Source: Candidatus Sungiibacteriota bacterium
Lineage (GTDB): Bacteria > Patescibacteriota > Minisyncoccia > Sungbacterales > SURF-37
Length of the DNA: 64,000 nucleotides
NCBI GenBank assembly: GCA_016186145.1
Contig: JACPMF010000007.1
Location: forward strand, 19,302-83,301
Reading direction: 5' to 3'
A program made the translations under genes and the position numbers. How positions within the stretch are numbered: position 1 is the stretch's first letter; each line of letters starts with the position of its first letter. Of the stretch, positions 1 through 64,000 are shown piece after piece. The notes beneath the pieces were generated by a model. It saw only the letters and a program-made list of their open reading frames with translations, had not been told where the DNA came from and ran no database searches.

Positions 1-340
1 CCATCGCCGGCATGCGGCGTCATCGGAAATTGGCGGCAAACTCTTCACGGCCACCCAATGATGGCGAGAAACGACTCCCGAATCCGGATTCGTTGAAACA
101 TTGTGAACTTCCACGACCTCGTCGGTCGGATGGTGAATCAGATGCCCAACTTCCTCAAACACTTCAGCGGCTGCCGAAATGGCAATCGTGCGATCCTTGG
201 AAGCACCGCCGCCAACGAGCTTTCGCCCGCGATCTTTTTCCTTATCGATAACAACAACAAATCGGTCTTCTGCCAAGCTTGCCGGCAGAAGAACAAAAAC
301 CGAAGTAGGAAGGTCTGGAAGGCCCAATAACTCATCCATG
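1..340 (-). CDS. hypothetical protein, 5' part only (gene continues past window start)
   Basis: I translated the reverse complement by hand. ATG at 340..338 opens a frame that stays open to position 1 (MDELLGLPDLPTSVFVLLPASLAEDRFVVVIDKEKDRGRK...). It is absent from the ORF track because it has no stop inside the window. I recognise no family. Confidence 0.35.
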
Positions 341-738
341 GCTCTGTTCCCCCTTTCTTGGGAAGGTACTGCGATGCCTACAGACTATCACAAATTGACT
401 TTTTCGTCAAGGACAACTAAAATTTATAAAGACCCCCATAGTCCCGATTCGTCCTGCGCTTTGCGTAGATGACGAATCGAGGATCCTCGATTTTCTTGCT
501 GCGGCTTCGCCGCAGAGAAAATCGGGACTCAATGGGCGAAAAGCGTTTAAATAGTCCCGCAACTTCCGCGACCAAAGGGAACGAGAAGTTGGCGAGAATC
601 CCGCACCTCCCAAACTGCTGACCTGTTAAAATATAGAGTCAGTATCGCGGAAGTACGGGATCGCGCACTCTAACCTCATCCCGCTTTCAGCGGGATTCGG
701 GATGGTGCGGTGACTTTTCACGGGATTATGGCTTTTTT
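341..738. other. ~400-nt noncoding structured region with repeated CGGGAT/ATCCCG motifs; contains one copy of the 'AATCGAGGATCCTCGATT' palindrome element (441..530)
   Basis: No convincing ORF. It contains a perfect 18-bp palindrome at 473..490 flanked by the inverted pair GTCCCGATTCG / CGAATCGGGAC, a GC hairpin GCTGCGGCTTCGCCGCAG, and a further hairpin ATCCCGCTTTCAGCGGGAT near 690..712. Confidence 0.3.
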
Positions 739-811
739 GCACCCATAGCTCAGCTGGCAGAGCAGTTGCCTCTTAAGCAAACGGTCGCAGGTTCGAATCC
801 TGCTGGGTGCA
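739..811 (+). tRNA. tRNA-Lys (anticodon CTT)
   Basis: Cloverleaf folded by hand: acceptor GCACCCA/TGGGTGC, D-arm GCTC..GAGC, anticodon stem GTTGC/GCAAC with loop CTCTTAA (anticodon CTT), T-arm GCAGG-TTCGAATC-CTGC, discriminator A. 73 nt, no encoded CCA. Confidence 0.9.
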
Positions 812-825
812 AAAAATTCATCTAA

Positions 826-885
826 TCCCCGAAAAAGCTGCAGACTCTTAATCTGTAGATGTAGGTTCGATTCCTACTGGGGGAA
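826..885 (+). other. tRNA-like fragment / pseudo-tRNA (anticodon arm with CTT loop, T-arm GTAGG-TTCGATT-CCTAC, 3' acceptor half), lacking a D-arm
   Basis: Anticodon stem GCAGA/TCTGT with loop CTCTTAA and a perfect T-arm at 861..877, followed by TGGGGGA, which pairs 6/7 with TCCCCGA at 826..832. Only 5 nt separate the acceptor and anticodon stems, so there is no D-arm. Looks like a tRNA 3'-half remnant, such as an old att site. Confidence 0.4.
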
Positions 886-917
886 TTAAATCTGGAATTA
901 TAGATATTCAACTACTA

Positions 918-1853
918 TTACAGGGATTCGATCCCTGTAGAGAAAAGGGCCAACGCATTTTTTGTCGTCATTTCTGACACTTCTTCTACCGATAAATTTT
1001 TAAGCTCAGCAAGCTTTTTGGCAACCTCAATAACATATAGCGGTTCGTTGCGTTTGCCTCTGTAGGGAATGGGCGCCACGTAAGGAGCGTCTGTTTCTAG
1101 AAGTATGCGCTCCATCGGAATGTATTTTACAACTTCGTCGTAGTCGCGCGAAAAAGTTATGACGCCGCCGAAAGAAAACGAAAACCCCAAATCAAGAAGT
1201 TCTTTTGCGTCCTCTTTGACACCGGAAAAAAAATGAATAATGCCGGGAGGAGAACTTAGAACTTGGAGCTTGGAACTTAGAATTTGAATCAGGTCGGGAA
1301 ACGCTTGACGGCAATGAATCATCAGGGGCTTTTTAACCTCGGCGGCTAACTTGATTTGTTGAAGAAAAACTCGATGCTGTTTTGCTTTTCTCTCTTCTAT
1401 AGGCAATCCGCCTTCGCCACAGGTTTCGGCGGATGCTCGTTTTTGTTGTCGCTCGCGTTGCTCGCGAACAAAAACGGCATAATCTAATCCGCATTCGCCA
1501 ATCGCAACAACTTTCGGGTTCTCTGCTAATTTTTTGTAATACTCATAATCAAAAACCTCTCCCCTACTTTCAAATCCTCCTAATTCCTTATTCGTAATTC
1601 CTAATTCCTGTTCATCGTGATATGACTTTTCCGTGTGAATCGGATGAAGCCCCACAGCCGCATACACACCCTCCGTGTATTTTTCGGTAAACCCTACCGC
1701 CCGAGCCGCCGTGTCTTTTTGCGTGCCAACATTAACCATCCACACCCCGGAATCTCTTGCGCGCTTGATTACCAAATCAGCGTCGTCCCGAAACGCCGCG
1801 AATTGAACATGGGTGTGGATATCAAAAAGTTTTGGGATTGACAGAAATTTCAT
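918..1853 (-). CDS. tatD: TatD-family metal-dependent hydrolase/DNase
   Basis: N-terminal DIHTHV motif, GLHP, ECGLD, C-terminal ETDAPY. Contains an in-frame insertion (...ILSSKLQVLSSPP...) encoded by a tandem array of AACTTRG octamers at 1250..1290. Confidence 0.85.
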   Translation of the reverse strand: MKFLSIPKLFDIHTHVQFAAFRDDADLVIKRARDSGVWMVNVGTQKDTAARAVGFTEKYTEGVYAAVGLHPIHTEKSYHDEQELGITNKELGGFESRGEVFDYEYYKKLAENPKVVAIGECGLDYAVFVREQRERQQKRASAETCGEGGLPIEERKAKQHRVFLQQIKLAAEVKKPLMIHCRQAFPDLIQILSSKLQVLSSPPGIIHFFSGVKEDAKELLDLGFSFSFGGVITFSRDYDEVVKYIPMERILLETDAPYVAPIPYRGKRNEPLYVIEVAKKLAELKNLSVEEVSEMTTKNALALFSTGIESL

Positions 1854-1924
1854 AAAAAGAGTACATTAAAAACACTCATCAACTATAGTACATTTATAAA
1901 AGGAAAAACCAAAAGGAGGTTGTA

Positions 1925-2314
1925 ATGAAGGGGATTTTCACGCTTCTGGCGATTCTGACAGTCCTAATGACTCCTATTGCCGCATTTGCCCTTGAACTCC
2001 CTGCCAACTATCAGACAAAGAGCGAGCTCGACGGCCCTTACGCATGCGACAAGGGAAAGACGACTGTTAAACAGTACATCAACGATGACGAGGAGTGGGG
2101 CGTCTTGGAGGTTTACACGGAATCAGGAGATACTTTCATCAACTTCGGAACAGCAAAGGGCCAAACCTTTGCCATTAAGAACGCATCGGAAACGAAAGAC
2201 GTATCTCACAAAGAGTGGGATGAAGCGCTGCTCAAGAGCGCACCCGTGGTCTTCCACACCCTTCATGGCACCGGCCGACCCGACTGCGTGCCGGCTCCGG
2301 CAAAAACAAATTAA
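1925..2314 (+). CDS. secreted hypothetical protein (signal peptide)
   Basis: Strong RBS AAGGAGGT 5 nt upstream of the ATG. Hydrophobic N-terminal signal peptide ending AFA. Followed by a rho-independent terminator. Confidence 0.55.
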   Translation: MKGIFTLLAILTVLMTPIAAFALELPANYQTKSELDGPYACDKGKTTVKQYINDDEEWGVLEVYTESGDTFINFGTAKGQTFAIKNASETKDVSHKEWDEALLKSAPVVFHTLHGTGRPDCVPAPAKTN

Positions 2315-2320
2315 TCCAGG

Positions 2321-2347
2321 CGGGGGAACAATACCCCCGTTTTTTCA
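2321..2347 (+). terminator. rho-independent terminator
   Basis: Hairpin CGGGGGAACAATACCCCCG followed by a T7 run. Confidence 0.6.
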
Positions 2348-2541
2348 TTGTTTGCCTGCGAGCGTAAACCGATAGCCACAACGCGAGCAGATGCAAACAA
2401 TAGAACCCCGCACTAATTTTGCAACGGCAGTAGTAAAATTAATTGCTATGCTTAATATGTTTTGCAGACGCGAGTTGCGTGCGCCGAATAGGCGCACCCG
2501 TAAATAGGCGAAGCAGCTCGCCCCGATTTTACCCGCAAAAT

Positions 2542-4062
2542 TTAATGCGGGGTCTCACCTAATCTAGGAAAAAGAGCTTTCTCTTTTCTAACAACTAATA
2601 CCGAATCTTCAATATGAATCTGCTCCTTTATTTTTTCGGCTGTTTCCGGTAAAAACGGCTCCAGTAAATTGGCGATGGTGGAAATAACATAACCGGCATT
2701 TATAACAACGGCTTTCAAATCATCTCCGGCAAGCATCCAGGGCTTCTTCTCATTGATATATCTGTCGCTAAGCGAAACAAGCTTCCAAACGCTAATCAGC
2801 GCCTCGTTCAGCCGGAACCCCTCAAGCTGGCGCTCGTACTCCAGAAAAACATTCTTACAGCCGACGCGTATTCTTTCTTCAATTTCTTTTTCTCCGCCAG
2901 AGGCGGAGAAATCAAAACGAATCGGCCCGAGCTTCGCGCCAACCGCAGCAATCCGGGCCACCAGATTACCGAGTCCGTTAGCCAAGTCTCCGTTATAACG
3001 CTCTTCAAATTTTTTATAGCTAAAGTCGCCGTCTTCATACGAAGGAAATTCGCGCAAAAAATAATATCTAACTGGATCAGCTCCATATTTATCGACAACC
3101 TCATCCGGCGATATCACATTACCTACCGTTTTAGAAATCTTTTGGCCTTCGACGTTTACAAAGCCATGAACAAAAATTGTTTTGGGCAATTCAAGCCCTG
3201 CTGACAAAAGCATCCCCGGCCAGATTGCGGCGTGAAAACGCAAATTGTCCTTACCGACAACCTGAACGTCAGCCGGCCACCACTTAGAGAATGCTGAATG
3301 CTGAATGCTGAATGCTGAATCATCGTGGCCGTAGCCGATGGCAGAAATGTAGTTTACCAGCGCGTCGCACCATACATACATGGTTTGCGTCGGATCGTCC
3401 GGCACCGGCACGCCCCATGGCAAATCTTTGCTGGGTCGGGAAAAACTCACGTCCTCAAGGCCGCTTTTTATTAACGAGAGAATCTCATTTCTTCTCGAAT
3501 CCGGCAAAACGTTCATGCGTCCGGAAACGATCGCCTGCTCTATTTGTCGGGAAAATTTTGACAACCGAAAAAACCAATTTTCTTCCTCAACGACCTCCGG
3601 CTCTTTTTGGTGATCCTGGCATTTCCCGCCGATCAAATCTTTTTCGGTTATAAACGCTTCGTGCCCCACGCAATAAAGGCCGCGGTATTTTTTCCAATAT
3701 ATATCCCCTGAATCTTTCAGCGCCCGCCACATTTTTTGAGCGCCGGGCCAGTGCCGTTTCTGGTCGGATGTTCGTATGAAATCGTCGTAAGAGATATTCA
3801 GAAGTTTTTGCATATCACGGAACTTCTCTGAATTTTCATCAACCAGCTCTTTCGGCGTTTTTCTTTCTTCTTCCGCTTTTCGAACTATCTTTGCGCCATG
3901 CTCGTCGGTGCCAACCAAAAAACGGACATCGTCGCCCTTAATCCTTCGGTAGCGCGCAAGAACATCGGCAATAAGCGGATCCAAAATATGGCCGACATGG
4001 GGCGCGGCGTTAGCATACGGGATGCTGGTTGTAATATAAAATTTATTTTTTTGATTTGACAT
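2542..4062 (-). CDS. metG: methionyl-tRNA synthetase
   Basis: Class I aaRS HIGH-type motif (PHVGH) near the N-terminus and KMSKS-type motif KISKT. The track ORF extends to a TTG at 4239. The ATG at 4062 (MSNQKNKFYITTSIPY...) is the more plausible start. A divergent gene starts at 4135. Confidence 0.9.
   Translation of the reverse strand: MSNQKNKFYITTSIPYANAAPHVGHILDPLIADVLARYRRIKGDDVRFLVGTDEHGAKIVRKAEEERKTPKELVDENSEKFRDMQKLLNISYDDFIRTSDQKRHWPGAQKMWRALKDSGDIYWKKYRGLYCVGHEAFITEKDLIGGKCQDHQKEPEVVEEENWFFRLSKFSRQIEQAIVSGRMNVLPDSRRNEILSLIKSGLEDVSFSRPSKDLPWGVPVPDDPTQTMYVWCDALVNYISAIGYGHDDSAFSIQHSAFSKWWPADVQVVGKDNLRFHAAIWPGMLLSAGLELPKTIFVHGFVNVEGQKISKTVGNVISPDEVVDKYGADPVRYYFLREFPSYEDGDFSYKKFEERYNGDLANGLGNLVARIAAVGAKLGPIRFDFSASGGEKEIEERIRVGCKNVFLEYERQLEGFRLNEALISVWKLVSLSDRYINEKKPWMLAGDDLKAVVINAGYVISTIANLLEPFLPETAEKIKEQIHIEDSVLVVRKEKALFPRLGETPH
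3291..3318. repeat. heptanucleotide tandem repeat (GAATGCT/ATGCTGA)x4 inside metG, encoding a repeated SAFSIQH-type peptide
   Basis: Four perfect 7-nt units counted directly in the sequence. A 7-nt unit is not a multiple of 3, so any single-unit slippage would frameshift metG. Confidence 0.8.
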
Positions 4063-4134
4063 GGTGTTCGCCCCCATGGTACAGATATTACTACGTTCTT
4101 TCAACAAATCAATTTCGCAATACGGAGGAAAAAA

Positions 4135-4836
4135 ATGGCCAGGAAAAGATTTCTTTACACGATTCTTGCCATTGCTGCCATTATCGCTCTTTTTACGACT
4201 ATTACTGTTTACAAACAAGAAAAAATTCAAAAGATTCAAGAAATAAAAGGGGGTTCAATTTCTACAAATACCGAAGATGCCGCAAAAGACTTACCGGAAT
4301 CCTCCACAATTAGGCAGGCGGCCCTGCTGGCAAAAAATGCGGCTGATAAACAGCGGGCTGAAGAAAAAAAGAGGTTAGACGAAGAAAAAAATATAAAAGC
4401 TGCCGAGGTAATCAGTAACGGATTAATGCTATACTATTTCAACGGTGGAAATAGCCCAACAAACCACATACCCTCCTCTGGCGTGATTAGATTAAAAACT
4501 GACAAATACGACAATTACAATCACAACAAGTTTGCCCCGGAGGTTTTCGCTCTATACCCTAAGTGTATGAATGATGAAGATAGAATGTACGTGGAACAAA
4601 CTTGTATATACACTGCATTCATTCTCGACAGAGTACCGCGCAACAAAGAACTCTTCGGGGCACTAGCGCTTGCGCGAGATGCCGGCATACAAATCGTATT
4701 AACTTATGCTGATAACAATGAACCTGGTAGCTTGTACAAAAGTACTAATACGCGGGGAACACCCCAGATATGGATTAATATTCTCACCACTGACCAAGCC
4801 ATTATAGATTATCTCACCAAAGACGCCAGTAAATAG
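4135..4836 (+). CDS. hypothetical membrane-anchored protein (N-terminal TM helix)
   Basis: A 233-aa ORF with a hydrophobic segment LYTILAIAAIIALFTTITV after a basic N-terminus. No family recognised. Confidence 0.5.
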   Translation: MARKRFLYTILAIAAIIALFTTITVYKQEKIQKIQEIKGGSISTNTEDAAKDLPESSTIRQAALLAKNAADKQRAEEKKRLDEEKNIKAAEVISNGLMLYYFNGGNSPTNHIPSSGVIRLKTDKYDNYNHNKFAPEVFALYPKCMNDEDRMYVEQTCIYTAFILDRVPRNKELFGALALARDAGIQIVLTYADNNEPGSLYKSTNTRGTPQIWINILTTDQAIIDYLTKDASK

Positions 4837-4844
4837 CCGAAAAA

Positions 4845-4868
4845 AGAGCGCTCGAAAGCGCTCTTTAA
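4845..4868. terminator. bidirectional hairpin terminator between convergent genes
   Basis: GAGCGCTCGAAAGCGCTC perfect hairpin flanked by an A-run upstream and a T-run downstream. Confidence 0.5.
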
Positions 4869-5924
4869 TTATCCGTTGCCGCCATACTGAAATACCCCCC
4901 TCTTTTTACGGTCGGTATCCGACAAAAACTCTACAAGCACGCTTGCAACCGGAACCGCCAAAAGAAGGCCGAGAACTCCGCCGAGTTTTCCCCCGATCAA
5001 AAGCGCTATGATGACCACCAGGGGATTCAATCCGATTGTTCTTCGCATAACCGTAGGGACGATCAAATGGCTTTCAATCTGCTGGATGACGAAGTAAACG
5101 GCGATAATGATAAGCCCGAGAACGGGACTTTGCACGAAAGCAACCGCCACGGCGGGTGCTGCGGCAAAAATCGGCCCGATAACCGGAATAACTTCGAAGA
5201 TAGCGGCGAGCACCGCAAAAACCAGACTGTACCGGACATCCAAAAGAGTAAGCGCGATGTAAACCATAATGCCGACAATAACCCCGAGAAGCGCCTGGGC
5301 GCGCAGCCACTGACCAAGCTTCTGCTGCGCCCTCAACCACAAGTCAACCGCATATTCCTCGTACTCAAGCGGAACAATCAGGCGGAGAAAATTCTCAATC
5401 CCTTTTTCCTGGGTCGCGAGGTAAAACGAGACGACAATGGTAATCACCGCAACGGTTACGCCGCCGAAAAAATCCACCGTCAGCGCAAGAGTATTCTCGG
5501 CAAGCTGTTGAAGCTGGCCGGGCGCTGCGGCAAAAAGTTCCTGCCGGTTCTCAACGAATAAACCCGAAAGAGGAACACCGGTAAACGATTGGATTTCCCG
5601 CAGAAGTTCGCGCTGATAAATAGGATACGAAGAAATAAAATTCTGAAGCTCGCCTACAACTGCCGGCAGGGCAAGATATATAACGCCGATAAGGAAAACG
5701 GCAGCAAGAGCGTAGATCACAATAACAGAGATAATCCGTGACACACGGTACTTTCTTCCGAACTGGACGATGGGTTCGATTGCCGATGCGAGAACCACGG
5801 CAAAAAGAAGGGCGGCCAGTATTTGCCACAGGTAGTATGCGGCAGCAACCAAAAACACGAGCCCCAAAAGACGGAGAAAGGTTCCCCAAGTAATGTCTAT
5901 TTTTTCTAGTTGTTTGGTAGGCAT
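4869..5924 (-). CDS. AI-2E family transporter (PerM/UPF0118-like permease)
   Basis: About 350 aa, multiple TM helices, with a conserved C-terminal block (...LNPLVVIIALLIGGKLGGVLGLLLAVPVASVL...) typical of AI-2E/UPF0118. Confidence 0.7.
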   Translation of the reverse strand: MPTKQLEKIDITWGTFLRLLGLVFLVAAAYYLWQILAALLFAVVLASAIEPIVQFGRKYRVSRIISVIVIYALAAVFLIGVIYLALPAVVGELQNFISSYPIYQRELLREIQSFTGVPLSGLFVENRQELFAAAPGQLQQLAENTLALTVDFFGGVTVAVITIVVSFYLATQEKGIENFLRLIVPLEYEEYAVDLWLRAQQKLGQWLRAQALLGVIVGIMVYIALTLLDVRYSLVFAVLAAIFEVIPVIGPIFAAAPAVAVAFVQSPVLGLIIIAVYFVIQQIESHLIVPTVMRRTIGLNPLVVIIALLIGGKLGGVLGLLLAVPVASVLVEFLSDTDRKKRGVFQYGGNG

Positions 5925-6125
5925 GCCAAATTTATTTAAATTTTGGAGCGAAGCGATAAAATTTAACTATAAATTTGAGCACCCCGTTAGATGCGGAAAT
6001 ATAGTAGTTTTCTACGCCTGGTAAAGTTATACGTGTTATACTTTTTGTAAATTTTTTTATGGTTTGTTCCGCTATCTAACGGGGTAAAGGTTTGGCGGCT
6101 GCGATTTTTGCGCCTGCCGCTTAAA
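5925..6125 (-). promoter_or_regulatory. conserved structured upstream element, copy U1 (family also at 18405, 34662, 56461)
   Basis: Sits directly upstream of the start codon. Shares the flanks ...TTTATAGTTA...AGCACC[hairpin]GGTAAAGGTTT with the other copies. Long-range stem CACCCCGTTAGAT / ATCTAACGGGG. Confidence 0.5.
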
Positions 6126-6142
6126 ATCGCAGGCCAAGCCCT

Positions 6143-7411
6143 TTATATTTTTAACAACTTCTCCAGCTTCTCCCTCTCATACGCCGGCCCCAGAAGCGCT
6201 AGGTTCATTGTCTCCTCCTTTATTATATCACGAGCAACGCTCTGAATGTCTTCAACACTCACCGCATCGAGCTTTTTAAAAACCTCATCAATGGTCAGCG
6301 GCTTGCCGGTAAGAATCTCTTCGCCGCCGATAAAAGTGGCGAGGTTGGAAGAAGACTCCATGCCAATCAAGCTCGTTCCTTTTACGTAATCCCTCGCTTT
6401 CTTAAGCTCCTCTTCGGGAACCTTCAAATCGCGTATTTTCCTATACTCGCCGAGAATTGTTTCGATCGCTTTATCAAGCTTTTCTACGGGAACCCCGGCA
6501 TATGTCGCGAGGTAACCATAACGGCTATAATCGTCGAAACTCGTTGAAATATGATACGCGAGGCCAAGCTCTTCCCGTACTTCCAAAAACATGCGGGAGC
6601 TCATACCGCCGCCAAGAATCGTTGCAAGAAGGGACGCGGGCCATACACGCGGATCGTCCTTGCCGAAACCGCGAAAACCAAGAATAACGTGCATCTGATC
6701 CGTTTTCTTTTCCTCGTGAAAAAACGCGGGGGAAGATTGTCCTTCTTTGACTTTTGGCTGCGTCCTTGGCTCTCCGTCACGAAGGTCCCGGAAAGTCTCT
6801 TTTATTTTCTCAACCACCGCAGCCTCATTTTTAATGTTTCCGGCAACAATCACCGCAGTGTTTTTGGCAACGTACTGGCTATGAAAATAATCGACAAAAT
6901 CATCCCGCTTGAGAGATTTGATAACGGGTTCTTCGCCAAGCGTCTCCCACCCTGCCGGCTGATCTCCATATAACAACCTCTCCCAAAGGTAACCGGCCCG
7001 CTGGGGCGGATCGTCATGCCGCATGTGCATTTCTTCAATTATTACTCCCCGCTCGCGCTCTATCTCTTCTGCGGGGAGCGTTGAATTCAAAAATATGTCC
7101 GTCACTACATCAAAGGCCTGATCAAAATACTGGTAGCCGACTTTGGCAAAGTACCCCGTATATTCATTCGAGGTGAATGCGTTATACACCGCACCAAGGC
7201 CGTCGAGCTCAACCGCGATCTGAATTTTTGAAGGCCGTTTTACGGTGCCCTTGAAAAACATGTGCTCAAGAAAATGCGAGATGCCGTTGTTCTGCCGTGT
7301 CTCATGATTTGATCCGGTTCCCACAAAAATCAAAACCGTCACGGTGTTTGTCCCGCTCATTGAGGCCGTCAATATTCTCATCCCATTTGGAAGAACTTCT
7401 TTTTTGAACAT
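6143..7411 (-). CDS. M16-family zinc peptidase (insulinase/pitrilysin-like)
   Basis: HxxEH inverted zincin motif (HFLEHMFFKGT), about 420 aa, peptidase M16 architecture. Confidence 0.85.
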   Translation of the reverse strand: MFKKEVLPNGMRILTASMSGTNTVTVLIFVGTGSNHETRQNNGISHFLEHMFFKGTVKRPSKIQIAVELDGLGAVYNAFTSNEYTGYFAKVGYQYFDQAFDVVTDIFLNSTLPAEEIERERGVIIEEMHMRHDDPPQRAGYLWERLLYGDQPAGWETLGEEPVIKSLKRDDFVDYFHSQYVAKNTAVIVAGNIKNEAAVVEKIKETFRDLRDGEPRTQPKVKEGQSSPAFFHEEKKTDQMHVILGFRGFGKDDPRVWPASLLATILGGGMSSRMFLEVREELGLAYHISTSFDDYSRYGYLATYAGVPVEKLDKAIETILGEYRKIRDLKVPEEELKKARDYVKGTSLIGMESSSNLATFIGGEEILTGKPLTIDEVFKKLDAVSVEDIQSVARDIIKEETMNLALLGPAYEREKLEKLLKI

Positions 7412-7420
7412 GCGAATTTT

Positions 7421-7645
7421 CTAAAGTTTTAAAAACTCTTTAAGAGAAAGACCGGCTTGTTTGAGGATCTTTAACAACAGGCCGCGACCGATATCTTTAC
7501 CGCCGTGCATTGGAACAGATGTCAGATGTTTCGTTACAGGATGCTGAAAGAAATAATGGCTGCCCTTTGCGTATATAAAACGAAAACCGGCGCGAACCAA
7601 TTTTCTTATAACCGTCCGGGCACCTATAATTGGTAATACGCTCAT
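7421..7645 (-). CDS. hicA: type II toxin HicA (YcfA-like mRNA interferase)
   Basis: 74 aa. ...KGSHYFFQHP...VPMHGGKDIGRGLLLKILKQAGL... matches the HicA/YcfA family. Overlaps the upstream hicB-like ORF by 4 nt. Confidence 0.8.
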   Translation of the reverse strand: MSVLPIIGARTVIRKLVRAGFRFIYAKGSHYFFQHPVTKHLTSVPMHGGKDIGRGLLLKILKQAGLSLKEFLKL

Positions 7646-7911
7646 GCAACTGGTGCAAAAGAAGAGCGCCCATGGTTCTTTATTATTTGAATTACACCCT
7701 TCCTTTCCGCGTTAACTATAGCGCTAGCTTCAATGGCGCCTTCCACAGCTTCGGCAATCATTCGCCTTGCTTCAGCAATGGTCCTTCCCCAAGAAACCGC
7801 GCCCGGGACAGTACGAGCTTCCGCGGTAAAGCCGCCCATATCTTTCTCCGGCTCAAAAACGCACTCAAAAACTCCGTACTTTGTTTTTATAGATAAAATT
7901 TTCTTTACCAT
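7642..7911 (-). CDS. hicB: HicB-family antitoxin (UPF0150 / RNase H-like fold N-domain)
   Basis: 89 aa. YGVFECVFEPEKDMGGFTAEARTVPGAVSWGRTIAEARRMIAEAVEGAIE has the HicB N-domain pattern. 4-nt overlap with hicA. Confidence 0.7.
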   Translation of the reverse strand: MVKKILSIKTKYGVFECVFEPEKDMGGFTAEARTVPGAVSWGRTIAEARRMIAEAVEGAIEASAIVNAERKGVIQIIKNHGRSSFAPVA

Positions 7912-7938
7912 AAACGTACTTTAACACGTAAGCAGTCC

Positions 7939-9324
7939 CTATTGCAACCGTTCCGCGAAATAACTTTCCAAATCTTTCGCCGCAACTCTTTCTTGTTTCA
8001 TGCTGTCCCGATCCCGCACCGTAACTGTTTCGTCTTCCAGCGTCTGAAAATCAACAGTCACACACCACGGCGTCCCTATCTCATCCTGGCTGTAGTAGCG
8101 TTTACCGATATTCCCGCGGTCGTCCCACATCACCTGAACTTGGAATTTACCTGCCCGCCGGCCAGGCAGGGAACTTGGAGCTTTGAAAAGCTGATATATC
8201 TGGCGCGCTTTCTCAACCAACTGCGGCTTATTGGCAAGCAATGGAAACACGGCAACTTTGTACGGCGCGAGCCGCGGATGTAATTTTAGAACCACCCTGC
8301 CTTCTTCTTCATGATATGCATCAAGCAGAAAATACAACAACGGACGCTCGACGCCGCAGGAGGTTTCAATCACCCACGGAATGAAACGATCTTTTACCTC
8401 CGGATCAAAATACGAAAGATCCTCGCCGCTGAATTTTGCATGTTGTGACAAGTCCCAATTACCCCGATTATGAATTCCCTCAGCCTCTTTCCACCCAAAC
8501 GGCGTTTCGTATTCGATGTCCCAGGCCGAACGCGCATAGTGCGCCCGTTCATCCGGCGCGTGCTCCCGAAAACGAAGTCTATCCTTATTCAAGCCGAGCC
8601 CAATATACCATTTCATTCTTTCCTCTTTCCAAAATTCAAAAACTTCCGCCGCCGCTTTCTCTTCCGGACGCACGTAATACTGCAATTCCATTTGCTCAAA
8701 TTCGCGGAGCCGATAGGTAAAGTTCCCTGGCGTAATTTCGTTCCTGAAGGCTTTTCCAATCTGGGCAACGCCGAATGGAATTTTCGGATGCATGGAGTCG
8801 AGGATATTCTTAAAATTCACATGAACGCCTTGCGTTATCTCCCCGCGGAGATACACGGTTGATTTAGATTCTTCAACCGCGCCAAGCCTTGCTTCAACAA
8901 GAAGATTGAACTTCCGCGGCTCAGTCCAATCAACTTTCTCTTTCTTTGCTTTATGCCCCTCCCCGTGCGCCCTTATCTCTTCGTCAAAGTCGGCGCGGAT
9001 TCTTTCGTGGCATGTTTTGCATTCAACCAAAGGGTCGGTGAAAGAAGCGGTGTGTCCCGAAGCCTCCCATACTTTGGGGCTCATCAGGATCGAGGCGTTT
9101 ATCCCGAAAACATTTTCGCGGCGCAACACCATGTACTCCCACCACTGCTGTTTGAAATTAAATTTCAACTCCGCACCCAACGGGCCATAATCCCATGTTC
9201 CGGAAAGCCCGCCGTAAATCTCGGATCCGGGATAAATAAATCCGCGCCGCTTTGCAAGGGAGACAATTTTATCCATCAGCGATTGAGTTTCCTCTTTCAT
9301 CTTTTTCTTTTTAGTCTGAACCAA
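7939..9324 (-). CDS. glyQS: glycyl-tRNA synthetase (dimeric GlyQS type)
   Basis: N-terminus ...MDKIVSLAKRRGFIYPGSEIYGGLSGTWDYGPLG... with class II motifs. The track start is a TTG. ATG at 9300 (MKEETQSL...) is more likely. Contains an in-frame palindromic insertion (APSSLPGRRAGKFQ). Confidence 0.9.
   Translation of the reverse strand: MVQTKKKKMKEETQSLMDKIVSLAKRRGFIYPGSEIYGGLSGTWDYGPLGAELKFNFKQQWWEYMVLRRENVFGINASILMSPKVWEASGHTASFTDPLVECKTCHERIRADFDEEIRAHGEGHKAKKEKVDWTEPRKFNLLVEARLGAVEESKSTVYLRGEITQGVHVNFKNILDSMHPKIPFGVAQIGKAFRNEITPGNFTYRLREFEQMELQYYVRPEEKAAAEVFEFWKEERMKWYIGLGLNKDRLRFREHAPDERAHYARSAWDIEYETPFGWKEAEGIHNRGNWDLSQHAKFSGEDLSYFDPEVKDRFIPWVIETSCGVERPLLYFLLDAYHEEEGRVVLKLHPRLAPYKVAVFPLLANKPQLVEKARQIYQLFKAPSSLPGRRAGKFQVQVMWDDRGNIGKRYYSQDEIGTPWCVTVDFQTLEDETVTVRDRDSMKQERVAAKDLESYFAERLQ
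8136..8178. repeat. in-frame GC-rich palindromic insertion element inside glyS (family also in the femAB-family, Mur ligase and tatD genes)
   Basis: GAACTTGG-AATTTAC-CTGCCCGCCGGCCAGGCAGG-GAACTTGG: hairpin CCTGCCCG/CAGGCAGG flanked by a direct GAACTTGG repeat. Near-identical core to 28583..28610. Confidence 0.5.
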
Positions 9325-9573
9325 ACGCGCGGTCGAGGCAATTTCTTACCAACGATTTTTAATTCCGCCAATCCCGCCGTACGGCAACTCTGTAGCCCCG
9401 ACAGGCTTGGTCTTTCGCGAAGCGAAAGCTGTCGGGGCGAAAGCGTAGCGAGGGCGAGCCGCTGGAGTCCAGACGCGAGAGCCCTCCGCGAAACTCGCCG
9501 CAGGCGAGTGAGTCGGAGGCTCCCGTCTCCGAGCCGGAGCGGTGCCGTTAGGCGGGATGGGCGGAATAATGCG
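9325..9573 (-). other. GC-rich (~65%) highly structured intergenic region immediately upstream of glyQS; candidate leader/ncRNA
   Basis: Nested hairpins: GCCCCGACAG...CTGTCGGGGC enclosing CTTTCGCGAAGCGAAAG, plus GAGGGC...GCCCTC and CTGGAGTCCAG. No credible ORF. The track's 272-aa + strand ORF spanning it overlaps glyS antisense and is rejected. Confidence 0.3.
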
Positions 9574-11469
9574 CTACGGTACTACCCTCCACTGGGTGCT
9601 GTCCCGAACCGTATCTTGCTGAAGTTCAATGGTAACATTTCCAACAGTAACCTTGAGCGGCTCTTTCGTAAAGTCGTCAACCCCTTCCGCGCGCACTCCG
9701 GAGACAAGAACCGGGGAAAGGCCGATTTGATCTTCGCCCGGGATAAGAGAAACGCGAAACGCAAGAGTTAATTGCGGCCGTAAAATTCCGGCGCCTGCGG
9801 CAAGACGCGGAACATTCCAGACAACCTCATTGGACGCGGCATTAAAAACTGCGGAACCCGCCACTTCGCCTACGGTTCCGAGCCAACGGACGTTTGCCGG
9901 AAGCCCCCCTCTAACTTCAAGGTTCACCGCATCGTTGGTTTGATTCGCAAGCTGCCAGAAAACCGTATAGGTCGTCTCTTCCCGCACTTTCGGCGGCAAC
10001 GGACCGGAGTTCTGGACCGAAGAGTCAAAATATGCCGCGTGCCCCTTCAGAGTAAGCATGGTGCCGATTTTAAAATCAAGCTTATCCTCATATCGAAGCT
10101 TTATGCCGCGAAACTCTTCCGGTACAACAGAAAGATCAATGATGCCGAGGGAACTTAATGTAAAATTTCTGTCCGAAGAGCTCCTCAAAGGCGGCGAGGG
10201 CCGGAGTATTACCGAAAAATTCAAAACACCTTCCTGCCCCGGGTTGACCCTTTTCAATTCGGGACGGGTTGCCCCGGCCCAACGAATTTCGTGATTCAAG
10301 GGATCGTAAACGCCATTATCAATTCGCAATGTCGTTAAATTAACGAGCCCTTCGGAAAGACGCACGGCAACAGTCATACCGTCGATCGGTTTAGAAAGAT
10401 TATTTTTATAGGACAAGGCGAAATTAAGAAGTTCTCCGCCGACAAAGGTCCCGCTCCTTCGGCTATTTACGGTCTGCCGCAAAAAAAGAAACGGGGAAGC
10501 AATTTTGGGTCCGCGCGACTCTTCAAGAAGAGTAAACCATTCGCGCGTCTCGGAACGATATTGCCCCAATGACGCATTGAATGATTTTGTTTCTTCCGGC
10601 TCGCCGCGAAGCATGCCCTTAACAATTATTTTTTTTGAAGTACCGCGCCCAAAATCTCCAAGAGCCCAAATGTTATTCTCAAAGTCCGGCTTCGGATCTG
10701 CAGAAGTAAATTCAAATCCTTCCGGATAGTCGACACGGAGCGCAAGTCCGCTGACGACAGATACCGCCTCGCTATCAACCAAAAACTCCATAGAAACGTC
10801 CTGCGCGGAGGATATTTCTTCAGGACCCGATACGGTAACAGCGAACGGAACACGCGAAATCCGAAACATCCGAGAGGCCCTCTTGGTAAAACGGCTTTCA
10901 AGATTTCCCGGCTGGTATATTGCAAGAACAACCAATTCGGCTTCATTGCCGATCTTGCCCAAACTTTTGAACGCAATGTCATGTTTCACCTCTTCATTCG
11001 GGGCTATCTTTTCAAAAGTAACCTGCTCGCGGCTTCCCGGTTTCGCCTCGCCAGTCGGAGGAAACAACACGACCGTGTGATCCGGATAATTGATCGTGAG
11101 CTCTACATTTTTAAGTTCGGATCTACCGGTGTTCTTCACAAAAATAGAAAAATCAGCCCGCTCGCCCGCCACAACGCCATCAGGCCCGGCGATAACAATT
11201 GCAACTTCTTCCCTGACAAAAAAGACCTGATACCCCACATACAAAACAACGCCCGCAAGAACCACAAATGAAAAAATAAAAACATTCAAAAACCACCGGC
11301 CCCGCTTCGGCGCCGAGGGAGCCTTCTCTCCACGCAGAGACCTGTCTGTCCAAAATGTCTTGGCTCCATCTCCCCTCTTTTGCGAACGGAAACGCTCTCT
11401 TTCAATCAACCTTTTCTCCGGCTCTTCCCGGCCGTATAGCTTTTGGCGAAGTTCTTCAAGTGATGGCAT
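9574..11469 (-). CDS. large membrane-anchored hypothetical protein, N-terminal TM plus ~550-aa extracytoplasmic region
   Basis: 631 aa. Cytoplasmic K/R/E-rich N-terminus, one TM (WFLNVFIFSFVVLAGVVLYVGY), then beta-rich repeats resembling DUF11/CARDB-like surface domains. Confidence 0.6.
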   Translation of the reverse strand: MPSLEELRQKLYGREEPEKRLIERERFRSQKRGDGAKTFWTDRSLRGEKAPSAPKRGRWFLNVFIFSFVVLAGVVLYVGYQVFFVREEVAIVIAGPDGVVAGERADFSIFVKNTGRSELKNVELTINYPDHTVVLFPPTGEAKPGSREQVTFEKIAPNEEVKHDIAFKSLGKIGNEAELVVLAIYQPGNLESRFTKRASRMFRISRVPFAVTVSGPEEISSAQDVSMEFLVDSEAVSVVSGLALRVDYPEGFEFTSADPKPDFENNIWALGDFGRGTSKKIIVKGMLRGEPEETKSFNASLGQYRSETREWFTLLEESRGPKIASPFLFLRQTVNSRRSGTFVGGELLNFALSYKNNLSKPIDGMTVAVRLSEGLVNLTTLRIDNGVYDPLNHEIRWAGATRPELKRVNPGQEGVLNFSVILRPSPPLRSSSDRNFTLSSLGIIDLSVVPEEFRGIKLRYEDKLDFKIGTMLTLKGHAAYFDSSVQNSGPLPPKVREETTYTVFWQLANQTNDAVNLEVRGGLPANVRWLGTVGEVAGSAVFNAASNEVVWNVPRLAAGAGILRPQLTLAFRVSLIPGEDQIGLSPVLVSGVRAEGVDDFTKEPLKVTVGNVTIELQQDTVRDSTQWRVVP

Positions 11470-11520
11470 AAATAAAACTGGTTGCTGATTACTAGAGGCT
11501 ATCTCAAAAACACTTTTTCT

Positions 11521-11618
11521 GCGTCTTTCCGCGCAGCATTCTGCATTTATCCGCGGAGCCTCCGCGGAATAACACGGATTGCAACGCGGATTTATGCGGA
11601 AATTGAATTTTGAAATGA
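11521..11618. repeat. intergenic repeat family R2, copy A (palindromic TCCGCGGA units; copy B at 37811..37910)
   Basis: ...ATCCGCGGAGCCTCCGCGGAATAACACGGATTGCAACGCGGATTTATGCGGAAATTGAATTTTGAAAT... aligns at about 80% identity with 37841..37910 in the same orientation. Confidence 0.5.
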
Positions 11619-11857
11619 GTTCCAGTTACTATTATAACACGGCCCATGGCAATGAATAACCGCACCGCACTTCGAGTGGTGACCTCAGTGGAACCAAGCG
11701 GTGCGGTATCTATGCAACGCTTGGCCTACTCCGCCGTAGTAGCTACGGCTACGAAGGCTGGACGGTACTGGCGGTTATTGTTTCGTCGCCGCAATTCACC
11801 CCACACATAACAAGTTATGTGTGGGGTATTCTTGCGGACGAAACAATAAACCTTGTG

Positions 11858-11885
11858 TTGCGGTTGCCAAAAAGTAGTGTATAAT
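11858..11885 (+). promoter_or_regulatory. sigma70-like promoter (-35 TTGCGG, 16-nt spacer, -10 TATAAT) for the 11929 gene
   Basis: Perfect TATAAT at 11880..11885, 43 nt upstream of the ATG. -35-like TTGCGG with a 16-nt spacer. Confidence 0.4.
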
Positions 11886-11928
11886 GAAGAACAACCAAGA
11901 TTACAAAGCATAAAAACCATAAAAAATT

Positions 11929-13968
11929 ATGGAACGAGCGCCAAGGCCACAATTCGAAAAAGACGACAACAAAGAAGTCTCTCAAGCATGGGAGGCAGGA
12001 CTTAAACGAAGGGGTATTGAGCCGCCCGCCGAGCGTGAGCTGGCAAAACAAGAAGAGAAAGGAGACCTCAAGAGCCGCTACGATATTGCAACAGAACGGG
12101 TTGCAAGAATTCCAGAAAGACCCATAGAAACTGACGAACACGGACAGATGCTGGAGCAGGATGCTGAAATAGAAGTGCCATCGGCAGAGCCGGGGTTGCT
12201 TATCGAAAAACCCTCAACACGGATAGAGCAAGGGCGATTTTCAATCAAAGACCGCCTTGACGTTCTTCGGGGAAAAGGAATGGGACGGCTTGCGCAAGTT
12301 GCGGCACTCAGCGCGCTTGCACTTCTTAGCTCAGGAGTCAAACCGCCTGAAACCCGCGGAGCTCCAGCCGGCGGACAAGGAATAAGTGCGCCAAAAGATG
12401 CAATACCCATGAGAGAGTCCGGAAAGGAAACTGAATCGCGCGCTACCAAGTGGCCGGGGTGGGTTGGCAGAATGTTTGAGGTAGACAAAAAAGGAGAGAT
12501 ACATTTCAACCCCTGGGTTATCCTTGCTCCGGTACAATTTGTGTGGAAAGGGGAAATGAAACATGCAAACGAAAAAACTTTTGCGCCTCCTTACGAATAT
12601 GCCAGGCAATTTGAGGCAGATGCGGCCGCCAAACGCCCGCTACGACCGGAAGATCACAAGAAAATTACCAATTATGTGGGTCAACAGCTAAATCGGAGAT
12701 TTGTCGACACCATAGGCACCCTGGGTGAAGGCGTTGACCGCTTTAACTACGGAGCGCCAAAAGAAAACCAGGGAGAAATCACCTCAATTCAAATAACGGG
12801 GTTTGCCTCTCCCGAAGGCCCAAGAAGCAAAGGGCCAAGCACGCTTGCGCCCGGTAAAGTTGACCAAGAAAACTTGCGCCTTGCAAAAGCAAGAGCCGAG
12901 GCGGCCTTGGGCTACACCAAGGCCGACCTTGCGAAGGTTTCAGAAGCGACCGGAATAAATATAGCTGTCCTTGAAAAAACACTACAGAACGTTAAAGCGG
13001 AGGAGGTTCAATTTTCGGATGCCGAGCTTAAAGAACTTGCGAAACTTGCCGCAGGCCACAAGGGCGCAGACGATCTTGAAAAAATCTTCAACCTTGTTGC
13101 TGACTACAATGACGATTCTGAACAAAAAGACCCAAGTAAAAAGAAAATAAAAGACGCCAAAACAGTTAGCCGCCTGCATGATATTGTCGGTTCAAAAAGA
13201 AAAGCGGAAATCCAAGTAACGTACGACGGAAAAAATGTCGAGCGCCATTCTATCCCCATTCCCTGGCTTCCGCTTTTGCTGCTCGTACCGCTTATGCGTC
13301 GCCGACGCGGAGAACCAACGCCCGAACCGCCCGTTACTCCTGAAAGCGGCGAGCCAGATTTGCACGACCGTTACCCGTTTTTAGGGAAACGCCCCGTAGA
13401 AAAGGAGTCGGAAGAAACAAAAATCGCGCCCGAAGAGGAAAAAACTCTCCCGCCAAGCGCCCAAAATATAGAACGCGCCCGCCTTCTGGAACAAATTCAC
13501 AAAGACGTAACAAGCACCCGCCTTCCGGAGAGGGGCACAAAGGAATTCGAAGAAATGGAAGAAGCAACTTATACTGACGACCTCTACCAGTTCTTCGACG
13601 ACCCCGAAAGCATCCGGCTTGGTATTGACTACCGCGCAATGGCGGATGATCTCGACCAAAAATGGGATATTTTCAAAACATCGGACGAACGAGAAAACTA
13701 TCTCGCAAACGAAATTCTTAACGCATGGAAAAAGAAAGACCGCCTCTGCCGAGTTGAAGCCGGAGTTTCGGAAGACAGTCTTGATAACGGGCTTGATTAC
13801 GAGAATCAGCCGCGCCAAATCCAATGGGCCAAAATGCATGCGCGATCTCTTCTCCGAGTGATTGACAAAAGAAAAGAATTTAGCGAAAGCGAACGAAAAC
13901 GAATTGATTACCTCGACCTCCTCTCCCCTCAAGTGAAAAAGATGATCCAACGGAGAGGCCGCCGATAA
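11929..13968 (+). CDS. large hypothetical protein, acidic/low-complexity, with an internal hydrophobic segment followed by RRRR
   Basis: 679 aa. PIPWLPLLLLVPLMRRRRGE around residue 440 resembles a PEP-CTERM-like sorting anchor but is internal. ...IQITGFASPEGPRSKG...ENLRLAKARAEAAL... is weakly OmpA-C-like. Confidence 0.55.
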   Translation: MERAPRPQFEKDDNKEVSQAWEAGLKRRGIEPPAERELAKQEEKGDLKSRYDIATERVARIPERPIETDEHGQMLEQDAEIEVPSAEPGLLIEKPSTRIEQGRFSIKDRLDVLRGKGMGRLAQVAALSALALLSSGVKPPETRGAPAGGQGISAPKDAIPMRESGKETESRATKWPGWVGRMFEVDKKGEIHFNPWVILAPVQFVWKGEMKHANEKTFAPPYEYARQFEADAAAKRPLRPEDHKKITNYVGQQLNRRFVDTIGTLGEGVDRFNYGAPKENQGEITSIQITGFASPEGPRSKGPSTLAPGKVDQENLRLAKARAEAALGYTKADLAKVSEATGINIAVLEKTLQNVKAEEVQFSDAELKELAKLAAGHKGADDLEKIFNLVADYNDDSEQKDPSKKKIKDAKTVSRLHDIVGSKRKAEIQVTYDGKNVERHSIPIPWLPLLLLVPLMRRRRGEPTPEPPVTPESGEPDLHDRYPFLGKRPVEKESEETKIAPEEEKTLPPSAQNIERARLLEQIHKDVTSTRLPERGTKEFEEMEEATYTDDLYQFFDDPESIRLGIDYRAMADDLDQKWDIFKTSDERENYLANEILNAWKKKDRLCRVEAGVSEDSLDNGLDYENQPRQIQWAKMHARSLLRVIDKRKEFSESERKRIDYLDLLSPQVKKMIQRRGRR

Positions 13969-13972
13969 CTTT

Positions 13973-14006
13973 AAAACCATCCCGCAGGAAGCGGGATGGT
14001 TTTTTA
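13973..14006. terminator. bidirectional rho-independent terminator
   Basis: AAACCATCCCGCAGGAAGCGGGATGGTTTTTT: 9-bp GC stem with A/T runs on both sides, between convergent genes. Confidence 0.7.
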
Positions 14007-15224
14007 TTAAACCCGCAACAACGGCTGAGCCACCCTAAGCGGAACGAGCGCGGTAACCAATGTCAAGAAAAGAAGGAACCCTCCGAGCACCGAAAACGCG
14101 GCTCCGAATCCGAAATAATACGCAACAACTCCGCCAATAAGCGGCCCCACGAAATAGCCAAGACTCTCCCCGAACATTTTAATTCCGGATACGTATTCTT
14201 TTTTGTGGTGCGAAGAAAGCCGGTCAAACATAGTAAAAATTGCGGGGAGAATAAGGGCGTCCCCCACGCCGGAAACCAAACCGAGGACCAGCAGTAAAGC
14301 CGGACTTGCCGTAAGCGAAAAACCGAACGCAGAAAGCGCATGCAAAAGTAGTCCGGCAACAGTAATCCCTTTTGCGCTTTTCCTGTCGAGATACCTACCG
14401 ACAATTAAACTCATAAAGAATATTGGTAAGGTAAAGCCCGCGTATATCAGGCCGATTTGAAATTCCTCAAGCCCCAAACCCTTCGTGTACAACGGCTCGG
14501 CAATGGCGATAAACCCCCAATGAAGCGCGAAAACAAAAAAGATAAAGGCAACAAACACTCCTTCAAACCCAAGACGGGCAAACTCGGAAAACCCAGTCTT
14601 AAAAAACTTATCCCGCGTTACGAGATCAAGAAGGGACCGACGAAAACCCTCGTGATTTTTTTCCATCGGCAAAGACACATATGACAAGACCATCATACAA
14701 AGAGAAACGGCAAATGTTATCAAAAATGCGTACTCGAGTTGTACGCCAATAACGACGCCGGCGGCTATCGGCCCAATAGAAAAACCAAGGTTGTGAAACC
14801 CTTCGAGAAACGAGTTGAAGCGGCCGGTGCTTCCGGCAGGAGTCAGGGCCGTTTCTTCAGCATCCCCGGGAATAATAAATGACTGGGTTGCGATTTCATA
14901 AAAAACAAGGGCTGCAACAAAAAAGAACGGGTTTCTCAAGGCGATGAAGGCAAGAGACGAAATCGCAAGCATGGCTCCCGAATAAAAAATAGTTTTGCGG
15001 CGGCCGAACCGTTTTGCAAACTCCCCGACCGGAACATCAATAACGGTTCCAAGAATCTCAGGAAGTGCAAAAACCACCCCAAGCACGGCGAGATTAACAA
15101 AAATGCTTTCCGCAAGTATCGGCAGTGTCAGGGAAAATGTTCCATAGACAATGCCAAAAAGAAACTCAAGCGCCACAAGCGCCCACAATCGCCTTTTTAT
15201 CGGCCGTCCGTGTAAATGCCGCAT
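14007..15224 (-). CDS. MFS transporter
   Basis: 405 aa, about 12 predicted TM segments, MFS-like two-fold repeat architecture. Confidence 0.75.
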   Translation of the reverse strand: MRHLHGRPIKRRLWALVALEFLFGIVYGTFSLTLPILAESIFVNLAVLGVVFALPEILGTVIDVPVGEFAKRFGRRKTIFYSGAMLAISSLAFIALRNPFFFVAALVFYEIATQSFIIPGDAEETALTPAGSTGRFNSFLEGFHNLGFSIGPIAAGVVIGVQLEYAFLITFAVSLCMMVLSYVSLPMEKNHEGFRRSLLDLVTRDKFFKTGFSEFARLGFEGVFVAFIFFVFALHWGFIAIAEPLYTKGLGLEEFQIGLIYAGFTLPIFFMSLIVGRYLDRKSAKGITVAGLLLHALSAFGFSLTASPALLLVLGLVSGVGDALILPAIFTMFDRLSSHHKKEYVSGIKMFGESLGYFVGPLIGGVVAYYFGFGAAFSVLGGFLLFLTLVTALVPLRVAQPLLRV

Positions 15225-15264
15225 AACAAAAGATCACCTTGAGATACTTCAACCCCAGCGAATT

Positions 15265-15660
15265 ATTCAACAATTTTCATACCCTCCATAGCGAGCTATC
15301 CCTAAAATTTTCTATTATGATTATGGAAGCGTGACTACATAGTATAACAACCGCTCGAGCATTCCAAACCTTTTCATCTTAATCCGAGCGAGCCATATGC
15401 CATAATTTTTCATTACGGAGATGCAACTACAAATCGACGAGGAGGGTTGAAATAAAATAACAAAAATTTGTTTTAATCACCCCAGCCAAAGCGAGGTATT
15501 GAGAAAATTTTTCATTGCGAAGGCATGAGTACAAATTAACGAGCGGGCAAAACAAAATAACGAAAATTTGCTTACTTCAAATTTTCGTTACTCATTTTGT
15601 GCAGTCCGCGAGACAAATTTGTTCATGCCGCAGCCTGAAAAATTTTCTCAATACCGAGCA
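15265..15660. repeat. degenerate direct repeats (about five copies of TTTTCATn(14-25)CGAGC units) in a 435-bp intergenic region
   Basis: Units start at about 15274, 15376, 15405, 15505 and 15580. Inverted copies GAGGTATTGAGAAAATTTTT (15494..15513) and AAAAATTTTCTCAATACCGAGC (15639..15660) are also present. On the minus strand each unit begins ATGAAAA, giving tiny ORFs of 12-30 codons. Confidence 0.45.
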
Positions 15661-16155
15661 TCAAGTATGCTTATCCGCCACCACCGACGCCCCAAACGCA
15701 TTCGGCTTTATCACGGGCTGAAACCCGAAACCCCTGACCATCCCCACCACGCGATCAATCAAATCTTTCGTCGGTCCATTCTCCCCGACATCAATATGGA
15801 TTGTAATCTTTTCGTCCCAAAGCGCATCATCGCCGAGCCGCTCCCGAAGCCTGCCGCGAAGCTCCTGCGCAAGGGTAACTGATCGTATCGTCTCCTCATA
15901 AATACGGTCCTGCAAAGTATGAAAAATCTTTTTCTCGCCGTTAAACCAAAAGTGGATCCCGCCGTTGCCAATGCGCCAAACGGTTACTGCGCTCACGACA
16001 CTCACAGGATTTGTGGAAGAAGAATCGGAACCAATAATAATTTGATACGCCCTGTCTTTCTTTGCGTTTATGTATAAGCCGATTTCGTCTATCATCCCGT
16101 CAAGCGTAAGGTCTCCTTTTGTCCAACTGTGGAATATGGCTTCTTTATTATCCAT
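15661..16155 (-). CDS. YkuK/DUF458-family RNase H-like protein
   Basis: 164 aa. ...YQIIIGSDSSS... resembles the DUF458 (YkuK) signature. Downstream member of a likely three-gene operon. Confidence 0.5.
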   Translation of the reverse strand: MDNKEAIFHSWTKGDLTLDGMIDEIGLYINAKKDRAYQIIIGSDSSSTNPVSVVSAVTVWRIGNGGIHFWFNGEKKIFHTLQDRIYEETIRSVTLAQELRGRLRERLGDDALWDEKITIHIDVGENGPTKDLIDRVVGMVRGFGFQPVIKPNAFGASVVADKHT

Positions 16156-16189
16156 ACTTGTGACTAAACCCTAATGGCTAGTGGCTATT

Positions 16190-17023
16190 TTAGAACAACG
16201 TTTGCACCGACCCCGCCGGCTCATCAAGCAACCGCGCCGCAAGGATTCTTCCGATTCTGAAATTACGAACATCCTTCCGCAGGTGGCAATACGCTTCAAT
16301 CGTATCACCGGCGACTTTCCGAACCTCTATTTTTCTCTTTTTACGATGCCCGTCTCCGGCATCTTCACGCGAAATATACTCAATCTCAAGCGCCCTATTC
16401 TTTGCTGCCGCCTCTTCGGCGCACCTCCTAACTTCTTCTTCAGAAGAAAAACTCCATTTTACCGGAACCGCGACCCGCTTGCCGTCGATGATCGAATCAA
16501 ACAACAAGTGCCCGTTCTGTTTCCCAAACTCGTAAAGATCCCTCGTCAAACGTACGTCCTGAAGACAGTACCGCTCAAGCTGTTCCCAATCCCCGGCGCG
16601 ATACCACTTCAAAGAATCAAGCCCGTGACCGAGCTTTGCAGCACCCAATGTCGCCTTAGCCAAACTATCAAGACCTATCCGATGCCCCAGCCGTGCAGTA
16701 ACATCTTCAAAAATATCCAGCGCGGGAATTTTAGAAAGATCAACCGAAACATGCGGCTGAAGTACGGGCAAATCAAATAAACGAATATTAAAACCGATGA
16801 TACAGTCCGCCTTATCAAAAATGCCGTTTAACTCGCCGAGTTCGTTCTCCCGAAAACCAAAAAACTTATCGTCGCGATACGAATAAAGGCCAATATATGA
16901 AACCCCAAGAGCGGTTAGGTTGTTCCTGCCGCCGACCTCATCAAACGAATACCTGGTTTCAAGATCAATTACATAGTCGTTACGCATGTTGTTATTTGTA
17001 TCAGAAAAACCCCAGGAAATCAA
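16190..17023 (-). CDS. DEDDy-type 3'-5' exonuclease fused to a C-terminal WYL-like domain
   Basis: Exo I YVIDLETR, Exo II IGFNIRLFD, Exo III YCLQD. The C-terminal 60 aa (...RKIEVRKVAGDTIEAYCHLRKDVRNFRIGRILAARLLDE) fit the WYL domain pattern. Confidence 0.65.
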   Translation of the reverse strand: MISWGFSDTNNNMRNDYVIDLETRYSFDEVGGRNNLTALGVSYIGLYSYRDDKFFGFRENELGELNGIFDKADCIIGFNIRLFDLPVLQPHVSVDLSKIPALDIFEDVTARLGHRIGLDSLAKATLGAAKLGHGLDSLKWYRAGDWEQLERYCLQDVRLTRDLYEFGKQNGHLLFDSIIDGKRVAVPVKWSFSSEEEVRRCAEEAAAKNRALEIEYISREDAGDGHRKKRKIEVRKVAGDTIEAYCHLRKDVRNFRIGRILAARLLDEPAGSVQTLF

Positions 17024-17052
17024 TTATATAAAAATTGCCTCCGGAGGAGGCG

Positions 17053-17433
17053 CTAGTAATGTTCATAGTCCGGGGTAAATGGTTTCCCCTCTTCGTAATT
17101 CGGACAAAACTGTTTATGTTGAAGTGTATGTTCATGGCCAGAACCCCAGCAAAGTGGACAATAATGCATACCAGAAGAACCCAGCGGTTGGTATAGGGTT
17201 CCCGGCTTTTGAAACTCAAACGTCATTCCCGAGCTTTCTGCAAGAAACTTAACTCCTTGAAGAAAACCGCTCAGCGTCTTCAACGAACTGAAGGTTACTA
17301 CGCTTTTCGTGGAAGACACCAACCCTATTTTTGTGACTGTCAGCTGAAGGTCACGCTTTTTGTCTATTTTCTCTTCACCGATAAGGGTTATTTTCGCCAC
17401 AATCTTTGCCATCACCGGCTCCTTTTTTGACAA
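17053..17433 (-). CDS. hypothetical protein with C-terminal Cys/His zinc-ribbon-like motif
   Basis: 126 aa. ...HYCPLCWGSGHEHTLQHKQFCPNYEEG... Lies 29 nt upstream of the exonuclease-WYL gene on the same strand. Confidence 0.45.
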   Translation of the reverse strand: MSKKEPVMAKIVAKITLIGEEKIDKKRDLQLTVTKIGLVSSTKSVVTFSSLKTLSGFLQGVKFLAESSGMTFEFQKPGTLYQPLGSSGMHYCPLCWGSGHEHTLQHKQFCPNYEEGKPFTPDYEHY

Positions 17434-17471
17434 ATTACCAAACTAATTGGTTGCATACCCGCAAATGAAAG

Positions 17472-17981
17472 TCAATCGTATTTTTTAATCTCAGCGGTCA
17501 TACTATCGTTAACCTCAATATGAAAGCGATCGGCAATGCCCGCATTAACTTCCAACACCATATCTGCCTCAACGGGCGGCGAATATACCTTTAACTTCGA
17601 ATCCGGAACCCCCGTCCCGGGCGGTGAAACATTCTTTGCAATATAAACGATCTTTTTATCGCGCAGCCAAATAATATCTATCGGAAAGCGCATATCTTTC
17701 ATCCAAAAAGAATAAAAACCAGGTTTATCAAAAGTAAAAAGCATGCCGGCGTCCCTCGCAAGAGAATCTCGGCCGGACAGGCCCCGGGCGCGCAGAATCG
17801 GCGTGCTTGCTACCCCAACCCTTAACAGCGCTTCGCGGATTGAAATCTCAATAATGCCGGTCTCTTGCAAATTGCTTCCCGGCAGAAATTCTAAAACGAA
17901 AAAATAAAAAAAAAGCGCCAACGGAAAAACCATCAGCAATGCCGCGACACGCCAAAAATTTCTGCGAAGCATTGAGACCAT
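17472..17981 (-). CDS. DUF192 domain protein with N-terminal TM
   Basis: The ...FPIDIIWLRDKKIVY...VLEVNAG... pattern is characteristic of DUF192. Confidence 0.65.
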   Translation of the reverse strand: MVSMLRRNFWRVAALLMVFPLALFFYFFVLEFLPGSNLQETGIIEISIREALLRVGVASTPILRARGLSGRDSLARDAGMLFTFDKPGFYSFWMKDMRFPIDIIWLRDKKIVYIAKNVSPPGTGVPDSKLKVYSPPVEADMVLEVNAGIADRFHIEVNDSMTAEIKKYD

Positions 17982-17990
17982 ACAGAGCGT

Positions 17991-18404
17991 CTAGAGGAAA
18001 AAATAAGTATCGATCCCCCACGCACCCGCACCCAAAAAAATGAGCGCTGCGGCCATCGCAAAATACGCAAGATCCAATTCCCAACCGCCTTGTACCGTAA
18101 AACCGACCTTCCCCCACTTTGCCTTCCACATGGCAACCAACATGCTTATTGCGATAAAAACCGCCGCAATTTGAGTGTAGAAACCAAGAAGAACCGCGAT
18201 GCCGCCGAAAAATTCCGCAACACCCGATACAATAATCCAAAACTTTCCCGGCCTGATGCCGATGGAGTCAAACCACCCGGCAGTTCCGGTTCGCGCTTCG
18301 CGGTTAAAAAGCTTCGGGTAGCCGTGAACGATAAAGGCCAGCCCGAGGACAAGCCGAAGAATGAGCGCGGCGAAATCGCCGTATACGAGAAGTGAATAAA
18401 ACAT
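17991..18404 (-). CDS. DoxX-family membrane protein
   Basis: 137 aa, 4 TM helices, LRLVLGLAFIVHGYPKL... matches the DoxX pattern. Confidence 0.75.
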   Translation of the reverse strand: MFYSLLVYGDFAALILRLVLGLAFIVHGYPKLFNREARTGTAGWFDSIGIRPGKFWIIVSGVAEFFGGIAVLLGFYTQIAAVFIAISMLVAMWKAKWGKVGFTVQGGWELDLAYFAMAAALIFLGAGAWGIDTYFFL

Positions 18405-18546
18405 GCCAATTTTATTTATGAGCGTTAGCGAATAACTATAAAATTGAGCACCCTGTTAAATAATTTCGCCTCTGGCGAAAATCCCTTGTCAATTAAAATC
18501 GTAGATTTTATTTGACAAGGGATTTAACAGGGTAAAGTTTTGTTCC
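18405..18546 (-). promoter_or_regulatory. conserved structured upstream element, copy U2
   Basis: Abuts the doxX start codon. Three stems: CCCTGTTAAAT/ATTTAACAGGG, ATTTCGCC/GGCGAAAAT and CCTTGTCAATTAAAA/TTTATTTGACAAGG. The last stem carries compensatory G:C to T:A changes relative to copy U3. Confidence 0.55.
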
Positions 18547-18593
18547 TGAAATCTGTTCGACCTGTCTCCAAATCTCAGACAAAAGCTCTACCT

Positions 18594-19238
18594 TTAATTT
18601 GCCGTCAGCCACTCTGCAACCTCGTCCATAAAAGCAGGTTCCTTTTCAAATATCGTTGTGCCATGCCCCGCGTTTTCAAACACTTTTACCACCTTCTCAA
18701 CGTAGACAGGCGCCATTTCTGAAAGAGTCTTAACTGTGTCTGCTGAATACGGGTCATCGAGAGACGCGACAAAATAAATGCTTTGACCATCCCGAAGCCG
18801 GCTTATCACGGGTTCCGTTTTAACGCCACGATAGTCGAGGCCCGGTGAAAGAAGCATGACTTTAGAAATCTCCAGATGTCCTGCCGCATATTCGAGCGCG
18901 AGGTTCGCCCCGATTGACGCCCCGGCGAGCGAAATCGACGAAGCTTTTTTTGATTTCAGAAATTCAACCCCTGCCCCGATATCTTTAATCGACGCCCGGT
19001 GATCTTTATCAGAAAATTTCTTATATCCGTCTGGTCCGCCTTCGGATTCGCCGTGCCCGCGTAAATCAATGGCGAGCGCCTGAAAACCGCGCTCAACAAG
19101 TTTTTCTGAAAAATCATACCAGCTTTCTTTGGTTGCCGGCATCATATGCACGAGTAAAACCCCCCGCCTGCCGGACTCCCCCGCATAGTTACCCGCAATT
19201 TTAACATTATCGCCCGTAGTTATTGTTACTCGTTCCAT
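18594..19238 (-). CDS. alpha/beta-fold hydrolase (dienelactone hydrolase-like)
   Basis: GASIGA nucleophile elbow (GxSxG) with an HG...E pattern. 214 aa. Confidence 0.8.
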   Translation of the reverse strand: MERVTITTGDNVKIAGNYAGESGRRGVLLVHMMPATKESWYDFSEKLVERGFQALAIDLRGHGESEGGPDGYKKFSDKDHRASIKDIGAGVEFLKSKKASSISLAGASIGANLALEYAAGHLEISKVMLLSPGLDYRGVKTEPVISRLRDGQSIYFVASLDDPYSADTVKTLSEMAPVYVEKVVKVFENAGHGTTIFEKEPAFMDEVAEWLTAN

Positions 19239-19340
19239 AGTGCCGGGCGGCGTCGGAATACTGACTCGTTTATATGGAGAAAAAACAAAAACGCCCCTCC
19301 TCCTTATACTATCACGCCGGCAACCGCAGCGATAATAGGT

Positions 19341-19895
19341 TTAATCACGGAAGCGATGGATCTGATAAGCGGCAATACCAAAAGCCACAGCAACATTCAA
19401 CGATTCTTTTTTTCCAGACATTGGAATTTCTACCGCCTTATCGGCCGCCTTAACAAGAGAACGCGGCAATCCTTTTACCTCATTGCCGACAACCAGCGCC
19501 ATCGGAAAGTGCGGTTTTAATTTATTAAGCGCGACGCTTTGGGGTGATTGCTCAAGCGCCACTATTTGCACCCGTTTCTTTTTTAGCTCCTTCAAAAGCT
19601 GGGAAACAGACGTTCGCTTTTCCCATGCCACCCAACGCTCCGCGCCAAGCGCGGTTTTTGAAATTTTTTCATGGGGCGGCGCAGGCGTATAACCGGTAAG
19701 GTAAATTTTCGAAACCCCGAACGCGTCACTCGTTCTAAAAACGGAGCCGACATTCTCACGGCTCCGAATGTTGTGACAAACGATATAAAAATCTTTCCGG
19801 CTGTTATTGTTTTGACGGGACACGAGTTTTCTCGATAATAGGCGGATATAGCTCCGGATCAATAACTCGGGTAAAACATGTCCGCCCGATACCAT
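19341..19895 (-). CDS. SpoU/TrmH-family RNA 2'-O-methyltransferase
   Basis: SPOUT motifs ...LEQSPQS...LVVGNEVKGLP...VEIPMSGKKESLNVAVAFGIAAY. The track ORF runs to 20093. The ATG at 19895 (MVSGGHV) leaves a 92-nt overlap with the upstream gene. The start is uncertain. Confidence 0.7.
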   Translation of the reverse strand: MVSGGHVLPELLIRSYIRLLSRKLVSRQNNNSRKDFYIVCHNIRSRENVGSVFRTSDAFGVSKIYLTGYTPAPPHEKISKTALGAERWVAWEKRTSVSQLLKELKKKRVQIVALEQSPQSVALNKLKPHFPMALVVGNEVKGLPRSLVKAADKAVEIPMSGKKESLNVAVAFGIAAYQIHRFRD

Positions 19896-20763
19896 GCGTC
19901 CAGTTTTCAGAAAGGCCTTGATACGCAGGCGTCCGAATACCAAATGGGGATTCCGCAGTTTCGGCGCCGCTGGTTTTAAAATCAGCGCAAAGTTCAAACC
20001 GCAGCCCTCCAAGAACCCTGTACTCGTAAGGCCCGCCGCTTTCCGGGTCTTGAGGTACGGCGTATCCGGAAATATCGTCGCGTAATTCTTCAAGTATTAC
20101 AGGCAATTTTTCTTTTCTCTGCCAGTAATTTACGATCTGCCACTGAACACTCTGCAAATCCTGAGCCCTTCGTTCATCAAACTTTCGCAAACGCTCGCGG
20201 AATGGGGAACCGGCAACAAAAAACCCGGCAACGGCCGAAACAACAACGATACCAACGACGACGAAAATAAACACGCGCATCCGTGGGTCTTGGGAAGCCA
20301 TTTCCTCGTGGCGAATATTCCAAAGGTAGTAACAAAAGACGGCTGTTGCAATGAATAATATCGTAATAATTTTGAGCAAAAAGCGAATAGAAAGATCTCC
20401 GCCAAGAAAATTATAAATAAGGGCAACGATATCGCCGATAATAAGCCCTGAAGCGGCAAAAAGCGTAAAATAGTAAAGCCACTTCCGGCTCTTCAGTTCC
20501 CGTTTTTCAGGATTGAAAGAAACGTCTCTGGCAAGCACCCAACTCGTCCAGACATAAACCGGAAAGACGACAACAAGCGCGGCAAGCGCCCAACGAACCG
20601 CGTCACGCGAGCCCTGCGGAAAATACGAAAGCTGGTCGGGAAAAAGAAGATCAATAAATTGAAAAACCAGTACGCCAAAACTCACGGCGGAAATGTAAAG
20701 CGCAATGATCGCAAGAAGATGCATAAAGACATCTTTTGGGGATATTTTGACGTTATGTTCCAT
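19804..20763 (-). CDS. hypothetical integral membrane protein (5-6 TM) with C-terminal soluble domain
   Basis: 319 aa. Several hydrophobic helices in the N-terminal 200 aa. No family recognised. Confidence 0.55.
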   Translation of the reverse strand: MEHNVKISPKDVFMHLLAIIALYISAVSFGVLVFQFIDLLFPDQLSYFPQGSRDAVRWALAALVVVFPVYVWTSWVLARDVSFNPEKRELKSRKWLYYFTLFAASGLIIGDIVALIYNFLGGDLSIRFLLKIITILFIATAVFCYYLWNIRHEEMASQDPRMRVFIFVVVGIVVVSAVAGFFVAGSPFRERLRKFDERRAQDLQSVQWQIVNYWQRKEKLPVILEELRDDISGYAVPQDPESGGPYEYRVLGGLRFELCADFKTSGAETAESPFGIRTPAYQGLSENWTHGIGRTCFTRVIDPELYPPIIEKTRVPSKQ

Positions 20764-20954
20764 AAATTTCCGGCTTCTTAATTTCTCTGCGCCCCGAGCA
20801 TGCCTTTACTATATTCCCTTGCAATTTTTACAACAAGCTCTTGGATTTTTGATTCGGCCTCCTTGGAATTCAAAATTTCGCGCCTGATTTGCGCTTTTTC
20901 TTTTCTCAAAAATTTACGTATTGATTTCGGCAATTTTGAAACGCGCATAGATCG

Positions 20955-21167
20955 TCAAATCCGACCCCATTCGTCAAAACCAATACCCGCCTGACGCAAA
21001 ATCTCCGCAATGAGATGTTTTGAAATATCGCCTCGGTGAGGGTTTGGGATACGAATTTTAACTTCTCCTTTTGCCATAAATAAGTGACGACCGCCTGAAT
21101 AGGGGCCGTCAAATCCGTGTTTTCTTAATTTCCGGACTAAATTTCGCCAGGAAAGATTTTTAATCAT
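20955..21167 (-). CDS. hicA: type II toxin HicA (second copy)
   Basis: 70 aa. ...GGRHLFMAKGEVKIRIPNPHRGDISKHLIAEILRQAGIGFDEW... matches the HicA/YcfA pattern. Confidence 0.8.
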   Translation of the reverse strand: MIKNLSWRNLVRKLRKHGFDGPYSGGRHLFMAKGEVKIRIPNPHRGDISKHLIAEILRQAGIGFDEWGRI

Positions 21168-21177
21168 AATGCATCCG

Positions 21178-21423
21178 CTATCGTACCCTTACCAACATAC
21201 GGCGATCAATCTTAATTTCAAAACCCGGAACTCTTTCATGATCCCTCACCTTCAATAACAACCAATCTTCAAGAACCTCGCGCAACTCCTTTCTACAACT
21301 TTCTAAATTATCTGCATCCGCCCACACCCCTCGCAAACCAACGATCTCACCGAAGTAAGTTCCGTCTTTCAGGATTTTGTATCGAGCTTTTTTCAATTGC
21401 CGGTCTATAAATTCACTAAACAT
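21178..21423 (-). CDS. hicB: HicB-like antitoxin (short form)
   Basis: 81 aa. YKILKDGTYFGEIVGLRGVWADADNLESCRKELREVLEDWL has the HicB N-domain pattern. 10-nt gap to hicA. Confidence 0.65.
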   Translation of the reverse strand: MFSEFIDRQLKKARYKILKDGTYFGEIVGLRGVWADADNLESCRKELREVLEDWLLLKVRDHERVPGFEIKIDRRMLVRVR

Positions 21424-21491
21424 ACTTTGATATTATCATACTTCATACTATACATGCAACACTACGGCTATTTTTAAATTTTTATACCCCC

Positions 21492-21531
21492 AATAACATT
21501 CTCATATTCTTAAGAATATGAGAATGTTATT
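21492..21531. promoter_or_regulatory. perfect 40-bp palindrome upstream of hicB; candidate operator
   Basis: AATAACATTCTCATATTCTT|AAGAATATGAGAATGTTATT, a perfect inverted repeat about 70 nt upstream of the hicB start. Confidence 0.6.
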
Positions 21532-21749
21532 CCCTGCAGCCTTTTTAAATTTTCCAAACAACACCCTAACATTCTCCCCAGTAGTAGAACGCTGCGCGTT
21601 AACTACGGGGCAGGCAAGTTTGTTGGTATGTTATTTTCCATTGCCCATGGCACTTCTGTTACTTCAATGGTGCCCCGTGAAGTACTTGCCTTCCTAATGC
21701 CTTTTTGCTACCTTGATTATGAAACATTTTTTACAAAGGAGGTGTCGTC

Positions 21750-21953
21750 ATGTTCTTTGTTATCTTCTTTGTTATCGGTATCGCTTTACCTGTTGCGACC
21801 ACTTTTATCATTTACGGGATAAGGTTAGTCAATCAGGGGAACTTTCTTCTTGGCAGCTTGTCATTCTTTGTTGTCCTATTTCCAATTGCAGCAATAGTGG
21901 GGAAAATCTTTGAGAACTACTCCAAGCCTTCTTCAAATGAACCCTGTCAGTAG
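21750..21953 (+). CDS. small hydrophobic membrane protein (2 TM)
   Basis: Strong RBS AAGGAGGT 5 nt upstream. 67 aa, two hydrophobic helices. Followed by a terminator. Confidence 0.5.
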   Translation: MFFVIFFVIGIALPVATTFIIYGIRLVNQGNFLLGSLSFFVVLFPIAAIVGKIFENYSKPSSNEPCQ

Positions 21954-21976
21954 CGACCATGCCGGTCGCTTTTTTC
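21953..21976 (+). terminator. rho-independent terminator
   Basis: GCGACCATGCCGGTCGC hairpin followed by TTTTTT. Confidence 0.6.
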
Positions 21977-22011
21977 TTGTCCCCACTATCCTCTGCGAAC
22001 CGTGGCAGCGT

Positions 22012-22911
22012 TTATATTTCTTTCCGTATCCCCGCCACAAACTCCTTTAACTTAGAGACAACATCCGAAACGTCAAAACCGTAAGCTGGAAAAGAAGCAA
22101 GCTCTGATCCGCCTTCAATTCGGCCGCCCCCCCCTTCATCCGTATGAAAATCAGAGCCGGCGGTTCTTAAAATGCCGTACTTGTCGGCAAGCCGGTATAA
22201 GAATTTTACCTGTTCCTCGGTCTGGGCCGGATTAAACGCTTCAAGCCCGTCGAGCCCCCATCCGATAAATTTTTTAAGCCGTTCCTCAAGTTGAACAAAA
22301 TCAAGCTTGTGGATTGCCGGATGCGACCACACCGCAACTCCGCCCGCGCGATGCAACAGGCCTATTCCGGACTCCATAGAAATACTCTCACGCTCAACAT
22401 AGGTCGGTTTCCCTAAAACAAGATATCCCTCAATTACGCTTTTAACGCTTGCCTCCTCGCCGAGGATTTTTTTATTTTCAGGATTCGCAAGCAACGCCTG
22501 CGCAATGTGCGGCCGGCCGACCGAAGAACCGGTTGCCTGCCGCAAAACATCTTCATAGGTTATCCGGAACCCTGCCGCCTGAAGCCGTCTTACAATTTCC
22601 TGCGCTCTGGTAACCCGTTCTTCCCTGATTGCAACCAGCGTAGAAGCGAGTTCTGCGTTTTTATCATCAATCCCAAAACCAAGAAGATGAAAAGACGCCT
22701 TGCCGTCATTCACGGAAAGTTCGATGCCGGAAATGATTTCCACGCCATACTCTTTCCCGGCAGAAAGCGCTTCGGCAACCCCGGAAACCGTATCGTGGTC
22801 TGTGATTGCGATTGTTTCCAGTTTCAATCCGGCAGCGCGCCTTACTAACTCTCGCGGCGCATATTTCCCGTCAGACATCGACGATTGAATTTGAAGGTCG
22901 AAAGAATTCAT
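22012..22911 (-). CDS. PHP-domain phosphoesterase
   Basis: N-terminal ...ETIAITDHDTVSG... plus further His/Asp metal ligands typical of the PHP (polymerase/histidinol phosphatase) family. Confidence 0.8.
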   Translation of the reverse strand: MNSFDLQIQSSMSDGKYAPRELVRRAAGLKLETIAITDHDTVSGVAEALSAGKEYGVEIISGIELSVNDGKASFHLLGFGIDDKNAELASTLVAIREERVTRAQEIVRRLQAAGFRITYEDVLRQATGSSVGRPHIAQALLANPENKKILGEEASVKSVIEGYLVLGKPTYVERESISMESGIGLLHRAGGVAVWSHPAIHKLDFVQLEERLKKFIGWGLDGLEAFNPAQTEEQVKFLYRLADKYGILRTAGSDFHTDEGGGGRIEGGSELASFPAYGFDVSDVVSKLKEFVAGIRKEI

Positions 22912-22974
22912 AACTTGAAAGTTCGCATCATCAGCTTAACAAAAAAGCCGCCTTTTGATAAGACGGCGCATTTT

Positions 22975-23916
22975 CTAACTTTCTCTTGAATTTTCTTCCA
23001 ACCGTAAAAGATAACTCCACCTCCTGTCCACTCGTTCCTGAAATTCGCGAAGCAACTCGGGAGAATTCATAATGGAAGCAAAACGCCGCTGATGTTTGAG
23101 AAATTCTTCAACCGGTTTTCCTCTTTTTGGTCGGGTGAGGTGCAAACAGTCATCAGCAACTTCTACCAGTGGAAAAACCCGCGTATCAACCGCAAGCGCG
23201 GCGAGCTCCGGAGCGCTCGAAGTGTCGCACTTCCAGCCCGGAGGACATACCGACAAAACATGCAAGCACCGAAATCCTTTTTGATCCGCAGCTTTCGCGA
23301 CTTTTGCATAAAAATCGTTGAGCGTTGGAACAGAAAGCGCCAATGAGGCGAAATAGGGAATTTTGTGCGAAAGCATTATCCCAAGGATATCCTTCTGGGC
23401 AACTTCCTTGCCATCAGGGCTTGTCTGAGTCCTCGCACCCTCCGGCGTTGCGCCCGATTCCTGCGCACCGGTATTACCATATGTCTGGTTGTCATTGATG
23501 ACATAAAGAACATTTGCATTCCGAATGGCCGCGCCAGAAAGCAATCCAAGCCCGATATCAAACGAGGAGCCATCACCCGCCCACACAATCGTGAGTTCGT
23601 CGTCAGCCAGCCATTTTCGCTCCGACATAATACTGATACCCTCACCTACAGTAGCGCCCGCGATAAAAGGCGTATTCACAAGATTTGTCCCGAGAAAAGA
23701 AACCCCGTTCCAGCCGCTGCCGATTGACCAGCACGAAGCCGGAACCACCACAGCACGAATCTTTTTCGTCCGCCCGGAAGGAAGCGGCTGGGAAACAATG
23801 CTCAAGATGTGCGCCATGGCAATTGCAGAGCCGCATCCGGGGCAAAGCCCGTGCCGCGAGTCAAGAAACGATGCAACCGAGATGTCCCTTGGTTTCATCC
23901 GCGCCCCCCCAGCCAA
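22975..23916 (-). CDS. porB: pyruvate (2-oxoacid):ferredoxin oxidoreductase beta subunit (TPP-binding)
   Basis: CPGCG near the N-terminus. TPP motif GDG...DIG... N(x)YGNTGAQES. 313 aa. Confidence 0.85.
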   Translation of the reverse strand: MAGGARMKPRDISVASFLDSRHGLCPGCGSAIAMAHILSIVSQPLPSGRTKKIRAVVVPASCWSIGSGWNGVSFLGTNLVNTPFIAGATVGEGISIMSERKWLADDELTIVWAGDGSSFDIGLGLLSGAAIRNANVLYVINDNQTYGNTGAQESGATPEGARTQTSPDGKEVAQKDILGIMLSHKIPYFASLALSVPTLNDFYAKVAKAADQKGFRCLHVLSVCPPGWKCDTSSAPELAALAVDTRVFPLVEVADDCLHLTRPKRGKPVEEFLKHQRRFASIMNSPELLREFQERVDRRWSYLLRLEENSRES

Positions 23917-25121
23917 TACGTCTTTTTGAGAGGTCCGATTTCTTTCCGAACGGCATCAAGCATATCAATAAAACCTCTTTCTGAAAGATCCTGCCCACCG
24001 AAACCGCCGACGAAACTATGAATATCCGCGCCGTTGTACCTGCATGCGCCGCCTGATAGGCGAAGTTCGTCGGCAATTACTCCGTTCCCGTTCGGCAAAA
24101 TGCTTCTGTCAATCACAACAACCTTGGATACGTTTCCAATGGCAGCCCGCAACTCTTCTGCGGGAAACGGCCTGAAGAAACGGAGGCCGATTACCTTTAC
24201 ATCCTCGCGGGATCCGAATGCCTCTTCAACCGTTCCCGTAACCGCGCCTGCAGAAATAACTGCAACGTCCGCGTTCACGCCTCCATTGACCCGGAAAAAC
24301 CCATTCCCATAACACCGCCCGGAAACACGCTGCCAGTCATTAGCGATTTTAGGAATAAGACTCTGTGCCGAACGCATCGCGCCGACAAGCGAACGCTTTC
24401 TTGCAGAATGTTCTTCCCAGTCGTATGGGCACTGTAAATTCATTGCCGCCGATCCATCCTCCCCGGGAAGAACGGAATCTTTTCTGCCGTGTCTCGGCGG
24501 AAGAAATTCACGCACCTGCTCTGATGTCGGAACACCAACCGCTTCGGCGGTATGGGATAACATGAACCCGTCCAAATTCACCAGAACCGGCAACGAGACG
24601 GATTGATCCTCAGACAAACGGTATGCCCACAGGATCATATCCAGCGCCTCCTGAACGCTTGCGCAGTAAATCTGCGGCATGAAAAAATCGCGAAGCAAAA
24701 GCGAATCCGTCTGATCCGGATGAATAGACCACGGAGCGCCGAGCGAACGGTTCGTGTTTGCAATAACAAGCGGCAGGCGCGCAGTCGTTGCCCAATGCAA
24801 AAGCTCGAACATAAGTGCGAGCCCCTGGGAAGAAGTTGCGGTCCCGTATCGCCCGCCAGCCGTTGCAACGCCAATACCAAGCGCCATGGAAGCGAGTTCG
24901 GAATCCATATTCCGGTATGTTGTGGAAATCACGCCCCTGCTTGCAAACGCCGCCATCTCCTCTGTTATCTCGGTTGACGGCGTGATCGGATAGCCGCCGA
25001 AAACATCAAGCTCCGCAAGCGCGAAACCATGCGCTGCGGCCCTGTTTCCGGTAAGCACCATCCGCCCGCTTCTCAACTTACCGTCCATGATCGCCGCCTC
25101 CTTGCATGACCGCGCTATCAA
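23895..25121 (-). CDS. porA: pyruvate:ferredoxin oxidoreductase alpha subunit
   Basis: ...MVLTGNRAAAHGFALAELDVFGGYPITPSTEI... is the typical PorA N-terminus. About 400 aa. Overlaps the porB start by about 20 nt (operon). Confidence 0.85.
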   Translation of the reverse strand: MIARSCKEAAIMDGKLRSGRMVLTGNRAAAHGFALAELDVFGGYPITPSTEITEEMAAFASRGVISTTYRNMDSELASMALGIGVATAGGRYGTATSSQGLALMFELLHWATTARLPLVIANTNRSLGAPWSIHPDQTDSLLLRDFFMPQIYCASVQEALDMILWAYRLSEDQSVSLPVLVNLDGFMLSHTAEAVGVPTSEQVREFLPPRHGRKDSVLPGEDGSAAMNLQCPYDWEEHSARKRSLVGAMRSAQSLIPKIANDWQRVSGRCYGNGFFRVNGGVNADVAVISAGAVTGTVEEAFGSREDVKVIGLRFFRPFPAEELRAAIGNVSKVVVIDRSILPNGNGVIADELRLSGGACRYNGADIHSFVGGFGGQDLSERGFIDMLDAVRKEIGPLKKTYWLGGRG

Positions 25122-25944
25122 GCTTTGAACTTTCTTCGAGCCGCATGATTATGGCATCCAGCGGACAAATTGCAACACAAATGGCGCAGTAATTACATTT
25201 CTCTTCATGGATGACATAACGGCCGCCTGCCGTAACCTCGATGGCTCGCTTTGGACAAAAAAGATAGCAGAGATTGCATGCCGTGCACCGTTCGTCGGGT
25301 TGGACAAGATACGGAAAGTTTCGACTCTTAATCAACAGCTGCCACACCGGCATTCCGTCGGCCATAAGCCGGACAACAGTCCTTTTGCCCTCCAAAAAAG
25401 CTTTTTGATTTTCAGAAACTTTCTGAGGCAACGCCTCACCCAAAACAGCATCCGCAAGATCGTCCGGGAACTGGGCCCCGAAGACCGATTCCAAAATACG
25501 CGCCACTCCGCCGGCCATCGCTGAATTGACCACTGTGAACGGATCTGACGGCTCGCCGATACCGCAACCAAGCGAAATGCTTCGGCAGTTCAGTGTATAA
25601 ACCAACCAATCGTGAGTCAGCCCCATAAACTGGTTCGGTGCCGAAGTGTTGATAACAACAATCCCGCCGGGCTTCAGCCCTTCGAGGGCTTTGGCCAGCT
25701 GAACTCGCTCGTGGTCGAAGACAACAACCATATCGGGCTCGCTGATGAACGAATGCGTTGAAATTTTTTTGCGGCCGCAACGAAGATACCCCGCAACCGC
25801 CGCCCCTCGCCGCTCTCCGCCAAAAAATGGAAATGCCTGCACTTGAAAACCGGAACGCAAAAGAATCGGAGCAAGCATCTCCTGGATCATGCTTTTTAAA
25901 CCCTGCCCGCCCAAACCGTGAAAGCGGATTGAAAACCTGTCCAT
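25078..25944 (-). CDS. porGD: pyruvate:ferredoxin oxidoreductase gamma subunit fused to delta (2x[4Fe-4S] ferredoxin) subunit
   Basis: N-terminal gamma-subunit motif FHGLGGQG. C-terminal CTACNLCYLFCP and CNYCAICVAICP ferredoxin motifs. Confidence 0.8.
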   Translation of the reverse strand: MDRFSIRFHGLGGQGLKSMIQEMLAPILLRSGFQVQAFPFFGGERRGAAVAGYLRCGRKKISTHSFISEPDMVVVFDHERVQLAKALEGLKPGGIVVINTSAPNQFMGLTHDWLVYTLNCRSISLGCGIGEPSDPFTVVNSAMAGGVARILESVFGAQFPDDLADAVLGEALPQKVSENQKAFLEGKRTVVRLMADGMPVWQLLIKSRNFPYLVQPDERCTACNLCYLFCPKRAIEVTAGGRYVIHEEKCNYCAICVAICPLDAIIMRLEESSKLDSAVMQGGGDHGR

Positions 25945-26098
25945 AATCTCTTCTCCTTTTTATAAAGGTATTTCGTTGTCAAAGTTCACACCTCTAGTGG
26001 TAATCCAAAAGATGACACCGGTCAAGCATTTAAATTTGACAGGCTTAGTATATGTGTTATGGTGTCGCCACGTGGACAACCCCTTTTAGGAGGTAAAA

Positions 26099-26476
26099 AT
26101 GAAACAGGGCTTAGCGTTTGCGCTCGGGATTTTTGTTGGAAACTGGCTTGCGGTCCCATTGCTCTTTGGTAAGCCAACACATGGAGACGGTTTCTTCACT
26201 GGATTGATTGCAGCGATCTTTGTGCTTTGTATAACTGCGCTTATCATACACCTGCGGAATTGCGCCGTATGCAACCGTGAAGGAGGTGAAACTATCGGTA
26301 AAAATAAACATGACCCTTACGATTCGCCACCGCCGGATCTCCTTGAAGACGACGACTGCTGTAGTTGCCCGTGCTCACCGTGTCGAACAAATCCGCCACG
26401 GCAAGATGGGATAGCTGAATCACAATGTTGTTCATGCCACGACCTCGGTGAATTTGACGAAGGCGGCAGTGGCTAA
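26099..26476 (+). CDS. small Cys-rich membrane protein
   Basis: RBS TAGGAGGT upstream. Two TM helices followed by a C-terminal Cys cluster (CAVCNREGG...CCSCPCSPC...CCSCH). Confidence 0.5.
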   Translation: MKQGLAFALGIFVGNWLAVPLLFGKPTHGDGFFTGLIAAIFVLCITALIIHLRNCAVCNREGGETIGKNKHDPYDSPPPDLLEDDDCCSCPCSPCRTNPPRQDGIAESQCCSCHDLGEFDEGGSG

Positions 26477-26501
26477 TTCGCCGCCGTCTCACAAGCCCCA
26501 G

Positions 26502-26528
26502 GGGCGAGCACTGCTCGCCCTGTTTTTA
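26502..26528. terminator. bidirectional hairpin terminator
   Basis: GGGCGAGCACTGCTCGCCC followed by TGTTTTTAT. Preceded by a second hairpin GGCGGCAGTGGCTAATTCGCCGCC. Confidence 0.6.
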
Positions 26529-27860
26529 TTTCGGCCCCATTAATTCTTCCTTGGCAGCCTGCCTGTCGTCCCACGGTATTTTTACTCCGGCAGGACCCAT
26601 GATAAACCGTTCCGCCCCCTTGCCGGTGATAACCACCGTATCGCCGGGCATTGCGAGACGCAGAGCTTCACGAATTGCTTCACGACGATCGATATAGCTT
26701 TTAGCTTTTAGCTTATAGCTTATAGGTACGCCCACCGCAACATCATCTATAATTTTTTGTGGATTTTCATCGTATGGGTCTTCGTTGGTCAAAATAACTT
26801 CGCTGCAAAACTCCGAGGCGATTTTTCCCAACTCCGGGCGTTTCCATTTATCGCGCCCGCCTCCGGCAGCACCCAAGACGCAAAGGAGCTTAAATCTTGG
26901 AGCTTGTCCGCCGAAGGCGGATCCACCTCTGGCGGAGAGCTTGGAGCGCTTACGAAGCGTTTCATAAACTTTCCGCAATGCATTTGGAGTGTGGGCGTAA
27001 TCGACAACCACGCGAAACGGTTCGTTTTGAAGAACTTCAAGCCGACCGGGAATACTCTTTATATGTTTAAGAGCGCCGGCTATATTTTCAAAAGAAACCC
27101 CAAAAGAACGCGCCGTAGCGACAGCCGCAAGGATGTTAGAGACATTAAATTGCCCGAAGAGCGCTGAATAAAAATCTATTCCGCTCACCCGAAAATATAT
27201 TTCGTTTTCGCAAGAAACATTGCTCACCGAAAACTCAACGCCGCCAACAACCAAAGACGCCGTGCTGTAAAAATTTATTTTCGCGCGTGCTCGCTTTGCA
27301 AAAAATTCCCATGCCGGATCGTCGCGATTCAAAACTGCAATTCCGTCGGAACCAAGCGCCTCAAAAAGCTTTGCTTTTGCCGCACGGTATTTCTCAAAAT
27401 CGCCGTGCGACTCAATATGCTCCGGCGTCAAATTCGTAAAGACGGCACAATCAAATGTTATAAACCGGTGCCGAAATTGCTTGATGCCCTCGGAGGTGAC
27501 CTCGATGACGGCAAACCTCGCTCCGGCTCTTCGCGCATCGGCAAGAAACCGCTGGACGGCAAACCTTCCCGGCATGGTCATTTTGAGAACATTCGGCCGC
27601 TCGCTTTCATTAATCTTGAAACGAAGAGAGGAACAGGAGGCAACCGAATAACCGCTTTTCAAAAAAATCTCGTGCAGCAAAGAAACAACGCTCGACTTTC
27701 CATCCGTTCCGGTCACCCCAATGACAACGAGACGGCGCGAAGGGAAAAGATAAAAAAACGCCGCAAAAAAAGCCAGTAAAAAATGGTAAAACGGCTGAAG
27801 CATTTTGAAAATCGGCCGCGGAATAATTTTTTTTAGCAGGGCTAAAACGGAATTTGACAT
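26526..27860 (-). CDS. Mur ligase family protein (MurE/MurF-like UDP-N-acetylmuramoyl-peptide ligase)
   Basis: P-loop VIGVTGTDGKSS. Central and C-terminal Mur ligase domains. Short TM-containing N-terminus. Contains an in-frame palindromic insertion (...LSARGGSAFGGQAPRFK...). Confidence 0.7.
   Translation of the reverse strand: MSNSVLALLKKIIPRPIFKMLQPFYHFLLAFFAAFFYLFPSRRLVVIGVTGTDGKSSVVSLLHEIFLKSGYSVASCSSLRFKINESERPNVLKMTMPGRFAVQRFLADARRAGARFAVIEVTSEGIKQFRHRFITFDCAVFTNLTPEHIESHGDFEKYRAAKAKLFEALGSDGIAVLNRDDPAWEFFAKRARAKINFYSTASLVVGGVEFSVSNVSCENEIYFRVSGIDFYSALFGQFNVSNILAAVATARSFGVSFENIAGALKHIKSIPGRLEVLQNEPFRVVVDYAHTPNALRKVYETLRKRSKLSARGGSAFGGQAPRFKLLCVLGAAGGGRDKWKRPELGKIASEFCSEVILTNEDPYDENPQKIIDDVAVGVPISYKLKAKSYIDRREAIREALRLAMPGDTVVITGKGAERFIMGPAGVKIPWDDRQAAKEELMGPK
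26884..26958. repeat. in-frame palindromic insertion element inside the Mur ligase gene
   Basis: GAGCTTAAATCTTGGAGCTTG-TCCGCCGAAGGCGGATCCACCTCTGGCGGA-GAGCTTGGAGCGCTT. Shares CTTGTCCGCCGAAGGCG(G/A)ATCC with 28556..28580 and is flanked by direct GAGCTTGG repeats. Confidence 0.45.
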
Positions 27861-27930
27861 GACAACCTATTTATAAAGCTGCGTTCTACGCGTCTCGCGC
27901 AATCCTTCAATGCTTTGACGCATTAAAGTG

Positions 27931-28914
27931 TCACCGCTTGCGTCTCAAAACGCGGAGGACGCTATAAAGAAAATACAGGCCGGGCCGATACACAACGTCC
28001 ACGGCCGAGGGGTATTCGATAACCTGCCCGCCGAAACCAATCTTGAACCGCGTCACTCCCGGCCACCGTCTTTCATCGACCCCCCAAAAATCGTAAAAGC
28101 CAAACCCGCGGTTTTTCGCTTCACGTATAATTTCCCAATGCAGAAGATGGGGGGCCATCATCTCTTTATACGCCCGGGACGAAGCTCCGTGTAGGTAAGT
28201 CGCCGTATGTGACGGCCCATAAAAATTGATAAGCGCGGCCGCCAAAATTTTATCTTCATAACGAGCAAAATAGAGTTCATTCCAAAAATTATCTGAACGG
28301 GTTTCAAAAAGAAACCGGTAGTGACGCTCGTCGTGAAGAGAAAAGCCATCCCGCTGCGACGTCTCGCAGAGAAGAGAAAAAAAGTTCCGGAATTGATCGC
28401 GTTCAACTCTTTGGACAACAACACCGTGCCGTGCCGCAAGACGAATATTGTAACGCGTCTTGGGGTGCATCTCCAAAAGCAACGCATCCTCGGTCTTTGA
28501 TAAATCGAGAATCAGCGTCTTTTGCGGCTGCAATGAATACGATTCGCGAACTTGAAACTTGTCCGCCGAAGGCGAATCCCCACCTGCCTGCCGGCCAGGC
28601 AGGGAACTTGCTTGCCCGCCGAAGCTCCAGCGTAGGCGGGGGGTTTGGAACTTTTCGATTGGTTCTACTCTTAGAAAAATACTTTTCTCCTCTTTTGCAA
28701 CTTTTTCCGCGCTTTCCAAAAATTTTTTGAGATCGCTTTTATTTTCAAAATGCGGCCGCGGAGCATACGCATAACCAAACCCGAAAGGAAGGGCGTGCTG
28801 AATCATAAGCGCGCCTTCCGCCCGCCATATTTTTCTTCCAATTCTTTGCTGAAACTGCTCCCATTCCGATGACTGTAAAAAAGAAATTTCCCGTTCTACT
28901 GAATATGCCATCAT
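27931..28914 (-). CDS. FemAB-family aminoacyl-tRNA-dependent peptidoglycan peptidyltransferase (FemX-like)
   Basis: About 327 aa, FemAB/GNAT-like fold signature (...YLHGASS...). Next to the Mur ligase gene. Carries the longest in-frame palindromic insertion (RWSFGGQASSLPGRQAGGDSPSADKFQV). Confidence 0.75.
   Translation of the reverse strand: MMAYSVEREISFLQSSEWEQFQQRIGRKIWRAEGALMIQHALPFGFGYAYAPRPHFENKSDLKKFLESAEKVAKEEKSIFLRVEPIEKFQTPRLRWSFGGQASSLPGRQAGGDSPSADKFQVRESYSLQPQKTLILDLSKTEDALLLEMHPKTRYNIRLAARHGVVVQRVERDQFRNFFSLLCETSQRDGFSLHDERHYRFLFETRSDNFWNELYFARYEDKILAAALINFYGPSHTATYLHGASSRAYKEMMAPHLLHWEIIREAKNRGFGFYDFWGVDERRWPGVTRFKIGFGGQVIEYPSAVDVVYRPGLYFLYSVLRVLRRKR
28535..28660. repeat. in-frame palindromic insertion element inside the FemAB-family gene (longest copy)
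   Basis: GAACTTGAAACTTG-TCCGCCGAAGGCGAATCCCCACC-TGCCTGCCGGCCAGGCAGG-GAACTTG-CTTGCCCGCCGAAGC-TCCAGCGTAGGCGGGGGGTTTG-GAACTT: central hairpin CCTGCCTG/CAGGCAGG, repeated CCGCCGAAG modules and GAACTTG direct repeats. Confidence 0.5.
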
Positions 28915-29552
28915 TTTGCGGCTCCGCCGAGGTTTCTCAGCGCCTCCTTGATTCTTTTTTCCGGGCTGATTACTTCATTCGGCACCCGCCGAAGCGCTTC
29001 ACGAGCCTCGCTTTGTGAGTAGCCGAGCGAAACAAGCGCTTCGAGCGCATCTGCTTCTTCTTTTAACTCCGGTGCTTCTACTAAAACCCCCTTTCCGGCC
29101 ATTTTTTCTCTAAGCTCTAAAACAATTTTTTCCGCGGTTTTTCTGCCGATACCGGAAACTCGAGTAAGATATGAAGTATCGCCCGCGGCAATCGCCCTTT
29201 TAAGCGTGTCGAGCGGCGCGATATTCATAATGCCAAGTCCGCTTTTCGGCCCGATGCCGGAAATATTAATAAGCATCTCAAAAAACTCAAGCTCCGGATG
29301 GTGTAAAAATCCATAAAGCTCAAGCGCGTCTTCCCGCACATACAGGTGCACCCATAACTTTACCCTGAGCGAAGTCGAAGGGTTGGAACTCTCGTCTTTT
29401 TCTGGTATTTTTTTGAGCGTTTCGGGCGCAACGAATACGCGGTAACCAATGCCGCCGGCATTAATGACAACGTAGCGCTGGCCCTTAAAAACTGCTGCAC
29501 CGTCAAGATATGCAATCATCTCATTTTCAGCATAACACGATTCCGCAAACAA
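28911..29552 (-). CDS. ruvA: Holliday junction DNA helicase RuvA
   Basis: MIAYLDG...VINAGGIGYRVF... has the RuvA OB-fold N-terminus, then HhH motifs (GIGPKSG...GIGRKTA) and a C-terminal domain. The likely start is the ATG at 29519. Confidence 0.9.
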   Translation of the reverse strand: MFAESCYAENEMIAYLDGAAVFKGQRYVVINAGGIGYRVFVAPETLKKIPEKDESSNPSTSLRVKLWVHLYVREDALELYGFLHHPELEFFEMLINISGIGPKSGLGIMNIAPLDTLKRAIAAGDTSYLTRVSGIGRKTAEKIVLELREKMAGKGVLVEAPELKEEADALEALVSLGYSQSEAREALRRVPNEVISPEKRIKEALRNLGGAAK

Positions 29553-29599
29553 AAAAGCGGATTATTCCAACCCGCCCATCTAAAGGACATCGATCACAA

Positions 29600-29887
29600 C
29601 TACCGCTTCTTTAGCGTAATCGCTTTCAGTTGACACTTGGGATTACTACACTCCTGGCGCCGTTCCCCGCTTTCGCCTACTATATCTTCCGAAAGTTCTT
29701 CGCTACACCATGGACATGGAGACCGAAACACAGGATTCCACCCGCGGATCCAATAATACAGAAGAAGAAAGACAGCAACCAACACGCCCCCCGCAATTGC
29801 AAGTACGCCAACACCCCAAAGCTGATGCCACATGCTCCCAGCGTCCATTTCGGCTAACCCCTTTTTAATCTCAAAATTAAGGTGCAC
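29600..29887 (-). CDS. hypothetical small membrane protein with C-terminal Cys motif
   Basis: 95 aa, one TM (VLAIAGGVLVAVFLLLYYWI), then CPWC...C..C. Confidence 0.45.
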   Translation of the reverse strand: MHLNFEIKKGLAEMDAGSMWHQLWGVGVLAIAGGVLVAVFLLLYYWIRGWNPVFRSPCPWCSEELSEDIVGESGERRQECSNPKCQLKAITLKKR

Positions 29888-29914
29888 TATGGTAATAACA
29901 AATAGCGCTCTATA

Positions 29915-31957
29915 ATGTCAAACTTCAAACTTTTTTCAAATTTCAAACCAACCGGAGATCAACCGGGCGCCATTAGCCGACTAACGGCAAATCTGCACGC
30001 CGGCATTAAACATCAAACCCTCTTAGGGGTAACCGGTTCCGGGAAAACATTCACGATGGCAAACGTTATTGAGCGCGTGCAGAAACCAACGCTTGTAATC
30101 TCGCACAACAAAACGCTCGCCGGACAGCTTTACCAGGAATTCAAAGAGTTTTTTCCGAAGAATTCGGTCCATTATTTCGTGTCGTACTACGACTACTACC
30201 AACCGGAAGCATACATTCCCCGAACGGATACCTATATAGAAAAGGATGCAAAAATCAACGATATAATAGACGCCCTCCGGCACGCCGCAACCGCATCCCT
30301 CCTGACGCGCAACGACGTCATTATCGTCGCATCCGTATCGTGCATCTACGGCATCGGCGACCCGGAGGAATACGAAAAAATCACTCTTGATTTAGAAATC
30401 GGCAAAAAAATCGCGCGTCGCGATCTTTTACACTACCTTGTTCTTTTGCAATACGCCAAAAATGAATTTGATCCGCGCCAAGGACATTTCCGCGCGCGAG
30501 GAGACATGATAGAGATTTACCTTCCGTCCGGAGAAGAAATAATCGACGTGGAACTTGAAAACAATATAGTCGTATCGCTGAAGAAACGCCGGCAGCAAAA
30601 CCAAATTCACGATTCTGAATTCCAAACGCTTAATTCCGCGAAAATCTTTCCGGCGAAACACTTTGTCACGCCGCGCCAGAAACTTGAACTGGCCATAAAA
30701 AATATCCGCCAGGAACTGAAAGAACGCCTCTCGGCGCTCAAGAAAAACGGACGGCCGCTCGAAGCCGAGCGGCTGGAGCAACGAACCCATTTTGACCTGG
30801 AAATGTTGAAAGAAACCGGATATACGAACGGGATTGAGAATTATTCCCGCCACCTATCATTTCGCGAACCCGGTTCTCCGCCATCCACCCTTATCGACTA
30901 CTACCGCCACCGTTTTGGCAATCAGTTTCTTGTATTTATCGACGAATCGCATGTGTCTATTCCACAACTTCGCGGCATGTATCACGGCGACTATGCGCGA
31001 AAGCAAACCCTTGTTGATTACGGCTTCCGCTTGCCGTCTGCCATAGACAACAGACCGCTGAAGTTCACGGAGTTTGATAAAAAAATTAACCAACGAATTT
31101 ATGTTTCAGCAACACCGTCTGAGTATGAACTTAATCTGAGCCGCAGTTCGCATTCAGGCGTTCTAAGTTCTCCGCCAGAGGCGGATAAGCTCAAAGTCCC
31201 AAATTCATACGTCGTAGAGCAGTTCATCCGTCCGACCGGAGTTCTTGACCCGGAAACCGAAATCCGACCGACAAAGGGTCAAATCAAAAATGTCATCGCT
31301 GAAATTAAAAAACGCGTAGCCAAAAAAGAACGCTCTCTCGTCCTCGCTCTGACAAAACGCCTCGCAGAAGATATCGCCGAATACCTGCAGGAAGCGGGCA
31401 TCAAAGCCGAATACCTCCACTCCGAAGTAAAAACACTGGAACGCTCTGATATCCTCAAAAATTTGAGAACGGGAAAACATGACGTAATCGTCGGCATCAA
31501 TCTTTTGCGGGAAGGCCTTGATCTGCCGGAGGTTTCTCTTATCGCCATCCTGGACGCCGACAAGGAAGGATTTTTGAGAAACGAAACAACTCTCCTTCAA
31601 ATCATGGGGCGCGCCGCGCGGCATGTTGACGGCAAGGTGGTTCTCTACGCGGACACCATAACCGATTCGATGCGGCGGGCAATCGGCGAAACGAAGCGCC
31701 GGAGAAAAATTCAAGCGGAATACAACAAAAACAACGGCATTACCCCAAAAAAAATTGAAAAGGCAATACGAAAATCTCTCCTTGAAGAAATCGCTCCCGC
31801 CAAAAAGGAAGAAGAAATTTTTACGCCTTTAAACGCGCCCTCTCGAGAGGCTGTATCCGCCTTAGAGCGCGAGATGCGTAAAGCGGCAAAGGAGATGAAC
31901 TTCGAATTGGCCGCGAGAATTAGAGATCGTATTAAAATGTATAAACAGCAAAAATGA
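29915..31957 (+). CDS. uvrB: excinuclease ABC subunit B
   Basis: GVTGSGKTF Walker A, helicase motifs, UvrB interaction domain and C-terminal UvrB/UvrC domain (...EMNFELAARIRDRI...). 680 aa. Confidence 0.95.
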   Translation: MSNFKLFSNFKPTGDQPGAISRLTANLHAGIKHQTLLGVTGSGKTFTMANVIERVQKPTLVISHNKTLAGQLYQEFKEFFPKNSVHYFVSYYDYYQPEAYIPRTDTYIEKDAKINDIIDALRHAATASLLTRNDVIIVASVSCIYGIGDPEEYEKITLDLEIGKKIARRDLLHYLVLLQYAKNEFDPRQGHFRARGDMIEIYLPSGEEIIDVELENNIVVSLKKRRQQNQIHDSEFQTLNSAKIFPAKHFVTPRQKLELAIKNIRQELKERLSALKKNGRPLEAERLEQRTHFDLEMLKETGYTNGIENYSRHLSFREPGSPPSTLIDYYRHRFGNQFLVFIDESHVSIPQLRGMYHGDYARKQTLVDYGFRLPSAIDNRPLKFTEFDKKINQRIYVSATPSEYELNLSRSSHSGVLSSPPEADKLKVPNSYVVEQFIRPTGVLDPETEIRPTKGQIKNVIAEIKKRVAKKERSLVLALTKRLAEDIAEYLQEAGIKAEYLHSEVKTLERSDILKNLRTGKHDVIVGINLLREGLDLPEVSLIAILDADKEGFLRNETTLLQIMGRAARHVDGKVVLYADTITDSMRRAIGETKRRRKIQAEYNKNNGITPKKIEKAIRKSLLEEIAPAKKEEEIFTPLNAPSREAVSALEREMRKAAKEMNFELAARIRDRIKMYKQQK

Positions 31958-32360
31958 AAAAGTCCCGATTTTGTCAAAATTTTAATCGCTCATGTTCTAC
32001 ACATATATACTAAAATCGACCAGAACTGGTGAATACTACATTGGCTATACTGGCGATCTCTACCAACGCTTGTACGAACACAATAAAAACCGAGTTAAAG
32101 CTACACGCGGAAAGGGTCCTTGGAAAGTATTCAATCGGGAAAAATTTCTCACCGAGTATGAGGCTATTAGAAGAGAACGGCAAATAAAAAGCTGGAAAAG
32201 CCGGCGGATGATTGAACGATTAAAATTTTGATACAAAATCGAGGATCCTCGATTCGCCAGCCGCACTTGGCGCGGGGCGAATCGGGACAGCAAAGGAAAT
32301 GAATTTTGAACTCGCCGCAAAAATCCGCGACCGAATAAAGACCTATCGGAAAAATGGTTG
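31958..32360 (+). mobile_element. putative GIY-YIG insertion cassette at the uvrB 3' end, bounded downstream by a diverged ghost duplicate of the uvrB terminus
   Basis: 32291..32360 (CAAAGGAAATGAATTTTGAACTCGCCGCAAAAATCCGCGACCGAATAAAGACCTATCGGAAAAATGGTTGA) re-encodes AKEMNFELAAKIRDRIKTYRKNG* and aligns at about 75% nt identity with the current uvrB 3' end (31887..31957). It also contains the 18-bp palindrome AATCGAGGATCCTCGATT (32237..32254). Confidence 0.45.
31992..32231 (+). CDS. GIY-YIG nuclease family protein (single-domain, UPF0213/YhbQ-like)
   Basis: 79 aa. YTYILKS...YYIGYTGDLYQRLYEHN has the GIY-YIG motif with conserved Arg and Glu. Confidence 0.85.
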   Translation: MFYTYILKSTRTGEYYIGYTGDLYQRLYEHNKNRVKATRGKGPWKVFNREKFLTEYEAIRRERQIKSWKSRRMIERLKF

Positions 32361-32433
32361 ACGGGCGCAGACTTTCTAAGTATCATTTCAGAGCACTTTC
32401 ACAACAAACAGGAAGGTCGATTGGAGGCCCAAC

Positions 32434-32868
32434 ATGATAAATCTCGGATCGTCGTGCCGAACAAACCCGATACGAGCCATAGACGCACGGGAAGAAACTT
32501 TCGATATTCTCAGAATTGCGGAGTATCTTGGATGGGAAAAACTGGAAGCAGAAAGTGACGACATCGTATCAGGCAAACGCTGCCCCCGCTTTAAATTGAT
32601 GGTAATGCAAAAGGGAATACACGGCCAAAAAAACGTAATCGCAATAACGGAAGAAAGATCCGAGGCCTCTTACGGACCAACAATCGTTCTTAAAAAACCG
32701 GAAATGACAAGATTTTTATATTTTTTTGTCGACACTGAAGACGGCGGGGAGCAAGAAGTAAAAATGGTCACCATAACAAACTCTTCCGGCTCGCAGATAA
32801 TAATTCGAAAAGAATTCGGGCTCCAAAAACAAAACGAGCCAACCTATAACTTCCTCGCGATAATCTAG
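32434..32868 (+). CDS. hypothetical protein
   Basis: 144 aa. GGAGG 6 nt upstream of the ATG. Followed by a terminator. No family recognised. Confidence 0.45.
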   Translation: MINLGSSCRTNPIRAIDAREETFDILRIAEYLGWEKLEAESDDIVSGKRCPRFKLMVMQKGIHGQKNVIAITEERSEASYGPTIVLKKPEMTRFLYFFVDTEDGGEQEVKMVTITNSSGSQIIIRKEFGLQKQNEPTYNFLAII

Positions 32869-32890
32869 AACAACACCGCTTAAGCCACAT

Positions 32891-32918
32891 ACGTTACGTG
32901 GCTTTTTTCTTAACCAGC
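32891..32918 (+). terminator. rho-independent terminator
   Basis: AAGCCACATACGTTACGTGGCTT hairpin followed by TTTTTT. Confidence 0.55.
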
Positions 32919-32973
32919 ACAACGCACAACGTTAATGTTGACAAAAAACTCTCCTTTGATAAACTAATATCAT

Positions 32974-33180
32974 ATGGCAAATACTGTCCAGATACCAAAA
33001 CCCGTCCTTAGTGAATTTCTCGAGGCTGGAAGAAGATTTAACGCAGCCGAAGACGCGCTAGAAAATTTTTTGCTGGCCGCCGATAAGGACTTTATAAAAA
33101 AAATGCGTGATTTAAGAAACTTGCACAAGGCCGGAAAGCTTTCCGATTGGTCAAAACTCAAAACGAAATATGGCTTATGA
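32974..33180 (+). CDS. putative antitoxin of the RelE/ParE module
   Basis: 68 aa. Overlaps the downstream RelE/ParE toxin gene by 11 nt (typical TA arrangement). Helical and charged. The assignment rests on genomic context. Confidence 0.55.
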   Translation: MANTVQIPKPVLSEFLEAGRRFNAAEDALENFLLAADKDFIKKMRDLRNLHKAGKLSDWSKLKTKYGL

Positions 33181-33451
33181 TATCCGGCCGCACAATTCTT
33201 TCGAGCGGCCGTTTTCTAAACTCACAACAGGCGATAAAAAACGAGTTATTGAAAAGCTAGAACTTATAGCGCAGCACCCGGAAAAGACCGGAGCACCCAT
33301 GGGCAACCTGCCAGCAGATCTGCGAGGACTTCATAAAATAAGAGTCGGCGATCGGCGTTTGTTCTTTTGGGTAGACAATGAAAAGAAAGAAATTGTTCCG
33401 TATACTATAGATAAACACGATAAAGCGTACAAAAATTTGTACAAAAGCTAA
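33170..33451 (+). CDS. RelE/ParE-family type II toxin
   Basis: 93 aa. ...LRGLHKIRVGDRRLFFWVDNEKKEIVPYTIDKHDKAY is the classic RelE/ParE C-terminal pattern. Confidence 0.8.
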   Translation: MAYDIRPHNSFERPFSKLTTGDKKRVIEKLELIAQHPEKTGAPMGNLPADLRGLHKIRVGDRRLFFWVDNEKKEIVPYTIDKHDKAYKNLYKS

Positions 33452-33457
33452 ATAAGT

Positions 33458-33724
33458 ATGCCGATAACTAAATCAGCAAAAAAAGCACTGCGCCAATCGA
33501 TAAAAAGGCGCGCCAGAAACCTCAAACGAAAAGAGGAATTCAAACAAGCCGTAAAAGAGGTAAAAAAGCTTGTTGCCGCCGGGAAAACTAAGGAGGCCCA
33601 ATTACTGATACCGAAAGTTTATAAGGCCCTTGATAAAGCGGCGAAAACCGGCGCAATTAAAAAAAACGCGGCCGCAAGAAGAAAATCGCGCATCGCGAAG
33701 TTGATAGCAAAAAATAAGCAGTGA
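33458..33724 (+). CDS. rpsT: 30S ribosomal protein S20
   Basis: 88 aa, very basic. MPITKSAKKALRQSIKRRARN...LDKAAKTGAIKKNAAARRKSR matches S20. Confidence 0.9.
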   Translation: MPITKSAKKALRQSIKRRARNLKRKEEFKQAVKEVKKLVAAGKTKEAQLLIPKVYKALDKAAKTGAIKKNAAARRKSRIAKLIAKNKQ

Positions 33725-33734
33725 GCCGGCCAAA

Positions 33735-34661
33735 CTATCCTGTCTGCCGCCCCCCCACAAACAACTCCAGAAACGCAACCGGACCCGAAAGGCGTCCGGT
33801 TTTTATGTTTTCGTCCACGCGGAGAAGCCGCCGATAGTCGAAAATGATTTTTTTCAAAGACAGCCCGGCCGCGGTCTGATAAGTTTTTTTCGCAACAAAC
33901 TCATGAAGACCGAGCGCCCGGCCAACTGCCGACGGTGCTGTGTTTTTCTCGATGGCCGCGCGAAAAGAAATCAACGAACGAAGCGTTTTCGCGAGCGCGC
34001 CAAGAAGGTACAATTCATGCTCGCCGGCAAAAAGAAGCCGCAGAGCCGCCCCCAAAGAACGCCCTCTTTTACCGACAAATGAATCCGTAAAATCCCAAAT
34101 TTTTGCTTCCCGGAGACCCTCGCCATTTTCAAAAAGAAACCCTGCCTCAACTTTTGAAAGTTCACTGGTTAGTTTCCAAAGATCGCCGCCGGAAGAATCA
34201 AGAAGCAGTCGTTTGGCTTCTGACCGGAGAGTCGCCCCCCTACGGAGAAGTTCTTTCTCAAACCAGGAAGCGAGTTTTACTCCCGACAACAACCGGAATT
34301 CTTGAGTCTTTACGGCACTCTCTCGAACAGTAGAAAGTATCTCGCTTTCCTCAACCATAACCGGATCCCAAAAAACGAACGTACAATCTTTTGATGCGGC
34401 CCACTCCTTAAGAAGCGGCCTCACCAAAGAAAACTGTTTTTCTCCCGCCCCAGAAATTCTTTCGATAATAAAAAGCCGCCTTGGCGCCAAAAAAGACGGC
34501 GTGCGGCTCTCGTACCCAACCACTTCGATATTTTCCTCCTCGGCGTCAACGCGCTTTACAAAAGCAGCAGCCCCGCCGGCCTTCTTTCTAAATTCTCCGA
34601 CTATGCCGCGGAGAGTCATGCGGCTGCGGTAGGTATCGGGACCGGAAAGAAGATAGATCAT
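33735..34661 (-). CDS. holA: DNA polymerase III delta subunit
   Basis: 308 aa. N-terminus MIYLLSGPDTYRS..., AAA+-like clamp-loader delta architecture. Confidence 0.7.
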   Translation of the reverse strand: MIYLLSGPDTYRSRMTLRGIVGEFRKKAGGAAAFVKRVDAEEENIEVVGYESRTPSFLAPRRLFIIERISGAGEKQFSLVRPLLKEWAASKDCTFVFWDPVMVEESEILSTVRESAVKTQEFRLLSGVKLASWFEKELLRRGATLRSEAKRLLLDSSGGDLWKLTSELSKVEAGFLFENGEGLREAKIWDFTDSFVGKRGRSLGAALRLLFAGEHELYLLGALAKTLRSLISFRAAIEKNTAPSAVGRALGLHEFVAKKTYQTAAGLSLKKIIFDYRRLLRVDENIKTGRLSGPVAFLELFVGGRQTG

Positions 34662-34803
34662 GCGAATTTTATTTACGAGCGTTAGCGAGTAACTATAAAA
34701 TTCAGCACCCTGTTAAATAATTTCGCCTCTAGCGAAATTCCCTTGGCAAATAAAATCGAGGGTTTATTTGCCAAGAGATTTAACAGGGTAAAGGTTTTGT
34801 AGC
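34662..34803 (-). promoter_or_regulatory. conserved structured upstream element, copy U3
   Basis: Directly abuts the holA ATG. Stems CCCTGTTAAAT/ATTTAACAGGG, ATTTCGCC/GGCGAAAT (loop TCTA) and CTTGGCAAATAAA/TTTATTTGCCAAG. About 90% identical to U2 outside the covarying positions. Confidence 0.55.
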
Positions 34804-34846
34804 TATTTTTGCTTCGCCTCCGGCTCATAAAAATAGACAAAGCCCT

Positions 34847-35251
34847 TTATAGGTACTCGCTCCGTATAATCGTCTGAACTTTTTCGATAATTTCGCCCGG
34901 CGTAAAATAGGCCTTAACCAAGTAATCTTTCACTCCGAAACTTTTCGCGCGCCTTACATCTTCTTCCTGGCCGAGGTTCGAGAGAACCACAACGGGAATT
35001 TTTTTCAAATCCGGATCGTCCTGCATTGTCCGTAACACCTCAAACCCGTCAAGGATCGGGGGCAGAAGATCGAGAAGGATGATGTGCGGCCGCGGCTCAC
35101 CTTTCATTTTTACCAGCGCTTCTTGACCATTCTCCGCGCTTATTACTAATAAGCCCTCGCGCTTCAACTTTTCTGCAAGAAGCGTCAGCAAAAATTTATC
35201 GTCCTCAACGACCAAAATGACAAATTTGTTAAGCGCAATTCCGTTAGGCAT
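34847..35251 (-). CDS. single-domain response regulator (CheY-like receiver)
   Basis: VLVVEDD...D(54-equivalent)LLPPILDGFEV...K. 134 aa. Lies downstream of the histidine kinase gene. Confidence 0.85.
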   Translation of the reverse strand: MPNGIALNKFVILVVEDDKFLLTLLAEKLKREGLLVISAENGQEALVKMKGEPRPHIILLDLLPPILDGFEVLRTMQDDPDLKKIPVVVLSNLGQEEDVRRAKSFGVKDYLVKAYFTPGEIIEKVQTIIRSEYL

Positions 35252-35321
35252 GTTTTAACAAGTTTATTGCTCTCATGTTCCAACTATACCACAATGCTAA
35301 ACCGAATCCAGAACCCAAGGC

Positions 35322-37145
35322 TTATAACCCTTCTACTTTCCCTCGCGGCATATCGCGGGGGTCTAACGGAAAATTGAGTGAAAATGAGCTTCCTTTATTC
35401 TCCGCGCTTTCAACGGTTACGATTCCCTTGTGCCTCTCCATAACTTCATTCGCAATCCAGAGGCCCAATCCCGATCCTTCCGTTTGCACACGGATCGCGT
35501 TTCTCGCCCGAAAGAATTTTTGAAAAATGAATTTCTGCTGGTCGCGCGGTATCCCAATGCCCGTGTCTTTAACAATGCAACTGAGGGTTTTTCCAGAAAC
35601 CCGAAAAGAGATTTGAACGGACCCTTTAGGGGTGTACTTTACGGCATTATCCAAAATGTTAAAAATAGCGATCCGCAGTTTGCTTGCATCTGCGGAAATC
35701 GGCGGTAGCGCCCTATCCGGCTTCTCTAAAACGAAAGACAGCTGCCGCCGACGCCCACCGGCAGGATGCGAAATCTCTTCAAAAACTTCCCGTACCGCAT
35801 CATAAAGCTGGACGCGTTTAAAAACATACCCGAATCTTCCCTCCTCAATGCGCGAAACGTCAAGAAGATCGCTCACCAAACGAATAAGATAGTCGTTCGT
35901 AGTATGGGTTTTCCCAAGAATATTTTTCTGCTCCTCATTCAATGGACCGACATCTTGGTTTAAAACCGTTGCGAGAGCCCACTTGATCTCCGAGAGCGGC
36001 GTTCTCAACTGGTGGGACGCGACCGAAACAAAGTTTAACTTCATCTCTTCAGACTCTTTCTCCCGGGTTATATCATGAAGCACCGCGACATGGCCAAGAT
36101 TTTCATTTCCGACCCCTCGCACCGGAAGCTTGGCGACTTGAAAAGAAATTTTTTGGGGAGCGGCGATGGAAAACTCCTTCGTTTCAAAATCGTTAACCGG
36201 CAGTGTTGAAATACTTATGATGTTTTCCAAAAAAGCAGTTTCTTTCGGACGGCGCTTCTGCTGGAGGCGGATATCCGCGAGGTTCCGCCCCTCAACAAGC
36301 TTCCGCGGAACCCAAAGCAATTCCTCGGCTCTTGGATTGAAAAAAGTTACTCTTCCTTCCGGATCATACATGATAATCCCGTCAGCCAAGCTATTCACGA
36401 TAGCGATAGTTTTATTGCGCTCGGCAGCAAGGTCGGAAAAAATTTGCGCGTTGGTGATCGCCGTTGCTGCCTGATTCGCCGCAACCGTCGCAAGACGCAT
36501 CTCAAAATCGGTGAACGGGTGAACTCCCGGGAAATAGAGACACATTCCGCCAACAACTCCCCGTTTGCTTACGGTAGGAAGACAAAGAAGCGCGCGGTAA
36601 TCCTGTCTTCGTATAGCAGTTCTCCATTTCGGCCCCAAATCTTTTATGAGATTCGGGTCCGTTAAGATATCGCTCGTACCCCACGCTTTTCCGCTTTTTA
36701 CCGTCCTCCCAATCCACGCAGTTCCGAGGCGAATGGGGTATTTACGCGAATGTTCCATATACGCATTGGTCATCCCGTAATGGGCAGAAATAAAAACAGC
36801 CTTTTTGTCGGGGGTAAGTTCCCAAAAATTAACCCATTTCGCGCCAACCGCCTTGGCAATGATTTTTGCCATGTCTTCCAGAATTTTGTGCAAATCAACC
36901 TCTACCGTTAAGGTTTTTGAAACCTGCTCAAGGGCAACGAGAAGCTTCTGCTGCTTGCGGTGTTCTTTTTCAGAATGAATCGCGCTTATTCCTTTCGGCT
37001 TCGCGGCTATCGCGATGGTACGCCCTATTTTGCGATTGTTTGTCTTCGAATTTTTTTTGAAATTTCTCTCTCCCATTGAGTTCTGTGGATATCTTTTGAG
37101 CGGTCTCTTAAAAAATGATATACTAGGCGCGTAAAAGGTCAACAA
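35322..37145 (-). CDS. sensor histidine kinase with GAF/PAS sensory domains
   Basis: HisKA H-box SHQLRTPL. HATPase_c N/G1/G2 boxes (...DNAVKYT...DTGIGIP...GSGLGLWIA...). About 600 aa with N-terminal sensory domains. The true start is possibly internal. Confidence 0.85.
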   Translation of the reverse strand: MLTFYAPSISFFKRPLKRYPQNSMGERNFKKNSKTNNRKIGRTIAIAAKPKGISAIHSEKEHRKQQKLLVALEQVSKTLTVEVDLHKILEDMAKIIAKAVGAKWVNFWELTPDKKAVFISAHYGMTNAYMEHSRKYPIRLGTAWIGRTVKSGKAWGTSDILTDPNLIKDLGPKWRTAIRRQDYRALLCLPTVSKRGVVGGMCLYFPGVHPFTDFEMRLATVAANQAATAITNAQIFSDLAAERNKTIAIVNSLADGIIMYDPEGRVTFFNPRAEELLWVPRKLVEGRNLADIRLQQKRRPKETAFLENIISISTLPVNDFETKEFSIAAPQKISFQVAKLPVRGVGNENLGHVAVLHDITREKESEEMKLNFVSVASHQLRTPLSEIKWALATVLNQDVGPLNEEQKNILGKTHTTNDYLIRLVSDLLDVSRIEEGRFGYVFKRVQLYDAVREVFEEISHPAGGRRRQLSFVLEKPDRALPPISADASKLRIAIFNILDNAVKYTPKGSVQISFRVSGKTLSCIVKDTGIGIPRDQQKFIFQKFFRARNAIRVQTEGSGLGLWIANEVMERHKGIVTVESAENKGSSFSLNFPLDPRDMPRGKVEGL

Positions 37146-37168
37146 CTAAACTAGCAACAATCAACATA

Positions 37169-37717
37169 ATGACTCTATCAAAATTCTTGCCAGTCGCGGC
37201 AATAGTCGGCATTCTTGCCGCATTATGGATCATCGTCGGCGTAAAGTTCGGGCTTGTCCTCTGGGTTCCCTTTTTAAGCTGGGCGCTCTTCTTTGGGGCG
37301 GGAGCCGGCAAATTCAGCCGCGTCCCTAAAGAAGTCATCGGACTTCTCGGAGGAACCATTGCGGCAATATTAGTAGTTTGGCTTCTCCCTGTCTTTACCC
37401 AATACCTGGGAAGTTTCTGGGCGCTCCCAGCACTTGTCTTTCTTGCGGGCTTTACTATCGTGATGCTTGAACTTACCAACTGGTTTGAACTCGCCCCTGC
37501 CTATTTCTACAGTTTTGCAGGATTTTTTGCGTACCTCTTCGGTGGATTTGCGAGCACAACAACGGTGAACTCGCAAATGGTCACCATGTTCGTATTACTC
37601 CTTCTTGCCGGTACGGCGCTGGGAGTAATAAGCGGGTTTCTCCGCAAAACAGTTCTTAATGCGCTGGGTGTTCCTCCGGAACAGCAAAAAACAATTTTTG
37701 ATAAAGAAACGATTTAA
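37169..37717 (+). CDS. DUF1097-like inner membrane protein
   Basis: 182 aa, 5-6 TM helices, Gly/Phe-rich (FGGFAST), reminiscent of YcdZ/DUF1097. Confidence 0.55.
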   Translation: MTLSKFLPVAAIVGILAALWIIVGVKFGLVLWVPFLSWALFFGAGAGKFSRVPKEVIGLLGGTIAAILVVWLLPVFTQYLGSFWALPALVFLAGFTIVMLELTNWFELAPAYFYSFAGFFAYLFGGFASTTTVNSQMVTMFVLLLLAGTALGVISGFLRKTVLNALGVPPEQQKTIFDKETI

Positions 37718-37753
37718 GAACAAAACACCTCTTTTACAATACCAGTATACTCC

Positions 37754-37790
37754 GCGCTACAACTTCGTTGTAGCGCGTTTATTTTATTTT
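37754..37790 (+). terminator. rho-independent terminator
   Basis: GCGCTACAACTTCGTTGTAGCGC hairpin followed by GTTTATTTTATTTT. Confidence 0.55.
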
Positions 37791-37810
37791 AAAAGTCATC
37801 TCAAAACTTA

Positions 37811-37910
37811 CATCCGCGCTTTCCGCGTAACAATCCGCATCGATCCGCGGGGACTCCGCGGAAATATGCGGATAGCGACGCAGATTTATACGGAAGTCGA
37901 TTTTGAAATT
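37811..37910. repeat. intergenic repeat family R2, copy B
   Basis: CATCCGCGCTTTCCGCG...ATCCGCGGGGACTCCGCGGAAATATGCGGATAGCGACGCAGATTTATACGGAAGTCGATTTTGAAATTGAT is homologous to 11521..11618. Confidence 0.5.
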
Positions 37911-37914
37911 GATC

Positions 37915-40548
37915 CTAACTTAACTCGCCCCAATTTTTCCCTTTCTTGACGTCAACGCCGAGACGCACTCTTCCGCGCCAAACTCCCTCCATTGCGGATT
38001 TAATTTCCAAAAGAACCTCGTCGGCGCTATCCTCTTTTAGCTCGCAGAGCAGCTCGTCATGGATCTGCAAAAGCATGCTGGCTTTCCCCAAAAAACGTTC
38101 CCGGATCAAACCATGAACCTTTATCATGGCTTTTTTCACAACATCCGCGGCCGTACCCTGAATCGGCGTATTGACCGCCATGCGCTCTGCCTCGGATCGA
38201 ATCATCGGATGCGGTGAAACGATTCCCGGCAGCGTGCGCTTCCTGCCGAAGGCTGTTTTGACGAATCCGTGTTCGCGCGCGAACTCTCGGGTGTCCTCGA
38301 TAAATTCAGCAATACCCCGAAAGTCGTTGAAGTATTCCGCAATAAACGTTTCAGCCTCCTCAACAGTAATGCCAGCGGCCTCGGCAAATCCTCTGGCACC
38401 CATGCCATAGAGCACTCCAAAATTCAGCGCCTTGGCTTTCCGGCGCAATTCCGGCGTTACCTTTTCAAGCGGCACATTGTTAACTTCGGCGGCAGTCAAA
38501 GAGTGAATGTCAAAGCCGTTTTCGAACGCCTCGATCATCTTCCTATCATTGGCAAGGTCGGCGGCAATGCGAAGTTCTATCTGCGAATAGTCAAAAGAAA
38601 CAAGCGTCCAGCCCGATTCCGCCGTAAACGCTTTGCGGATTTCCCGGCCAAATTCCGTTTTCACAGGGATATTTTGTAAGTTAGGGTTCTCCGAAGCAAG
38701 GCGTCCGGTTTCGGTTCGTGTTTGGTTAAACGTAGTATGCAAACGACCGTCTTTGCCGACAAACTCGGGCAAAGGGTCAATGTAAGTGGTCTTCAACTTT
38801 GAAAGCTCGCGGTGTCGGATAATCTTTTCAACAATCGGGTGGCGCCCAACGAGTTTCGACAGCTCAGAAAACTTTGTCGAAATCTTACCGCCGCCGGTTT
38901 TCCGGATACCCTTCGTGGTTATGCCCATTTTTTCAAACAGGACTTCCGAAACTTGCTGAGGCGAACTGAGATTAAACTCTACTCCCGCCTCTTTATAAAC
39001 CGCTCCGGTGAGAGATTTGAGTTCTTTGCCAACCTTCATGCCAAGCCCTTTAAGCGGCTCAATGCGGAATCGAATTCCGCGCATTTCCATCTCGGCCAAA
39101 ATAGGAGCAAGCGGAATTTCAATGGCTTCAAAAACATCCCAGAGCCCTTCTTCTTTAAGGCGAACCTCAACTTTCGGCCCGAGTTTCAACAAAGTTTGCA
39201 GTGTTGCCGATACGTCGCCGGAGGGCGGCACACTCCCAAGCTCAGCGCCAGCCAAGCCCTCAAAAGAGTACTCACTTTTCCCGGGATCAAGAAGATGCGC
39301 GGCAAGCACAAAATCAAAAAGTTCTCTTCCTTGAATTCCCTCTGGGAGTAACACTTTGTAAACCGGCTTTGCGCCAAATACATATTTCCGCGTATCGGAT
39401 TCAAAAAATTCTTTTAGCGTTTCGTCAGAAAAATCCCTCCATGAAAACGAAAAAATTTTTCCGTTGGGAAGCATCATGACTATTTTTGACTCTTTTTCCG
39501 CAAACGAGATCGCCGCCGAGGAAACTTTTTTCTGCAACGCCCTTCGAAACGCCGAAACCCCGGGGAACCCCATCGAACTGAAAAGCGCGCCCTGATTTCC
39601 GGCCGGGACTTCATTTTTCTTCGAAACAGGTGCTGCCGCAACTTCTTTCAAGCGTTTCACCAGACTGAAAAACCCGAGATCGCGAAAAAGTTTTTCAACC
39701 GCATCGTCGCGGCGTTCTGCTACTCGAGAAATTTTTTCGAGTCCAAAATCAACCGGTGCGTCTTTTTTGATAGTTGCAAGCTCCCGCGAGAAAAAAGCGT
39801 CTTTTTTGCCCTGAACCAGTTTTTCTTTTACCGCTTCTCTGGCAACCAGCTTTCCGCTCTCAAGCGCCTGATAAAGCTTCTCGAGAGTTTCATAAGGAGC
39901 CAGAAGATCCGATGCGGTTTTCTCGCCAATACCCTTGACGCCGGGAATATTATCGGACGGATCGCCGCGAAGACCTTTATAATCAGGAAGGAATTTCGGC
40001 CCAATGCCGAACCTTGATCGCACCGCTTTCTCATCGTAAAGAACGGTATCGGAAACGCCTTTTCTCATGGTCCACACTTTTGTCTTCGGACCAACCAGCT
40101 GTAAAGTATCCATGTCGCCGGTAACAATAATAATTTCAACCTCCGGGTGTTTTTTTTGAGTCCTCTCGACGGCAGTTCCGATAACGTCATCGGCCTCAAA
40201 CCCTTCATTCTCGAAAACCGAAACGCCAAAAGCGGCGAGAACCTCTTTCACCCTTGGAATTTGCGCGTAAAGCTCGTCAGGGGCTTTTACCCGTGTCGCT
40301 TTATACTCTTTATATGCCTCGTGCCTGAAAGTCGGCTTGGGAGTATCAAACGCCGCAACAACATAGTCCGGCCTCTCCTCGCGAAGAATCCGGAGAAGGA
40401 TGGTTGTAAACCCATACACGGCATTCGTCGGCTCGCCCAAAGGCGATGTCAACGGCGGCAAAGCATGAAAAGCGCGATGGATGATAGCGTTGGCGTCAAT
40501 AAGAACTAATTTCTTTTTCGTCTTTTTGATTTTAAATTGTTTTGCCAT
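37915..40548 (-). CDS. polA: DNA polymerase I
   Basis: 877 aa. N-terminal 5'-3' exonuclease (LVLIDANAIIHRAFHA...) and C-terminal family A polymerase motifs (...RRKAKALNFGVLYGMG..., QIHDELL). Confidence 0.95.
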   Translation of the reverse strand: MAKQFKIKKTKKKLVLIDANAIIHRAFHALPPLTSPLGEPTNAVYGFTTILLRILREERPDYVVAAFDTPKPTFRHEAYKEYKATRVKAPDELYAQIPRVKEVLAAFGVSVFENEGFEADDVIGTAVERTQKKHPEVEIIIVTGDMDTLQLVGPKTKVWTMRKGVSDTVLYDEKAVRSRFGIGPKFLPDYKGLRGDPSDNIPGVKGIGEKTASDLLAPYETLEKLYQALESGKLVAREAVKEKLVQGKKDAFFSRELATIKKDAPVDFGLEKISRVAERRDDAVEKLFRDLGFFSLVKRLKEVAAAPVSKKNEVPAGNQGALFSSMGFPGVSAFRRALQKKVSSAAISFAEKESKIVMMLPNGKIFSFSWRDFSDETLKEFFESDTRKYVFGAKPVYKVLLPEGIQGRELFDFVLAAHLLDPGKSEYSFEGLAGAELGSVPPSGDVSATLQTLLKLGPKVEVRLKEEGLWDVFEAIEIPLAPILAEMEMRGIRFRIEPLKGLGMKVGKELKSLTGAVYKEAGVEFNLSSPQQVSEVLFEKMGITTKGIRKTGGGKISTKFSELSKLVGRHPIVEKIIRHRELSKLKTTYIDPLPEFVGKDGRLHTTFNQTRTETGRLASENPNLQNIPVKTEFGREIRKAFTAESGWTLVSFDYSQIELRIAADLANDRKMIEAFENGFDIHSLTAAEVNNVPLEKVTPELRRKAKALNFGVLYGMGARGFAEAAGITVEEAETFIAEYFNDFRGIAEFIEDTREFAREHGFVKTAFGRKRTLPGIVSPHPMIRSEAERMAVNTPIQGTAADVVKKAMIKVHGLIRERFLGKASMLLQIHDELLCELKEDSADEVLLEIKSAMEGVWRGRVRLGVDVKKGKNWGELS

Positions 40549-40602
40549 GCCAAACTAAAAAGTAAAAATGAAAAAGGAAAAATCAAAATGTAAAACTAAA
40601 AA

Positions 40603-40974
40603 CTACCGTCGGCCCTTGATAGTGAGAATGCTGGCACCAAGAATGTTGGCTATCTCAATAAGCTCGTTGAGCAGGAATTCTATTTCTTGTCTGTTGCCGC
40701 GGCCAGTATCACGGAGAACAGCCAACCAAAATCTGGATTCATTGGCCGACTTTAGCGCATGATGCAAGAAATTTGCGAAATCTTTTTTAGAGCTTGCTGC
40801 TTGGGCTTCTATATAGTTTGCTCCCACACTCCCGCCGCTACGAAATAATTGATCAACAATTCTCTGTGTAATAGTGTCTTTAGGAGCTGAATCAAGAAAT
40901 TTGATTAGACGTAGTACCCAAATATAAATGCGGCGCTTAAATTCAGTTTTGAATTTTTCCTTGTCGTTTTTCAT
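40603..40974 (-). CDS. four-helix-bundle protein (TIGR02436-like; 23S rRNA intervening-sequence protein family)
   Basis: 123 aa. ...RSGGSVGANYIEAQAASSKKDFANFLHHALKSANESRFWLAV... matches the characteristic motif. Confidence 0.75.
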   Translation of the reverse strand: MKNDKEKFKTEFKRRIYIWVLRLIKFLDSAPKDTITQRIVDQLFRSGGSVGANYIEAQAASSKKDFANFLHHALKSANESRFWLAVLRDTGRGNRQEIEFLLNELIEIANILGASILTIKGRR

Positions 40975-40991
40975 TTTTAATTTTTACCTTT

Positions 40992-41471
40992 TCATTTAAT
41001 AATGATGTGCCTATGTCCTCTTCCCTTATGCTTCAACTCTACCCACAGCGCATCTTTTGGAATATGCTTTTTTATCTTCTCCGGCCACTCAACCGCAACA
41101 AAGTTTTGCGCATCGTCGAAAACCCCATTAAACCAGGATGCCGCCGGCTCTTTTTTGCCGCCAAGACGGTACGCGTCAATATGAACCAGAACGCGCCAGG
41201 GCATACCGCGTTTTTTCACCTTGTATTTTTTCGCGATAACGAAAGTCGGACTCTGAACTTTTTCTGAAACGCCGAGCGCCTTCCCGAGACCCTGAACAAG
41301 CGTGGTCTTTCCTGTTCCAAGCTCGCCGGAAAGAGCAACGACTGCTGCCGTTCCGATTTTTGAAAAATCTTTTTTAAGTTTTTTAATGACAAAACGAGCG
41401 ACCCTTTTGGTTTCAACGGGATTTTTGGTGCGATACCTCATCGGCTTAAGCGTAACAAAAATTGAGGGCAA
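40992..41471 (-). CDS. tsaE: tRNA threonylcarbamoyladenosine biosynthesis ATPase TsaE
   Basis: P-loop ALSGELGTGKTTLVQGL. About 159 aa, YjeE family. Confidence 0.85.
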   Translation of the reverse strand: MPSIFVTLKPMRYRTKNPVETKRVARFVIKKLKKDFSKIGTAAVVALSGELGTGKTTLVQGLGKALGVSEKVQSPTFVIAKKYKVKKRGMPWRVLVHIDAYRLGGKKEPAASWFNGVFDDAQNFVAVEWPEKIKKHIPKDALWVELKHKGRGHRHIIIK

Positions 41472-41536
41472 ACCCCAACGCCAATAAAAAATCCCGACCG
41501 CGCGCGGCCGGGAACGAAAACCAAAACGTTGCCTCG

Positions 41537-42472
41537 TTACTCTCCCTTTTTCAACTCCTCGTCAGTAAGGTCATGGAACGAATCGGGGTGTTCAAGGTCG
41601 AATTTTGTCACATGCTGAAGATGATGCGGATCGAATCCCGCTTGACGGATTTCTTGGATCAGCGCGCGAAACTCCGCCCTGTCCTTAACTGCCGTTGCCC
41701 CGGCCCGGCGCGGAAGCTGGCGATCAAATACGATTTTTGATCCCCTCTTGACCTCTGCCCCGTTTCCCCGCCCATCGCTGTAAAACTGCGAGAGAACAAG
41801 GATGCGAGTGCCAACGTACACGGCCTCTTCAAGGTCGTGCGTGACAAAAAAAATCGTCATCTCGAACCGTTCCCAGAGTTCCAGCAAAAACACCTGAAGG
41901 TGTTCCCGCACTCCGGGGTCCAGCGCGCCAAACGGCTCGTCCATCAAAAGGATCTTCGGCTTCATGATCAGGGCTTGCGCCAGCGCTACCCGCTGCTGCA
42001 TGCCGCCGGAAAGCTCGTGAGGAAACTTATCTTTGTGTTCCGCAAGTTTGACTGCCTCGATGTAGAACATCGCTTCATCGTGAAATTCTCTACTCTTCCC
42101 AAGCGACCCCAGAATCCCATGCCCTAACCGCCTTCCAAAAACTACATTGTCAAACACCGTCAGAAACGGATAGAGCGAGTATTGCTGGTACACGATACCC
42201 CGGTCAACACTTGGGAAACCAACCGGCTTTCCACCGACCGAGACCTCGCCCGAAGTCGGGCGCTCTTCACCGAGAACCAATCGGAAAAGCGTTGACTTTC
42301 CGCACCCCGAGGGGCCGACCAAAGAACAAAGTTCTCCGCCGCGGACGGCGAGATCAACATTGTCAAGAACAACTTTCGGGCCATACGCCTTGTATACATC
42401 CTTGAGAAAAAGCACGCTCGCCCTTCGAAGCTCGTCGGCCGTTTTGATCATCCTCATCCCCCTATGACTCAC
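41537..42472 (-). CDS. ABC transporter ATP-binding protein (NitT/TauT family)
   Basis: Walker [10 protein letters not shown], signature LSGGMQQR, Walker [13 protein letters not shown]-loop, plus a roughly 60-aa C-terminal extension. Confidence 0.9.
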
Positions 42473-43334
42473 GAACCACGAAATACCAGGGATACTTCCA
42501 ACGCATATAAGTCCTTAACAGCCAATCTGCTGCAAAACCGAGAAATGTGATAAGCAAGACATACGGGATGATCACATCCATTGCCTGATAGCGGCGTACG
42601 AGATAAATGCGGTATCCCAGCCCCTCGCTTGCCGCAAACGCTTCGGCGGCAAGGAGAAAAAGCCATGCCGGCCCTAAAGAGAGCCGGACAGATTCGATCA
42701 GCCGAGGCATTACTTGCGGAAAAACAACCCTATACACAACACCAAGCGGCGATGCCCCAAGAGTTAACGCCTTCGTAATGTGTTCTTTCGGAAGTTTGCA
42801 TGCGGCAAGATGCACATCAAGCGACATCACCCACGCCGTGCCGATGAAAATCAAAACAACTTTCACCGTCTCGTGAACGCCGAATGCAACCAAAAGAATC
42901 GGGAGAATGGCAAGCGGCGGAACGATTGACAAAAATTTCGTAAACGGCAGAAGAAGCGCGCGAAACCCGGGGAAACATCCCTGATTCAACCCCAGGAAAA
43001 GAGCGCTAAGCGCGGCAAGCGCCATGCCCATGCCGAGGCGCCTCAAGCTTGAAAGAGTATCCTGAAGAAGAATGTAGTGCCCAGTGCGTAAATCTTCGGT
43101 TGCTACTAACTCCTTAACCGCTTCTGCCATTTTCATAACAGAGGGAAGATATTTATAGTCAGGATTCTCCTTAAGACGAATGTCAGATGCGATAAGATAA
43201 ACGCTTACCAAAACAGCAAACGGTACCAAAGCGAGAAACCAGTTCAAATACCTCCCTGGTCCGGCATGAAGCCCCCAAAAGCACGGGTTTCTCCTGCGGC
43301 GTTCCCAGAAATTCATTAGCTTTTCTCGCATCAA
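42462..43334 (-). CDS. ABC transporter permease (NitT/TauT family)
   Basis: 6-TM permease with the EAA-like loop (...ALTLGASPLGVVYRVVFPQVMP...). Confidence 0.85.
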   Translation of the reverse strand: MMREKLMNFWERRRRNPCFWGLHAGPGRYLNWFLALVPFAVLVSVYLIASDIRLKENPDYKYLPSVMKMAEAVKELVATEDLRTGHYILLQDTLSSLRRLGMGMALAALSALFLGLNQGCFPGFRALLLPFTKFLSIVPPLAILPILLVAFGVHETVKVVLIFIGTAWVMSLDVHLAACKLPKEHITKALTLGASPLGVVYRVVFPQVMPRLIESVRLSLGPAWLFLLAAEAFAASEGLGYRIYLVRRYQAMDVIIPYVLLITFLGFAADWLLRTYMRWKYPWYFVVRES

Positions 43335-43501
43335 TGCCTCCTGTTTTTCTTGTAAAGGTGCTTTTTCACTTTCGCGAGCATAACATAGAATTTAACAAGC
43401 GTCAAATTGACTTTAATAAACAGCTGTGGTACATATTACATATAGTTCCCTTTGTGTCGTGTCGGCGAAGGCGCAGACCCTAAAAACCCTGGAGGGTAGA
43501 C

Positions 43502-43759
43502 GTGAAAAGAGTTAACGTTACCGAAACCTTTGTTATCTTAATCGCCCTTGCGCTTGCTGGCTGCCACGGAGAAGAAGACTGGACAGGAGAAGTGCGGCTC
43601 ACCAACGGCACGACCCTTTCCTGTCCTGCAAGTGTTGACTTCAGCGGGGACCCAATTTCTTGTTATCAAAGCTCAACCACTGAAAATCATACGCCGATTA
43701 CCGTCCCTCGCAACCAGGTTTCTGAAATCCTTGTACGAAATAAAAAGACCTTGAAATAG
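43502..43759 (+). CDS. small lipoprotein (hypothetical)
   Basis: GTG start with GGAGGG RBS. Signal peptide with lipobox LAGC. 85 aa. Confidence 0.5.
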   Translation: MKRVNVTETFVILIALALAGCHGEEDWTGEVRLTNGTTLSCPASVDFSGDPISCYQSSTTENHTPITVPRNQVSEILVRNKKTLK

Positions 43760-43768
43760 ATCAGCCGC

Positions 43769-43795
43769 GGTCCTCCAAAAAAGGACCGTTTTTTT
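43769..43795 (+). terminator. rho-independent terminator
   Basis: GGTCCTCCAAAAAAGGACC hairpin followed by GTTTTTTTAT. Confidence 0.6.
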
Positions 43796-43847
43796 ATAAA
43801 AAAGCCCCGCTATCAAAGCGGAGCGTAATCGTATCTAAAGAACTTCT

Positions 43848-44915
43848 TTACAGCTTCCCTTCAGCGGCAAGCTGTACGTATGTTGAATTGAACCGAAGCT
43901 TCACATTCTTGGAGTTGCCCATGACCGAGCCGTCAGGGAACTGAATCCCGACATGATCAGGCGACTTCCCCTTGTAAAGCCCCTTCTTGTGGGAGAACGT
44001 GCGCACGAGATCCATCGTGCGCTTCAGTTCCGGGCTCTTGGTGAAAGCCGCGGCATCAGCCGCCCGATAAAACATGGCAGTAGTCGCAAGCTGCGCTTCG
44101 AACTCTGCCGGCGTCGCACCGGCCTGCTTGGCCATGAATTCCCGAGCCTTCTTCGCCTCGGGACCCCGACCGGACATCACCGCCATGGTTTCGTACCATG
44201 CCCCAACGAGCGCTCGCTTCACATTGTCAGGAGTATCAGTACGGACCACGAGCATGTCGATGATCTCGCCGGGAATCTTCGAAGAATCGAACACCATCTT
44301 CACCTTCGAATCGTTCCGCACCAGCATGAGGTGCGGGTTCCAGGTGACAATCGCCGCGTTCGGAGCGGAATCGTTTCGAAACGCAGCAACGATATCGGCC
44401 TCATCCGTATTCAGGAGAGTAACATCGCGCGGAGAAACACCGCCGCCGACAATCTCGAGCCCCCGGTAAAGGAGATACGTCGAGACAGAATCGTCGACGA
44501 TGTATGCCCGACGACCCTTCAGGTCGGCAAGCGTAGCGCCGTTACGAAGCACCACGCCGTCATTGCCATTTGAGAAGTCACCAACGATGAGAGCCGTCGA
44601 GTCGACGCCTCCAAGCGCAGGACCGATCAAAACGTCCATGTTTGTGATAGCGATGCCGCAGGCGTTCCCCGAAGCGTAACTGTCAATCGTTGCGCCATAG
44701 CTCGCGAAATGAAGTTCGACATTCGCCTTGTGCTTTTGGGCATGCTTCTTCAGTATGCCCGAAGCCTCCATATAGCCCCAAGGTTCCCAACCGGTATACC
44801 GTGACCATTCAACGCGGCACGGCTTCCCTTGAGCAGATACCCCCGAATTCATGAAAACCGCCGCAAGGAAAATCACGAGAATCACTCCGAGAGAAATCGC
44901 CGTCGTCTTCTTCAT
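43848..44915 (-). CDS. ABC transporter substrate-binding protein (NMT1/SsuA/TauA-like)
   Basis: Signal peptide MKKTTAISLGVILVIFLAAVFM. About 330-aa periplasmic-binding fold. Same cluster as the permease and ATPase. Confidence 0.7.
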   Translation of the reverse strand: MKKTTAISLGVILVIFLAAVFMNSGVSAQGKPCRVEWSRYTGWEPWGYMEASGILKKHAQKHKANVELHFASYGATIDSYASGNACGIAITNMDVLIGPALGGVDSTALIVGDFSNGNDGVVLRNGATLADLKGRRAYIVDDSVSTYLLYRGLEIVGGGVSPRDVTLLNTDEADIVAAFRNDSAPNAAIVTWNPHLMLVRNDSKVKMVFDSSKIPGEIIDMLVVRTDTPDNVKRALVGAWYETMAVMSGRGPEAKKAREFMAKQAGATPAEFEAQLATTAMFYRAADAAAFTKSPELKRTMDLVRTFSHKKGLYKGKSPDHVGIQFPDGSVMGNSKNVKLRFNSTYVQLAAEGKL

Positions 44916-44969
44916 CCCTGTTCCCTCCTTTTTGGGTTTGGGTGGTTTTTATATGTAAGCAATCAAAGA

Positions 44970-46211
44970 CTACTCAAGATCGATGTTAATCCGCGGCCGT
45001 GCAGCTTTCCCCTTCTCCATGTCTTGGATCGCGTGTTCTGCATCGGTAGTAAGCTGGTCAAGATCCTTAATGCTCTGCGCCATCTTCGGCAGAGACTCGA
45101 CGCGGAATCGCTGGATATCTTCAAGCGCTCCACGGATATCGGCAAACGCCGTCTTCATGACTTCAACCGGAATCATCTCGCCGGATGCAACCTTCTGAAT
45201 TTCAACGCCCTGCTTCCGAAGCCGTGCCGCAGTCCTCTTGATGAGTTCCGCGGTCGATTGGTTCACCGCAAGTAGCTTGTCGAGCTGCACCTGCTGATGG
45301 GCAAGGGCGATAGTCAGCGTCGTTGCCACCGTCAAACCGCTAATGGTCGAGGTGAGCGCAAGATCAATGCCGCGAATGAGTTCATGGTTCGTATCGACAA
45401 TCGTCTCATAAGCGATCACGCCCATCTGGTTGATACCGAGCTGCGTCTGAAGCGCCATCACTCGCTGACGAAGCGGGAACAAAAGCTCTTTCTGAATGAA
45501 AACGCGCTGCGAGTCGCTCTCGCCAAGCGTCCCGATCTTTGCTTCAAAATGCTTATCCATGAGCATGCCGACCTTGACGAGCTTTTGCAGCTTCAGAGTA
45601 AGCTCGCGCATTTCAATCTGATCCGCGCGAAGAATTTCGCAATCGCGCGCAAGCTGGCCTTTGCCGGTCCGGAGAGAACGCGCGATATCGTCGATGACCG
45701 TACGCGCCTCTTCAAACTGGATGAAATACGCCTTCACCCTGTCGCCAAGAACAGGAGTTCGGCCAAGCATCCGGCTAAACCATCCGCCCTCAAAATCCCA
45801 TTGGTTCGGATCGTGCTCTTCAACCTGGATCTTCAGGTCCGTCAGGACCTTAGCAACGTCGACAACGGCGTCTCCATCCTTCACGGTACGATCCAGCCTC
45901 GCCAAACGCTTGATCGGCTCGCGCAGCATCTCGGACTTGCGAGCAGAAGCGTTGACCACCTCAAGACCCATATTGTCTACCGCTTCCCGATTCGCGGCTT
46001 GCGCCTTGAAATCTTCCGCCTTGATACTCATCAGTTCAGTGGCATATTTCTCCGCAAGAGCAACGAGTTTCGGGTCTTCCTCGAGCCCGACATGAAGCTC
46101 CTTCGGGTCAACGAGACCGAGATCCTTCTTTAGCTGACTCTGATCCACGGCCTTTAGGGACTGAACGGACGGGTCTTCCGTAACAACGGTTTGCTGAACC
46201 TGTGCTGGCAC
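44970..46211 (-). CDS. TelA-like toxic anion resistance family protein
   Basis: 413 aa, highly helical/coiled-coil. Composition and length fit TelA/KlaB (pfam05816). I recognised it by pattern, without a profile search. Confidence 0.55.
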   Translation of the reverse strand: MPAQVQQTVVTEDPSVQSLKAVDQSQLKKDLGLVDPKELHVGLEEDPKLVALAEKYATELMSIKAEDFKAQAANREAVDNMGLEVVNASARKSEMLREPIKRLARLDRTVKDGDAVVDVAKVLTDLKIQVEEHDPNQWDFEGGWFSRMLGRTPVLGDRVKAYFIQFEEARTVIDDIARSLRTGKGQLARDCEILRADQIEMRELTLKLQKLVKVGMLMDKHFEAKIGTLGESDSQRVFIQKELLFPLRQRVMALQTQLGINQMGVIAYETIVDTNHELIRGIDLALTSTISGLTVATTLTIALAHQQVQLDKLLAVNQSTAELIKRTAARLRKQGVEIQKVASGEMIPVEVMKTAFADIRGALEDIQRFRVESLPKMAQSIKDLDQLTTDAEHAIQDMEKGKAARPRINIDLE

Positions 46212-46236
46212 GGCCTCCTCCTTCTTTTTCCTTTTT

Positions 46237-47157
46237 CTACTTTTTCACGCCGCTCTTTTCGTCATCAGCGTCTGCACGAATAAAAGAATCTCCGGTACTG
46301 CCTCGTGCGCGGCGGATAAGCGACTCCAGCTCTTCGCGCGCGGTCTCAACATCAAGGGTTGCCTCTCCACCCGTTCTCATCTGGGCAACCGCAAAGCGCG
46401 TTCGGTCAAGCTGTGTGAGCGCTTCTTCATTCCTCGTAAGGAGGACATTAATCTTCTCAAGCTGTTCCTCATGCACAAGCTTGCTTACCTTCAATGTTTC
46501 AACTTCTTCCTGATCGGCCTTTTGCAAAACCTTCATCCGCTCGAGTTTCTTCAAACGGTCGGTGATATACCTCATGTCGGTCGCATCAATGCTTTTCAGG
46601 AGATTCGCGATTTCGCGAAGATTGTCAAGAATCGCAAGATACAGCTGCTCGGCTGTTCCTAAGAAACGGCCGAACATCAGCTCTCCCTGGCTCAACTTAT
46701 CCGAAAGAATTTCGTGAAGGGCGTTAAACCCTCGCTCTGCAAGAGCAAACTGCTGAACACCTTGTTCCGCGTATTCGCTCCCAGCCCCTTCCGACTTGCT
46801 GAATGCGGCCAGTTCTCTCGTGAGCCGCTCCAGAACACCTTTCCGCTCGGCAATCATCTGCTCGCGGAGCTTCCGGATGTAATGGTTCGCAATCGAATCT
46901 TTCCTGAAGTAGTTAAACACCCAGCTGGAAAGACCGAGGCCGGTGCCACCCGCAGCGATGACGACAAACAAAAGCGACGGCTCAAGCACTGCCAAAGCCA
47001 ACGCGCCTATCAAACCGAGCGGAATCGTCACCATGGCAAAACCGTTCTCAAAAATCTTCTTCCGAACTGCCTTTGCTACCGACCCGCTTGAAAAATCGAC
47101 GGGTCCCGCCCGGGGCGCATCAACAGCTGGTATGTTTTTCTTCGCCACGCATATCAC
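46237..47157 (-). CDS. hypothetical membrane protein (2 TM plus coiled-coil; XpaC-like)
   Basis: 306 aa. Two N-terminal TM helices then a long coiled coil. The position directly upstream of telA resembles the xpaC-telA pairing in Firmicutes. Confidence 0.45.
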   Translation of the reverse strand: MICVAKKNIPAVDAPRAGPVDFSSGSVAKAVRKKIFENGFAMVTIPLGLIGALALAVLEPSLLFVVIAAGGTGLGLSSWVFNYFRKDSIANHYIRKLREQMIAERKGVLERLTRELAAFSKSEGAGSEYAEQGVQQFALAERGFNALHEILSDKLSQGELMFGRFLGTAEQLYLAILDNLREIANLLKSIDATDMRYITDRLKKLERMKVLQKADQEEVETLKVSKLVHEEQLEKINVLLTRNEEALTQLDRTRFAVAQMRTGGEATLDVETAREELESLIRRARGSTGDSFIRADADDEKSGVKK

Positions 47158-47166
47158 CCCCTTCTT

Positions 47167-48525
47167 TTAGTACGTCTCGGACATCAACAGCAGTTCCACG
47201 CGCGGGAGCCGATAACTGTACGCCCGGTCATTCGGTGACTCACCGGGCAGCAACGGCAGAGGCTCGTCAGAGCCCATACCAACCGCCTTAATCCGGTTCG
47301 TATCAATGGAGTAAGTTACCATAAGATACCGAGCAACGCTTTCTGCCCGTTCATGCGAGAGCTTCTTGTTCTCTGCCGGGTCTCCGGCAAGAGCAGTATG
47401 CCCTTTCACCAAGACGCGGAACTTCGGATAGTGACGAAGCTTTTCCACCGAGGCGTCAATCTTCTCTTTTTCCTGAAGATGAAGTTCGCCGCGGCCTGTT
47501 TGGAATACAACCGGCTCGATCTTCAAAGCGCCAACCGGCTTCAACGAAGCCCAGCCGGCATCGTTAAGCGGAGAAAACGCGGCTTTCAGAGAATCTTCGG
47601 AGGGAACGGGCGATTTCGCGCCGACGTCCATGAATCCGGACGCGCTTGAAAGAAGAAGGTCCTCGATGGGCTTCTTGTAGGTAAGGCGATACGGATCTTT
47701 GTCGGGAATCGGATTCGACGAAAAATCTTTGCTTGCGACGAGAATCTTTACCGTAGCTTCAATCGCCGTAATCAGTCCCGCGTCCGCTCCCCCTCCGACG
47801 CCAAACCATTTCTGGCCGTTATCGGTGAGCGACGCCCACTGGACGCCCTTCAGCATTGCTTTCACGGCGTCCGAAGAGAGTTTAGTCTCTTTCGCGACTT
47901 CCTGCTCAAGAAGAGCGGGGTTATCGCGATAATTCTTCAGCACCCGGAAATACGTCCCCAGTAAAAGGTTTATCGCCTCAGGATTGTTCGCCGCGAATTT
48001 CCGGCCAACCAAAAGAATGTCAACAATCAATCGCTCGGTATTCTCCGTGCCAAGAAGTTTAACCACGCCCTTTTGAGAAAGCGCCTTGGAAACGTCCGGC
48101 TCCCAGAGCACTGCGACTTCGACCTTGCGGCCGGAGAGCTTTTGCAACGCATCGGAAGATCCGTCGGTCTCAACCCGCCGCGCGCCGGTCACCAGAAGCT
48201 GCGGCACGTCAAAATGTTCTGCCGTTGCTTTTATCAAATGGTGGCTCGGAGAGTTCGGGGTAAATCCGACCTTGAAATCATTCCGCTTCTTGAGGGCCTC
48301 AAGATTCGACGCAACATCCTGCCACGCAAGAATGGCGTCACCGCCCTTTGATTCGTCGACAACGGCGATTATCGCGCCGGGAAACTTCCGGGGCGCGGCA
48401 TTCAGGATGTATGAATCGACCGTCGCCACCGCAAAATCAATCTCGCCCTTATCAAGACGTTCAACCCGCTTTGCATAGTCGGCCTTATCATCTTCGCACT
48501 GGAGCAACCATCCTGCGGAACGCAC
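47167..48525 (-). CDS. periplasmic binding (NMT1-like) domain fused to C-terminal OmpA-like domain; the N-terminal signal-peptide segment appears to sit in a different frame
   Basis: C-terminal ...RVLVKGHTALAGDPAENKKLSHERAESVARYL...GMGSDEPL is OmpA_C-like. The N-terminal part is similar to the SBP at 43848..44915. GTG start with a stop 6 codons upstream. Confidence 0.6.
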   Translation of the reverse strand: MRSAGWLLQCEDDKADYAKRVERLDKGEIDFAVATVDSYILNAAPRKFPGAIIAVVDESKGGDAILAWQDVASNLEALKKRNDFKVGFTPNSPSHHLIKATAEHFDVPQLLVTGARRVETDGSSDALQKLSGRKVEVAVLWEPDVSKALSQKGVVKLLGTENTERLIVDILLVGRKFAANNPEAINLLLGTYFRVLKNYRDNPALLEQEVAKETKLSSDAVKAMLKGVQWASLTDNGQKWFGVGGGADAGLITAIEATVKILVASKDFSSNPIPDKDPYRLTYKKPIEDLLLSSASGFMDVGAKSPVPSEDSLKAAFSPLNDAGWASLKPVGALKIEPVVFQTGRGELHLQEKEKIDASVEKLRHYPKFRVLVKGHTALAGDPAENKKLSHERAESVARYLMVTYSIDTNRIKAVGMGSDEPLPLLPGESPNDRAYSYRLPRVELLLMSETY

Positions 48526-48647
48526 TTCGTAGCACTTGCGTCACTCGTCGCCAGATGCTGGCGTTCCTGCCAGATCGGCTTTCCGAAACGAACCCCGACA
48601 ACGATCAAAACACCCAACACGAAAATCAGTATCGCAACCTTCCGCAT
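48402..48647 (-). pseudogene. signal-peptide ORF fragment (MRKVAILIFVLGVLIVVGV...) out of frame with the SBP-OmpA gene; likely frameshift or sequencing error
   Basis: 81-aa ORF with a canonical signal peptide, overlapping the 5' end of the 47167..48525 frame. The two frames are both open over about 48400..48540. Confidence 0.35.
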
Positions 48648-48755
48648 GTGCGAACCCCCTCATTCCTTATTTCCCTTATTAAATTGACAAAATTACTGCA
48701 TTAATCTGTAGCATAAACTCTACATTCTGTCAAGAAAAAAGAGGGCTTTGCCCTC

Positions 48756-49646
48756 TTACCTTTTTTCGCTTTTCAGCGCCTGCTTTGCAGCAAGCATATC
48801 GCGCATTTGCCCCTCGTCTAAAATCGGATAGTGCGGACTCAATTGCTTCAGACGAGCCGCAACAATTTCGGCAACCGTTGTGCGCGCGGACCACTTTTTG
48901 TCAGCCGGGATGACATACCACGGCGCGCGGGCTGTTGCCGTATTATTGATCGCGTCCTCGTATGCGCGCATGTATTCTTCCCAGTGTGCGCGCTCGCGGA
49001 TATCTCCCAAAGAAAATTTCCAATGCTTCTCCGGCCTTCTGATGCGCCGCAAGAAACGCTGTTTCTGTTCGGCTCGCGATATGTGCAGAAAGAACTTCAG
49101 AACCACAATACCGTTCCGAGTCAGATACTGTTCCCAGTTTCTGATGTCTTCGAAGCGCTGCTTCCAGATGTCCTCGCCGGAACATTCGCGAGGGAGGCGC
49201 TGCCTCAAGAGAAGTTCGGGGTGAACCCGTACCACAAGAACTTCTTCATAGTGCGAACGGTTGAAGACCCCGATTCGTCCCCGTTCAGGAAGGGCCCGCG
49301 CCGCGCGCCACAAAAAATCGTGATCAAGCTCCTCGTCGGAGGGCGCACGGAAGTTGGTCGTCTGAAAAGCGGTCGGTTTGATTCCGGAAAGCACATGTTT
49401 GATGACGCCGTCCTTCCCGGCCGTATCCATGCCCTGCAACACAAGCAAGACTCCATAGCTATTCTGCGCCCAAAGAATTTCCTGAAGCTTCCTTAACTGT
49501 TCAACTGCCTTTTCCAAACGTCCGAGCGCTTGCGGTTTATTTTGCAAAGAACCGGTCGAGGCCGAATTATAATCCTGAAGGCGAATCGGTCGTTCTCCCG
49601 TCACGATAAAATCTTCAAATTCCATTACAACGCCTCCGGTGTTCAA
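48756..49646 (-). CDS. ppk2: polyphosphate kinase 2 (PPK2)
   Basis: Walker A GMDTAGKDG, Walker B and lid motifs. About 296 aa, one-domain PPK2. Confidence 0.9.
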   Translation of the reverse strand: MNTGGVVMEFEDFIVTGERPIRLQDYNSASTGSLQNKPQALGRLEKAVEQLRKLQEILWAQNSYGVLLVLQGMDTAGKDGVIKHVLSGIKPTAFQTTNFRAPSDEELDHDFLWRAARALPERGRIGVFNRSHYEEVLVVRVHPELLLRQRLPRECSGEDIWKQRFEDIRNWEQYLTRNGIVVLKFFLHISRAEQKQRFLRRIRRPEKHWKFSLGDIRERAHWEEYMRAYEDAINNTATARAPWYVIPADKKWSARTTVAEIVAARLKQLSPHYPILDEGQMRDMLAAKQALKSEKR

Positions 49647-49745
49647 TTAAGTCGTGACGTTTCGCTTTATCGTAGATTACCTAAAAAACAAAATTTGTCA
49701 AGAAAAAAGAGGAGCGATGCTCCTCTTGGTGTTGTTATTTCTCGA

Positions 49746-50555
49746 CTACTGCTGCACAAACGCTTTCACGTCGAATACGGGTGATTCGGCAAGCACTGCT
49801 GCGAGCAGCGCCTCGCGAAGCGACTCCGGACTGCTTGCTTCCCGATAGTTGGTGCGCCCGACCTGGTTTAACGAATGCTTTAACCCAATACAGAATCCCG
49901 CGACGTCGACAACCACTGGCGATGTTGCAATAATTTCGTTAACGGCATCGGTAGGGTCGTAACCAAAATTTGCTTCTCCATCAGTCACGACAACAAGATG
50001 ATATTCGCCATAACCACGCTGGCGCCGCGCCTGAATCATAAGCTTTTCATACCCCGCCTTGATTGCGGTCGAAAGCGGCGTACCGCCATCGGCACGCAGA
50101 GCCCCAACCGCACCCTTGAACGCACGCCGGTGTTCCTGCCCGACGCCAAGCGGCACAAGCTCCTTAACGCCATGGTCGCTATTAAACACAAGTAGTCCGA
50201 GGTTCGCCCCGACGGGAACCTCTGCGGCAACCTCGCTCAAAACTCGCTTAGCGACATCTGCCTTTGGCTCTCTACTGTTGCATGCATTCTCTCTCATGCT
50301 CCCGGAGAAATCAGCAATGAAGTAATAATTATTGGCCAAAAGGTTTTCAACCAACAGAACCTCCTCACCCTTTGCGGGCGAAGGCGGCCAATTGGCTCGA
50401 ACGGCAAATCCGGGAATACTTTGCGCCGTGCCGTTGCTTTGAGAACCAGCGGCGTTCGTCGATCCCGACGATAAAGGAGCGCTGCCGTCACACGCACTAA
50501 GCGCGACGACGGAAAGAAGGGAAAGGCCGACCACGAAAATCGTTGGTCGCTTCAT
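49746..50555 (-). CDS. VWA-domain lipoprotein
   Basis: Lipobox LSAC. MIDAS DxSxS (ADFSGSM) and TDGEAN motifs of the von Willebrand A domain. Confidence 0.8.
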   Translation of the reverse strand: MKRPTIFVVGLSLLSVVALSACDGSAPLSSGSTNAAGSQSNGTAQSIPGFAVRANWPPSPAKGEEVLLVENLLANNYYFIADFSGSMRENACNSREPKADVAKRVLSEVAAEVPVGANLGLLVFNSDHGVKELVPLGVGQEHRRAFKGAVGALRADGGTPLSTAIKAGYEKLMIQARRQRGYGEYHLVVVTDGEANFGYDPTDAVNEIIATSPVVVDVAGFCIGLKHSLNQVGRTNYREASSPESLREALLAAVLAESPVFDVKAFVQQ

Positions 50556-50567
50556 AGCTTCCCCTCC

Positions 50568-52346
50568 TTACTGAAGCGGCTTGAAGACCGAGGCCTCGGC
50601 CTCGACCTGAATGATACGGAACTCAACCCGCATATTGTTTCTCCACTCCTGCTCGGTCTTCGGAGCGCACGGGTCAACCCCGCACATACCGGTCTTCGCC
50701 TTGACGATCCCGTGTCCGACCGTTGCAAACTGGCTCGGATCGAGACGCACGCTCTTGCCCTTCGCGTATGCAATGATGCTATCGCGAACGGCGTTCGCGC
50801 GCGTAAGACTCAAGTTTTTTGCCGCCTGCTCTACCTGCCGAAGGGCCGCTTCCGGAATACCCTGCTTCTTCTGCCGGAGGTACCCAAGCGGATCGCTATG
50901 GCCCTCGACGGTAATCACCGCTCCGCCGTAGGTAGAAACGAGTTCAACGACTTTCGCGAATGAGTCCCGATACAAGTCAGCAGGAAAAGCATTCTGATTC
51001 GGCTCGAAGTAGACTTCGAGAGAGAAAAGCTCGCCTTCGGCAAGCGTGCCCTGTTGCTGCTTCCTCGTAACAACCTTGGCAACCTCGCCAGTGTCGAACT
51101 TCGGCGCTTCAACTCCCTGAACATCGCGAAGACCCTGCGCAAGAACTTTGTAGTCCCAGCGAGCGTGATCAAGCGCGACGCGACCGGACAAAAGCCCGAG
51201 CGGAATAAAGGATGTCTGGATCTCGCCCGTCAGCTTATCGAGGTTCCTTGGATACGCCGGGTCCCCGAAAAACTTCACATTACCGCGGTACCCGACGAAC
51301 TCCGCATCTCCGTACATCCCCTCGGTATCGGCAACAGCGCTCGGACTGTCCATCAGAATGGTGGCGGCAGCTGAAATCATCTGCCGGTACTCGGCCTGAC
51401 GAGCAGTCTTGTTCTTCACCAGGTCACGAAGCATCTCTTCAGCGCGCATGAGAGCGCGGGTGAACTTCTGAACTTCGGCGCGATGCGCCTGCAGATAGTC
51501 AACACGCACCGCATAGACGTCCGCGATGACGCGGTTTGCCGTCTTTGTGGAAAGCATGATGCGCGCGCCCTTTACCGAATCCTCTGCGCCGCTCCCGGTG
51601 TTTCCGCCGGAAGTAAGCGCCAGGGCGTCAGGAATAATAACGAGCGCGGCATGCACCGACGGATCAGTGCGAAGAGCCGCGGCCGGCGTATTGTCATTGC
51701 CGGTAAGATCCTTCGTCCATTTAATGTTCACATCCTTAATGGAAAGCCCTGCGTCAGCAAGGATCTTCGCCAGATAATCAACATGCGGCCCGTATGCCTG
51801 AACGGCGATGGTCTTCCCGCGAAGTTCCTTCGGCGTCTTGATTCCGGACTTTACTACGAGAGCATCTCCGCCGTTCGACCACGTAAGTTGATAAACGACA
51901 ACCGGCTTGGTTTTCGGATCGCGAGAAGCGGCCCCGATGCACATATTGATCATTCCCAGCGTTCCGCGAAGGTATGGCGTCTCGCCGCGAATATACATTT
52001 CACACTGCTTCCTGAAATCATCTTCACGGAAAAGAACAAAATTCAAGCCCTCCTGGTCGAAAAAGCTTCCTCGCTGCGTACTCTTCTGATTGCCGTTTGC
52101 ATAAACCGTTGCGATATCGCCCCCCCACGTGATCAGAGGAACCTTAACCGAACCTGAACCGACATCGCCCGCCTTTGCAGTCACGACCTGGCTCAAGGGC
52201 GGCGATTGAATGTACTGCGGGACCGCTTCGCTAACCCCAGAAGAGACGACAACAAGTAGAACAGCAACGAACAGCGTGCTCATTCTTCGCATCTCGTGGT
52301 CCTCCTTTTCTCCGTTTTTGTTTTTCTTGTGTTTCTTGGAATCCAT
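50568..52346 (-). CDS. periplasmic binding (NMT1-like) domain fused to C-terminal OmpA-like domain (paralogue of 47167..48525)
   Basis: Signal peptide MRRMSTLFVAVLLVVVSSGVSEA. C-terminal ...ITVEGHSDPLGYL...LSLTRANAVRDSI... is OmpA_C-like. 592 aa. Confidence 0.7.
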   Translation of the reverse strand: MDSKKHKKNKNGEKEDHEMRRMSTLFVAVLLVVVSSGVSEAVPQYIQSPPLSQVVTAKAGDVGSGSVKVPLITWGGDIATVYANGNQKSTQRGSFFDQEGLNFVLFREDDFRKQCEMYIRGETPYLRGTLGMINMCIGAASRDPKTKPVVVYQLTWSNGGDALVVKSGIKTPKELRGKTIAVQAYGPHVDYLAKILADAGLSIKDVNIKWTKDLTGNDNTPAAALRTDPSVHAALVIIPDALALTSGGNTGSGAEDSVKGARIMLSTKTANRVIADVYAVRVDYLQAHRAEVQKFTRALMRAEEMLRDLVKNKTARQAEYRQMISAAATILMDSPSAVADTEGMYGDAEFVGYRGNVKFFGDPAYPRNLDKLTGEIQTSFIPLGLLSGRVALDHARWDYKVLAQGLRDVQGVEAPKFDTGEVAKVVTRKQQQGTLAEGELFSLEVYFEPNQNAFPADLYRDSFAKVVELVSTYGGAVITVEGHSDPLGYLRQKKQGIPEAALRQVEQAAKNLSLTRANAVRDSIIAYAKGKSVRLDPSQFATVGHGIVKAKTGMCGVDPCAPKTEQEWRNNMRVEFRIIQVEAEASVFKPLQ

Positions 52347-52520
52347 TATCGGCCAAAAGTTCTCTATCCACCTCCTTTTTGGCTTCCTCTAAAAAAGAAA
52401 AATGTTAATGTACACAATATACACTAGTACACTATTTTTAACTATTTGTAAAGGGCTCGGTGGACAATAAAATATTTTAATGTTATAATTTTTAAGCTCG
52501 TTGCCAAACAGAAAACGCAC

Positions 52521-53585
52521 TTGGACCAGGAGGATTCCGTGTTTGATGAAAACACCGTCGCCAGGCAGATTGCCAGCGGGCATAAGACCGGCCGCAAAAC
52601 ATTCGCATTTGACGAAAACCACGATCCGACAGAACCGATTACGATGTGGTTCCAGGATACAGGAGAAGGGTTGGGCTTGTTCGTAATTTTCTATACGCAA
52701 GCGTGCCGCTGGTCTCGATGCCTCGGCTGCAACCTTCCATCACTCTGCTCCCAATTCCCGGTCGGTTTCAAAAATGTCTTGACGCAGGTCGACCGCGTTT
52801 TTGCAAACCCCGCGGTCCAAAAGAGGCGCAGTGAAATCCGCCGGCTTATCGTGAGCAATAATGGTTCGGTGCTCGACCAAATCACATTCCCTTCAACCGC
52901 CTTAATGCATCTGGTGCTCCAAGCGCAACTGAATTTCTCCAATCTTTCCGTCCTGTGCCTTGAAACGCGCGCCGAGTATGTCGAACCGGCGGAACTGGAG
53001 TTTCTTGCGCGCGCAATCAAAGAGGGCGAGACCCCGACGGAACTTGAGCTCGCGATCGGTTTTGAGGCATTTGACGACAAGATCCGAAATAATCTGATGA
53101 AAAAAGGGCTGACGAAGAAAGTTTTCGAAGAGCTCATCGGCGATATGGCCGAACACCGCTTTCGCCTCAAGTGCTATCTGATGCAAAAGCCGATGCCAGG
53201 CATGACGGACGAAGAAGGAATCCGCGATATTCAGAATGCCATCGCCTACTTCGGAACCCTCTCCGCAGCACACGGCGGCAAAGACGCAGGACCCCGCGTG
53301 CAAATCAACGTACACTTGAACCCGACGTATGTCGCTAAGGGGACGATCTTGGAAAAAGCATTTTTGGAGGGCGGCTATACACCGCCGAACCTGCGCGATG
53401 TCGCCCGCGCGGCGCTCTTTGCAGAAAATCTTCCGCTGACCGTTTTCATTGGATTAAACGACGAGGGGCTGGCTGTCCCTGGCGGGTCGTTCATTCGTGA
53501 AGGCGATGACCCGCTTGTTGAGCGGCTTGAAAAATTCAACCAGCGGCAGGACTACAACATTCTTCATTCATTTGTCTCGTTATAA
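52521..53585 (+). CDS. radical SAM-like Fe-S enzyme with atypical CX4CX2C motif
   Basis: CRWSRCLGC cluster at about residue 63. Later ...IGFEAFDDKIRNNLMKKGLT... resembles the radical SAM TIM-barrel core. 354 aa. Confidence 0.45.
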   Translation: MDQEDSVFDENTVARQIASGHKTGRKTFAFDENHDPTEPITMWFQDTGEGLGLFVIFYTQACRWSRCLGCNLPSLCSQFPVGFKNVLTQVDRVFANPAVQKRRSEIRRLIVSNNGSVLDQITFPSTALMHLVLQAQLNFSNLSVLCLETRAEYVEPAELEFLARAIKEGETPTELELAIGFEAFDDKIRNNLMKKGLTKKVFEELIGDMAEHRFRLKCYLMQKPMPGMTDEEGIRDIQNAIAYFGTLSAAHGGKDAGPRVQINVHLNPTYVAKGTILEKAFLEGGYTPPNLRDVARAALFAENLPLTVFIGLNDEGLAVPGGSFIREGDDPLVERLEKFNQRQDYNILHSFVSL

Positions 53586-53711
53586 AGACAGGCAGCTTCC
53601 CCGGAAAGGAAGCTTTTTACTTATTATTGGGAAACAAGCAATTGACATTTTATAGAAAACATAGTAAAGTCATTTAAATGTTTCGGTACCTTAAAAACCC
53701 GAGGTGAAGCC

Positions 53712-55298
53712 ATGGCCGATGACATAGAAGGCCGCTGGGGGTCTGATAACTTCCTTGACGCGCTTGGGTTGTCGCACCTCAAATCAGTTCTCGGGCGCAG
53801 GCGAGGGCAAGCTTCCGAAATGAATCCTGCAACATCGAGGGGCTACGAAGAAGCGCTCGAAGCGGCAAGAAAAAAAATCCGCGAGCAGGGAATAGAGCTG
53901 CAACGGCTCTCTTCGCACCCATTCGACTACGCAACAGTTATCACCGTAAACCCGGGAGAACTGTCGGCAGTTATTATCCATGAAGGACGCGTACGCGAAG
54001 TAGCTTTACCAACCGGCAAAAACATTTTGCCCGGTGACACGGTTAAAATTTCAAGCGCCACAATGCAAATCATCGCCCAGGCCGCGCAGATTCCCGCCGG
54101 TAATGTGGGAATTTTACGGCGCGTGGGAACCGAGGCAAGTGAAATCGATTATCAGGGTGTCACCAAAGTTGTTCTCAATGGAAAATGCGCCGGCTCTCTT
54201 GAGACCGGCGACCGAGTACGACTCGACCAGCACGGATTCGTCATCACCGCAAAACTCGAAAGAGAAGAAGAGCGCTACCGCTTTTCCGAGGAAACCCACG
54301 TGCAGTGGAGCGACATCGGCGGATGCGACGACGCAAAAGAACTGCTTATCGAGGCAATCGAGCTTCCTCACGAGTTCCCGGAGCTTTTCAGCGCATACAA
54401 CAAGAAGCCCCCGAAAGGAATTCTTCTCTACGGGCCTCCGGGTTGCGGAAAAACAATGCTTGCCAAAGCGGCCGCAACGGCGCTTGCCGAAACCCACCGG
54501 AAGAAAGACGGCCCGGCCGGGAATATTCCTTCCGGATTCTTCTTTATCAAGGGGCCTGAACTTCTTGATAAATACGTGGGTGCCACCGAAGCAAAAATAA
54601 GAGAGGTGTTCGACCTCGCGCGCCGGCATGAAGCAAAGTACGGCTACCAGCCGGTTATCTTTTTTGACGAAGCCGACGCGCTTCTTTCAAAGCGCGGCTC
54701 CGGCATAAGCTCGGATATGGAACGAACCATCGTACCGATGTTCCTTTCCGAAATGGACGGCTTGCAAAAAGCCGGCGCCATCGTGCTTCTTGCGACGAAC
54801 CGGCCTGACGTTCTGGATCCCGCGGTCATCCGGGAGGGACGGATCGACCGAAAAGTGAAAATCCCGAGGCCAACCAAAGAAGTCTCGGTTGTCATCTTCG
54901 AACTGCATCTGAAAGGCGTGCCGTTTGCGAACAAAGACATCACGCACGAACTCGTCTCGCAATTCGCCGCAGACGCGCTCTTCTCCGACGAACGAGTGCT
55001 CTACGACCTTCTGCTCAATCCGGCGGACCAAGAGAAAAAAGCCGTTTTCGCGCTTCGCGAGCTGGTAAACGGCGCAATGATTAAAGGAGCCGTCGACAAG
55101 GCAACTTCTATTGCGCTCAACCGCGACAGAAAAGCCGGCAACAAGACGGCAACGGGCATTACGAAAGAAGATATTACAGCCGCTATTGATTCCGCATTCC
55201 GTGAAAACTTCGACATGAACCACGACGACGAACTTGAAGAATTCCGGCGCGAGCATGGCGGAGGAATCCCGCTGAAACGCGTGCAAGCGCGCGTGTAA
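53712..55298 (+). CDS. ARC/Mpa-like AAA+ ATPase (coiled-coil, tandem OB-fold interdomain, AAA module)
   Basis: Walker A GPPGCGKT. ...FFFIKGPELLDKYVGATEAKIREVF...IFFDEADALLSKRGSGISSDMERTIVPMFLSEMDG... closely matches the proteasome-associated ATPase (ARC/Mpa) family. No C-terminal GQYL. Confidence 0.7.
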   Translation: MADDIEGRWGSDNFLDALGLSHLKSVLGRRRGQASEMNPATSRGYEEALEAARKKIREQGIELQRLSSHPFDYATVITVNPGELSAVIIHEGRVREVALPTGKNILPGDTVKISSATMQIIAQAAQIPAGNVGILRRVGTEASEIDYQGVTKVVLNGKCAGSLETGDRVRLDQHGFVITAKLEREEERYRFSEETHVQWSDIGGCDDAKELLIEAIELPHEFPELFSAYNKKPPKGILLYGPPGCGKTMLAKAAATALAETHRKKDGPAGNIPSGFFFIKGPELLDKYVGATEAKIREVFDLARRHEAKYGYQPVIFFDEADALLSKRGSGISSDMERTIVPMFLSEMDGLQKAGAIVLLATNRPDVLDPAVIREGRIDRKVKIPRPTKEVSVVIFELHLKGVPFANKDITHELVSQFAADALFSDERVLYDLLLNPADQEKKAVFALRELVNGAMIKGAVDKATSIALNRDRKAGNKTATGITKEDITAAIDSAFRENFDMNHDDELEEFRREHGGGIPLKRVQARV

Positions 55299-55348
55299 AC
55301 CAAAAAATCAAAAACCTCATCGTACTGATGAGGTGTTTTCTTTTTGTG

Positions 55349-56329
55349 CTACTCCTTTACGTCGATGTCGAACCCGAAAATACTTCGCTTGCCGTATGTC
55401 GGAGGCGTTTTTGGGTCATCTTGAACCGACGTCACGTCATGCCAAAGAGGAGAATTGCGATCTTGCTGGAAAAGCCCTTGCCCGGGCTGTAAACATGCCC
55501 GCAGGTATTCTGTTTTTTTATCAGGCCCGTACACAATGCTCTCACCGCCAATAACTCCGTCGCGTTCAACGACCAAGGCGGAAATGATATAGTCCGCACC
55601 GTCCTGGTGAATGCCTTCAGGCGCATTCGTACCTTCGCCATCGGCGTCTGCAAAAATGCTTACCTGGTGAACTGCGGCCGAAAGCGTCTTAACTGCAGGT
55701 CGCACTTCCCGAATCATTTCCGCAACGCATCCGAGAAGGTGCTGGAAGTCAGGGTGGCCCGTAACCATTTCCGAAATCTCCTTAAAAGCGCGGGTGAAAG
55801 ACCGCGCGTCGCCGCTCTCCACATTTTGAGAAAAACTGTCTGCCGGACGCCGCGTAATTCTCCAACCCGCCGGCATAGACGGCTCGCGGTCGAAAAGAAG
55901 CCTGGCGATAGCGCGCTTTCTCCGCGGACGAATGCGCTCCAAAACCCACCGCTCTCCTTGTGAAAGCCGAACAATGAGATCGCCGACGTCCTCTAGCCCT
56001 TTTCTACCGGCATAATATTCGGGAAGAAGCGCATCGAGTCGGGACTTCTCATGGAAGAAGCGCTGTGTGAGATACGCCACCTGATCTCTTTTTACATCAT
56101 ACTCATCCCATGACAACAAGCTGAATGTTGGAGCGAGTTCACTGATGAACCGCTCCCGGTTAACCCCCAGACCTCCCAGATCAAACATGCGCACGGGATG
56201 TCCAATGGGGCTGCCCAATTTCGCCGAAAGAGCCGCCTCGTCAGCAAGATAACCGAAAAAGGGCTTTGTCATTGCTGTCCTCCGCTTTGAAAGAACACCA
56301 CAAACGATTTGCCCATTACTATACAACAA
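55349..56329 (-). CDS. hypothetical protein, possible 2OG-Fe dioxygenase-like (PF10014-like)
   Basis: ...APEGIHQDGADYIISALVVERDGVIGGESIVYGP... resembles the 2OG-Fe_Oxy_2 core. 326 aa. Confidence 0.4.
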   Translation of the reverse strand: MLYSNGQIVCGVLSKRRTAMTKPFFGYLADEAALSAKLGSPIGHPVRMFDLGGLGVNRERFISELAPTFSLLSWDEYDVKRDQVAYLTQRFFHEKSRLDALLPEYYAGRKGLEDVGDLIVRLSQGERWVLERIRPRRKRAIARLLFDREPSMPAGWRITRRPADSFSQNVESGDARSFTRAFKEISEMVTGHPDFQHLLGCVAEMIREVRPAVKTLSAAVHQVSIFADADGEGTNAPEGIHQDGADYIISALVVERDGVIGGESIVYGPDKKTEYLRACLQPGQGLFQQDRNSPLWHDVTSVQDDPKTPPTYGKRSIFGFDIDVKE

Positions 56330-56460
56330 AAAATAAAAATTGCAATATGGCGTGGCGGTTTACCAAACTGGAGCCGCATAAAAGTTTGGACAAATAAACA
56401 AAAGTGCGCTACCAATTAAAGGGCTTTATCCAAAATTTAGAGCCGGTGGCGAACAAATTT

Positions 56461-56637
56461 TGGTTACAAAACATTACCCTGTTAAATAATTTTGCCGCAG
56501 GCAAAATTCCCCTGTTAAATCTTTTGCCTTCGGCAAAAGAAAACCAAGGGTTTTATTTAACAGGGGATTTAACAGGGTGCTGAATTTTACAGTCGCTCGC
56601 GCTGCGCAAAATACTTACGCTCGCGAGTAAAATTTGC
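56461..56637 (+). promoter_or_regulatory. conserved structured upstream element, copy U4 (inverted in window coordinates but same orientation relative to its gene)
   Basis: TTACCCTGTTAAAT ... ATTTAACAGGGTGCTGAATTTTACAGT... ends at the ATG of 56638. Internal stems TTTTGCC(GCAG)GGCAAAA, CCCCTGTTAAAT...ATTTAACAGGGG and TTTTGCC(TTCG)GGCAAAA. Confidence 0.55.
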
Positions 56638-57762
56638 ATGTCCCCAAATGATCAAGCGCTTGCGCTTATAAAAAAGAGTAATGCGGTTGCCGTAGCGCTT
56701 CCGGAAAAAGCCGGAGTGGATGAAATTTGTTCCGCTGCGGCCGCGCTAAAAATTCTCACAAAACTCGGGAAAAACACCGGCATTTTTTTCTCGGGAACCG
56801 TCCCTGTAGTTTTTGAAAAACTCTTTCCCGCCAACACCCTCCTGCAAAACGGAGCAGACGTCCTTTCGGATTTCGTTATTGAAATAAACAAAACCTCGTC
56901 GCCGATCGGAGAACTCCGTTATCAAAAGACAGAATCAACGCTTTCGATAATTATCTCGCCAAAAGACCGGCCAATAAAAAAGGAGGACATCGTTTTGAAG
57001 TCGGGAAAAAAGAAATGCGATCTTCTCATCGCCTTCGGAGTGAACGAGCTTTCTGAAATCGGGCCGGCTTTTGAAAACTCGCCGGAACTTTTCTATGAAA
57101 AGCCGCTCATCGCATTCAGTTTATCTCCCGAGACAGAAACAGTGAGTGAAGTCAGCCTTGCCGATCCTGCCCGCAGTTCAATCTCGGAAATTTCAGGCGA
57201 ATTCTTTTTTGAGGCCTTCCCGGAACAAATCGACAAAGACGCCGCAACCCTTTTTCTTCTTGGAATCGTCTATAAAACAAAAAACTTCAGGAGCGGGCGC
57301 GTACGACCGAAAACCTTTGCCGCCGCCGCGCGGCTCATTGAGCGCGGCGCTCTGCTCGACGAAATTGTCAGAATCCTTTGGAAAACAAAGCCGCTGCCGC
57401 TCCTTCAACTTTGGGGCAGAGCCGCAGTCCGTTCGCGATACGACGAAGGAAAAAAATCCCTTATCGCCGTCCTCACCAAAGACGATTTTCTAAAAACGAA
57501 CACGACGCCGGAGAACGGCCTGCCGTTTGTCCTTGAACACCTTGAGGAACACTTTCTCCTTCCGAAAAACTTCGCGCTTCTTTGGCAAAACCCGCGCGAT
57601 GAAACAGTTAACTGCTTAATTAAAAATCCCCTCCACGACCACGAGAAAAAAGGGCTTACCCGATCACCGGCAAAAGAAGGATACCTTGAATTCTTAAAAA
57701 CTTTTGCCTCGTTCCAAGAAGCCGAAAAAACTGTTACGGCGCTCTTTGCTTACAACGTCTAA
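56638..57762 (+). CDS. DHH-family-like protein (NrnA-like architecture, catalytic DHH motif not evident)
   Basis: 374 aa. N-terminal ...AVAVALPEKAGVDEICSAAAALKIL... parallels the NrnA DHH region but lacks DHH. Confidence 0.45.
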   Translation: MSPNDQALALIKKSNAVAVALPEKAGVDEICSAAAALKILTKLGKNTGIFFSGTVPVVFEKLFPANTLLQNGADVLSDFVIEINKTSSPIGELRYQKTESTLSIIISPKDRPIKKEDIVLKSGKKKCDLLIAFGVNELSEIGPAFENSPELFYEKPLIAFSLSPETETVSEVSLADPARSSISEISGEFFFEAFPEQIDKDAATLFLLGIVYKTKNFRSGRVRPKTFAAAARLIERGALLDEIVRILWKTKPLPLLQLWGRAAVRSRYDEGKKSLIAVLTKDDFLKTNTTPENGLPFVLEHLEEHFLLPKNFALLWQNPRDETVNCLIKNPLHDHEKKGLTRSPAKEGYLEFLKTFASFQEAEKTVTALFAYNV

Positions 57763-57792
57763 TGTTTTACCGCGCCATCTGCTTTGGTTGGC

Positions 57793-58050
57793 TCAGCGAT
57801 AAATTGAGTGGTCGCCTACTGAATGAAACCAAACTATGCTTTTCCTTTCAAACTCAAAAACAATCCTGTGTTTAGCATCAATAGAAAAAGCCCAATACTC
57901 TTTGAGTCGGCCTTGTAATTTGTGAGTATTGAGCATCGGATGAAAAGGGTTCTTTCTGAACGCCTTTTCTTTTTCTTCGGCCAGCATCTTAATTCCCTTT
58001 GAAAGCCTCCTATATTCGCGTTCAAACTTTGAGGAATAGTAAATCTGCAT
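57793..58050 (-). CDS. RelE/ParE-family type II toxin
   Basis: 85 aa. ...LQGRLKEYWAFSIDAKHRIVFEFERKSIVWFHSVGDHSIY has the RelE/ParE fold pattern. Confidence 0.8.
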   Translation of the reverse strand: MQIYYSSKFEREYRRLSKGIKMLAEEKEKAFRKNPFHPMLNTHKLQGRLKEYWAFSIDAKHRIVFEFERKSIVWFHSVGDHSIYR

Positions 58051-58058
58051 CTAACAAG

Positions 58059-58274
58059 TCATCTTAGGTTTCTAAGCGACTTCAATAGTTTCCCATCGCC
58101 CCTTCTTAGTTCTTTACGGCTTTCTTCAAGCTCTTCGGCAAGCTTACCCTCCATCCAGAGGCGGATGAGCATGCGAAAGAACTCACTTTTACTGGAAAAA
58201 TTGCCGCTTTTAACGTTTTCTTCTACCGCCTTCACCATTTTTTCAGGCAAAGAAAGATTTATGATATTTCTCAT
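58059..58274 (-). CDS. ribbon-helix-helix antitoxin (ParD/CopG-like)
   Basis: 71 aa. LSLPEKMVKAVEENVKSGNFSSKSEFFRMLIRLW has the RHH pattern. 8 nt upstream of the toxin gene. Confidence 0.65.
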   Translation of the reverse strand: MRNIINLSLPEKMVKAVEENVKSGNFSSKSEFFRMLIRLWMEGKLAEELEESRKELRRGDGKLLKSLRNLR

Positions 58275-58403
58275 ATTTTTAGTTTATTAACTGTAATAAT
58301 TTATATTACAATTATAAGCGCTACGCAACCTGTGTCAAATCAACAACCGTACTAATATAAATGCGGCACGGGCAGTGTCGCACTGAGAACCAAATCGCTT
58401 CTT

Positions 58404-58745
58404 CTATGCGTCTCCTACAGAAAAAGCCAGCTTTGTCTCGGAGAAATGTATTCCGCAATCATGCATAACGCGCGCCAACCCGCGAAGTGCTTCAGCAATT
58501 TTTCTCTTTTCGCCAGTAGTCGGCTCTTTGTTTCCATAAAAACTTACCTCAACCACGGGGAAGATAAAACTTCCTGTGTTGAATTCATACTTCTTTAGGG
58601 CTGCGGCAATTCCCTGCTTTCTTTCGGATGGCACATCTTTACTAAGCCACGCCGTAACCTCGCCAGGAAGGCCGAAACCAAAAGTTACTATCTCCGAGAA
58701 GCCCTCGCGGACTTTGAAAACACCCGCTGTGTCTATGTGGGACAT
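58404..58745 (-). CDS. hypothetical protein
   Basis: 113-aa ORF. No family recognised. Confidence 0.4.
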   Translation of the reverse strand: MSHIDTAGVFKVREGFSEIVTFGFGLPGEVTAWLSKDVPSERKQGIAAALKKYEFNTGSFIFPVVEVSFYGNKEPTTGEKRKIAEALRGLARVMHDCGIHFSETKLAFSVGDA

Positions 58746-58865
58746 AAAGCCCTCCTGTATTCAGTTTATTTTCAAACAACGGTAAGTATAAACAAAAATA
58801 CTATACAAATAGTTTAGAAACAACCGCCCGTTCATATTTTTGCCGCAAGGCCGTATAATAAGCCT

Positions 58866-60533
58866 ATGCCTATTTTTGAAGAGGAAAAACAAAAAAAGAA
58901 AATTGCGGGCCTCTGGCGCCAAGAGGAAGAGGAAACAACAAAACTGCTTTCTGAAAAATATAAAGTCTCCTATTTGAACCTCGCAATAACGCCCATAAAC
59001 ACCGAAGCATTGAAAATCGTGCCTGAAGAAGAGTCGCGCCGGGCAGGACTTGCGGTCTTCCAAAAAATCGGGAAACGGCTTGAGATTGCCGTCGGCGGAC
59101 CAGACAGATCGGAAACTGTCGCCGCCCTCAAAAAACTCGCCAACGACGGATATGCCTATACCCTCCATCTTGTCTCAAAAACCAGTCTTGAGCACGCGTG
59201 GGGTTTTTTTAAACAGATCGCGGAACGCGGGGATGCCATTACCGGCCACATCCAAATCTCTGACGCTCGCCTCGAAGAATTTCAAAAAAGCCTTGCAACG
59301 CTCAAAGACCTTCAGGGGCTCCTCCACGAAATTGGGACAAAACGCACCACCGACACCCTGGAATTGATCATCGCGGGCGCCCTGAAAACAGACGCCTCGG
59401 ACATACACATAGAGCCGCAAGAAGAAATTGCCAGGATTCGATACCGCCTGGACGGAGTGTTGCATGACGCGGCAGACATCCCTACCGCCGTTTACAAACC
59501 GCTTCGCTCCCGAATCAAACTCATCTCCGAACTAAAACTCAACATAACCGCCAAAGGACAAGACGGGAGATTTACCATAAAAAGCGCCGGAACAGAAACA
59601 GAAGTCAGAACCTCCACCCTCCCGGGTCCCTACGGAGAAAACATTGTAATGCGAATCCTCTCCCCAAAAGCGATCGCGATGAAATTTGAAGATCTCGGCA
59701 TGCAATCGTGGGCAAGAGAACAAATGGAGCGCGAGCTGAAAAAACCAAACGGTATGATCCTTGCAACGGGGCCGACCGGATCGGGGAAAACAACAACACT
59801 CTACGGCTTTCTGAAAAAAATCCACTCACCGGACATCAAAATCGTCACGATTGAAGACCCTATCGAATACCATTTAACCGGCATTGAACAAACACAGGTA
59901 GAACCGGAACACGGATACGATTTTGCTTCAGGGCTTCGCTCCATCATCCGCCAGGATCCCGATGTCATCCTTGTCGGCGAGATTCGCGACCTGGAAACAG
60001 CAGAAACGGCAATGCACGCCTCCCTCACCGGCCATCTTGTCTTCTCCACCCTGCATACCAACAGTGCCGCAGGGACAATCCCGCGCCTTTTAGACATCGG
60101 CGTCAAACCGACCATCATTGCCCCGGCCGTAAATATCGCCATGGCGCAACGGCTTCTCCGCCGGCTCTGCACGGCATGCAGCGTAAAAGGGCCGGCAACC
60201 GCAGAAGAACGCAAAACAATAGCAGCGGAATTTGCTCTGTTTCCTCCTAAAATTAAAAAACCGGACATCCGCGAACTGGAACTTTCCCGAGCCACAGGGT
60301 GCCAGGCATGCAATCTCACCGGTTACAAAGGCAGAACCGGCGTTTACGAAATAATCCTCATCGACGATGCCATGGAAGCCCTCATCTTCAAGGACCCGTC
60401 TGAAGCAACAATAAAAAAAGCCGCCTTTGAACAGGGGCAGATCACTATGCGCCAAGACGGAATACTAAAAATCGTAGCCGGCGTCACAGACCTCGCTGAG
60501 CTAGAACGAGTAGTCGGCGGTGCAACAATGTAA
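58866..60533 (+). CDS. pilB: type II/IV secretion system ATPase (PilB/GspE family)
   Basis: N-terminal GspII-like domain, Walker A ATGPTGSGKTTTL, Asp and His boxes, and a C-terminal tetracysteine (CTAC...CQAC). Confidence 0.9.
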   Translation: MPIFEEEKQKKKIAGLWRQEEEETTKLLSEKYKVSYLNLAITPINTEALKIVPEEESRRAGLAVFQKIGKRLEIAVGGPDRSETVAALKKLANDGYAYTLHLVSKTSLEHAWGFFKQIAERGDAITGHIQISDARLEEFQKSLATLKDLQGLLHEIGTKRTTDTLELIIAGALKTDASDIHIEPQEEIARIRYRLDGVLHDAADIPTAVYKPLRSRIKLISELKLNITAKGQDGRFTIKSAGTETEVRTSTLPGPYGENIVMRILSPKAIAMKFEDLGMQSWAREQMERELKKPNGMILATGPTGSGKTTTLYGFLKKIHSPDIKIVTIEDPIEYHLTGIEQTQVEPEHGYDFASGLRSIIRQDPDVILVGEIRDLETAETAMHASLTGHLVFSTLHTNSAAGTIPRLLDIGVKPTIIAPAVNIAMAQRLLRRLCTACSVKGPATAEERKTIAAEFALFPPKIKKPDIRELELSRATGCQACNLTGYKGRTGVYEIILIDDAMEALIFKDPSEATIKKAAFEQGQITMRQDGILKIVAGVTDLAELERVVGGATM

Positions 60534-60715
60534 CTCACAACCGACAACTTACAACCAACGACACGATGTGCATTGTTATAAGTTGTATGTTGTTCGTTGT
60601 CAGCCAACGAGATAGCGAGTCCTGTTAGAAAATTTACATTCGCCGAATTACAACAACCATTGCCATTGCAACTACTATTGGTTTACTTTTCACCGCACTA
60701 TATAAATTTTCTAAC

Positions 60716-60890
60716 GGGGCGGGCGCCACTCACCTCTGGGCAATACTCCGGTTTGGGAACACGGAGGCCAGGATTTCCTCGTGGTATACCTCAGTACGCC
60801 ACAAGGACAACCAAAGTACCCTGACGGTAAAAAATCCCCATTAAGGCCCTTCGAGAACCTTAATTGCCCAGAGATGGCTGGCGCCCTACC
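60716..60890 (+). ncRNA. candidate structured ncRNA (6S-like closing-stem architecture) with -10-like TATATAAAT immediately upstream
   Basis: 5' arm GGGCGCCACTCACCTCTGGGCAAT (60721..60744) pairs with 3' arm ATTGCCCAGAGATGGCTGGCGCCC (60863..60886). About 175 nt. No ORF. -10-like box at 60701..60709. Confidence 0.35.
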
Positions 60891-60972
60891 GCGCAAGAAC
60901 TAAAAAGTATACATTATCAAAAGGAGGAACGCCCTCCTTTCATTGGTCTTATTATAGCAGATGATGTAAAAA

Positions 60973-61980
60973 ATGTCAACTGACCCCCAAAAGATAAAAA
61001 AAGAAGACGGATCTCTCGACGCCTCATTACGGCCCCAGCGCTGGGATGAATACATCGGCCAGGAACGAACCAAAGAAAATTTGAAAATACTGCTCGGAGC
61101 CGCCAAAAAACGCGGGGATCCCGTGGAGCACGTTCTTCTCTACGGTCCCGCCGGGCTCGGCAAAACCAGTTTATCTCACCTTATCGCACGGGAAATGAAC
61201 ACGAATATCCGCGTTACATCGGGTCCGGCAATTGAGCGAGTCGGCGACCTTGCGTCAATTCTTACAAACCTCCTCCCGCACGACATCCTTTTTATCGACG
61301 AAGCCCATCGGTTGAATAAGCTCATTGAGGAAGTCCTTTACCCGGCGATGGAAACAAGAACCATAGACATCATCATCGGCAAGGGCCCTTCTGCAAGAAC
61401 GATCCAAATAGAGCTCCCCCCGTTCACCCTTATTGCCGCAACAACCAGAATCGGCCTTCTTTCTTCGCCCCTCCGCTCGCGCTTCGGCGTCACTTTCCGA
61501 CTGGATTTTTATAGTAAAGAAGAAATAAATAAAATTCTCCGCCGATCGGCAAACCTTTTAAAAACAGAGATCAACGAGCCGGCCCTCCAAATAATCGCCG
61601 CTGCCTCCCGCTCAACACCAAGAGTTGCAAACCGGCTCTTAAAACGAGTCCGCGACTATGCGGAAGTGCACGCAAACGGCATTATCACAGAAAAAGAGGC
61701 CGCAGCCGCCCTAAAACTCCTGCAAATAGACGAGCTCGGCCTCGAACCGGCAGACCGGCGGATCCTCGAAACCATCATCAACAAATTTAGCGGCGGGCCC
61801 GTCGGGATCCAAACACTCGCCGCCGCAACGTTTGAAGAAGAAGAAACAATCGAGGAAGTATACGAACCATACCTCATGCAGCTTGGTTTCATTGAACGGA
61901 CTCCGCGCGGCAGAGTTGCAGCCGCTCGCGCTTATGAACATCTGGGAGTTAGTTTACCAAGGCAAAACAACCTAATCTAA
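60973..61980 (+). CDS. ruvB: Holliday junction DNA helicase RuvB
   Basis: Walker [10 protein letters not shown], Walker B DEAHRL, sensor motifs, C-terminal winged helix. 335 aa. Confidence 0.95.
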
Positions 61981-62088
61981 GGCAGTAATCAACGAAATAC
62001 AAATCTGTTGCGAATATACGAATCGCGCGCGATAAATTATTCGTAAATTCGTAATAAATTCGTTATTCGCTGATAGAGCGGAGCGAAC

Positions 62089-62289
62089 ATGATTTTAATT
62101 CTCGCCTCAATTTTTTCTCTCTTCGCGCTTGTTTACGCACTCATTGCCGGCGCAGTCCTTTATCATCTATGGCACTACACCCTCCCTGGCTGGACCGCGG
62201 CAAGATTTGTTGTTCCGACATTCCTGGTTATTTCGACATTTTTCTTTATCCTCGCCGCATATTTCCTTTTCAGTACGTCAGCGGGATAG
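62089..62289 (+). CDS. small membrane protein (2 TM)
   Basis: 66 aa, two hydrophobic helices. Immediately upstream of the bPH_2 protein gene. Confidence 0.45.
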   Translation: MILILASIFSLFALVYALIAGAVLYHLWHYTLPGWTAARFVVPTFLVISTFFFILAAYFLFSTSAG

Positions 62290-62316
62290 AATCAGCATCT
62301 ATCCGCTTCTAGATTT

Positions 62317-62850
62317 ATGCTAACTCTAGAACCAAACGAACAAATTCTCATGGTTATCCGCAGGCATTGGTACGCGCTTTTTCGGCACGCCGCGGTAATC
62401 ACTACCCTGGCCGTACTGCCGGCAATATTCTATATTCTGAACGGAGAAGCTGATACGCTTTCCAGAATCTCCGACCGTGATTTGGGACCGGCCATAAATT
62501 TCTTTTTCAGTCTGTACGCGCTCGGCCTGACCCTTTACGCATTTACGGTGTGGGCAGACTATTACCTCGATGTCTGGATCATAACCAACAGGCGGCTTAT
62601 CGATGTTGAACAGCACGGCCTTTTTTCAAGAACCATATCGGAACTGCCGATGGAAAAAATACAAAATGTGACGCTGGAAATTCACGGCCTTATGGCAACA
62701 ATCCTTCATTTCGGTAACTTGAAGGTTGAAACCGCATCGCGATCAACATTCGTCATCCGTGACGCCCCGCATATGTATAAAGCAAAAGGGCTGATTCTGA
62801 AATATGCGCATCAAAGCAGTGAACAAGCGGAACTAAGAACCAGGAGCTAA
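62317..62850 (+). CDS. bacterial PH-domain membrane protein (DUF304/bPH_2, YdbS/YdbT-like)
   Basis: 2 N-terminal TM helices then ...ITNRRLIDVEQHGLFSRTISELPMEKIQNVTLE..., typical of membrane-flanked bPH_2. Confidence 0.65.
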   Translation: MLTLEPNEQILMVIRRHWYALFRHAAVITTLAVLPAIFYILNGEADTLSRISDRDLGPAINFFFSLYALGLTLYAFTVWADYYLDVWIITNRRLIDVEQHGLFSRTISELPMEKIQNVTLEIHGLMATILHFGNLKVETASRSTFVIRDAPHMYKAKGLILKYAHQSSEQAELRTRS

Positions 62851-62933
62851 AAACGAGGACAGGCTATGGCACTAAAAAAGCCGGTATCTACCGGCCTTAT
62901 TTTTAGAACTATTCGTATATTCGCGATTACTGC

Positions 62934-63974
62934 TTAAAAAGGATTTCTAGCCCCTCTTACTTCAAAGTGCACATGGCACCCGGTCGAATTTCCGGTAGAA
63001 CCTATAGTGCCAATCTGCAAACCCTGGCTAACCGCCTGACCAACACTCACCGAAACGTCTTTAAGGTGAGAATAGAGCGTCTGTGTTCCGTTTGGATGGC
63101 TAATCACGATATACCTCCCATACCCCCCATTCCACCCATCGGACCGCGCAAGAATTACCGTACCGCCGGCCGATGCGAAAACCGGAAGACCGCATGAATT
63201 TGCCAAGTCAACGCCATTCAATCCGTGTATCCCGCGGCTCTTTCTTCCTCCGGAGATTGGACGAATATAATAACTGTCATACGAGGGATACCGGCTGATT
63301 TCCGAAGTAAAACGCGATGGCCCGCTTGTCTCAACCGGCCGCCAATCAAATTCGCCATCAGGAATAACGAGAGTCGATCCGATCTCCAACAGCCCGTCAA
63401 AAGAAAGACCATTATAACTAAGAATATCCCCGATGTTTCCTCTGTATTTTTTCGCTATTGAGTCAATTGTGTCTCCCTTTTTCACTTCGATTTGGACGCC
63501 GGAAATCGGCAAAATGACCAACTGATCGCCGGGCTGTATGGCGCGCGGGTTAGTAAGATTATTCGCCCAGAGAAGAGTATTTAAACTGATACCAAAAGAC
63601 TTTGCGATGACCGACGGATTGTCCCCGCGCTTAACCGTGTAGATAAAAATCTGCCCCGCGGAATTCTCCCACGAAACAGTACCAAGAGGATTCAACGGAG
63701 CCACCACGGCACTATCCTGCACAAAGGTAAGACCGGAATCATCCGCCGCCTTCAGCTGCCTGCCGGACAAACCGGCAAGAGTCGACTCAAGAGCCGGAAC
63801 CGCAGCAGAGCCGATGGATGCCTGAGTCTCTCTTATAAAGAAACCGGAAGACTGCTCCTCGACAACCTGCTGCCGAGACGAGTACCCAAAGAACCCAAGG
63901 AAGTCAGAAAAAAAACCGGCGTTTGCCTTAACCGGGTAGCTGAAAAACATAACAAAACCAACAAGAACCGCCAC
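62934..63974 (-). CDS. M23 peptidase with two LysM domains
   Basis: LysM repeats (...YTVKRGDNPSVIAKSFGISLNTLLWANNL... and ...VKKGDTIDSIAKKY...). M23 motifs H..D and HxH (GCHVHFEV) in the C-terminal part. Confidence 0.85.
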   Translation of the reverse strand: MAVLVGFVMFFSYPVKANAGFFSDFLGFFGYSSRQQVVEEQSSGFFIRETQASIGSAAVPALESTLAGLSGRQLKAADDSGLTFVQDSAVVAPLNPLGTVSWENSAGQIFIYTVKRGDNPSVIAKSFGISLNTLLWANNLTNPRAIQPGDQLVILPISGVQIEVKKGDTIDSIAKKYRGNIGDILSYNGLSFDGLLEIGSTLVIPDGEFDWRPVETSGPSRFTSEISRYPSYDSYYIRPISGGRKSRGIHGLNGVDLANSCGLPVFASAGGTVILARSDGWNGGYGRYIVISHPNGTQTLYSHLKDVSVSVGQAVSQGLQIGTIGSTGNSTGCHVHFEVRGARNPF

Positions 63975-64000
63975 CGCCGCGGCCTTATAATCCCATCGTT

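Follow-up and report, generated by a model that had tools for sequence, protein, structure and literature searches.

A D-armless tRNA-Lys(CTT)-like element next to a canonical tRNA-Lys gene: possible relic of a locus remodelled by a palindromic GIY-YIG-family element

The 60-nt sequence at 826-885 of the window (the whole stretch of 64,000 nucleotides analysed) is tRNA-derived, possesses its own 5' acceptor strand and is not a copy of the canonical tRNA-Lys(CTT) gene next to it (Table 1). It may represent a redundant, decaying second tRNA-Lys(CTT) gene in a locus remodelled by a palindromic element of a GIY-YIG family rather than by an integrase, a reading to which we assign about even chances. 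Displaced duplicates of gene ends, among them the 3' end of a tRNA, adjoin members of this element family and the gene of a related nuclease. A partial tRNA gene is normally taken for the footprint of an integrase; the footprint considered here would point to another agent, i.e., very small palindromic elements, some of them with a GIY-YIG nuclease of 79-116 aa, which occupy the ends of essential genes (uvrB, tatD, leuS) of candidate-phyla-radiation bacteria.

Table 1. Features of the tRNA-Lys/tatD locus and gene-end duplicates adjoining related elements (positions refer to the window unless a contig is named)
Feature	Location	Strand	Basis or remark
Promoter-like site TTGACT, 17 nt, TAAAAT	395-423	+	10/12 consensus matches; consensus match only
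ACCCCCATA, resembling tRNA positions 1-9 (acceptor 5' strand plus U8 A9)	432-440	+	abuts IR-L of element 441-528
ORF-less copy of Parcubacteria palindromic element family	441-528	.	shared architecture
Structured RNA, family unassigned, just upstream of tRNA-Lys	553-714	assumed +	conserved in L010
Canonical tRNA-Lys(CTT), no encoded CCA	739-811	+	ARAGORN, Rfam RF00005
Spacer, 14 nt	812-825	+	inverted repeats I1 and I3; fold of 700-900
D-armless tRNA-Lys(CTT)-like element, 60 nt	826-885	+	Rfam RF00005, folding, ARAGORN mitochondrial mode
tatD, convergent with the tRNA unit	918-1853	-	ORF; PF01026
Perfect palindrome TACAGGGAT-TCG-ATCCCTGTA, 9 bp, 3-nt loop, over tatD stop codon	919-939	.	inverted-repeat analysis
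uvrB 5' end duplicate	L228, L238, L242		shorter displaced fragment in L234
tatD 5' end duplicate	L015, L031		
leuS 5' end duplicate	L010		
uvrB 3' end duplicate	this window		

The armless element is composed of an acceptor stem, a 5-7 nt connector, an anticodon arm (CUCUUAA), a T arm and A73, the D arm being absent. Its acceptor strands, TCCCCGA (826-832) and TGGGGGA (878-884), form 6/7 Watson-Crick pairs, with G831.G879 (G.G at 6-67) as the one non-standard pair. They enclose (i) the connector AAAAG(CT), (ii) an anticodon stem of 5-7 bp with the loop CTCTTAA (845-851) and (iii) the T arm GTAGG-TTCGATT-CCTAC (861-877); the discriminator A885 follows, and no CCA is encoded. Since AAAAGCT is unable to form a stem, the D arm of a canonical tRNA (stem 10-13/22-25, loop with G18 G19) is lacking, while the 7-bp acceptor (6/7 paired), the 7-nt anticodon loop with U33 and the TTCRA T loop are present. 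All conserved loop nucleotides and 16/17 stem pairs are intact, which fits a recent event and continued selection equally well. The first-pass annotation had described a second anticodon arm with CTCTTAA, a canonical T arm, a 3' strand pairing with TCCCCGA and no D arm, and all of this is confirmed.

Its conclusion that 826-885 is not a standard tRNA likewise holds: ARAGORN in standard mode, run on the window, does not call it, and in the alignment to RF00005 (35.5 bits, above the gathering score of 29; E 9.6e-4 for the whole window) 15 D-arm model positions are represented by 4 nt. The proposed check with ARAGORN gave a divided answer in that the metazoan-mitochondrial mode reports a 60-nt 'D-loop tRNA-Lys(ctt)', this mode being prone to false positives (10 other calls in the window). 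The minimum-energy fold is the three-helix, tRNA-like one (-21.2 kcal/mol, z -3.3, 0/200 shuffles as stable) with a 5-nt connector and a 7-bp anticodon stem, and it recurs in the context of 812-945. In the predicted fold of the longer precursor (700-900), the 5' strand is instead engaged by the tRNA-Lys leader: the spacer and 826-837 are complementary to this leader (714-738), whereby the acceptor helix is lengthened. A local 5' strand of this kind (at least 6/7 Watson-Crick pairs, at most 10 nt from the anticodon stem) was found in just 2 of 1027 tRNA 3' two-thirds (0.2%) from 2 Mb of fetched loci, in both cases inside normal tRNAs; an origin of the strand by chance is therefore unlikely.

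In an integrase att repeat, the 3' part of the neighbouring tRNA is reproduced almost exactly and a 5' acceptor strand is missing. The armless element, in contrast, shares 79% identity with its neighbour over 29 nt only; acceptor, anticodon and T stems differ in sequence from those of the neighbour, yet each pairs, and TGGGGGA matches the neighbour's GCACCCA in 5/7 pairs only, such that 826-885 is neither a complement nor a repeat of it. The canonical gene preceding it was rightly recognized as intact, with ARAGORN (738-812) and RF00005 (69.6 bits) in agreement; the intervening gap, given earlier as 15 nt, measures 14 nt. Neither an integrase nor phage genes were found in the window from 1 to 20 kb, i.e., to the right of the locus, where tatD, metG, a transporter, a peptidase, a class II aaRS and similar genes are encoded; the reported absence of an integrase is to this extent correct. 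The minus-strand ORF 1-339 was considered as an integrase and rejected, since it matches no Pfam or PHROG family and has no homologue among 5.8 billion proteins. The structure content of this ORF's region is not unusual.

That 826-885 is a partial, later decayed tRNA repeat of the attL/attR type left by integrase-mediated insertion is consequently most improbable: its own 5' strand, the differing stems and the lack of an integrase within 20 kb to the right all argue against an att repeat, as does the spacing of only 14 nt, and the anatomy already contradicts it. What speaks for this origin is the CTCTTAA loop common to both copies and the fact that a partial tRNA copy next to an intact tRNA is often the scar of an integration event (PMC9897764). 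The prokaryotic tRNA fragments ascribed to mobile-element integration by van der Gulik et al. (2023) are near-identical direct repeats of a single tRNA end, and between the repeats lies an island of 9-23 kb with an integrase (PMC9897764). The present element resembles them as a partial, non-canonical, covariance-model-positive copy next to a canonical gene of identical anticodon at a mobile-element locus (PMC9897764), but differs in having both ends, lacking the D arm only, being diverged, lying 14 nt away and being unaccompanied by an integrase. The idea of a mobile-element scar persists in the form of the palindromic element copy at 441-528; an integrase origin of 826-885 is not supported, with no integrase found from 1 to 20 kb and no att repeat.

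Divergence from the neighbour is best read as different descent of the two genes, a tentative assignment based on the differing but pairing stems and on the nearest sequences found, namely those of compact tRNA-Lys(CTT) genes in phage tRNA arrays (51/60 identity to that of contig L143); this phage-type similarity is biased, as the tRNA subtype was pattern-searched in the viral collection only. The phage-array genes and 826-885 share the T arm GTAGGTTCGATTCCTAC and a 4-nt variable region, and one phage-type tRNA-Lys (L108) has a U1-A72 acceptor (TCCCCCG/CGGGGGA). Aligned to full-length tRNA-Lys(CTT), the armless copy matches from end to end with a single internal gap of 12-13 nt in the D-arm region, where (A)AGC-T remains as the equivalent of position 26 and the 3' strand of the D stem. 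That the phage contigs with the most similar genes (GC 37 to 69%) belong to CPR phages was considered and dropped, as they have no protein similarity to the CPR loci. The loop-and-T-arm pattern as such is unspecific, 116/120 viral matches being standard tRNA-Lys genes.

The sequence of 826-885 recurs without change on Logan contigs L001 and L002, which come from two further samples. No D-armless homologue was found in 80 GTDB tatD loci, a metagenome pattern scan, viral scans and 2 Mb of fetched loci, these being pattern- or locus-based searches. The metagenome scan (tRNA-Lys 3' end, 15-45 nt, CTCTTAA loop, T loop), run on a collection from which the window is absent, retrieved 18 loci, in all of which a standard tRNA-Lys(CTT) comes after an ordinary tRNA-Arg or tRNA-Lys(UUU); the single match of the viral scans was a normal phage tRNA, and a further scan gave zero. 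The canonical gene is identical in 66/73 positions to a tRNA-Lys(CTT) on metagenome contig L208. A tRNA-Lys adjoins tatD in none of the 80 GTDB tatD loci, nor does it in the closest TatD relative (84% aa, L222); the arrangement of tRNA-Lys, armless copy and tatD is lineage-specific. The comparison of related tRNA-Lys neighbourhoods suggested earlier did not yield an empty site, and among the loci compared there was neither an empty site nor an intermediate for insertion of the element.

The element at 441-528 comprises (i) a left inverted repeat, IR-L, GTCCCGATT (441-449), (ii) a variable hairpin, (iii) the core AATCGAGGATCCTCGATT (475-492), (iv) another variable hairpin and (v) a right inverted repeat, IR-R, AATCGGGAC (520-528). 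This architecture is also present on contigs L010, L015, L024, L031 and L047 and, together with a GIY-YIG ORF, at 31962-32288 of the window (PF01541, E 1.3e-15), amounting to six ORF-less copies and one GIY-YIG version. In relatives, the elements lie in the ends of the three genes named above, and one copy is in frame inside leuS (L024). Most are adjoined by a diverged, displaced duplicate of the gene end (Table 1). These duplicates are conserved in amino acids with a nucleotide identity of just 63-73%, and in clear cases the functional gene copy begins 8-15 nt after IR-R. We read this as a recoded replacement end that in most cases would keep the gene intact, with the old end left behind. On a GC-rich contig (L240), a homologous GIY-YIG ORF comes after a tRNA-Ala, as does an exact repeat, 44 nt long, of the 3' end of this tRNA; judged from this arrangement, tRNA genes can possibly serve as targets of relatives of the nuclease.

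T4 SegB, a free-standing GIY-YIG homing endonuclease, acts in a tRNA gene cluster. In case of the Allomyces atp6 hybrid gene, reportedly described by Paquin, Laforest and Lang in 1994, a free-standing GIY-YIG gene is said to have brought in a replacement gene end and displaced the resident one. The present family resembles such homing genes in that a small GIY-YIG gene, or a derivative of it without ORF, is located at a conserved gene end, the functional end is a recoded copy, the displaced end persists next to it, and a tRNA occurs as target (L240). It differs from them by defined 9-nt inverted repeats, a conserved 18-nt core palindrome and many copies without ORF, hence MITE-like, and nuclease activity as well as homing are putative here. 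The Rickettsia palindromic elements (RPEs), reportedly described by Ogata et al. in 2000, are said to be short palindromic repeats capable of residing in frame inside protein-coding genes, like the element copy in leuS. RPEs are not known to have an associated nuclease gene or duplicated gene ends, in contrast to the family described here with both.

The noncoding region 341-738 had been proposed to belong to the same remnant. This applies to the element at 441-528 and may apply to the 9 nt in front of it (432-440), which look like the displaced 5' end of a tRNA-Lys-type gene. Seven of them (432-438) pair 6/7 with the 3' strand of the armless copy, and the fold of 430-945 contains six consecutive pairs of 432-440 with UGGGGG (878-883). 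A 7-mer with at least 6/7 Watson-Crick pairs to TGGGGGA and followed by TA occurs at only two of the 128,000 positions on both strands of the window, one of them being 432. Compared to the tRNA-Lys start GCACCCATAG, the sequence ACCCCCATAG at 432-441 is identical in 8/10 positions, this being a fragment of 9-10 nt recognized post hoc; there are viral tRNA-Lys(CTT) genes that contain GCCCCCATAG...TGGGGGT. The proposal does not extend to 553-714, a structured RNA that is not part of any remnant and has a conserved counterpart in a second Parcubacteria genome (L010:7474-7629(-), 74% identity over 170 nt, E 1.6e-24), where it occurs without any tRNA or tRNA-like partner. In the comparison with L010, a variable hairpin is fully re-paired and the consensus fold contains one compensatory pair. 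Rfam provided no match for 553-714 at E up to 10, and neither this RNA nor the palindrome was found in viral contigs.

A tRNA-Lys-type gene may once have begun at 432, close downstream of the promoter-like site, which is the only one on the + strand between 300 and 1100; uninterrupted, it would read, e.g., ACCCCCATAG, 10-16 nt, AGCTGCAGACTCTTAATCTGTAG...CCTACTGGGGGA. Entry of the element, with or before arrival of the canonical tRNA-Lys gene, would have displaced this old gene, which, by then redundant, may have lost the D arm (about 12-13 nt) at the break or by later deletion, and 826-885 would retain its acceptor, anticodon and T arms. The RNA is probably still co-transcribed with tRNA-Lys, and its acceptor/T-arm stack could allow cleavage by RNase P and RNase Z and addition of CCA; we do not think that it acts as a decoding tRNA. 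Proximity, the post hoc 9-nt fragment and analogy suggest the link between element and armless copy. Against this link, the canonical tRNA-Lys starts 210 nt after IR-R, as compared to 8-15 nt in clear cases, with the conserved RNA in between, and the armless copy lies 297 nt from the element. In addition, there are two candidate 5' strands (432-438 and 826-832) for one 3' strand, each pairing 6/7 with a chance of ~1% or less, and at most one simple scenario would make use of both. Joining 432-44x to 82x-885 yields no proper D stem, only G-C and G.U. If this account is true, it would explain odd short 'leader ORFs' and truncated duplicates in reduced genomes, would allow sequence-based recognition of the element family, and would warn annotators that tRNA-like matches above the Rfam threshold may be relics.

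An ordinary tRNA pseudogene, an origin viewed by us as rather unlikely, would be a tandem or horizontally acquired second tRNA-Lys(CTT) with an internal D-arm deletion of 12-13 nt and an unrelated element 300 nt upstream. This origin would account for a copy that is complete except for the D arm, with a local 5' strand, that aligns end to end with full-length tRNA-Lys(CTT) across a single gap, that is redundant with the canonical isoacceptor 14 nt away, and that was found in no other lineage of the searched sets. But the tRNA-like 9-mer at the boundary of the element would then be a coincidence, with two such sites in 128,000 positions, and the partial gene and tRNA duplicates left by the element family and by relatives of the nuclease would be disregarded.

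Retention as a functional D-armless RNA, matured by RNase P, RNase Z and the CCA-adding enzyme and used by the cell, is improbable in our view. Such an RNA could serve as lysine-accepting tRNA (in translation or non-ribosomal transfer) or as 3'-terminal processing or stability element of the tRNA-Lys transcript. Bacterial lysine identity resides in the anticodon and A73 (PMC9976931), both of which are in 826-885; U33, anticodon CUU, A37, the T loop TTCGATT and G53-C61 are all canonical, and the fold is stable once tRNA-Lys is removed. The layout (~60 nt, 7-bp acceptor, 4-5 nt connector, anticodon arm with extended stem, T arm) matches those of the human mitochondrial D-armless tRNA-Ser(AGY) and of the engineered E. 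coli 'mini HisT', which are demonstrably charged and used in translation, the latter being accepted by E. coli HisRS, EF-Tu and ribosomes without adaptation (PMC11551756). Unlike these, 826-885 is known from sequence alone and adjoins a canonical isoacceptor with the same anticodon; it occurs in one lineage only (the window plus the two identical Logan contigs) with neither homologue nor covariation found in the searched sets, contains the G.G mismatch in its acceptor stem, and has a 5' strand predicted to pair with the tRNA-Lys leader in the precursor. Moreover, natural armless tRNAs are known from mitochondria only (PMC11551756). More improbable still is the specific case of an expressed, CCA-tailed and lysylated D-armless tRNA-Lys(CUU) acting as ribosomal or dedicated lysyl donor in a free-living or episymbiotic bacterium. 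Expression and charging of the 60-nt RNA would overturn the claim that all bacterial tRNAs are cloverleaves, and a lysylated 826-885 would be the first arm-less tRNA outside mitochondria, mini HisT showing that the bacterial machinery can use the fold.

Two further arrangements were considered and rejected: (i) a group I intron or split tRNA, as Patescibacterial tRNA introns are located at position 35/36 (PMC13011429) as opposed to an intact anticodon loop here, no intron or other Rfam family was matched in 1-1100, and 432-44x joined to 82x-885 is called by ARAGORN, but with a D stem of just 2 pairs; and (ii) a 'giant tRNA-like RNA' with the acceptor 433-438/878-883, given that the conserved RNA occurs in L010 without a tRNA-like partner.

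The T-arm-like hairpin reported at the tatD terminus is only in part what it seemed. It does overlap the stop codon and the last six codons, but CAGGGATTCGATCCCTG is located at 921-937 rather than 922-938, as centre of the palindrome 919-939, and RNA from there would fold into a simple hairpin instead of a T arm. No T-run is present 3' of it. On the minus strand, CAGGGATTCGATCCCTG matches GGTTCGAATCC in 10/11 positions, which is at chance level, matches of this quality being expected about twice per 64 kb, with another at 41628. The palindrome encodes the C-terminal tail STGIESL, which is absent from TatD relatives, whose tblastn and BLASTP matches stop at query residue about 304-305 of 311.

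A canonical tRNA-Lys(CTT) gene (739-811; 69.6 bits with the Rfam tRNA model) is the sole tRNA called by ARAGORN in standard mode in the 64 kb (as 738-812). It is followed after 14 nt, not 15 nt as in the first-pass annotation, by a D-armless tRNA-Lys(CTT)-like sequence (826-885, the armless copy), which ARAGORN called in mitochondrial mode only (D-loop tRNA-Lys(ctt), besides 10 other calls in the window). The arrangement as such is borne out: the Rfam tRNA model assigns the armless copy 35.5 bits (curated threshold 29) and aligns its acceptor, anticodon and T arms, with 4 nt instead of 15 model positions in the D arm and one non-standard pair in the acceptor stem (G831.G879). The three-helix shape is the minimum-energy structure of the isolated 60-mer (-21.2 kcal/mol, z -3.3, more stable than every shuffle) and also forms within 812-945, i.e., the context left once tRNA-Lys is excised. 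Two Logan contigs obtained in further sequencing runs contain the identical armless sequence; both end within the tRNA-Lys T arm, as a shared k-mer would cause.

The armless copy had been interpreted as an integrase attL/attR scar. Since an att-type scar would comprise no more than a 3' fragment, the 5' strand is of importance here. Anticodon-arm-plus-T-arm units in fetched loci totalling 2 Mb (chiefly phage tRNA arrays and DNA of Parcubacteria) were scanned for a 7-mer that precedes the anticodon stem by at most 10 nt and pairs with the 3' acceptor strand. With G.U allowed, 10% of the units have such a 7-mer; with at least 6/7 Watson-Crick pairs, as in the armless copy, only 2 of 1027 do, both within ordinary tRNAs, and a second D-armless unit with its own 5' strand was not found in these 2 Mb. 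Because this pairing is so rare, 826-885 is taken as a whole tRNA-derived unit with the D arm alone missing. The universally conserved loop nucleotides are common to tRNA-Lys and the armless copy, while their stems differ (acceptor GCACCCA/TGGGTGC vs TCCCCGA/TGGGGGA; anticodon GTTGC/GCAAA vs GCAGA/TCTGT; T GCAGG/CCTGC vs GTAGG/CCTAC), each set pairing internally; the armless copy is not a duplicate of its neighbour. With a 5' acceptor strand of its own and stems unlike those of the neighbour, the att scar is rejected as stated and very improbable.

The nearest sequences found are compact tRNA-Lys(CTT) genes of phage tRNA arrays in IMG/VR (51/60 identity to that of contig L143); the pattern search for this tRNA subtype covered the viral collection alone, so that "phage-like" may just mean "compact". 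The armless copy shares its T arm and its variable region of 4 nt with these genes, one of which (L108) also has a U1-A72 acceptor (TCCCCCG/CGGGGGA). In the alignment the D arm forms a single gap of 12-13 nt, and the connector ...AGC-T of the armless copy aligns with the D-stem 3' strand plus position 26. The respective contigs are of diverse GC, and no similarity of their proteins to CPR proteins was found. For the canonical tRNA-Lys, the environmental contig L208 holds a relative with 90% identity. On metagenome contig L204 (365-480), a tRNA-Lys(UUU) carrying an insertion precedes a tRNA-like sequence that has a CTT anticodon and a weak D stem of 3 bp and is not called by ARAGORN.

The region upstream of tRNA-Lys (341-738) holds three parts, i.e., 553-714, 441-528 and 432-440, the second being a copy of a palindromic element. 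The element consists of IR-L GTCCCGATT, a variable paired hairpin, the core palindrome AATCGAGGATCCTCGATT, a second variable paired hairpin and IR-R AATCGGGAC; no description of this family was found in the searchable literature. ORF-less copies (56-88 nt), with hairpins that differ but are always paired, are also present at five other Parcubacteria loci. Nuclease-bearing versions (~310-330 nt) contain a GIY-YIG gene of 79-95 aa, the 327-nt version in the window (79 aa; PF01541, E 1.3e-15) between IR-L and core.

Coordinates of palindromic elements, associated gene-end duplications and the structured RNA (L numbers, comparison loci)
Feature	Locus	Positions	Remark
Element copy, ORF-less	window	441-528	
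Element copy with GIY-YIG	window	31962-32288	
Element copy	L010	3398-3459	
Element copy	L015	2041-2099	
Element copy	L024	5763-5818	
Element copy	L031	4919-4976	
Element copy	L047	868-938	
Element copy	L228	1980-2283	
Element copies	L234	1861-1939 and 1971 to about 2290	
Element copy	L238	1473-1782	
Element copy	L242	1465-1787	
uvrB 5' gene-end duplication	L228	1932-2341	
uvrB 5' gene-end duplication	L238	1419-1845	
uvrB 5' gene-end duplication	L242	1418-1837	
uvrB 5' gene-end duplication	L234	about 1940-2350	
tatD 5' gene-end duplication	L015	1996-2156	
tatD 5' gene-end duplication	L031	4874-5036	
leuS 5' gene-end duplication	L010	3363-3504	
uvrB 3' gene-end duplication	window	31886-32361	
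Structured RNA, ~160 nt	window	553-714	no known family; 24 nt upstream of tRNA-Lys

In the listed duplications, the element is located at the end of a conserved gene, with a displaced, diverged copy of this end on one side and the complete gene on the other. In case of uvrB in L228/L230, L238 and L242, the GIY-YIG version follows codon 16-18 (GDQPxAI motif, between GDQPx and AI), the original first codons are on its left, and the complete uvrB with recoded 5' end begins 8-10 nt after IR-R; a shorter displaced fragment is present at the same uvrB site in L234. The same duplicate arrangement is formed by ORF-less elements after codon 15 of tatD (L015 and L031) and codon 12 of leuS (L010). At the uvrB 3' end in the window, the GIY-YIG version follows the stop codon, with the displaced last 23 codons beyond it (32290-32361). 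Paired copies, the L234 fragment being outside this measurement, retain their amino acids at 63-73% nucleotide identity, as would be expected if one copy came with the element. The duplicates thus fit a homing-type element bringing a recoded replacement end, a logic that would resemble free-standing GIY-YIG homing endonuclease genes (e.g., in Allomyces atp6, or T4 SegB in a tRNA cluster). An exception is the copy in L024, which lies in frame inside leuS (1 + 56 nt = 19 codons, variable insertion region), lacks a duplicated gene end and recalls the palindromic elements of Rickettsia; no clear duplicate was found at the copies of L047, L231, L236 and L241.

A more distant nuclease homologue (54% identity) is encoded on the GC-rich contig L240, where a complete tRNA-Ala(GGC) is followed by the GIY-YIG ORF from 1579 (whole locus 1495-1882). 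A stretch of 44 nt, made up of the tRNA 3' end, CCA and 11 nt of trailer, is directly repeated without mismatch (1538-1581 = 1839-1882); the nuclease alone was inserted here, with duplication of a tRNA end. A further homologue in L062 is located 95 nt from a tRNA-Ser. Relatives of the element nuclease thus do leave partial tRNA duplicates.

Directly left of IR-L in the upstream region, 432-440 (ACCCCCATA) is readable as tRNA positions 1-7 plus U8 A9, the first base of IR-L being G10. This fragment shares 8/10 positions with the start of tRNA-Lys, pairs at six successive positions with UGGGGG of the armless copy when the whole unit is folded, and sits 9 nt behind the only promoter-like site (consensus match) on the plus strand there. 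A 7-mer with at least 6/7 Watson-Crick pairs to TGGGGGA, then TA, occurs at only two positions on both strands of the window, 432-440 being one, and tRNA-Lys(CTT) genes with GCCCCCATAG...TGGGGGT exist. From these features we think that 432 was once the start of a tRNA-Lys-type gene, which was displaced on entry of the element, in parallel to the uvrB, tatD and leuS cases. Either this gene was split, in which case positions 1-9 would have stayed to the left and the part from about position 22 onwards to the right, with the element, perhaps the conserved RNA, and canonical tRNA-Lys as incoming DNA between, and the D arm lost at the break; the local 5' strand 826-832 would then be a coincidence of roughly 0.2-1%. 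Or 826-885 would be the old gene as a complete copy that includes a 5' end (6/9 identity to the displaced fragment, similar to other duplicate pairs) and that would have lost its D arm later, once the canonical gene made it redundant.

Relics of tRNA genes from mobile-element activity are already a known kind. The best explanation, with about an even chance of being correct, is a second tRNA-Lys gene that was redundant and lost its D arm, at a locus which the palindromic element has remodelled. The first-pass suggestion of a mobile-element scar would hence stand in part, with a small nuclease-associated palindromic element, not an integrase, as agent. Against both the split and the complete copy is the distance from IR-R (210 nt to tRNA-Lys, 297 nt to the armless copy; 8-15 nt in the clear cases), and joined constructs fail to restore the D stem; an unrelated pseudogene is an unlikely alternative to this explanation.

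A functional D-armless RNA would be compatible with the intact acceptor/T-arm stack, which RNase P, RNase Z and the CCA-adding enzyme recognise. Co-transcription with tRNA-Lys is likely, since no terminator-like site was found between the two. The tRNA-Lys leader and trailer are complementary over ~25 nt (714-738 with 811-837; a T6/A5 run, then GGGATTA/TAATCCC); this complementarity encloses tRNA-Lys, prolongs its acceptor helix and reaches into the 5' strand of the armless copy, for which it would compete until tRNA-Lys is excised. Both lysine identity elements, the anticodon and A73 (PMC9976931), are present, and E. coli can use a synthetic D-armless tRNA without adapting synthetase, EF-Tu or ribosome; according to the same study, natural armless tRNAs are known from mitochondria only (PMC11551756). 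However, because a canonical isoacceptor adjoins, the acceptor stem has a mismatch and no homologue was found in the searches run, a relic is more likely and a functional RNA distinctly improbable.

The host belongs to the Parcubacteria (candidate phyla radiation); its TatD is identical to an annotated protein of a Candidatus Sungbacteria MAG, and the best species-level relatives are Sungbacteria. Comparison with related genomes, proposed for finding an empty site, revealed no tRNA-Lys at any of 80 GTDB tatD loci, and in the closest TatD relative (84% aa) a convergent ORF directly follows tatD. A metagenome scan that looked for a second CTT loop and T loop behind the 3' end of a tRNA-Lys yielded ordinary tandem tRNAs only, and viral scans no D-armless versions. 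The arrangement thus appears lineage-specific.

The proposal that 341-738 belongs to the same remnant holds for the element copy but not for 553-714, a conserved structured RNA with 74% identity to L010 7474-7629 (-) of another Parcubacteria genome. One hairpin is fully re-paired between the two and the consensus fold has one compensatory pair; an Rfam match was not found for 553-714. The L010 copy stands alone with no tRNA nearby, and 553-714 is a gene rather than debris. On the minus strand, an open frame of 113 codons or more (1-339) continues beyond the window start; it matches nothing in Pfam or PHROG and is probably uncalled as a gene in the deposited MAG, since a search of 5.8 billion proteins returned no homologue, not even itself.

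A third hairpin, described as T-arm-like at 922-938, is located at 921-937 and is the centre of a perfect palindrome (919-939; 9 bp, 3-nt loop), which as RNA would be a plain hairpin. It is the minus strand that matches the T-loop consensus at 10/11 positions; about two matches of this quality are expected per window (another is at 41628). TatD ends here in seven extra residues (STGIESL; 918-940). Since this tail, absent from relatives, is supplied by the perfect 9-bp palindrome overlapping the tatD stop codon, the tatD 3' end also appears to have been remodelled.

Follow-up and report, generated by a model that had tools for sequence, protein, structure and literature searches.

A perfect heptanucleotide array in a surface loop of methionyl-tRNA synthetase from a Candidatus Sungiibacteriota bacterium, probably a young frame-preserving tandem expansion

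Introduction

Heptanucleotide repeats are the most abundant class of long simple repeats in many prokaryotic genomes, and polymerase slippage has been proposed as their cause (Mrazek et al. 2007, as cited in PMC4692102 and PMC4679880). As presented in these two later papers, most published cases lie between genes, and intragenic repeats are said to favour units whose length is a multiple of three. A coding example is found in neuO of the E. coli K1 phage CUS-3, the AAGACTC tract of which comprises 3-53 units and leaves the gene ON only if the number of copies is divisible by 3 (PMC13001214). In Geobacter metallireducens, GGACCGG occurs at 49 sites and MTYCTGA at 15, and both have been read as regulatory elements (PMC2700814). 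The STRR heptamers of cyanobacteria and the TAACTGA repeats of Beggiatoaceae, cyanobacteria and Bacteroidetes, finally, are genome-specific favoured units located mainly in intergenic regions, upstream of start codons (PMC4679880).

Here, we report on a heptanucleotide array located within the metG gene of a Candidatus Sungiibacteriota bacterium, identified in a window of 64,000 nt (the whole stretch of DNA that was analyzed), and on related arrays in other Parcubacteria. As in the repeats of Mrazek et al. (2007), to the extent that these are described in the citing papers, short perfect 7-nt arrays outnumber those of neighbouring periods, which was confirmed both in Parcubacteria and in unrelated metagenome contigs; the metG array is itself a tandem 7-nt run beyond chance expectation. 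Unlike the repeats described in those sources, the Parcubacteria arrays mostly lie inside housekeeping genes, comprise about four copies and use local sequence as their unit. With neuO, the metG array shares a coding 7-nt unit whose frame is kept by threes and which is read in three frames as a heptapeptide repeat. The neuO gene is accessory, and its long, polymorphic tract at the 5′ end operates as a phase switch. In metG, by contrast, a short array occupies the middle of a gene for an essential enzyme, and there is no evidence that it varies; neither an accessory gene with a tolerable OFF state nor a long tract is thus found here. Similar to the Geobacter elements, which consist of four (or five) tandem 7-nt units located in intergenic regions as well as within genes, some of which hold several, the Parcubacteria arrays are made of about four tandem units inside and between genes. 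However, one consensus unit recurs in Geobacter, whereas the Parcubacteria units vary from site to site and no single unit is dispersed over many loci. The STRR and TAACTGA repeats likewise consist of heptamers repeated in tandem, 2-6 times or more, but GAATGCT, the metG unit, is unrelated to them and intragenic. Like lineage-specific insertions in other aminoacyl-tRNA synthetases, the metG array adds residues to a surface loop of the catalytic domain whose length varies among bacteria; unlike them, its origin is visible in the DNA as an undecayed 7-nt array. To our knowledge, most lineage-specific loop insertions in synthetases have no traceable source.

Results

The gene hosting the array had been predicted to be metG, an identification now confirmed. 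The best match of its product among solved structures was 2CSX (E=5e-116, residues 6-483), and the protein is 100% identical over 506 aa to the NCBI entry 'MAG: methionine--tRNA ligase [Candidatus Sungbacteria bacterium]'. PF09334 and PF08264 are precomputed on P0001, a protein identical to this methionyl-tRNA synthetase (MetRS). The MetRS signature motifs are intact and in frame, with PHVGH at residues 21-25 and KISKT, of the KMSKS type, at residues 308-312, downstream of the array. The mechanically defined open reading frame extends to position 4239, beginning at an upstream TTG. Assuming the usual single copy, the gene is essential. The features discussed below are listed in Table 1.

Table 1 Heptanucleotide arrays of the window and features of the metG locus.
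Feature	Position	Strand	Content or evidence
metG CDS	2542..4062	-	506-aa methionyl-tRNA synthetase
Perfect heptanucleotide array, 4.6 units, metG codons 248-258	3289..3320	-	TRF, lag scan, codon view
Hypervariable MetRS loop, residues ~243-261, between the IGYG and WWPAD motifs	3280..3336	-	Alignments, AlphaFold model, structure gap
Decayed heptanucleotide array, TatD, 4.6 copies, 84% matches, LSSKLQV-LSS	1251..1282	-	
Decayed heptanucleotide array, TatD, 4.6 copies, 84% matches, ELGITNK-ELG	1578..1609	-	
Heptanucleotide array, Mur ligase gene, 4.7 copies, 92% matches, ISYKLKA-KSY	26693..26725	-	

On the plus strand, the array reads GAATGCT four times followed by GAAT; the coding strand reads ATTCAGC four times followed by ATTC, a unit that may also be written AGCATTC. 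Tandem Repeats Finder (TRF) returned for this stretch a period of 7, 4.6 copies, 100% matches and the consensus GAATGCT, and a lag scan covering periods 1 to 15 retrieved it as the sole long perfect run in the window. The (GAATGCT)x4 of the original prediction, placed at 3291-3318, is real and represents the inner 28 nt of this 32-nt perfect run. The array encodes D-SAFSIQH-SAF, within DD-SAFSIQH-SAF-SKWW. Direct translation around the array (...GYGHDDSAFSIQHSAFSKWWPAD...) gives 1.6 heptads from 32 nt and equals the deposited protein, leaving no trace of the extra heptad that the protein had been thought to carry relative to the DNA. That apparent heptad came from counting four units (28 nt) where the run has 4.6, and the proposal that the repeat length was miscounted or unstable in the assembly was built on this counting error. 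In 20 block shuffles, 18 out of 21 lag matches were never attained in any 21-match window. The real window attained at least 18/21 at lag 7 only, at 3 sites, and 17/21 at 6 sites at lag 7 versus 0-1 at other lags. The shuffles and the controls at other lags rule out a chance origin of the array. Single-stranded folding of the array was no better than that of shuffled sequences (z=0.56 and 0.48), which excludes the involvement of a structured DNA or RNA element.

Since seven is not a multiple of three, successive units fall into each of the three frames, giving SAFSIQH. Simulated metG genes with 1, 4 or 7 units remained open and encoded 499, 506 or 513 aa, whereas those with 2, 3, 5 or 6 units met a stop at aa 254-306, upstream of KISKT. 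The simulation agrees with the earlier expectation that gain or loss of a single unit would shift the frame. The enzyme being essential, only net changes of three units are expected to survive, which would lock the array at 1, 4 or 7 units. In a protein search for strain variants, the MetRS cluster had one member and the next match stood at 84%; a flank-anchored pattern allowing for 1-5 units retrieved no metG array alleles from metagenome contigs.

The array falls within a hypervariable loop of MetRS [Table 1]. In the AlphaFold model m355a586923e6 (mean pLDDT 88), pLDDT drops below 50 at residues 250-255, inside the array peptide, the only other such internal segment being residues 387-390. 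The modelled secondary structure is coil at 241-254 followed by a short helix at 255-261, and solved MetRS structures show a gap opposite the array-bearing stretch. The loop is regarded as a permissive surface site in which the extra residues are predicted to be disordered. The 116 other close MetRS homologues all lack SAFS/SIQH. Against a loop of 17 aa here, 16 homologues have one of 10 aa and 73 have one of 14 aa; in substance, the in-frame insertion raised in the original prediction therefore holds. Perfect over 32 nt and confined to one lineage among 117 homologues, the array is considered recent.

Loops of 16-18 aa number 14, about 11 of which are among the 22 loops displaying at least two identities at a 7-aa offset. 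Longer loops of 21 and 28 aa are also present among the homologues, and the lengths fit 9-11+7, 14+7 and 14+14. Loops of 16-18 aa with a 7-aa periodicity recur in at least 15 related lineages, the units differing, and a parallel pair is seen elsewhere in GEEN-SKF-PHW (10 aa) versus ADEN-SKFQIPN-SKF-WKW (17 aa). Units at this loop include GATCCAA in L009, a CAAGAT type in L018, GAATTAG in L016 and CAGTTAC in L082, L001, P0010 and P0013, with KVKSKKV-KVKS in P0048; each of these lineage-specific units is composed of local codons. The nearest relatives (70-76% identity) mostly have 14-aa loops, and the array of the window amounts to +3 aa relative to 13 Sungbacteria-type neighbours. The closest relative, L001 (84%), carries a different, longer and decayed array at the same site, whose ACCAGTT-type unit matches AGCATTC at 4 out of 7 positions when the two are compared by eye.

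Further arrays of the window are given in [Table 1]. Elsewhere in the window, a family-A polymerase is encoded at 37915-40548. The units returned by TRF for the window's arrays were GAATGCT, AGAACTT, TCCTAAT and TATAGCT. The LSSKLQV array of TatD is of the same feature class as that of metG, and the corresponding position of TatD also carries flagged arrays in L006, L028, L033 and L072; the ELGITNK array of the same protein has a similar counterpart in L003 (QELGIANKELGG). The link drawn earlier to like repeats in other genes, tatD among them, was correct and extends far beyond what could be seen at the time. In a census of 82 related Parcubacteria loci (1.3 Mb), arrays of at least 3 copies numbered 133 at period 7 compared to 17, 25 and 9 at periods 6, 8 and 9, and a 50-kb E. 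coli control yielded no arrays. The 133 period-7 arrays comprise 84 different canonical units. Long perfect runs occurred at period 7 only, with a mode of 31-32 nt, array lengths typically spanning 29-35 nt and a copy-number mode of 4.6; 150 arrays were located in long ORFs and 44 outside. Extension to 4.x copies was found in 47 of 75 coding arrays versus 2 of 14 outside long ORFs (Fisher p=0.001), where the copy number was flat from 2 to 5. The coding peak at 4.x copies is that predicted by a reading-frame filter acting on 1+3 units. The arrays contain 50% A on the coding strand, a composition that agrees with a filter for hydrophilic residues.

Arrays of GAATGCT were also found in >120 unrelated metagenome contigs, with a mode of ~32 nt that extends to apparently non-coding contexts, where the frame filter alone is therefore insufficient. 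In an unbiased sample of other units from metagenome contigs, the 32-nt mode was absent. A universal ruler of ~32 nt is supported by GAATGCT in metagenomes but neither by other units in the same contigs nor by Parcubacteria arrays outside long ORFs. The GAATGCT-bearing contigs harbored 52 further period-7 arrays with other units, and viral contigs contained 14 stretches of GAATGCT against 2 and 13 of two scrambled units of the same composition; these counts rule out that GAATGCT is a special unit. The flanks of 50 GAATGCT arrays in metagenome contigs were unrelated, excluding a mobile element or conserved cassette. Perfect arrays with different units share one site of LeuRS across lineages. 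The LeuRS of L021, despite its perfect 30-nt array, aligned without gaps to the Thermus and E. coli enzymes, and in L082 a (CAGTTAC)3.6 array occupies a MetRS loop that is no longer than usual. Across array sites, the net change in length was 0, +3, +4, +7, +8/9 and +12/13 aa. The length-neutral arrays of L021 LeuRS and L082 MetRS indicate that pure insertion is not the whole mechanism. A literature search retrieved no description of heptanucleotide arrays in the candidate phyla radiation, Patescibacteria or Parcubacteria.

Discussion

The metG array is probably a young, frame-preserving tandem expansion that arose through strand slippage within a permissive MetRS surface loop. The ancestral loop, as deduced here, would have read GHDD-SAF-SKW (10 aa), and its DNA would have held ATTCAGC+ATTC, an 11-nt seed whose 4-nt microhomology is repeated 7 nt downstream. 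The nascent strand, misaligning repeatedly on it, would have added three further 7-nt units (21 nt, 7 codons). Growth of the 11-nt seed by three units (21 nt) would be the simplest history of the array, and the additional loop residues are probably neutral. The metG event is probably one case of a lineage-wide mutational bias to 7-nt registers, a bias which is the prokaryotic heptanucleotide excess already described. Several points sit less comfortably with expansion: the 10-aa ancestor is itself deduced, and close relatives do not show a 10-aa loop, the nearest ones having mostly 14 aa and L001 a different array; a single three-unit jump from a 1.6-copy seed is unlike ordinary stepwise slippage; frameshifted metG intermediates would be lethal; and the length-neutral arrays, like the ~32-nt mode of GAATGCT in apparently non-coding contexts, call for more than insertion and a frame filter.

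Alternatively, a patch of ~30 nt in 7-nt register may have been laid down by repair or gap filling, replacing part of a 14-aa loop with a net gain of 9 nt, and the same process may also be behind the length-neutral arrays of LeuRS and L082 MetRS; we regard either proposition as rather unlikely. Length-ruled overwriting of this kind would account for perfect arrays without net gap relative to most orthologues (nor, at site 1 of LeuRS, relative to the enzymes of Thermus and E. coli), for the loop of L082, which is of ordinary length and nevertheless a (CAGTTAC)3.6 array, for net changes that are not limited to +7 (the metG array being +3 aa), and for a stereotyped array length of 29-35 nt with a mode that GAATGCT displays across diverse metagenome contigs, some of them apparently non-coding. 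Array-bearing loops cluster at 16-18 aa, however, as expected of short loops plus 7, the copy number of Parcubacteria arrays outside long ORFs shows no peak, other metagenome units lack the 32-nt mode, and the length-neutral cases may equally be explained by an old array that was re-homogenised or by separate in-frame deletions. We know of no enzyme that writes ~30-nt patches in 7-nt register. On a broader scale, and with some limited weight, Parcubacteria and perhaps many environmental bacteria may possess a distinct process that writes such patches from short conserved seeds such as I-x-N = ATTnnnA+AT. Its action, to which we attach the same limited weight, might sometimes add 21 nt and sometimes overwrite without change in length, repeatedly re-homogenising loops with lineage-specific units. 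If this were true, the metG array would be a fresh footprint of patch writing rather than of ordinary microsatellite slippage, and patch writing would measurably contribute new loop sequence to very conserved enzymes.

That the array is instead kept by selection, either as a useful loop extension or, in the nucleic acid, as a binding site made of heptamer repeats like that proposed for the four-heptamer elements of Geobacter and the TAACTGA repeats of Beggiatoaceae, appears improbable. Many lineages do carry arrays at corresponding loops, perfect ones with different units sharing the LeuRS site, and heptamer arrays have been assigned a regulatory role in the literature, with CspB binding a single heptamer per protein (PMC2700814, PMC4679880). 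Yet the 133 arrays comprise 84 canonical units, too diverse for a single sequence-specific reader, the metG peptide is confined to one lineage and predicted to be disordered, the array DNA is devoid of a fold signal, tolerance combined with conserved seeds such as I-x-N = ATTnnnA+AT is expected to bring arrays back to the same loops, and the A-rich composition agrees with a filter for hydrophilic residues. A contingency switch, in which gain or loss of units would toggle metG in a subpopulation, had been entertained in the original prediction and is highly improbable. Coding heptanucleotide tracts such as that of E. coli K1 neuO can switch (PMC13001214), and slippage is most likely in a perfect tract. 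The metG array, in contrast, has only 4.6 units compared to 3-53 (commonly ~20) in neuO, and changes of one or two units truncate an essential enzyme before KISKT, the OFF state losing both the KMSKS motif and the anticodon-binding domain. Arrays of similar size are moreover found in LeuRS, TatD and Mur ligase, coding arrays across the clade are locked at about 4 copies, and neither the one-member protein cluster nor the flank-anchored scan of metagenome contigs revealed variant alleles. An assembly or consensus artefact, with a repeat number that is wrong or created by the assembler, has next to no plausibility: although short repeats can mis-assemble and the source sequence is a MAG, 32 nt is far under read length, the frame is intact, both flanks align to orthologues, protein and DNA agree contrary to the alleged mismatch, and comparable arrays are present in MAGs of many different projects and assemblers as well as, for GAATGCT, in the >120 unrelated metagenome contigs.

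Considered alone, the metG repeat is a neutral-looking extension of a loop by seven residues and not a switch. Its interest under the tandem-expansion reading is that of a clean, undecayed example of how essential enzymes gain new loop sequence, and the Parcubacteria arrays at large offer a concrete data set on heptanucleotides as the favoured long simple repeat of prokaryotes. The wider pattern is one in which the excess is confined to period 7, coding arrays have about four copies, and the same loops are struck repeatedly by different units, sometimes without change in length. Low-complexity segments with a 7-aa periodicity can also mislead the alignment and annotation of proteins from the candidate phyla radiation. 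Finally, the MetRS-loop unit of sister lineages, CAGTTAC in L082 (QLPVTSYQ peptides), is, in reverse complement, one base away from TAACTGA, and the published 'reverse' translation of the latter, LSVISYQ, resembles the QLSIISYQ of P0020 (PMC4679880).

A perfect heptanucleotide array within the metG coding sequence

The original prediction of a 7-nt repeat within metG proved sound, Tandem Repeats Finder (Table), an independent lag scan and block shuffles all being in agreement. Across periods 1 to 15, no other long perfect run was present in the 64-kb window. Sites with at least 18 of 21 lag matches numbered three at lag 7 and zero at lags 4-6 or 8-12, and 20 block shuffles yielded none; at 17 of 21 matches, six lag-7 sites were found versus 0-1 at other lags. 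In its coding-strand form, G-ATTCAGC x4-ATTC-T, the array spans codons 248-258 of a 506-aa ORF (CDS 4062..2542, minus strand), direct translation of which reads ...IGYGHDD-SAFSIQH-SAF-SKWWPADVQVVGKD... across the repeat. The host protein, a methionyl-tRNA synthetase (MetRS), has Aquifex MetRS (2CSX, E=5e-116) as its best match among solved structures and is 100% identical to the NCBI entry 'MAG: methionine--tRNA ligase [Candidatus Sungbacteria bacterium]'. The protein had been thought to be one heptad longer than its DNA, possibly through a miscount in assembly; the 32 nt account for precisely those 11 residues that are observed, leaving the miscount without support, and the extra heptad appeared because 28 nt had been counted.

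Heptanucleotide arrays in the window and in LeuRS genes beside MetRS in related genomes
Array	Location	Strand	Description
metG (MetRS)	window 3289..3320	minus (coding)	Tandem Repeats Finder: period 7, 4.6 copies, 100% matches, consensus GAATGCT
TatD	window 1251-1282		~32 nt, 4.6 copies
TatD, second	window 1578-1609		~32 nt, 4.6 copies
Mur ligase	window 26693-26725		~32 nt, about 4.6 copies
A/T-rich	window 40550-40605		decayed, ~6-8 copies
A/T-rich	window 40957-40997		decayed, ~4-5 copies
LeuRS	L021 5952-5981		perfect
LeuRS	L021 6051-6080		perfect
LeuRS	L068 13903-13936		perfect
LeuRS	L007 4905-4936		perfect
LeuRS	L024 4370-4400		perfect

Editing the number of units in silico left MetRS open at 1, 4 or 7 units (499, 506 and 513 aa), and introduced a stop at aa 254-306 with 2, 3, 5 or 6 units, ahead of the KMSKS-type motif KISKT (308-312) and the anticodon-binding domain. 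The suggestion of a contingency-like switch finds no support, given a short tract and an essential gene. It is in these respects that the array departs from E. coli K1 neuO, a heptanucleotide phase switch turned ON solely at copy numbers divisible by 3 (PMC13001214), with which it has unit length and frame arithmetic in common.

The array occupies a variable loop of MetRS

Conserved IGYG and WWPAD motifs bracket the array peptide, and solved MetRS structures are gapped opposite to it in the alignment. In an AlphaFold model (35 homologues, mean pLDDT 88), residues 241-254 were predicted as coil and 255-261 as a short helix, internal pLDDT values below 50 being limited to residues 250-255, which belong to the array peptide, and 387-390. 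Loop length from G to W varied across 117 close homologues: 14 aa in 73, 10 aa in 16, 16-18 aa in 14, and 21 and 28 aa in two each. Most loops of the 16-18-aa class displayed a 7-aa periodicity with peptides varying by lineage (e.g. SKFQIPN-SKF, DPRSKIQ-DPR, SKLKTQN-SKL, KVKSKKV-KVKS and NYELGIR-NYG), and in DNA the periodic loops were heptanucleotide arrays of differing units. The closest relative (L001; 84% identity, syntenic) has, in the corresponding position, an array of ACTAGTA/AGTTACC units that is longer and decayed.

The proposal of an in-frame insertion was essentially right: SAFS/SIQH was confined to this genome among the 117 homologues, and the relation between two homologues, P0113 (GEEN-SKF-PHW, 10 aa) and P0071 (ADEN-SKFQIPN-SKF-WKW, 17 aa), parallels that between the deduced GHDD-SAF-SKW and the observed GHDD-SAFSIQH-SAF-SKW. 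The array adds 7 or 8 aa relative to 30 short-loop orthologues and just 3 aa relative to 13 Sungbacteria-type loops, so that the 10-aa ancestral loop is a deduced one. Taken together, the metG array is quite probably a recent three-unit expansion, in which slippage would have extended an 11-nt seed by three 7-nt units in a permissive loop, the reading frame would have filtered the outcome of unit gain or loss, and a lineage-wide bias towards period 7 would have provided the setting.

Another MetRS-loop unit, CAGTTAC (peptides QLPVTSYQ/QLSIISYQ), was seen in sister lineages (L082 3733-3757, L001 5753-5802, P0010, P0013, P0020 and P0021). Its reverse complement is one base away from TAACTGA, an abundant direct-repeat heptamer of Beggiatoaceae, cyanobacteria and Bacteroidetes with the 'reverse' translation LSVISYQ (PMC4679880).

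Period-7 arrays are in excess across related genomes

Together with the window and L001, 80 MetRS loci of species-representative genomes were analyzed (1.3 Mb), the genomes all being Parcubacteria/Paceibacteria-type MAGs drawn from numerous projects. Arrays of at least three copies numbered 133 at period 7, using 84 different canonical units, versus 17, 25 and 9 at periods 6, 8 and 9. Perfect runs longer than ~22 nt were nearly all of period 7 (periods 8 and 9 contributing one each, of 26 and 24 nt), and period-7 perfect-run lengths formed two modes, one of 17-20 nt and one of 29-35 nt that peaked at 31-32 nt. Arrays were denser in the 40 loci closest to the window (138-145 per Mb) than in remoter loci (48-72 per Mb), and a 50-kb E. 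coli control contained no period-7 array.

Perfect runs of at least 29 nt fell within long ORFs, with the frame kept, in 24 cases; four runs (23, 26, 31 and 35 nt) lay in DNA closed in all frames. When extended with mismatches, 47 of 75 coding arrays had 4.x copies versus 2 of 14 outside long ORFs (Fisher p=0.001), the coding peak expected if the reading frame filters for 1+3 units. Coding-strand composition of the arrays was 50% A and 10% G (background 28.5% and 25%), a skew that a lack of stop codons would not by itself give; selection for loop peptides that are hydrophilic and rich in K/N/Q/S is the likely filter. The metG unit is atypical of these A-rich, G-poor arrays in composition.

In the window, the two A/T-rich arrays edge the stretch between a family-A DNA polymerase gene (37915-40548, minus strand) and tsaE (40992-41471). 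At E<=1e-5, Pfam matched only 5'-3' exonuclease and polymerase domains in this polymerase and detected no 3'-5' exonuclease domain at residues ~276-498; a putative proofreading-deficient Pol I might bear on slippage. Between a T2SSE-type ATPase gene and ruvB, the gap holds a weak period-7 pair of opposite orientation (60532-60559, AACnnAC units; 60573-60603, TTGTnnG units), which could fold into a heptamer-repeat hairpin. Two different genomes (L002 118-149 and L014 1595-1626) share an identical perfect (AAAATCA)4.6 array in the same class-I synthetase-like gene, where the flanking peptides also agree exactly (YPFAWA-QNQKSKIKNQK-EKLLYP); local identity is 84%, the MetRS proteins being far more diverged, and conserved shared ancestry, recurrence or gene transfer could account for it.

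Arrays without change in length

Several findings sit poorly with simple insertion. Net length relative to orthologues at perfect-array sites was 0, +3, +4, +7, +8/9 or +12/13 aa, and thus not just +7. The LeuRS arrays (Table) have different units at the same positions across lineages and no length difference from most orthologues. At the site PEH-x14-EVxxYI, 23 of 29 lineages had the same 14-aa length with lag-7 DNA identities of 0.12 to 0.83, and four harbored perfect or near-perfect arrays (ATTACAA, ATTCAAA, ATCAAGA and ATCCAAA), each unit being identical to the codons with which that lineage encodes a conserved I-x-N. L021 LeuRS, with its perfect 30-nt arrays, aligned gap-free at site 1 with the Thermus and E. 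coli enzymes (RIKNQESRIK versus PVEGKEVRIP and NVNDYDNTLT), and the L082 MetRS loop is of ordinary length yet carries (CAGTTAC)3.6. Therefore, either arrays overwrite sequence at constant length or old arrays are re-homogenized within lineages.

Relation to known heptanucleotide repeats

The metG array belongs to an already known class, the heptanucleotide repeats of prokaryotes. A 2007 report, as described in two later papers, ranked these first in abundance among long simple repeats in many prokaryotic genomes and suggested that the polymerase active site holds a segment of ~7 nt (PMC4692102, PMC4679880); no detailed work followed, according to the later authors (PMC4692102, PMC4679880). Our literature search brought up no description of such arrays from candidate phyla radiation bacteria. 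Geobacter metallireducens harbors 49 elements of four tandem heptamers, in and between genes (PMC2700814); the metG array shares their unit length but is not a single-unit dispersed element, because units vary from site to site.

ATTCAGC was present at 3.6 or more copies in over 120 metagenome contigs, 80 of which were analyzed at the DNA level (GC content 0.36 to 0.73). Flanks were unrelated among the 50 arrays compared, and array length had a mode of 31-33 nt. The same contigs held 52 more period-7 arrays of other units, among which the 32-nt mode was absent, and viral contigs gave 14 stretches for ATTCAGC versus 2 and 13 for two scrambled units. The scrambled-unit counts and other-unit arrays rule out ATTCAGC/GAATGCT as a special unit; heptamer arrays are generally common. 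Five ATTCAGC-bearing loci (L087, L099, L109, L134 and L152) had flanking arrays of other heptamers (GACGAGT, CATTTTT, ATTATGA, CGCCCCT), and from such frequent direct adjacency it follows that arrays cluster. One viral contig, IMGVR_UViG_3300028840_003139 (39,965 nt; L205, L207, L212, L213, L215), bore at least 12 separate ATTCAGC arrays, a genome-specific favored heptamer as in Geobacter and Beggiatoa. Finally, two unrelated metagenome contigs (L127 1799-1829 and L148 3158-3188; GC 0.54 and 0.63) carried the same 31-nt array, NSAFSIQHSAL, directly preceding the (I/L)ANPPY motif of a putative N6-adenine methyltransferase.

Follow-up and report, generated by a model that had tools for sequence, protein, structure and literature searches.

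The GC-rich, strongly paired DNA that precedes the glyS gene in the window (the window being the whole stretch of DNA analysed here, 64 kb in length) is most likely a copy of an undescribed family of putatively mobile palindromic elements, small and unannotated, in Parcubacteria. The 206-nt element itself is probably a non-autonomous, non-coding palindromic insertion element of the MITE/RPE kind, and any effect that it has on gene expression is, in our best reading, secondary. We do not assign it formally to a named family, because a consistent target-site duplication, AT-richness, multiple copies within 64 kb and a parent IS are all missing. The host was placed by its GlyRS among the CPR/Parcubacteria (Paceibacterota), the best species representative being 72% identical; the closest database protein other than the window GlyRS itself is 80% identical.

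The original prediction had located the paired region between the stop codon of the upstream gene and glyS. This position is right, but both flanking genes lie on the minus strand (Table 1). Read on that strand, the gene for a DUF11-like membrane protein is followed, 6 nt after its stop codon, by the 206-nt element, then by 61 nt of spacer and by glyS. The two genes are separated by 273 nt when GlyRS is started at the ATG at 9300; gene callers choose the ATG at 9276. Directly downstream of glyS, a gene pair that contains hicA is inserted in the window.

Table 1. Coordinates of the element, its parts and its flanking genes in the window
Feature	Position	Strand	Remarks
DUF11/CLIPPER-like membrane protein gene, 631 aa	9574..11469	minus	upstream neighbour; C-terminus intact
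Core GC-rich nested-palindromic element	9362..9567	minus (orientation of the flanking genes)	terminal inverted repeat; GC 0.67; covariance-model relatives
Terminal inverted repeat, 5' arm ATTCCGCCCATCCCGCC	9551..9567	minus	two 8-mers ATYCCGCC in tandem
Imperfect palindrome GTCGGAGGCTCC...CTCCGAGCCGGAG	9512..9539	minus	
Perfect palindrome CTCGCC-GCA-GGCGAG, triloop hairpin	9494..9508	minus	
Hairpin GAGGGC...GCCCTC around palindrome CTGGAGTCCAG (9462-9472)	9450..9486	minus	
Composite hairpin: 10-bp stem GCCCCGACAG/CTGTCGGGGC around 7-bp hairpin CTTTCGC-N3-GCGAAAG	9395..9438	minus	
Asymmetric 7-nt bulge in composite hairpin	9405-9411	minus	reads ACCAAGC
Terminal inverted repeat, 3' arm GGCGGGATTGGCGGAAT (minus-strand sequence)	9362..9378	minus	one mismatch to 5' arm
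AT-richer ordinary spacer, 61 nt, element to glyS ATG	9301..9361	minus	
glyS (glyQS-type class II GlyRS)	7939..9300; alternative start 9276	minus	downstream neighbour

The description of the region as GC-rich and highly paired over about 250 nt proved to be real: positions 9325-9573 contain 63.5% GC, against 49.0% for the window, and the element folds as RNA with a z of about -7. The GC maximum of the whole 64 kb falls here. The element alone reaches 67.0% GC, and only 0.03% of the 206-nt windows in the 64 kb are equally GC-rich. All stems quoted in the original prediction were recovered on the plus strand, namely GCCCCGACAG (9395) and CTGTCGGGGC (9429) enclosing CTTTCGCGAAGCGAAAG (9412), GAGGGC (9450) and GCCCTC (9481), CTGGAGTCCAG (9462) and CTCGCCGCAGGCGAG (9494). 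What had been overlooked lies at the outer ends: a terminal inverted repeat of 17 nt with one mismatch, ATTCCGCC[A/C]ATCCCGCC, that stretches to 30 nt at 83%. Since this repeat closes the whole element, the latter can be regarded as a discrete unit of 206 nt.

The predicted RNA fold of the minus strand has an energy of -128.7 kcal/mol (z = -7.0, with none of 200 shuffles as good) and that of the plus strand an energy of -127.9 kcal/mol (z = -5.2); with DNA parameters, a z of -8.0 was obtained. For the core, the minimum free energy is -120 to -122 kcal/mol, and 74-77 base pairs are formed of a possible 103. The interior consists of four or five independent, nearly perfect local palindromes that are closed by 3-nt loops, not by tetraloops of the RNA type. 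The 8-mer ATYCCGCC, of which the 5' arm is built, is not enriched elsewhere in the window. On the gene strand, no ORF of at least 20 aa was found in the element except a 24-aa fragment that starts with TTG, in agreement with the earlier statement that the region holds no credible ORF. ARAGORN detected neither tRNA nor tmRNA in the element region, the latter in line with what had been noted from the sequence, and TRF detected no tandem repeats there.

In Firmicutes, glyQS is regulated by T-boxes, and the element lies on the transcribed strand upstream of glyS. Both facts favour a cis-regulatory glyS leader, i.e., a T-box or another attenuator that senses tRNA-Gly, glycine or GlyRS, which was one of the functions originally proposed for the region; a small RNA gene was another. 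At the gathering score, Rfam 15 retrieved only two tRNAs from the whole window. When the regions 9200-9700 and 9270-9620 were searched at E<=10, only junk was returned (an archaeal snoRNA with 17 bits and a viral pseudoknot with 14 bits), and the T-box model RF00230, of which Stem I is a part, gave no match in either region. The 14-nt T-box sequence AGGGUGGNACCGCG has no match inside the element. The sole nearby match within three mismatches is located at 9575-9588, in the coding end of the DUF11-like gene and thus 5' of the element, and window-wide 13 matches were observed versus 14.8 expected by chance. The original prediction had not found a canonical T-box motif either.

Signals of expression were equally scarce. 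No terminator-like site was found on the gene strand between 9300 and 9573, and no alternative terminator or antiterminator fold; the closing stem is followed by TAAAAAT, without a U-run. Neither an intrinsic terminator nor a σ70-type promoter was detected in or beside the element, and no promoter-like site lies inside it on either strand. The sole promoter-like site in the 61-nt spacer, TCGACC-17-TAAAAA (9336..9308), is weak and ends 7 nt before the ATG at 9300. The small RNA gene of the original prediction thus finds no promoter, terminator or known family to support it.

Orthologous sites were then compared. About 60 of 84 loci retain the order DUF11-like gene, then glyS, usually with a spacer of 0-80 nt. 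The six nearest relatives, whose GlyRS is 77-80% identical and whose gene order is the same, have AT-rich spacers of 60-180 nt from which the element is absent. These spacers contain instead a conserved extended -10 box, TGnTATATT, that ends 7-8 nt before the first ATG, and it follows that there is essentially no glyS leader in these genomes (a leaderless-like geometry). Judged from this comparison, the element is an insertion specific to the lineage of this species, placed between the DUF11 stop codon and the position of the relatives' promoter, and it coincides with the loss of the strong glyS promoter that the relatives possess. The element is therefore not a conserved leader. A related element at the same place in a more distant locus, L046 (see below), could be taken to favour a leader; there, however, a -10-like box can be read downstream of the element, 7 nt from the ATG, and another member of the family lies within a TatD gene. 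We therefore consider a glyS leader very improbable. Because there is no Rfam match and the element is missing upstream of glyS in the six nearest relatives, the proposal of a regulatory leader can be regarded as largely refuted.

In two independent Logan assemblies of the same species that derive from other sequencing runs, the DUF11-glyS spacer is 100% identical and the element unchanged. Inverted repeats on both sides of a short segment that immediately precedes a gene also bring to mind an inverton, in which the 17-nt repeats would surround a 172-nt segment that is flipped by a site-specific recombinase. Yet the orientation of the element is the same in all three assemblies of the source species, the segment holds no promoter that could be switched on either strand, its interior is itself a set of palindromes, and phase variation would hardly be expected of a housekeeping synthetase. 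This explanation has hardly any probability left. An origin or terminus of replication at the element was ruled out, since GC skew is continuous across the region.

Relatives of the element were found in glyS neighbourhoods of other genomes, to which sampling was restricted (1.8 Mb of fetched loci). When a covariance model (R2) was made from just the window copy, it scored a sequence in locus L048 (L048:7819-7997) at 51.7 bits and the same sequence with its strand reversed at 24.7 bits, while all other palindromic spacers scored at most 22.7 bits with filters off; E-values of such short-calibrated covariance models are rough. Since the reverse strand controls for both composition and palindromy, the L048 match is orientation-specific. 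A plain Smith-Waterman alignment of the window copy and L048 was not significant, and the link between the two copies therefore rests on the covariance model with its reverse-strand control. In the model-fitted alignment, 95% of cells are paired and 24 of 77 pairs are changed on both sides, counts that lean towards structure because the alignment is fitted by the model. The two copies agree in their ends (AUYCC...GGRAU), in a long closing stem that has 11 compensatory pairs, in a composite hairpin on the 3' side with helices of 5, 10 and 7 bp, and in the sequence blocks CGCU(U/C)UCG and AGAG(U/C)UGCCG. The minimum-energy fold of L048 on its own independently reproduces the 3' module, and this copy carries a perfect 17-nt inverted repeat, AAAATCCCAATCAGAGT.

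The L048 copy is located not in a spacer but inside an ORF for a TatD DNase (7605..8636 of that locus; Pfam E = 3.8e-63). The reading frame is open throughout, with TatD matches on either side of the element. Relative to solved TatD structures, the protein has approximately 52-63 extra residues exactly at the element, its residues 72 to 136 being aligned to residues 80 to 92 of 1j6o.

The third copy, L046:3802-3943, was picked by a two-sequence model (R3) at 25.4 bits, which is the level of generic palindromes; for this reason, its membership rests on the sharing of motifs. The pattern CTCTCGG-N23/24-ACCNNGCCC-N6-CCTGCGAGA is present in exact form in L046 and L048 and in no other of the 224 loci (the degenerate form of the family motif is CTYTCG-N-ACCNNGCC), and a block over the inner hairpin and bulge is identical between L046 and the window at 21 of 25 nt (z 4.6-5.2). 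The L046 copy occupies a DUF11-glyS spacer, in the same orientation as the window copy, and starts 1-2 nt after the stop codon. An asymmetric unpaired bulge, ACC(A/G/U)(A/U)GC, is found in all three copies (ACCAAGC in the window, ACCGAGC in L048 and ACCAUGC in L046), and the composite hairpin that holds it is the best-conserved module of the family. Copies range from 142 to 206 nt in length, with a GC content of 0.67 in the window, 0.65 in L048 and 0.52 in L046. The GlyRS proteins of L046 and L048 are 62% identical to that of the window and belong to a separate clade that includes L035 and L042.

These three copies are all that are known. With filters off, the 64-kb window yielded no second copy, and no sub-palindrome of the element is found in it a second time. 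Searches of the 1.8 Mb of fetched loci with the element by nhmmer and blastn retrieved nothing, and neither did BLAST searches of plasmids and phages. A scan of JGI metagenomes with a 22-base inverted-repeat pattern gave no matches; with both inverted-repeat cores it gave six loci, all of them chance matches on GC-rich contigs from soil and without similarity in the interior. When IMG/VR was scanned with the family motif, the inverted repeat or the inner hairpin, chance matches or nothing were returned, and peptides translated in six frames from the window and L048 copies had no match among 5.8 billion protein clusters. No target-site duplication is consistent across the three copies: flanking direct repeats are possible in the window (TTA|TTCCGCC...GGCGGAA|TTA), are lacking in L048 and are offset by 1 nt in L046 (TAGG).

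With somewhat less confidence than a coin toss would warrant, we suggest that these copies represent an undescribed CPR family of GC-rich nested-palindromic mobile elements that is defined by the paired ends AUYCC...GGRAU and the asymmetric ACC(A/G/U)(A/U)GC bulge, and that inserts both in intercistronic spacers and, in frame, in essential or housekeeping genes. The bulge would then be either the recognition site of a hairpin-binding transposase or a motif that functions at the RNA level.

The conservation just described could also reflect selection on an RNA whose structure is functional, either an sRNA or an element in the 3'-UTR of the DUF11-like gene, that has been exchanged horizontally among Parcubacteria, with the TatD copy as a stray. 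The compensatory changes in the stems and the bulge kept in all three copies agree with such an RNA, as do the placement of all three copies on the sense strand of the surrounding genes and the start of two of them 2-6 nt after a DUF11 stop codon. On the sense strand of L046 and L048, there are also eight G-U pairs versus four A-C mismatches; this count, however, falls short of significance and was taken from an alignment fitted by the model, and the test of strand asymmetry for RNA-level selection gave no signal. Folding energy likewise shows no strand preference, being -120.1 vs -122.1 kcal/mol for the window copy and -105.1 vs -110.5 kcal/mol for the L048 copy, and perfect palindromes with triloops also argue against an RNA. 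No promoter or terminator accompanies the element, and nothing credible was retrieved from Rfam for the L046 and L048 copies either, E<=10 included. A selected RNA is further at odds with the nearest relatives, which do without the element, and with the in-frame position of the L048 copy within TatD. Locus L035, whose GlyRS is 88% identical to that of L046, yet has an unrelated structured sequence of 269 nt in the same spacer. We regard a functional RNA as unlikely.

An unrelated element in this spacer is not confined to L035. L004, L042 and L059 carry yet other long elements with pairing ends, and it thus appears that, across lineages, the DUF11-glyS slot has been occupied repeatedly and independently by unrelated palindromic elements. 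The spacers of L035, L042, L059 and L062 were considered as members of the present family and rejected, their covariance scores being at background. A homologue of the L004 element lies in L001, where it occupies another spacer and the opposite strand; 10 of 44 pairs show compensatory changes. This L004/L001 element was also rejected as a member of the family, as model R1 finds nothing in the window.

Long spacers with strong structure are common in these genomes: among 93 that measure 120-400 nt, z < -4 was obtained for 22 (seven of these are in the window). This abundance fits a different origin, in which a small hairpin or terminator behind the DUF11 stop codon was expanded in place, by template switching, into a large insulator or terminator. 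The sequence after the stop codon is indeed hairpin-capable in relatives, and L083 shares CCCGCCTAA with the 5' arm of the element at a similar offset. By our estimate, however, a 9-mer match of this kind is expected in about 6% of cases by chance, no U-tract follows the closing stem, and growth in place fails to explain homologous copies in TatD and in a distant clade. We consider it quite unlikely.

The window contains palindromic sequences of other kinds as well, among them short GC-rich palindromes within ORFs. An AT-rich palindromic repeat family is present in 3-4 copies in its spacers. The window GlyRS has an in-frame insert of 12 aa, APSSLPGRRAGK (about 8146-8181), that is missing in eight relatives, and the palindrome that encodes it recurs at 92% identity within an ORF of the FemAB family. 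Related palindromes in two ORFs, that of a Mur ligase and the FemAB one, code for the peptide S(A/W)FGGQA. The third suggestion of the original prediction, that the paired region might be a cluster of these short palindromic insertions, comes closest to the evidence as far as insertion is concerned, for we find a discrete insertion with terminal inverted repeats and relatives at another type of site. It is not a cluster of short palindromes; the element belongs to a separate, much larger family.

Among known systems, a close parallel in behaviour is provided by the Rickettsia palindromic elements, for which in-frame insertion was described (Ogata et al. 2000, 2002; summarised in PMC10969869). 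Like these, the present elements look non-coding, are palindromic, measure 100-200 bp and belong to a reduced genome, and they are found both between genes and in frame within unrelated housekeeping genes, here the TatD copy, whose ORF stays intact. In several of its frames the element has no stop codon, and genes of the window itself hold shorter palindromic inserts in frame. The likeness is one of behaviour only: there is no sequence relation to RPE families and the phylum is different (CPR). Unlike RPEs, moreover, the element has 67% GC, three known copies and no conserved encoded peptide that we could find; the window copy is intergenic, and the in-frame trait belongs to the L048 copy.

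MITEs are characterised by a length below 500 bp, the absence of a transposase ORF, terminal inverted repeats of ~4-30 bp, flanking direct repeats, multiple copies, AT-rich composition and a related autonomous IS with the same inverted repeats (PMC10969869). The element resembles them in its size of 206 nt, in the lack of a transposase gene or of any ORF beyond the 24-aa fragment, and in its inverted repeats of 17 nt that are extendable to 30 nt. A stable fold, a non-orthologous copy (in TatD, L048) and presence or absence at orthologous DUF11-glyS spacers are further MITE-like traits. It departs from them in composition and targets, which are AT-rich in MITEs (GC of the three copies 0.67, 0.65 and 0.52), and in being present once in 64 kb. 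Pattern scans with the inverted repeat of the element, which might have led to a related IS, gave only chance matches.

Cleavage by RNase III has been described at Correia inverted repeats and effects at the 3' ends of genes for ERIC, so that cleavage at the paired repeats or a change in mRNA stability would be the expected consequences here, and for QMITE2 of Coxiella a transcript fold of about -120 kcal/mol was presented (PMC10969869). Correia/CREE elements of Neisseria, ERIC/IRU of enterobacteria and QMITE2 share with our element a length of ~200 bp, inverted repeats of 17-30 nt and the lack of an ORF; its fold of about -120 kcal/mol is near the QMITE2 value. They are also similar in their insertion sites, inside genes or between genes of the same direction and at a gene's 3' end, and in the variable size of copies (142-206 nt here). 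The present element is distinguished from all of them by an interior made of independent perfect palindromes plus a conserved asymmetric bulge, by its GC-richness and by having neither a clear target-site duplication nor a known related IS.

REP/BIME sequences, which stabilise upstream mRNA, are likewise GC-rich palindromic units of mosaic structure in transcribed spacers between co-directional genes. REP units, however, are 20-40 nt long, occur in hundreds of copies and have a RAYT transposase, whereas the sub-palindromes of the element are not repeated in the window and a single terminal inverted repeat brackets the whole. The T-box (RF00230, Bacillus glyQS) shares with the element its location upstream of a GlyRS gene, a length of ~200 nt and a high degree of structure; it differs in the model match, the 14-nt motif and the terminator/antiterminator pair, none of which was found here, and in conservation, since orthologous glyS genes are not generally preceded by the element.

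We return to the reading that we prefer, that of a mobile palindromic element. It would spread, or have spread in the past, as DNA, with a transposase or recombinase supplied in trans; neither a candidate transposase nor a parent IS was identified for it. In the lineage of this species only, it would have been inserted into the short DUF11-glyS spacer, 6 nt past the upstream stop codon. The main local effect would be passive: any transcript that reads through from the DUF11-like gene would gain a closing stem of ~22 bp and a fold of about -120 kcal/mol. Such a fold could block 3'-exonucleases; to judge from Correia and ERIC elements, it could also protect the upstream mRNA, be cut by RNase III in the closing stem, or impede read-through into glyS. 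The strong extended -10 promoter from which glyS would be transcribed in relatives was presumably displaced or replaced by the insertion.

Several observations count against mobility. There is a single copy in 64 kb and there are three in all, and the high GC content of the element is at odds with the AT-richness typical of MITEs. In addition, two of the three copies share the slot and the orientation relative to glyS, which would also fit a function tied to the locus, although this coincidence is inflated because sampling was restricted to glyS neighbourhoods.

A GC-rich, strongly folded stretch in front of a gene for an aminoacyl-tRNA synthetase is, taken alone, no evidence of a T-box or riboswitch, and about a quarter of the long spacers in these genomes fold this well. 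CPR genomes are very small, and the general view is that they are streamlined and contain little mobile DNA. The DUF11-glyS locus reveals that different palindromic elements turn over rapidly within a single spacer, and palindromic inserts that keep the frame are present in GlyRS, a Mur ligase, FemAB and TatD. A literature search retrieved no paper that links palindromic selfish DNA of the RPE type with CPR. Since an insert of about -120 kcal/mol now separates glyS from the upstream gene and coincides with the loss of the strong promoter of the relatives, expression of the essential GlyRS may have been rewired by the insertion. If the elements are indeed mobile, palindromic selfish DNA would reshape both the operon spacers and the protein surfaces of CPR bacteria, as RPEs do in Rickettsia. 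The biological weight of the finding is modest at present and would be greater should the family prove to be an RPE-like coloniser of CPR genes.

Short GC-rich palindromes of the CCGCC-loop-GGCGG type are located in coding genes of the window (see the table), and the two of them that encode the peptide S(A/W)FGGQA, each in an unrelated protein, resemble in this respect the Rickettsia palindromic element (RPE), which inserts in frame inside unrelated genes. The GlyRS of the window carries a 12-aa in-frame insert, APSSLPGRRAGK, that is missing from eight relatives; its coding sequence is the palindrome TACCTGCCCGCCGGCCAGGCAGGGAA, of which a second copy (92% identity) is found inside the FemAB-family ORF. 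In the L048 locus (Parcubacteria), the TatD gene, which already carries a relative of the 206-nt GC-rich element at window 9362-9567, has a second insertion of ~27 aa, made of repeated palindromic units GGAAG(C/T)CGGACTTCC.

Structured sequences also occupy spacers. An AT-rich palindromic repeat family, with ATTTAACAGGGT motifs in both orientations, has three to four copies in the window, every one within a strongly structured spacer (z, the folding energy relative to shuffles, of -6 to -9). Further spacers, in the window and in glyS neighbourhoods of other genomes (L-numbered loci), show extreme structure, with z down to -10. Among these, the DUF11-glyS spacers of L042 and L059 are near-perfect long palindromes bearing no relation to the 206-nt element.

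Features and their coordinates
Feature	Position	Strand	Context
CCGCC-loop-GGCGG palindrome	window 26886-26950		Mur-ligase ORF 26526..27860 (-)
CCGCC-loop-GGCGG palindrome	window 28551-28600		FemAB ORF 27931..28914 (-)
CCGCC-loop-GGCGG palindrome	window 31158-31186		UvrB ORF 29915..31957 (+)
GlyRS insert	window 8146-8181		glyS
Second copy of insert palindrome	window 28581-28606		FemAB-family ORF 27931..28914 (-)
Second TatD insertion	L048:8085-8165		TatD gene
AT-rich repeat copies	window 18396-18560, 34653-34851, 56417-56600, 6074-6147		spacers
Extremely structured spacers	window 37718-37914; L064:8683-8920; L042:3692-3982; L059:3680-3982
~160-nt element	L004:3822-3984	+	spacer
~160-nt element	L001:2094-2258	-	spacer
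HicA-toxin and partner genes	window 7421-7911	-	between glyS and M16 peptidase gene
TGnTATATT box regions	L083:3300-3337, L222:2960-3003, L224:2495-2539, L084:2820-2860, L223:1250-1289		before glyS

A structured element of ~160 nt, distinct from the 206-nt element, is common to two Parcubacteria genomes, whose copies differ both in the spacer they occupy and in strand. Between the two copies, 10 of 44 pairs are compensatory, and there are long unpaired stretches that are identical. An Rfam search returned no match to this element, which is an unannotated family.

The surroundings of glyS itself differ between the window and its relatives. On the 3′ side, the M16 peptidase gene, which in relatives follows glyS directly, is separated from it in the window by two inserted genes, one for a HicA toxin and one for an 89-aa partner. 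Upstream, the window glyS lacks the extended -10 box TGnTATATT that is conserved before glyS of the relatives. Since this box ends 7-8 nt ahead of the first ATG, it suggests that the glyS mRNA of the relatives' clade is leaderless or near-leaderless.
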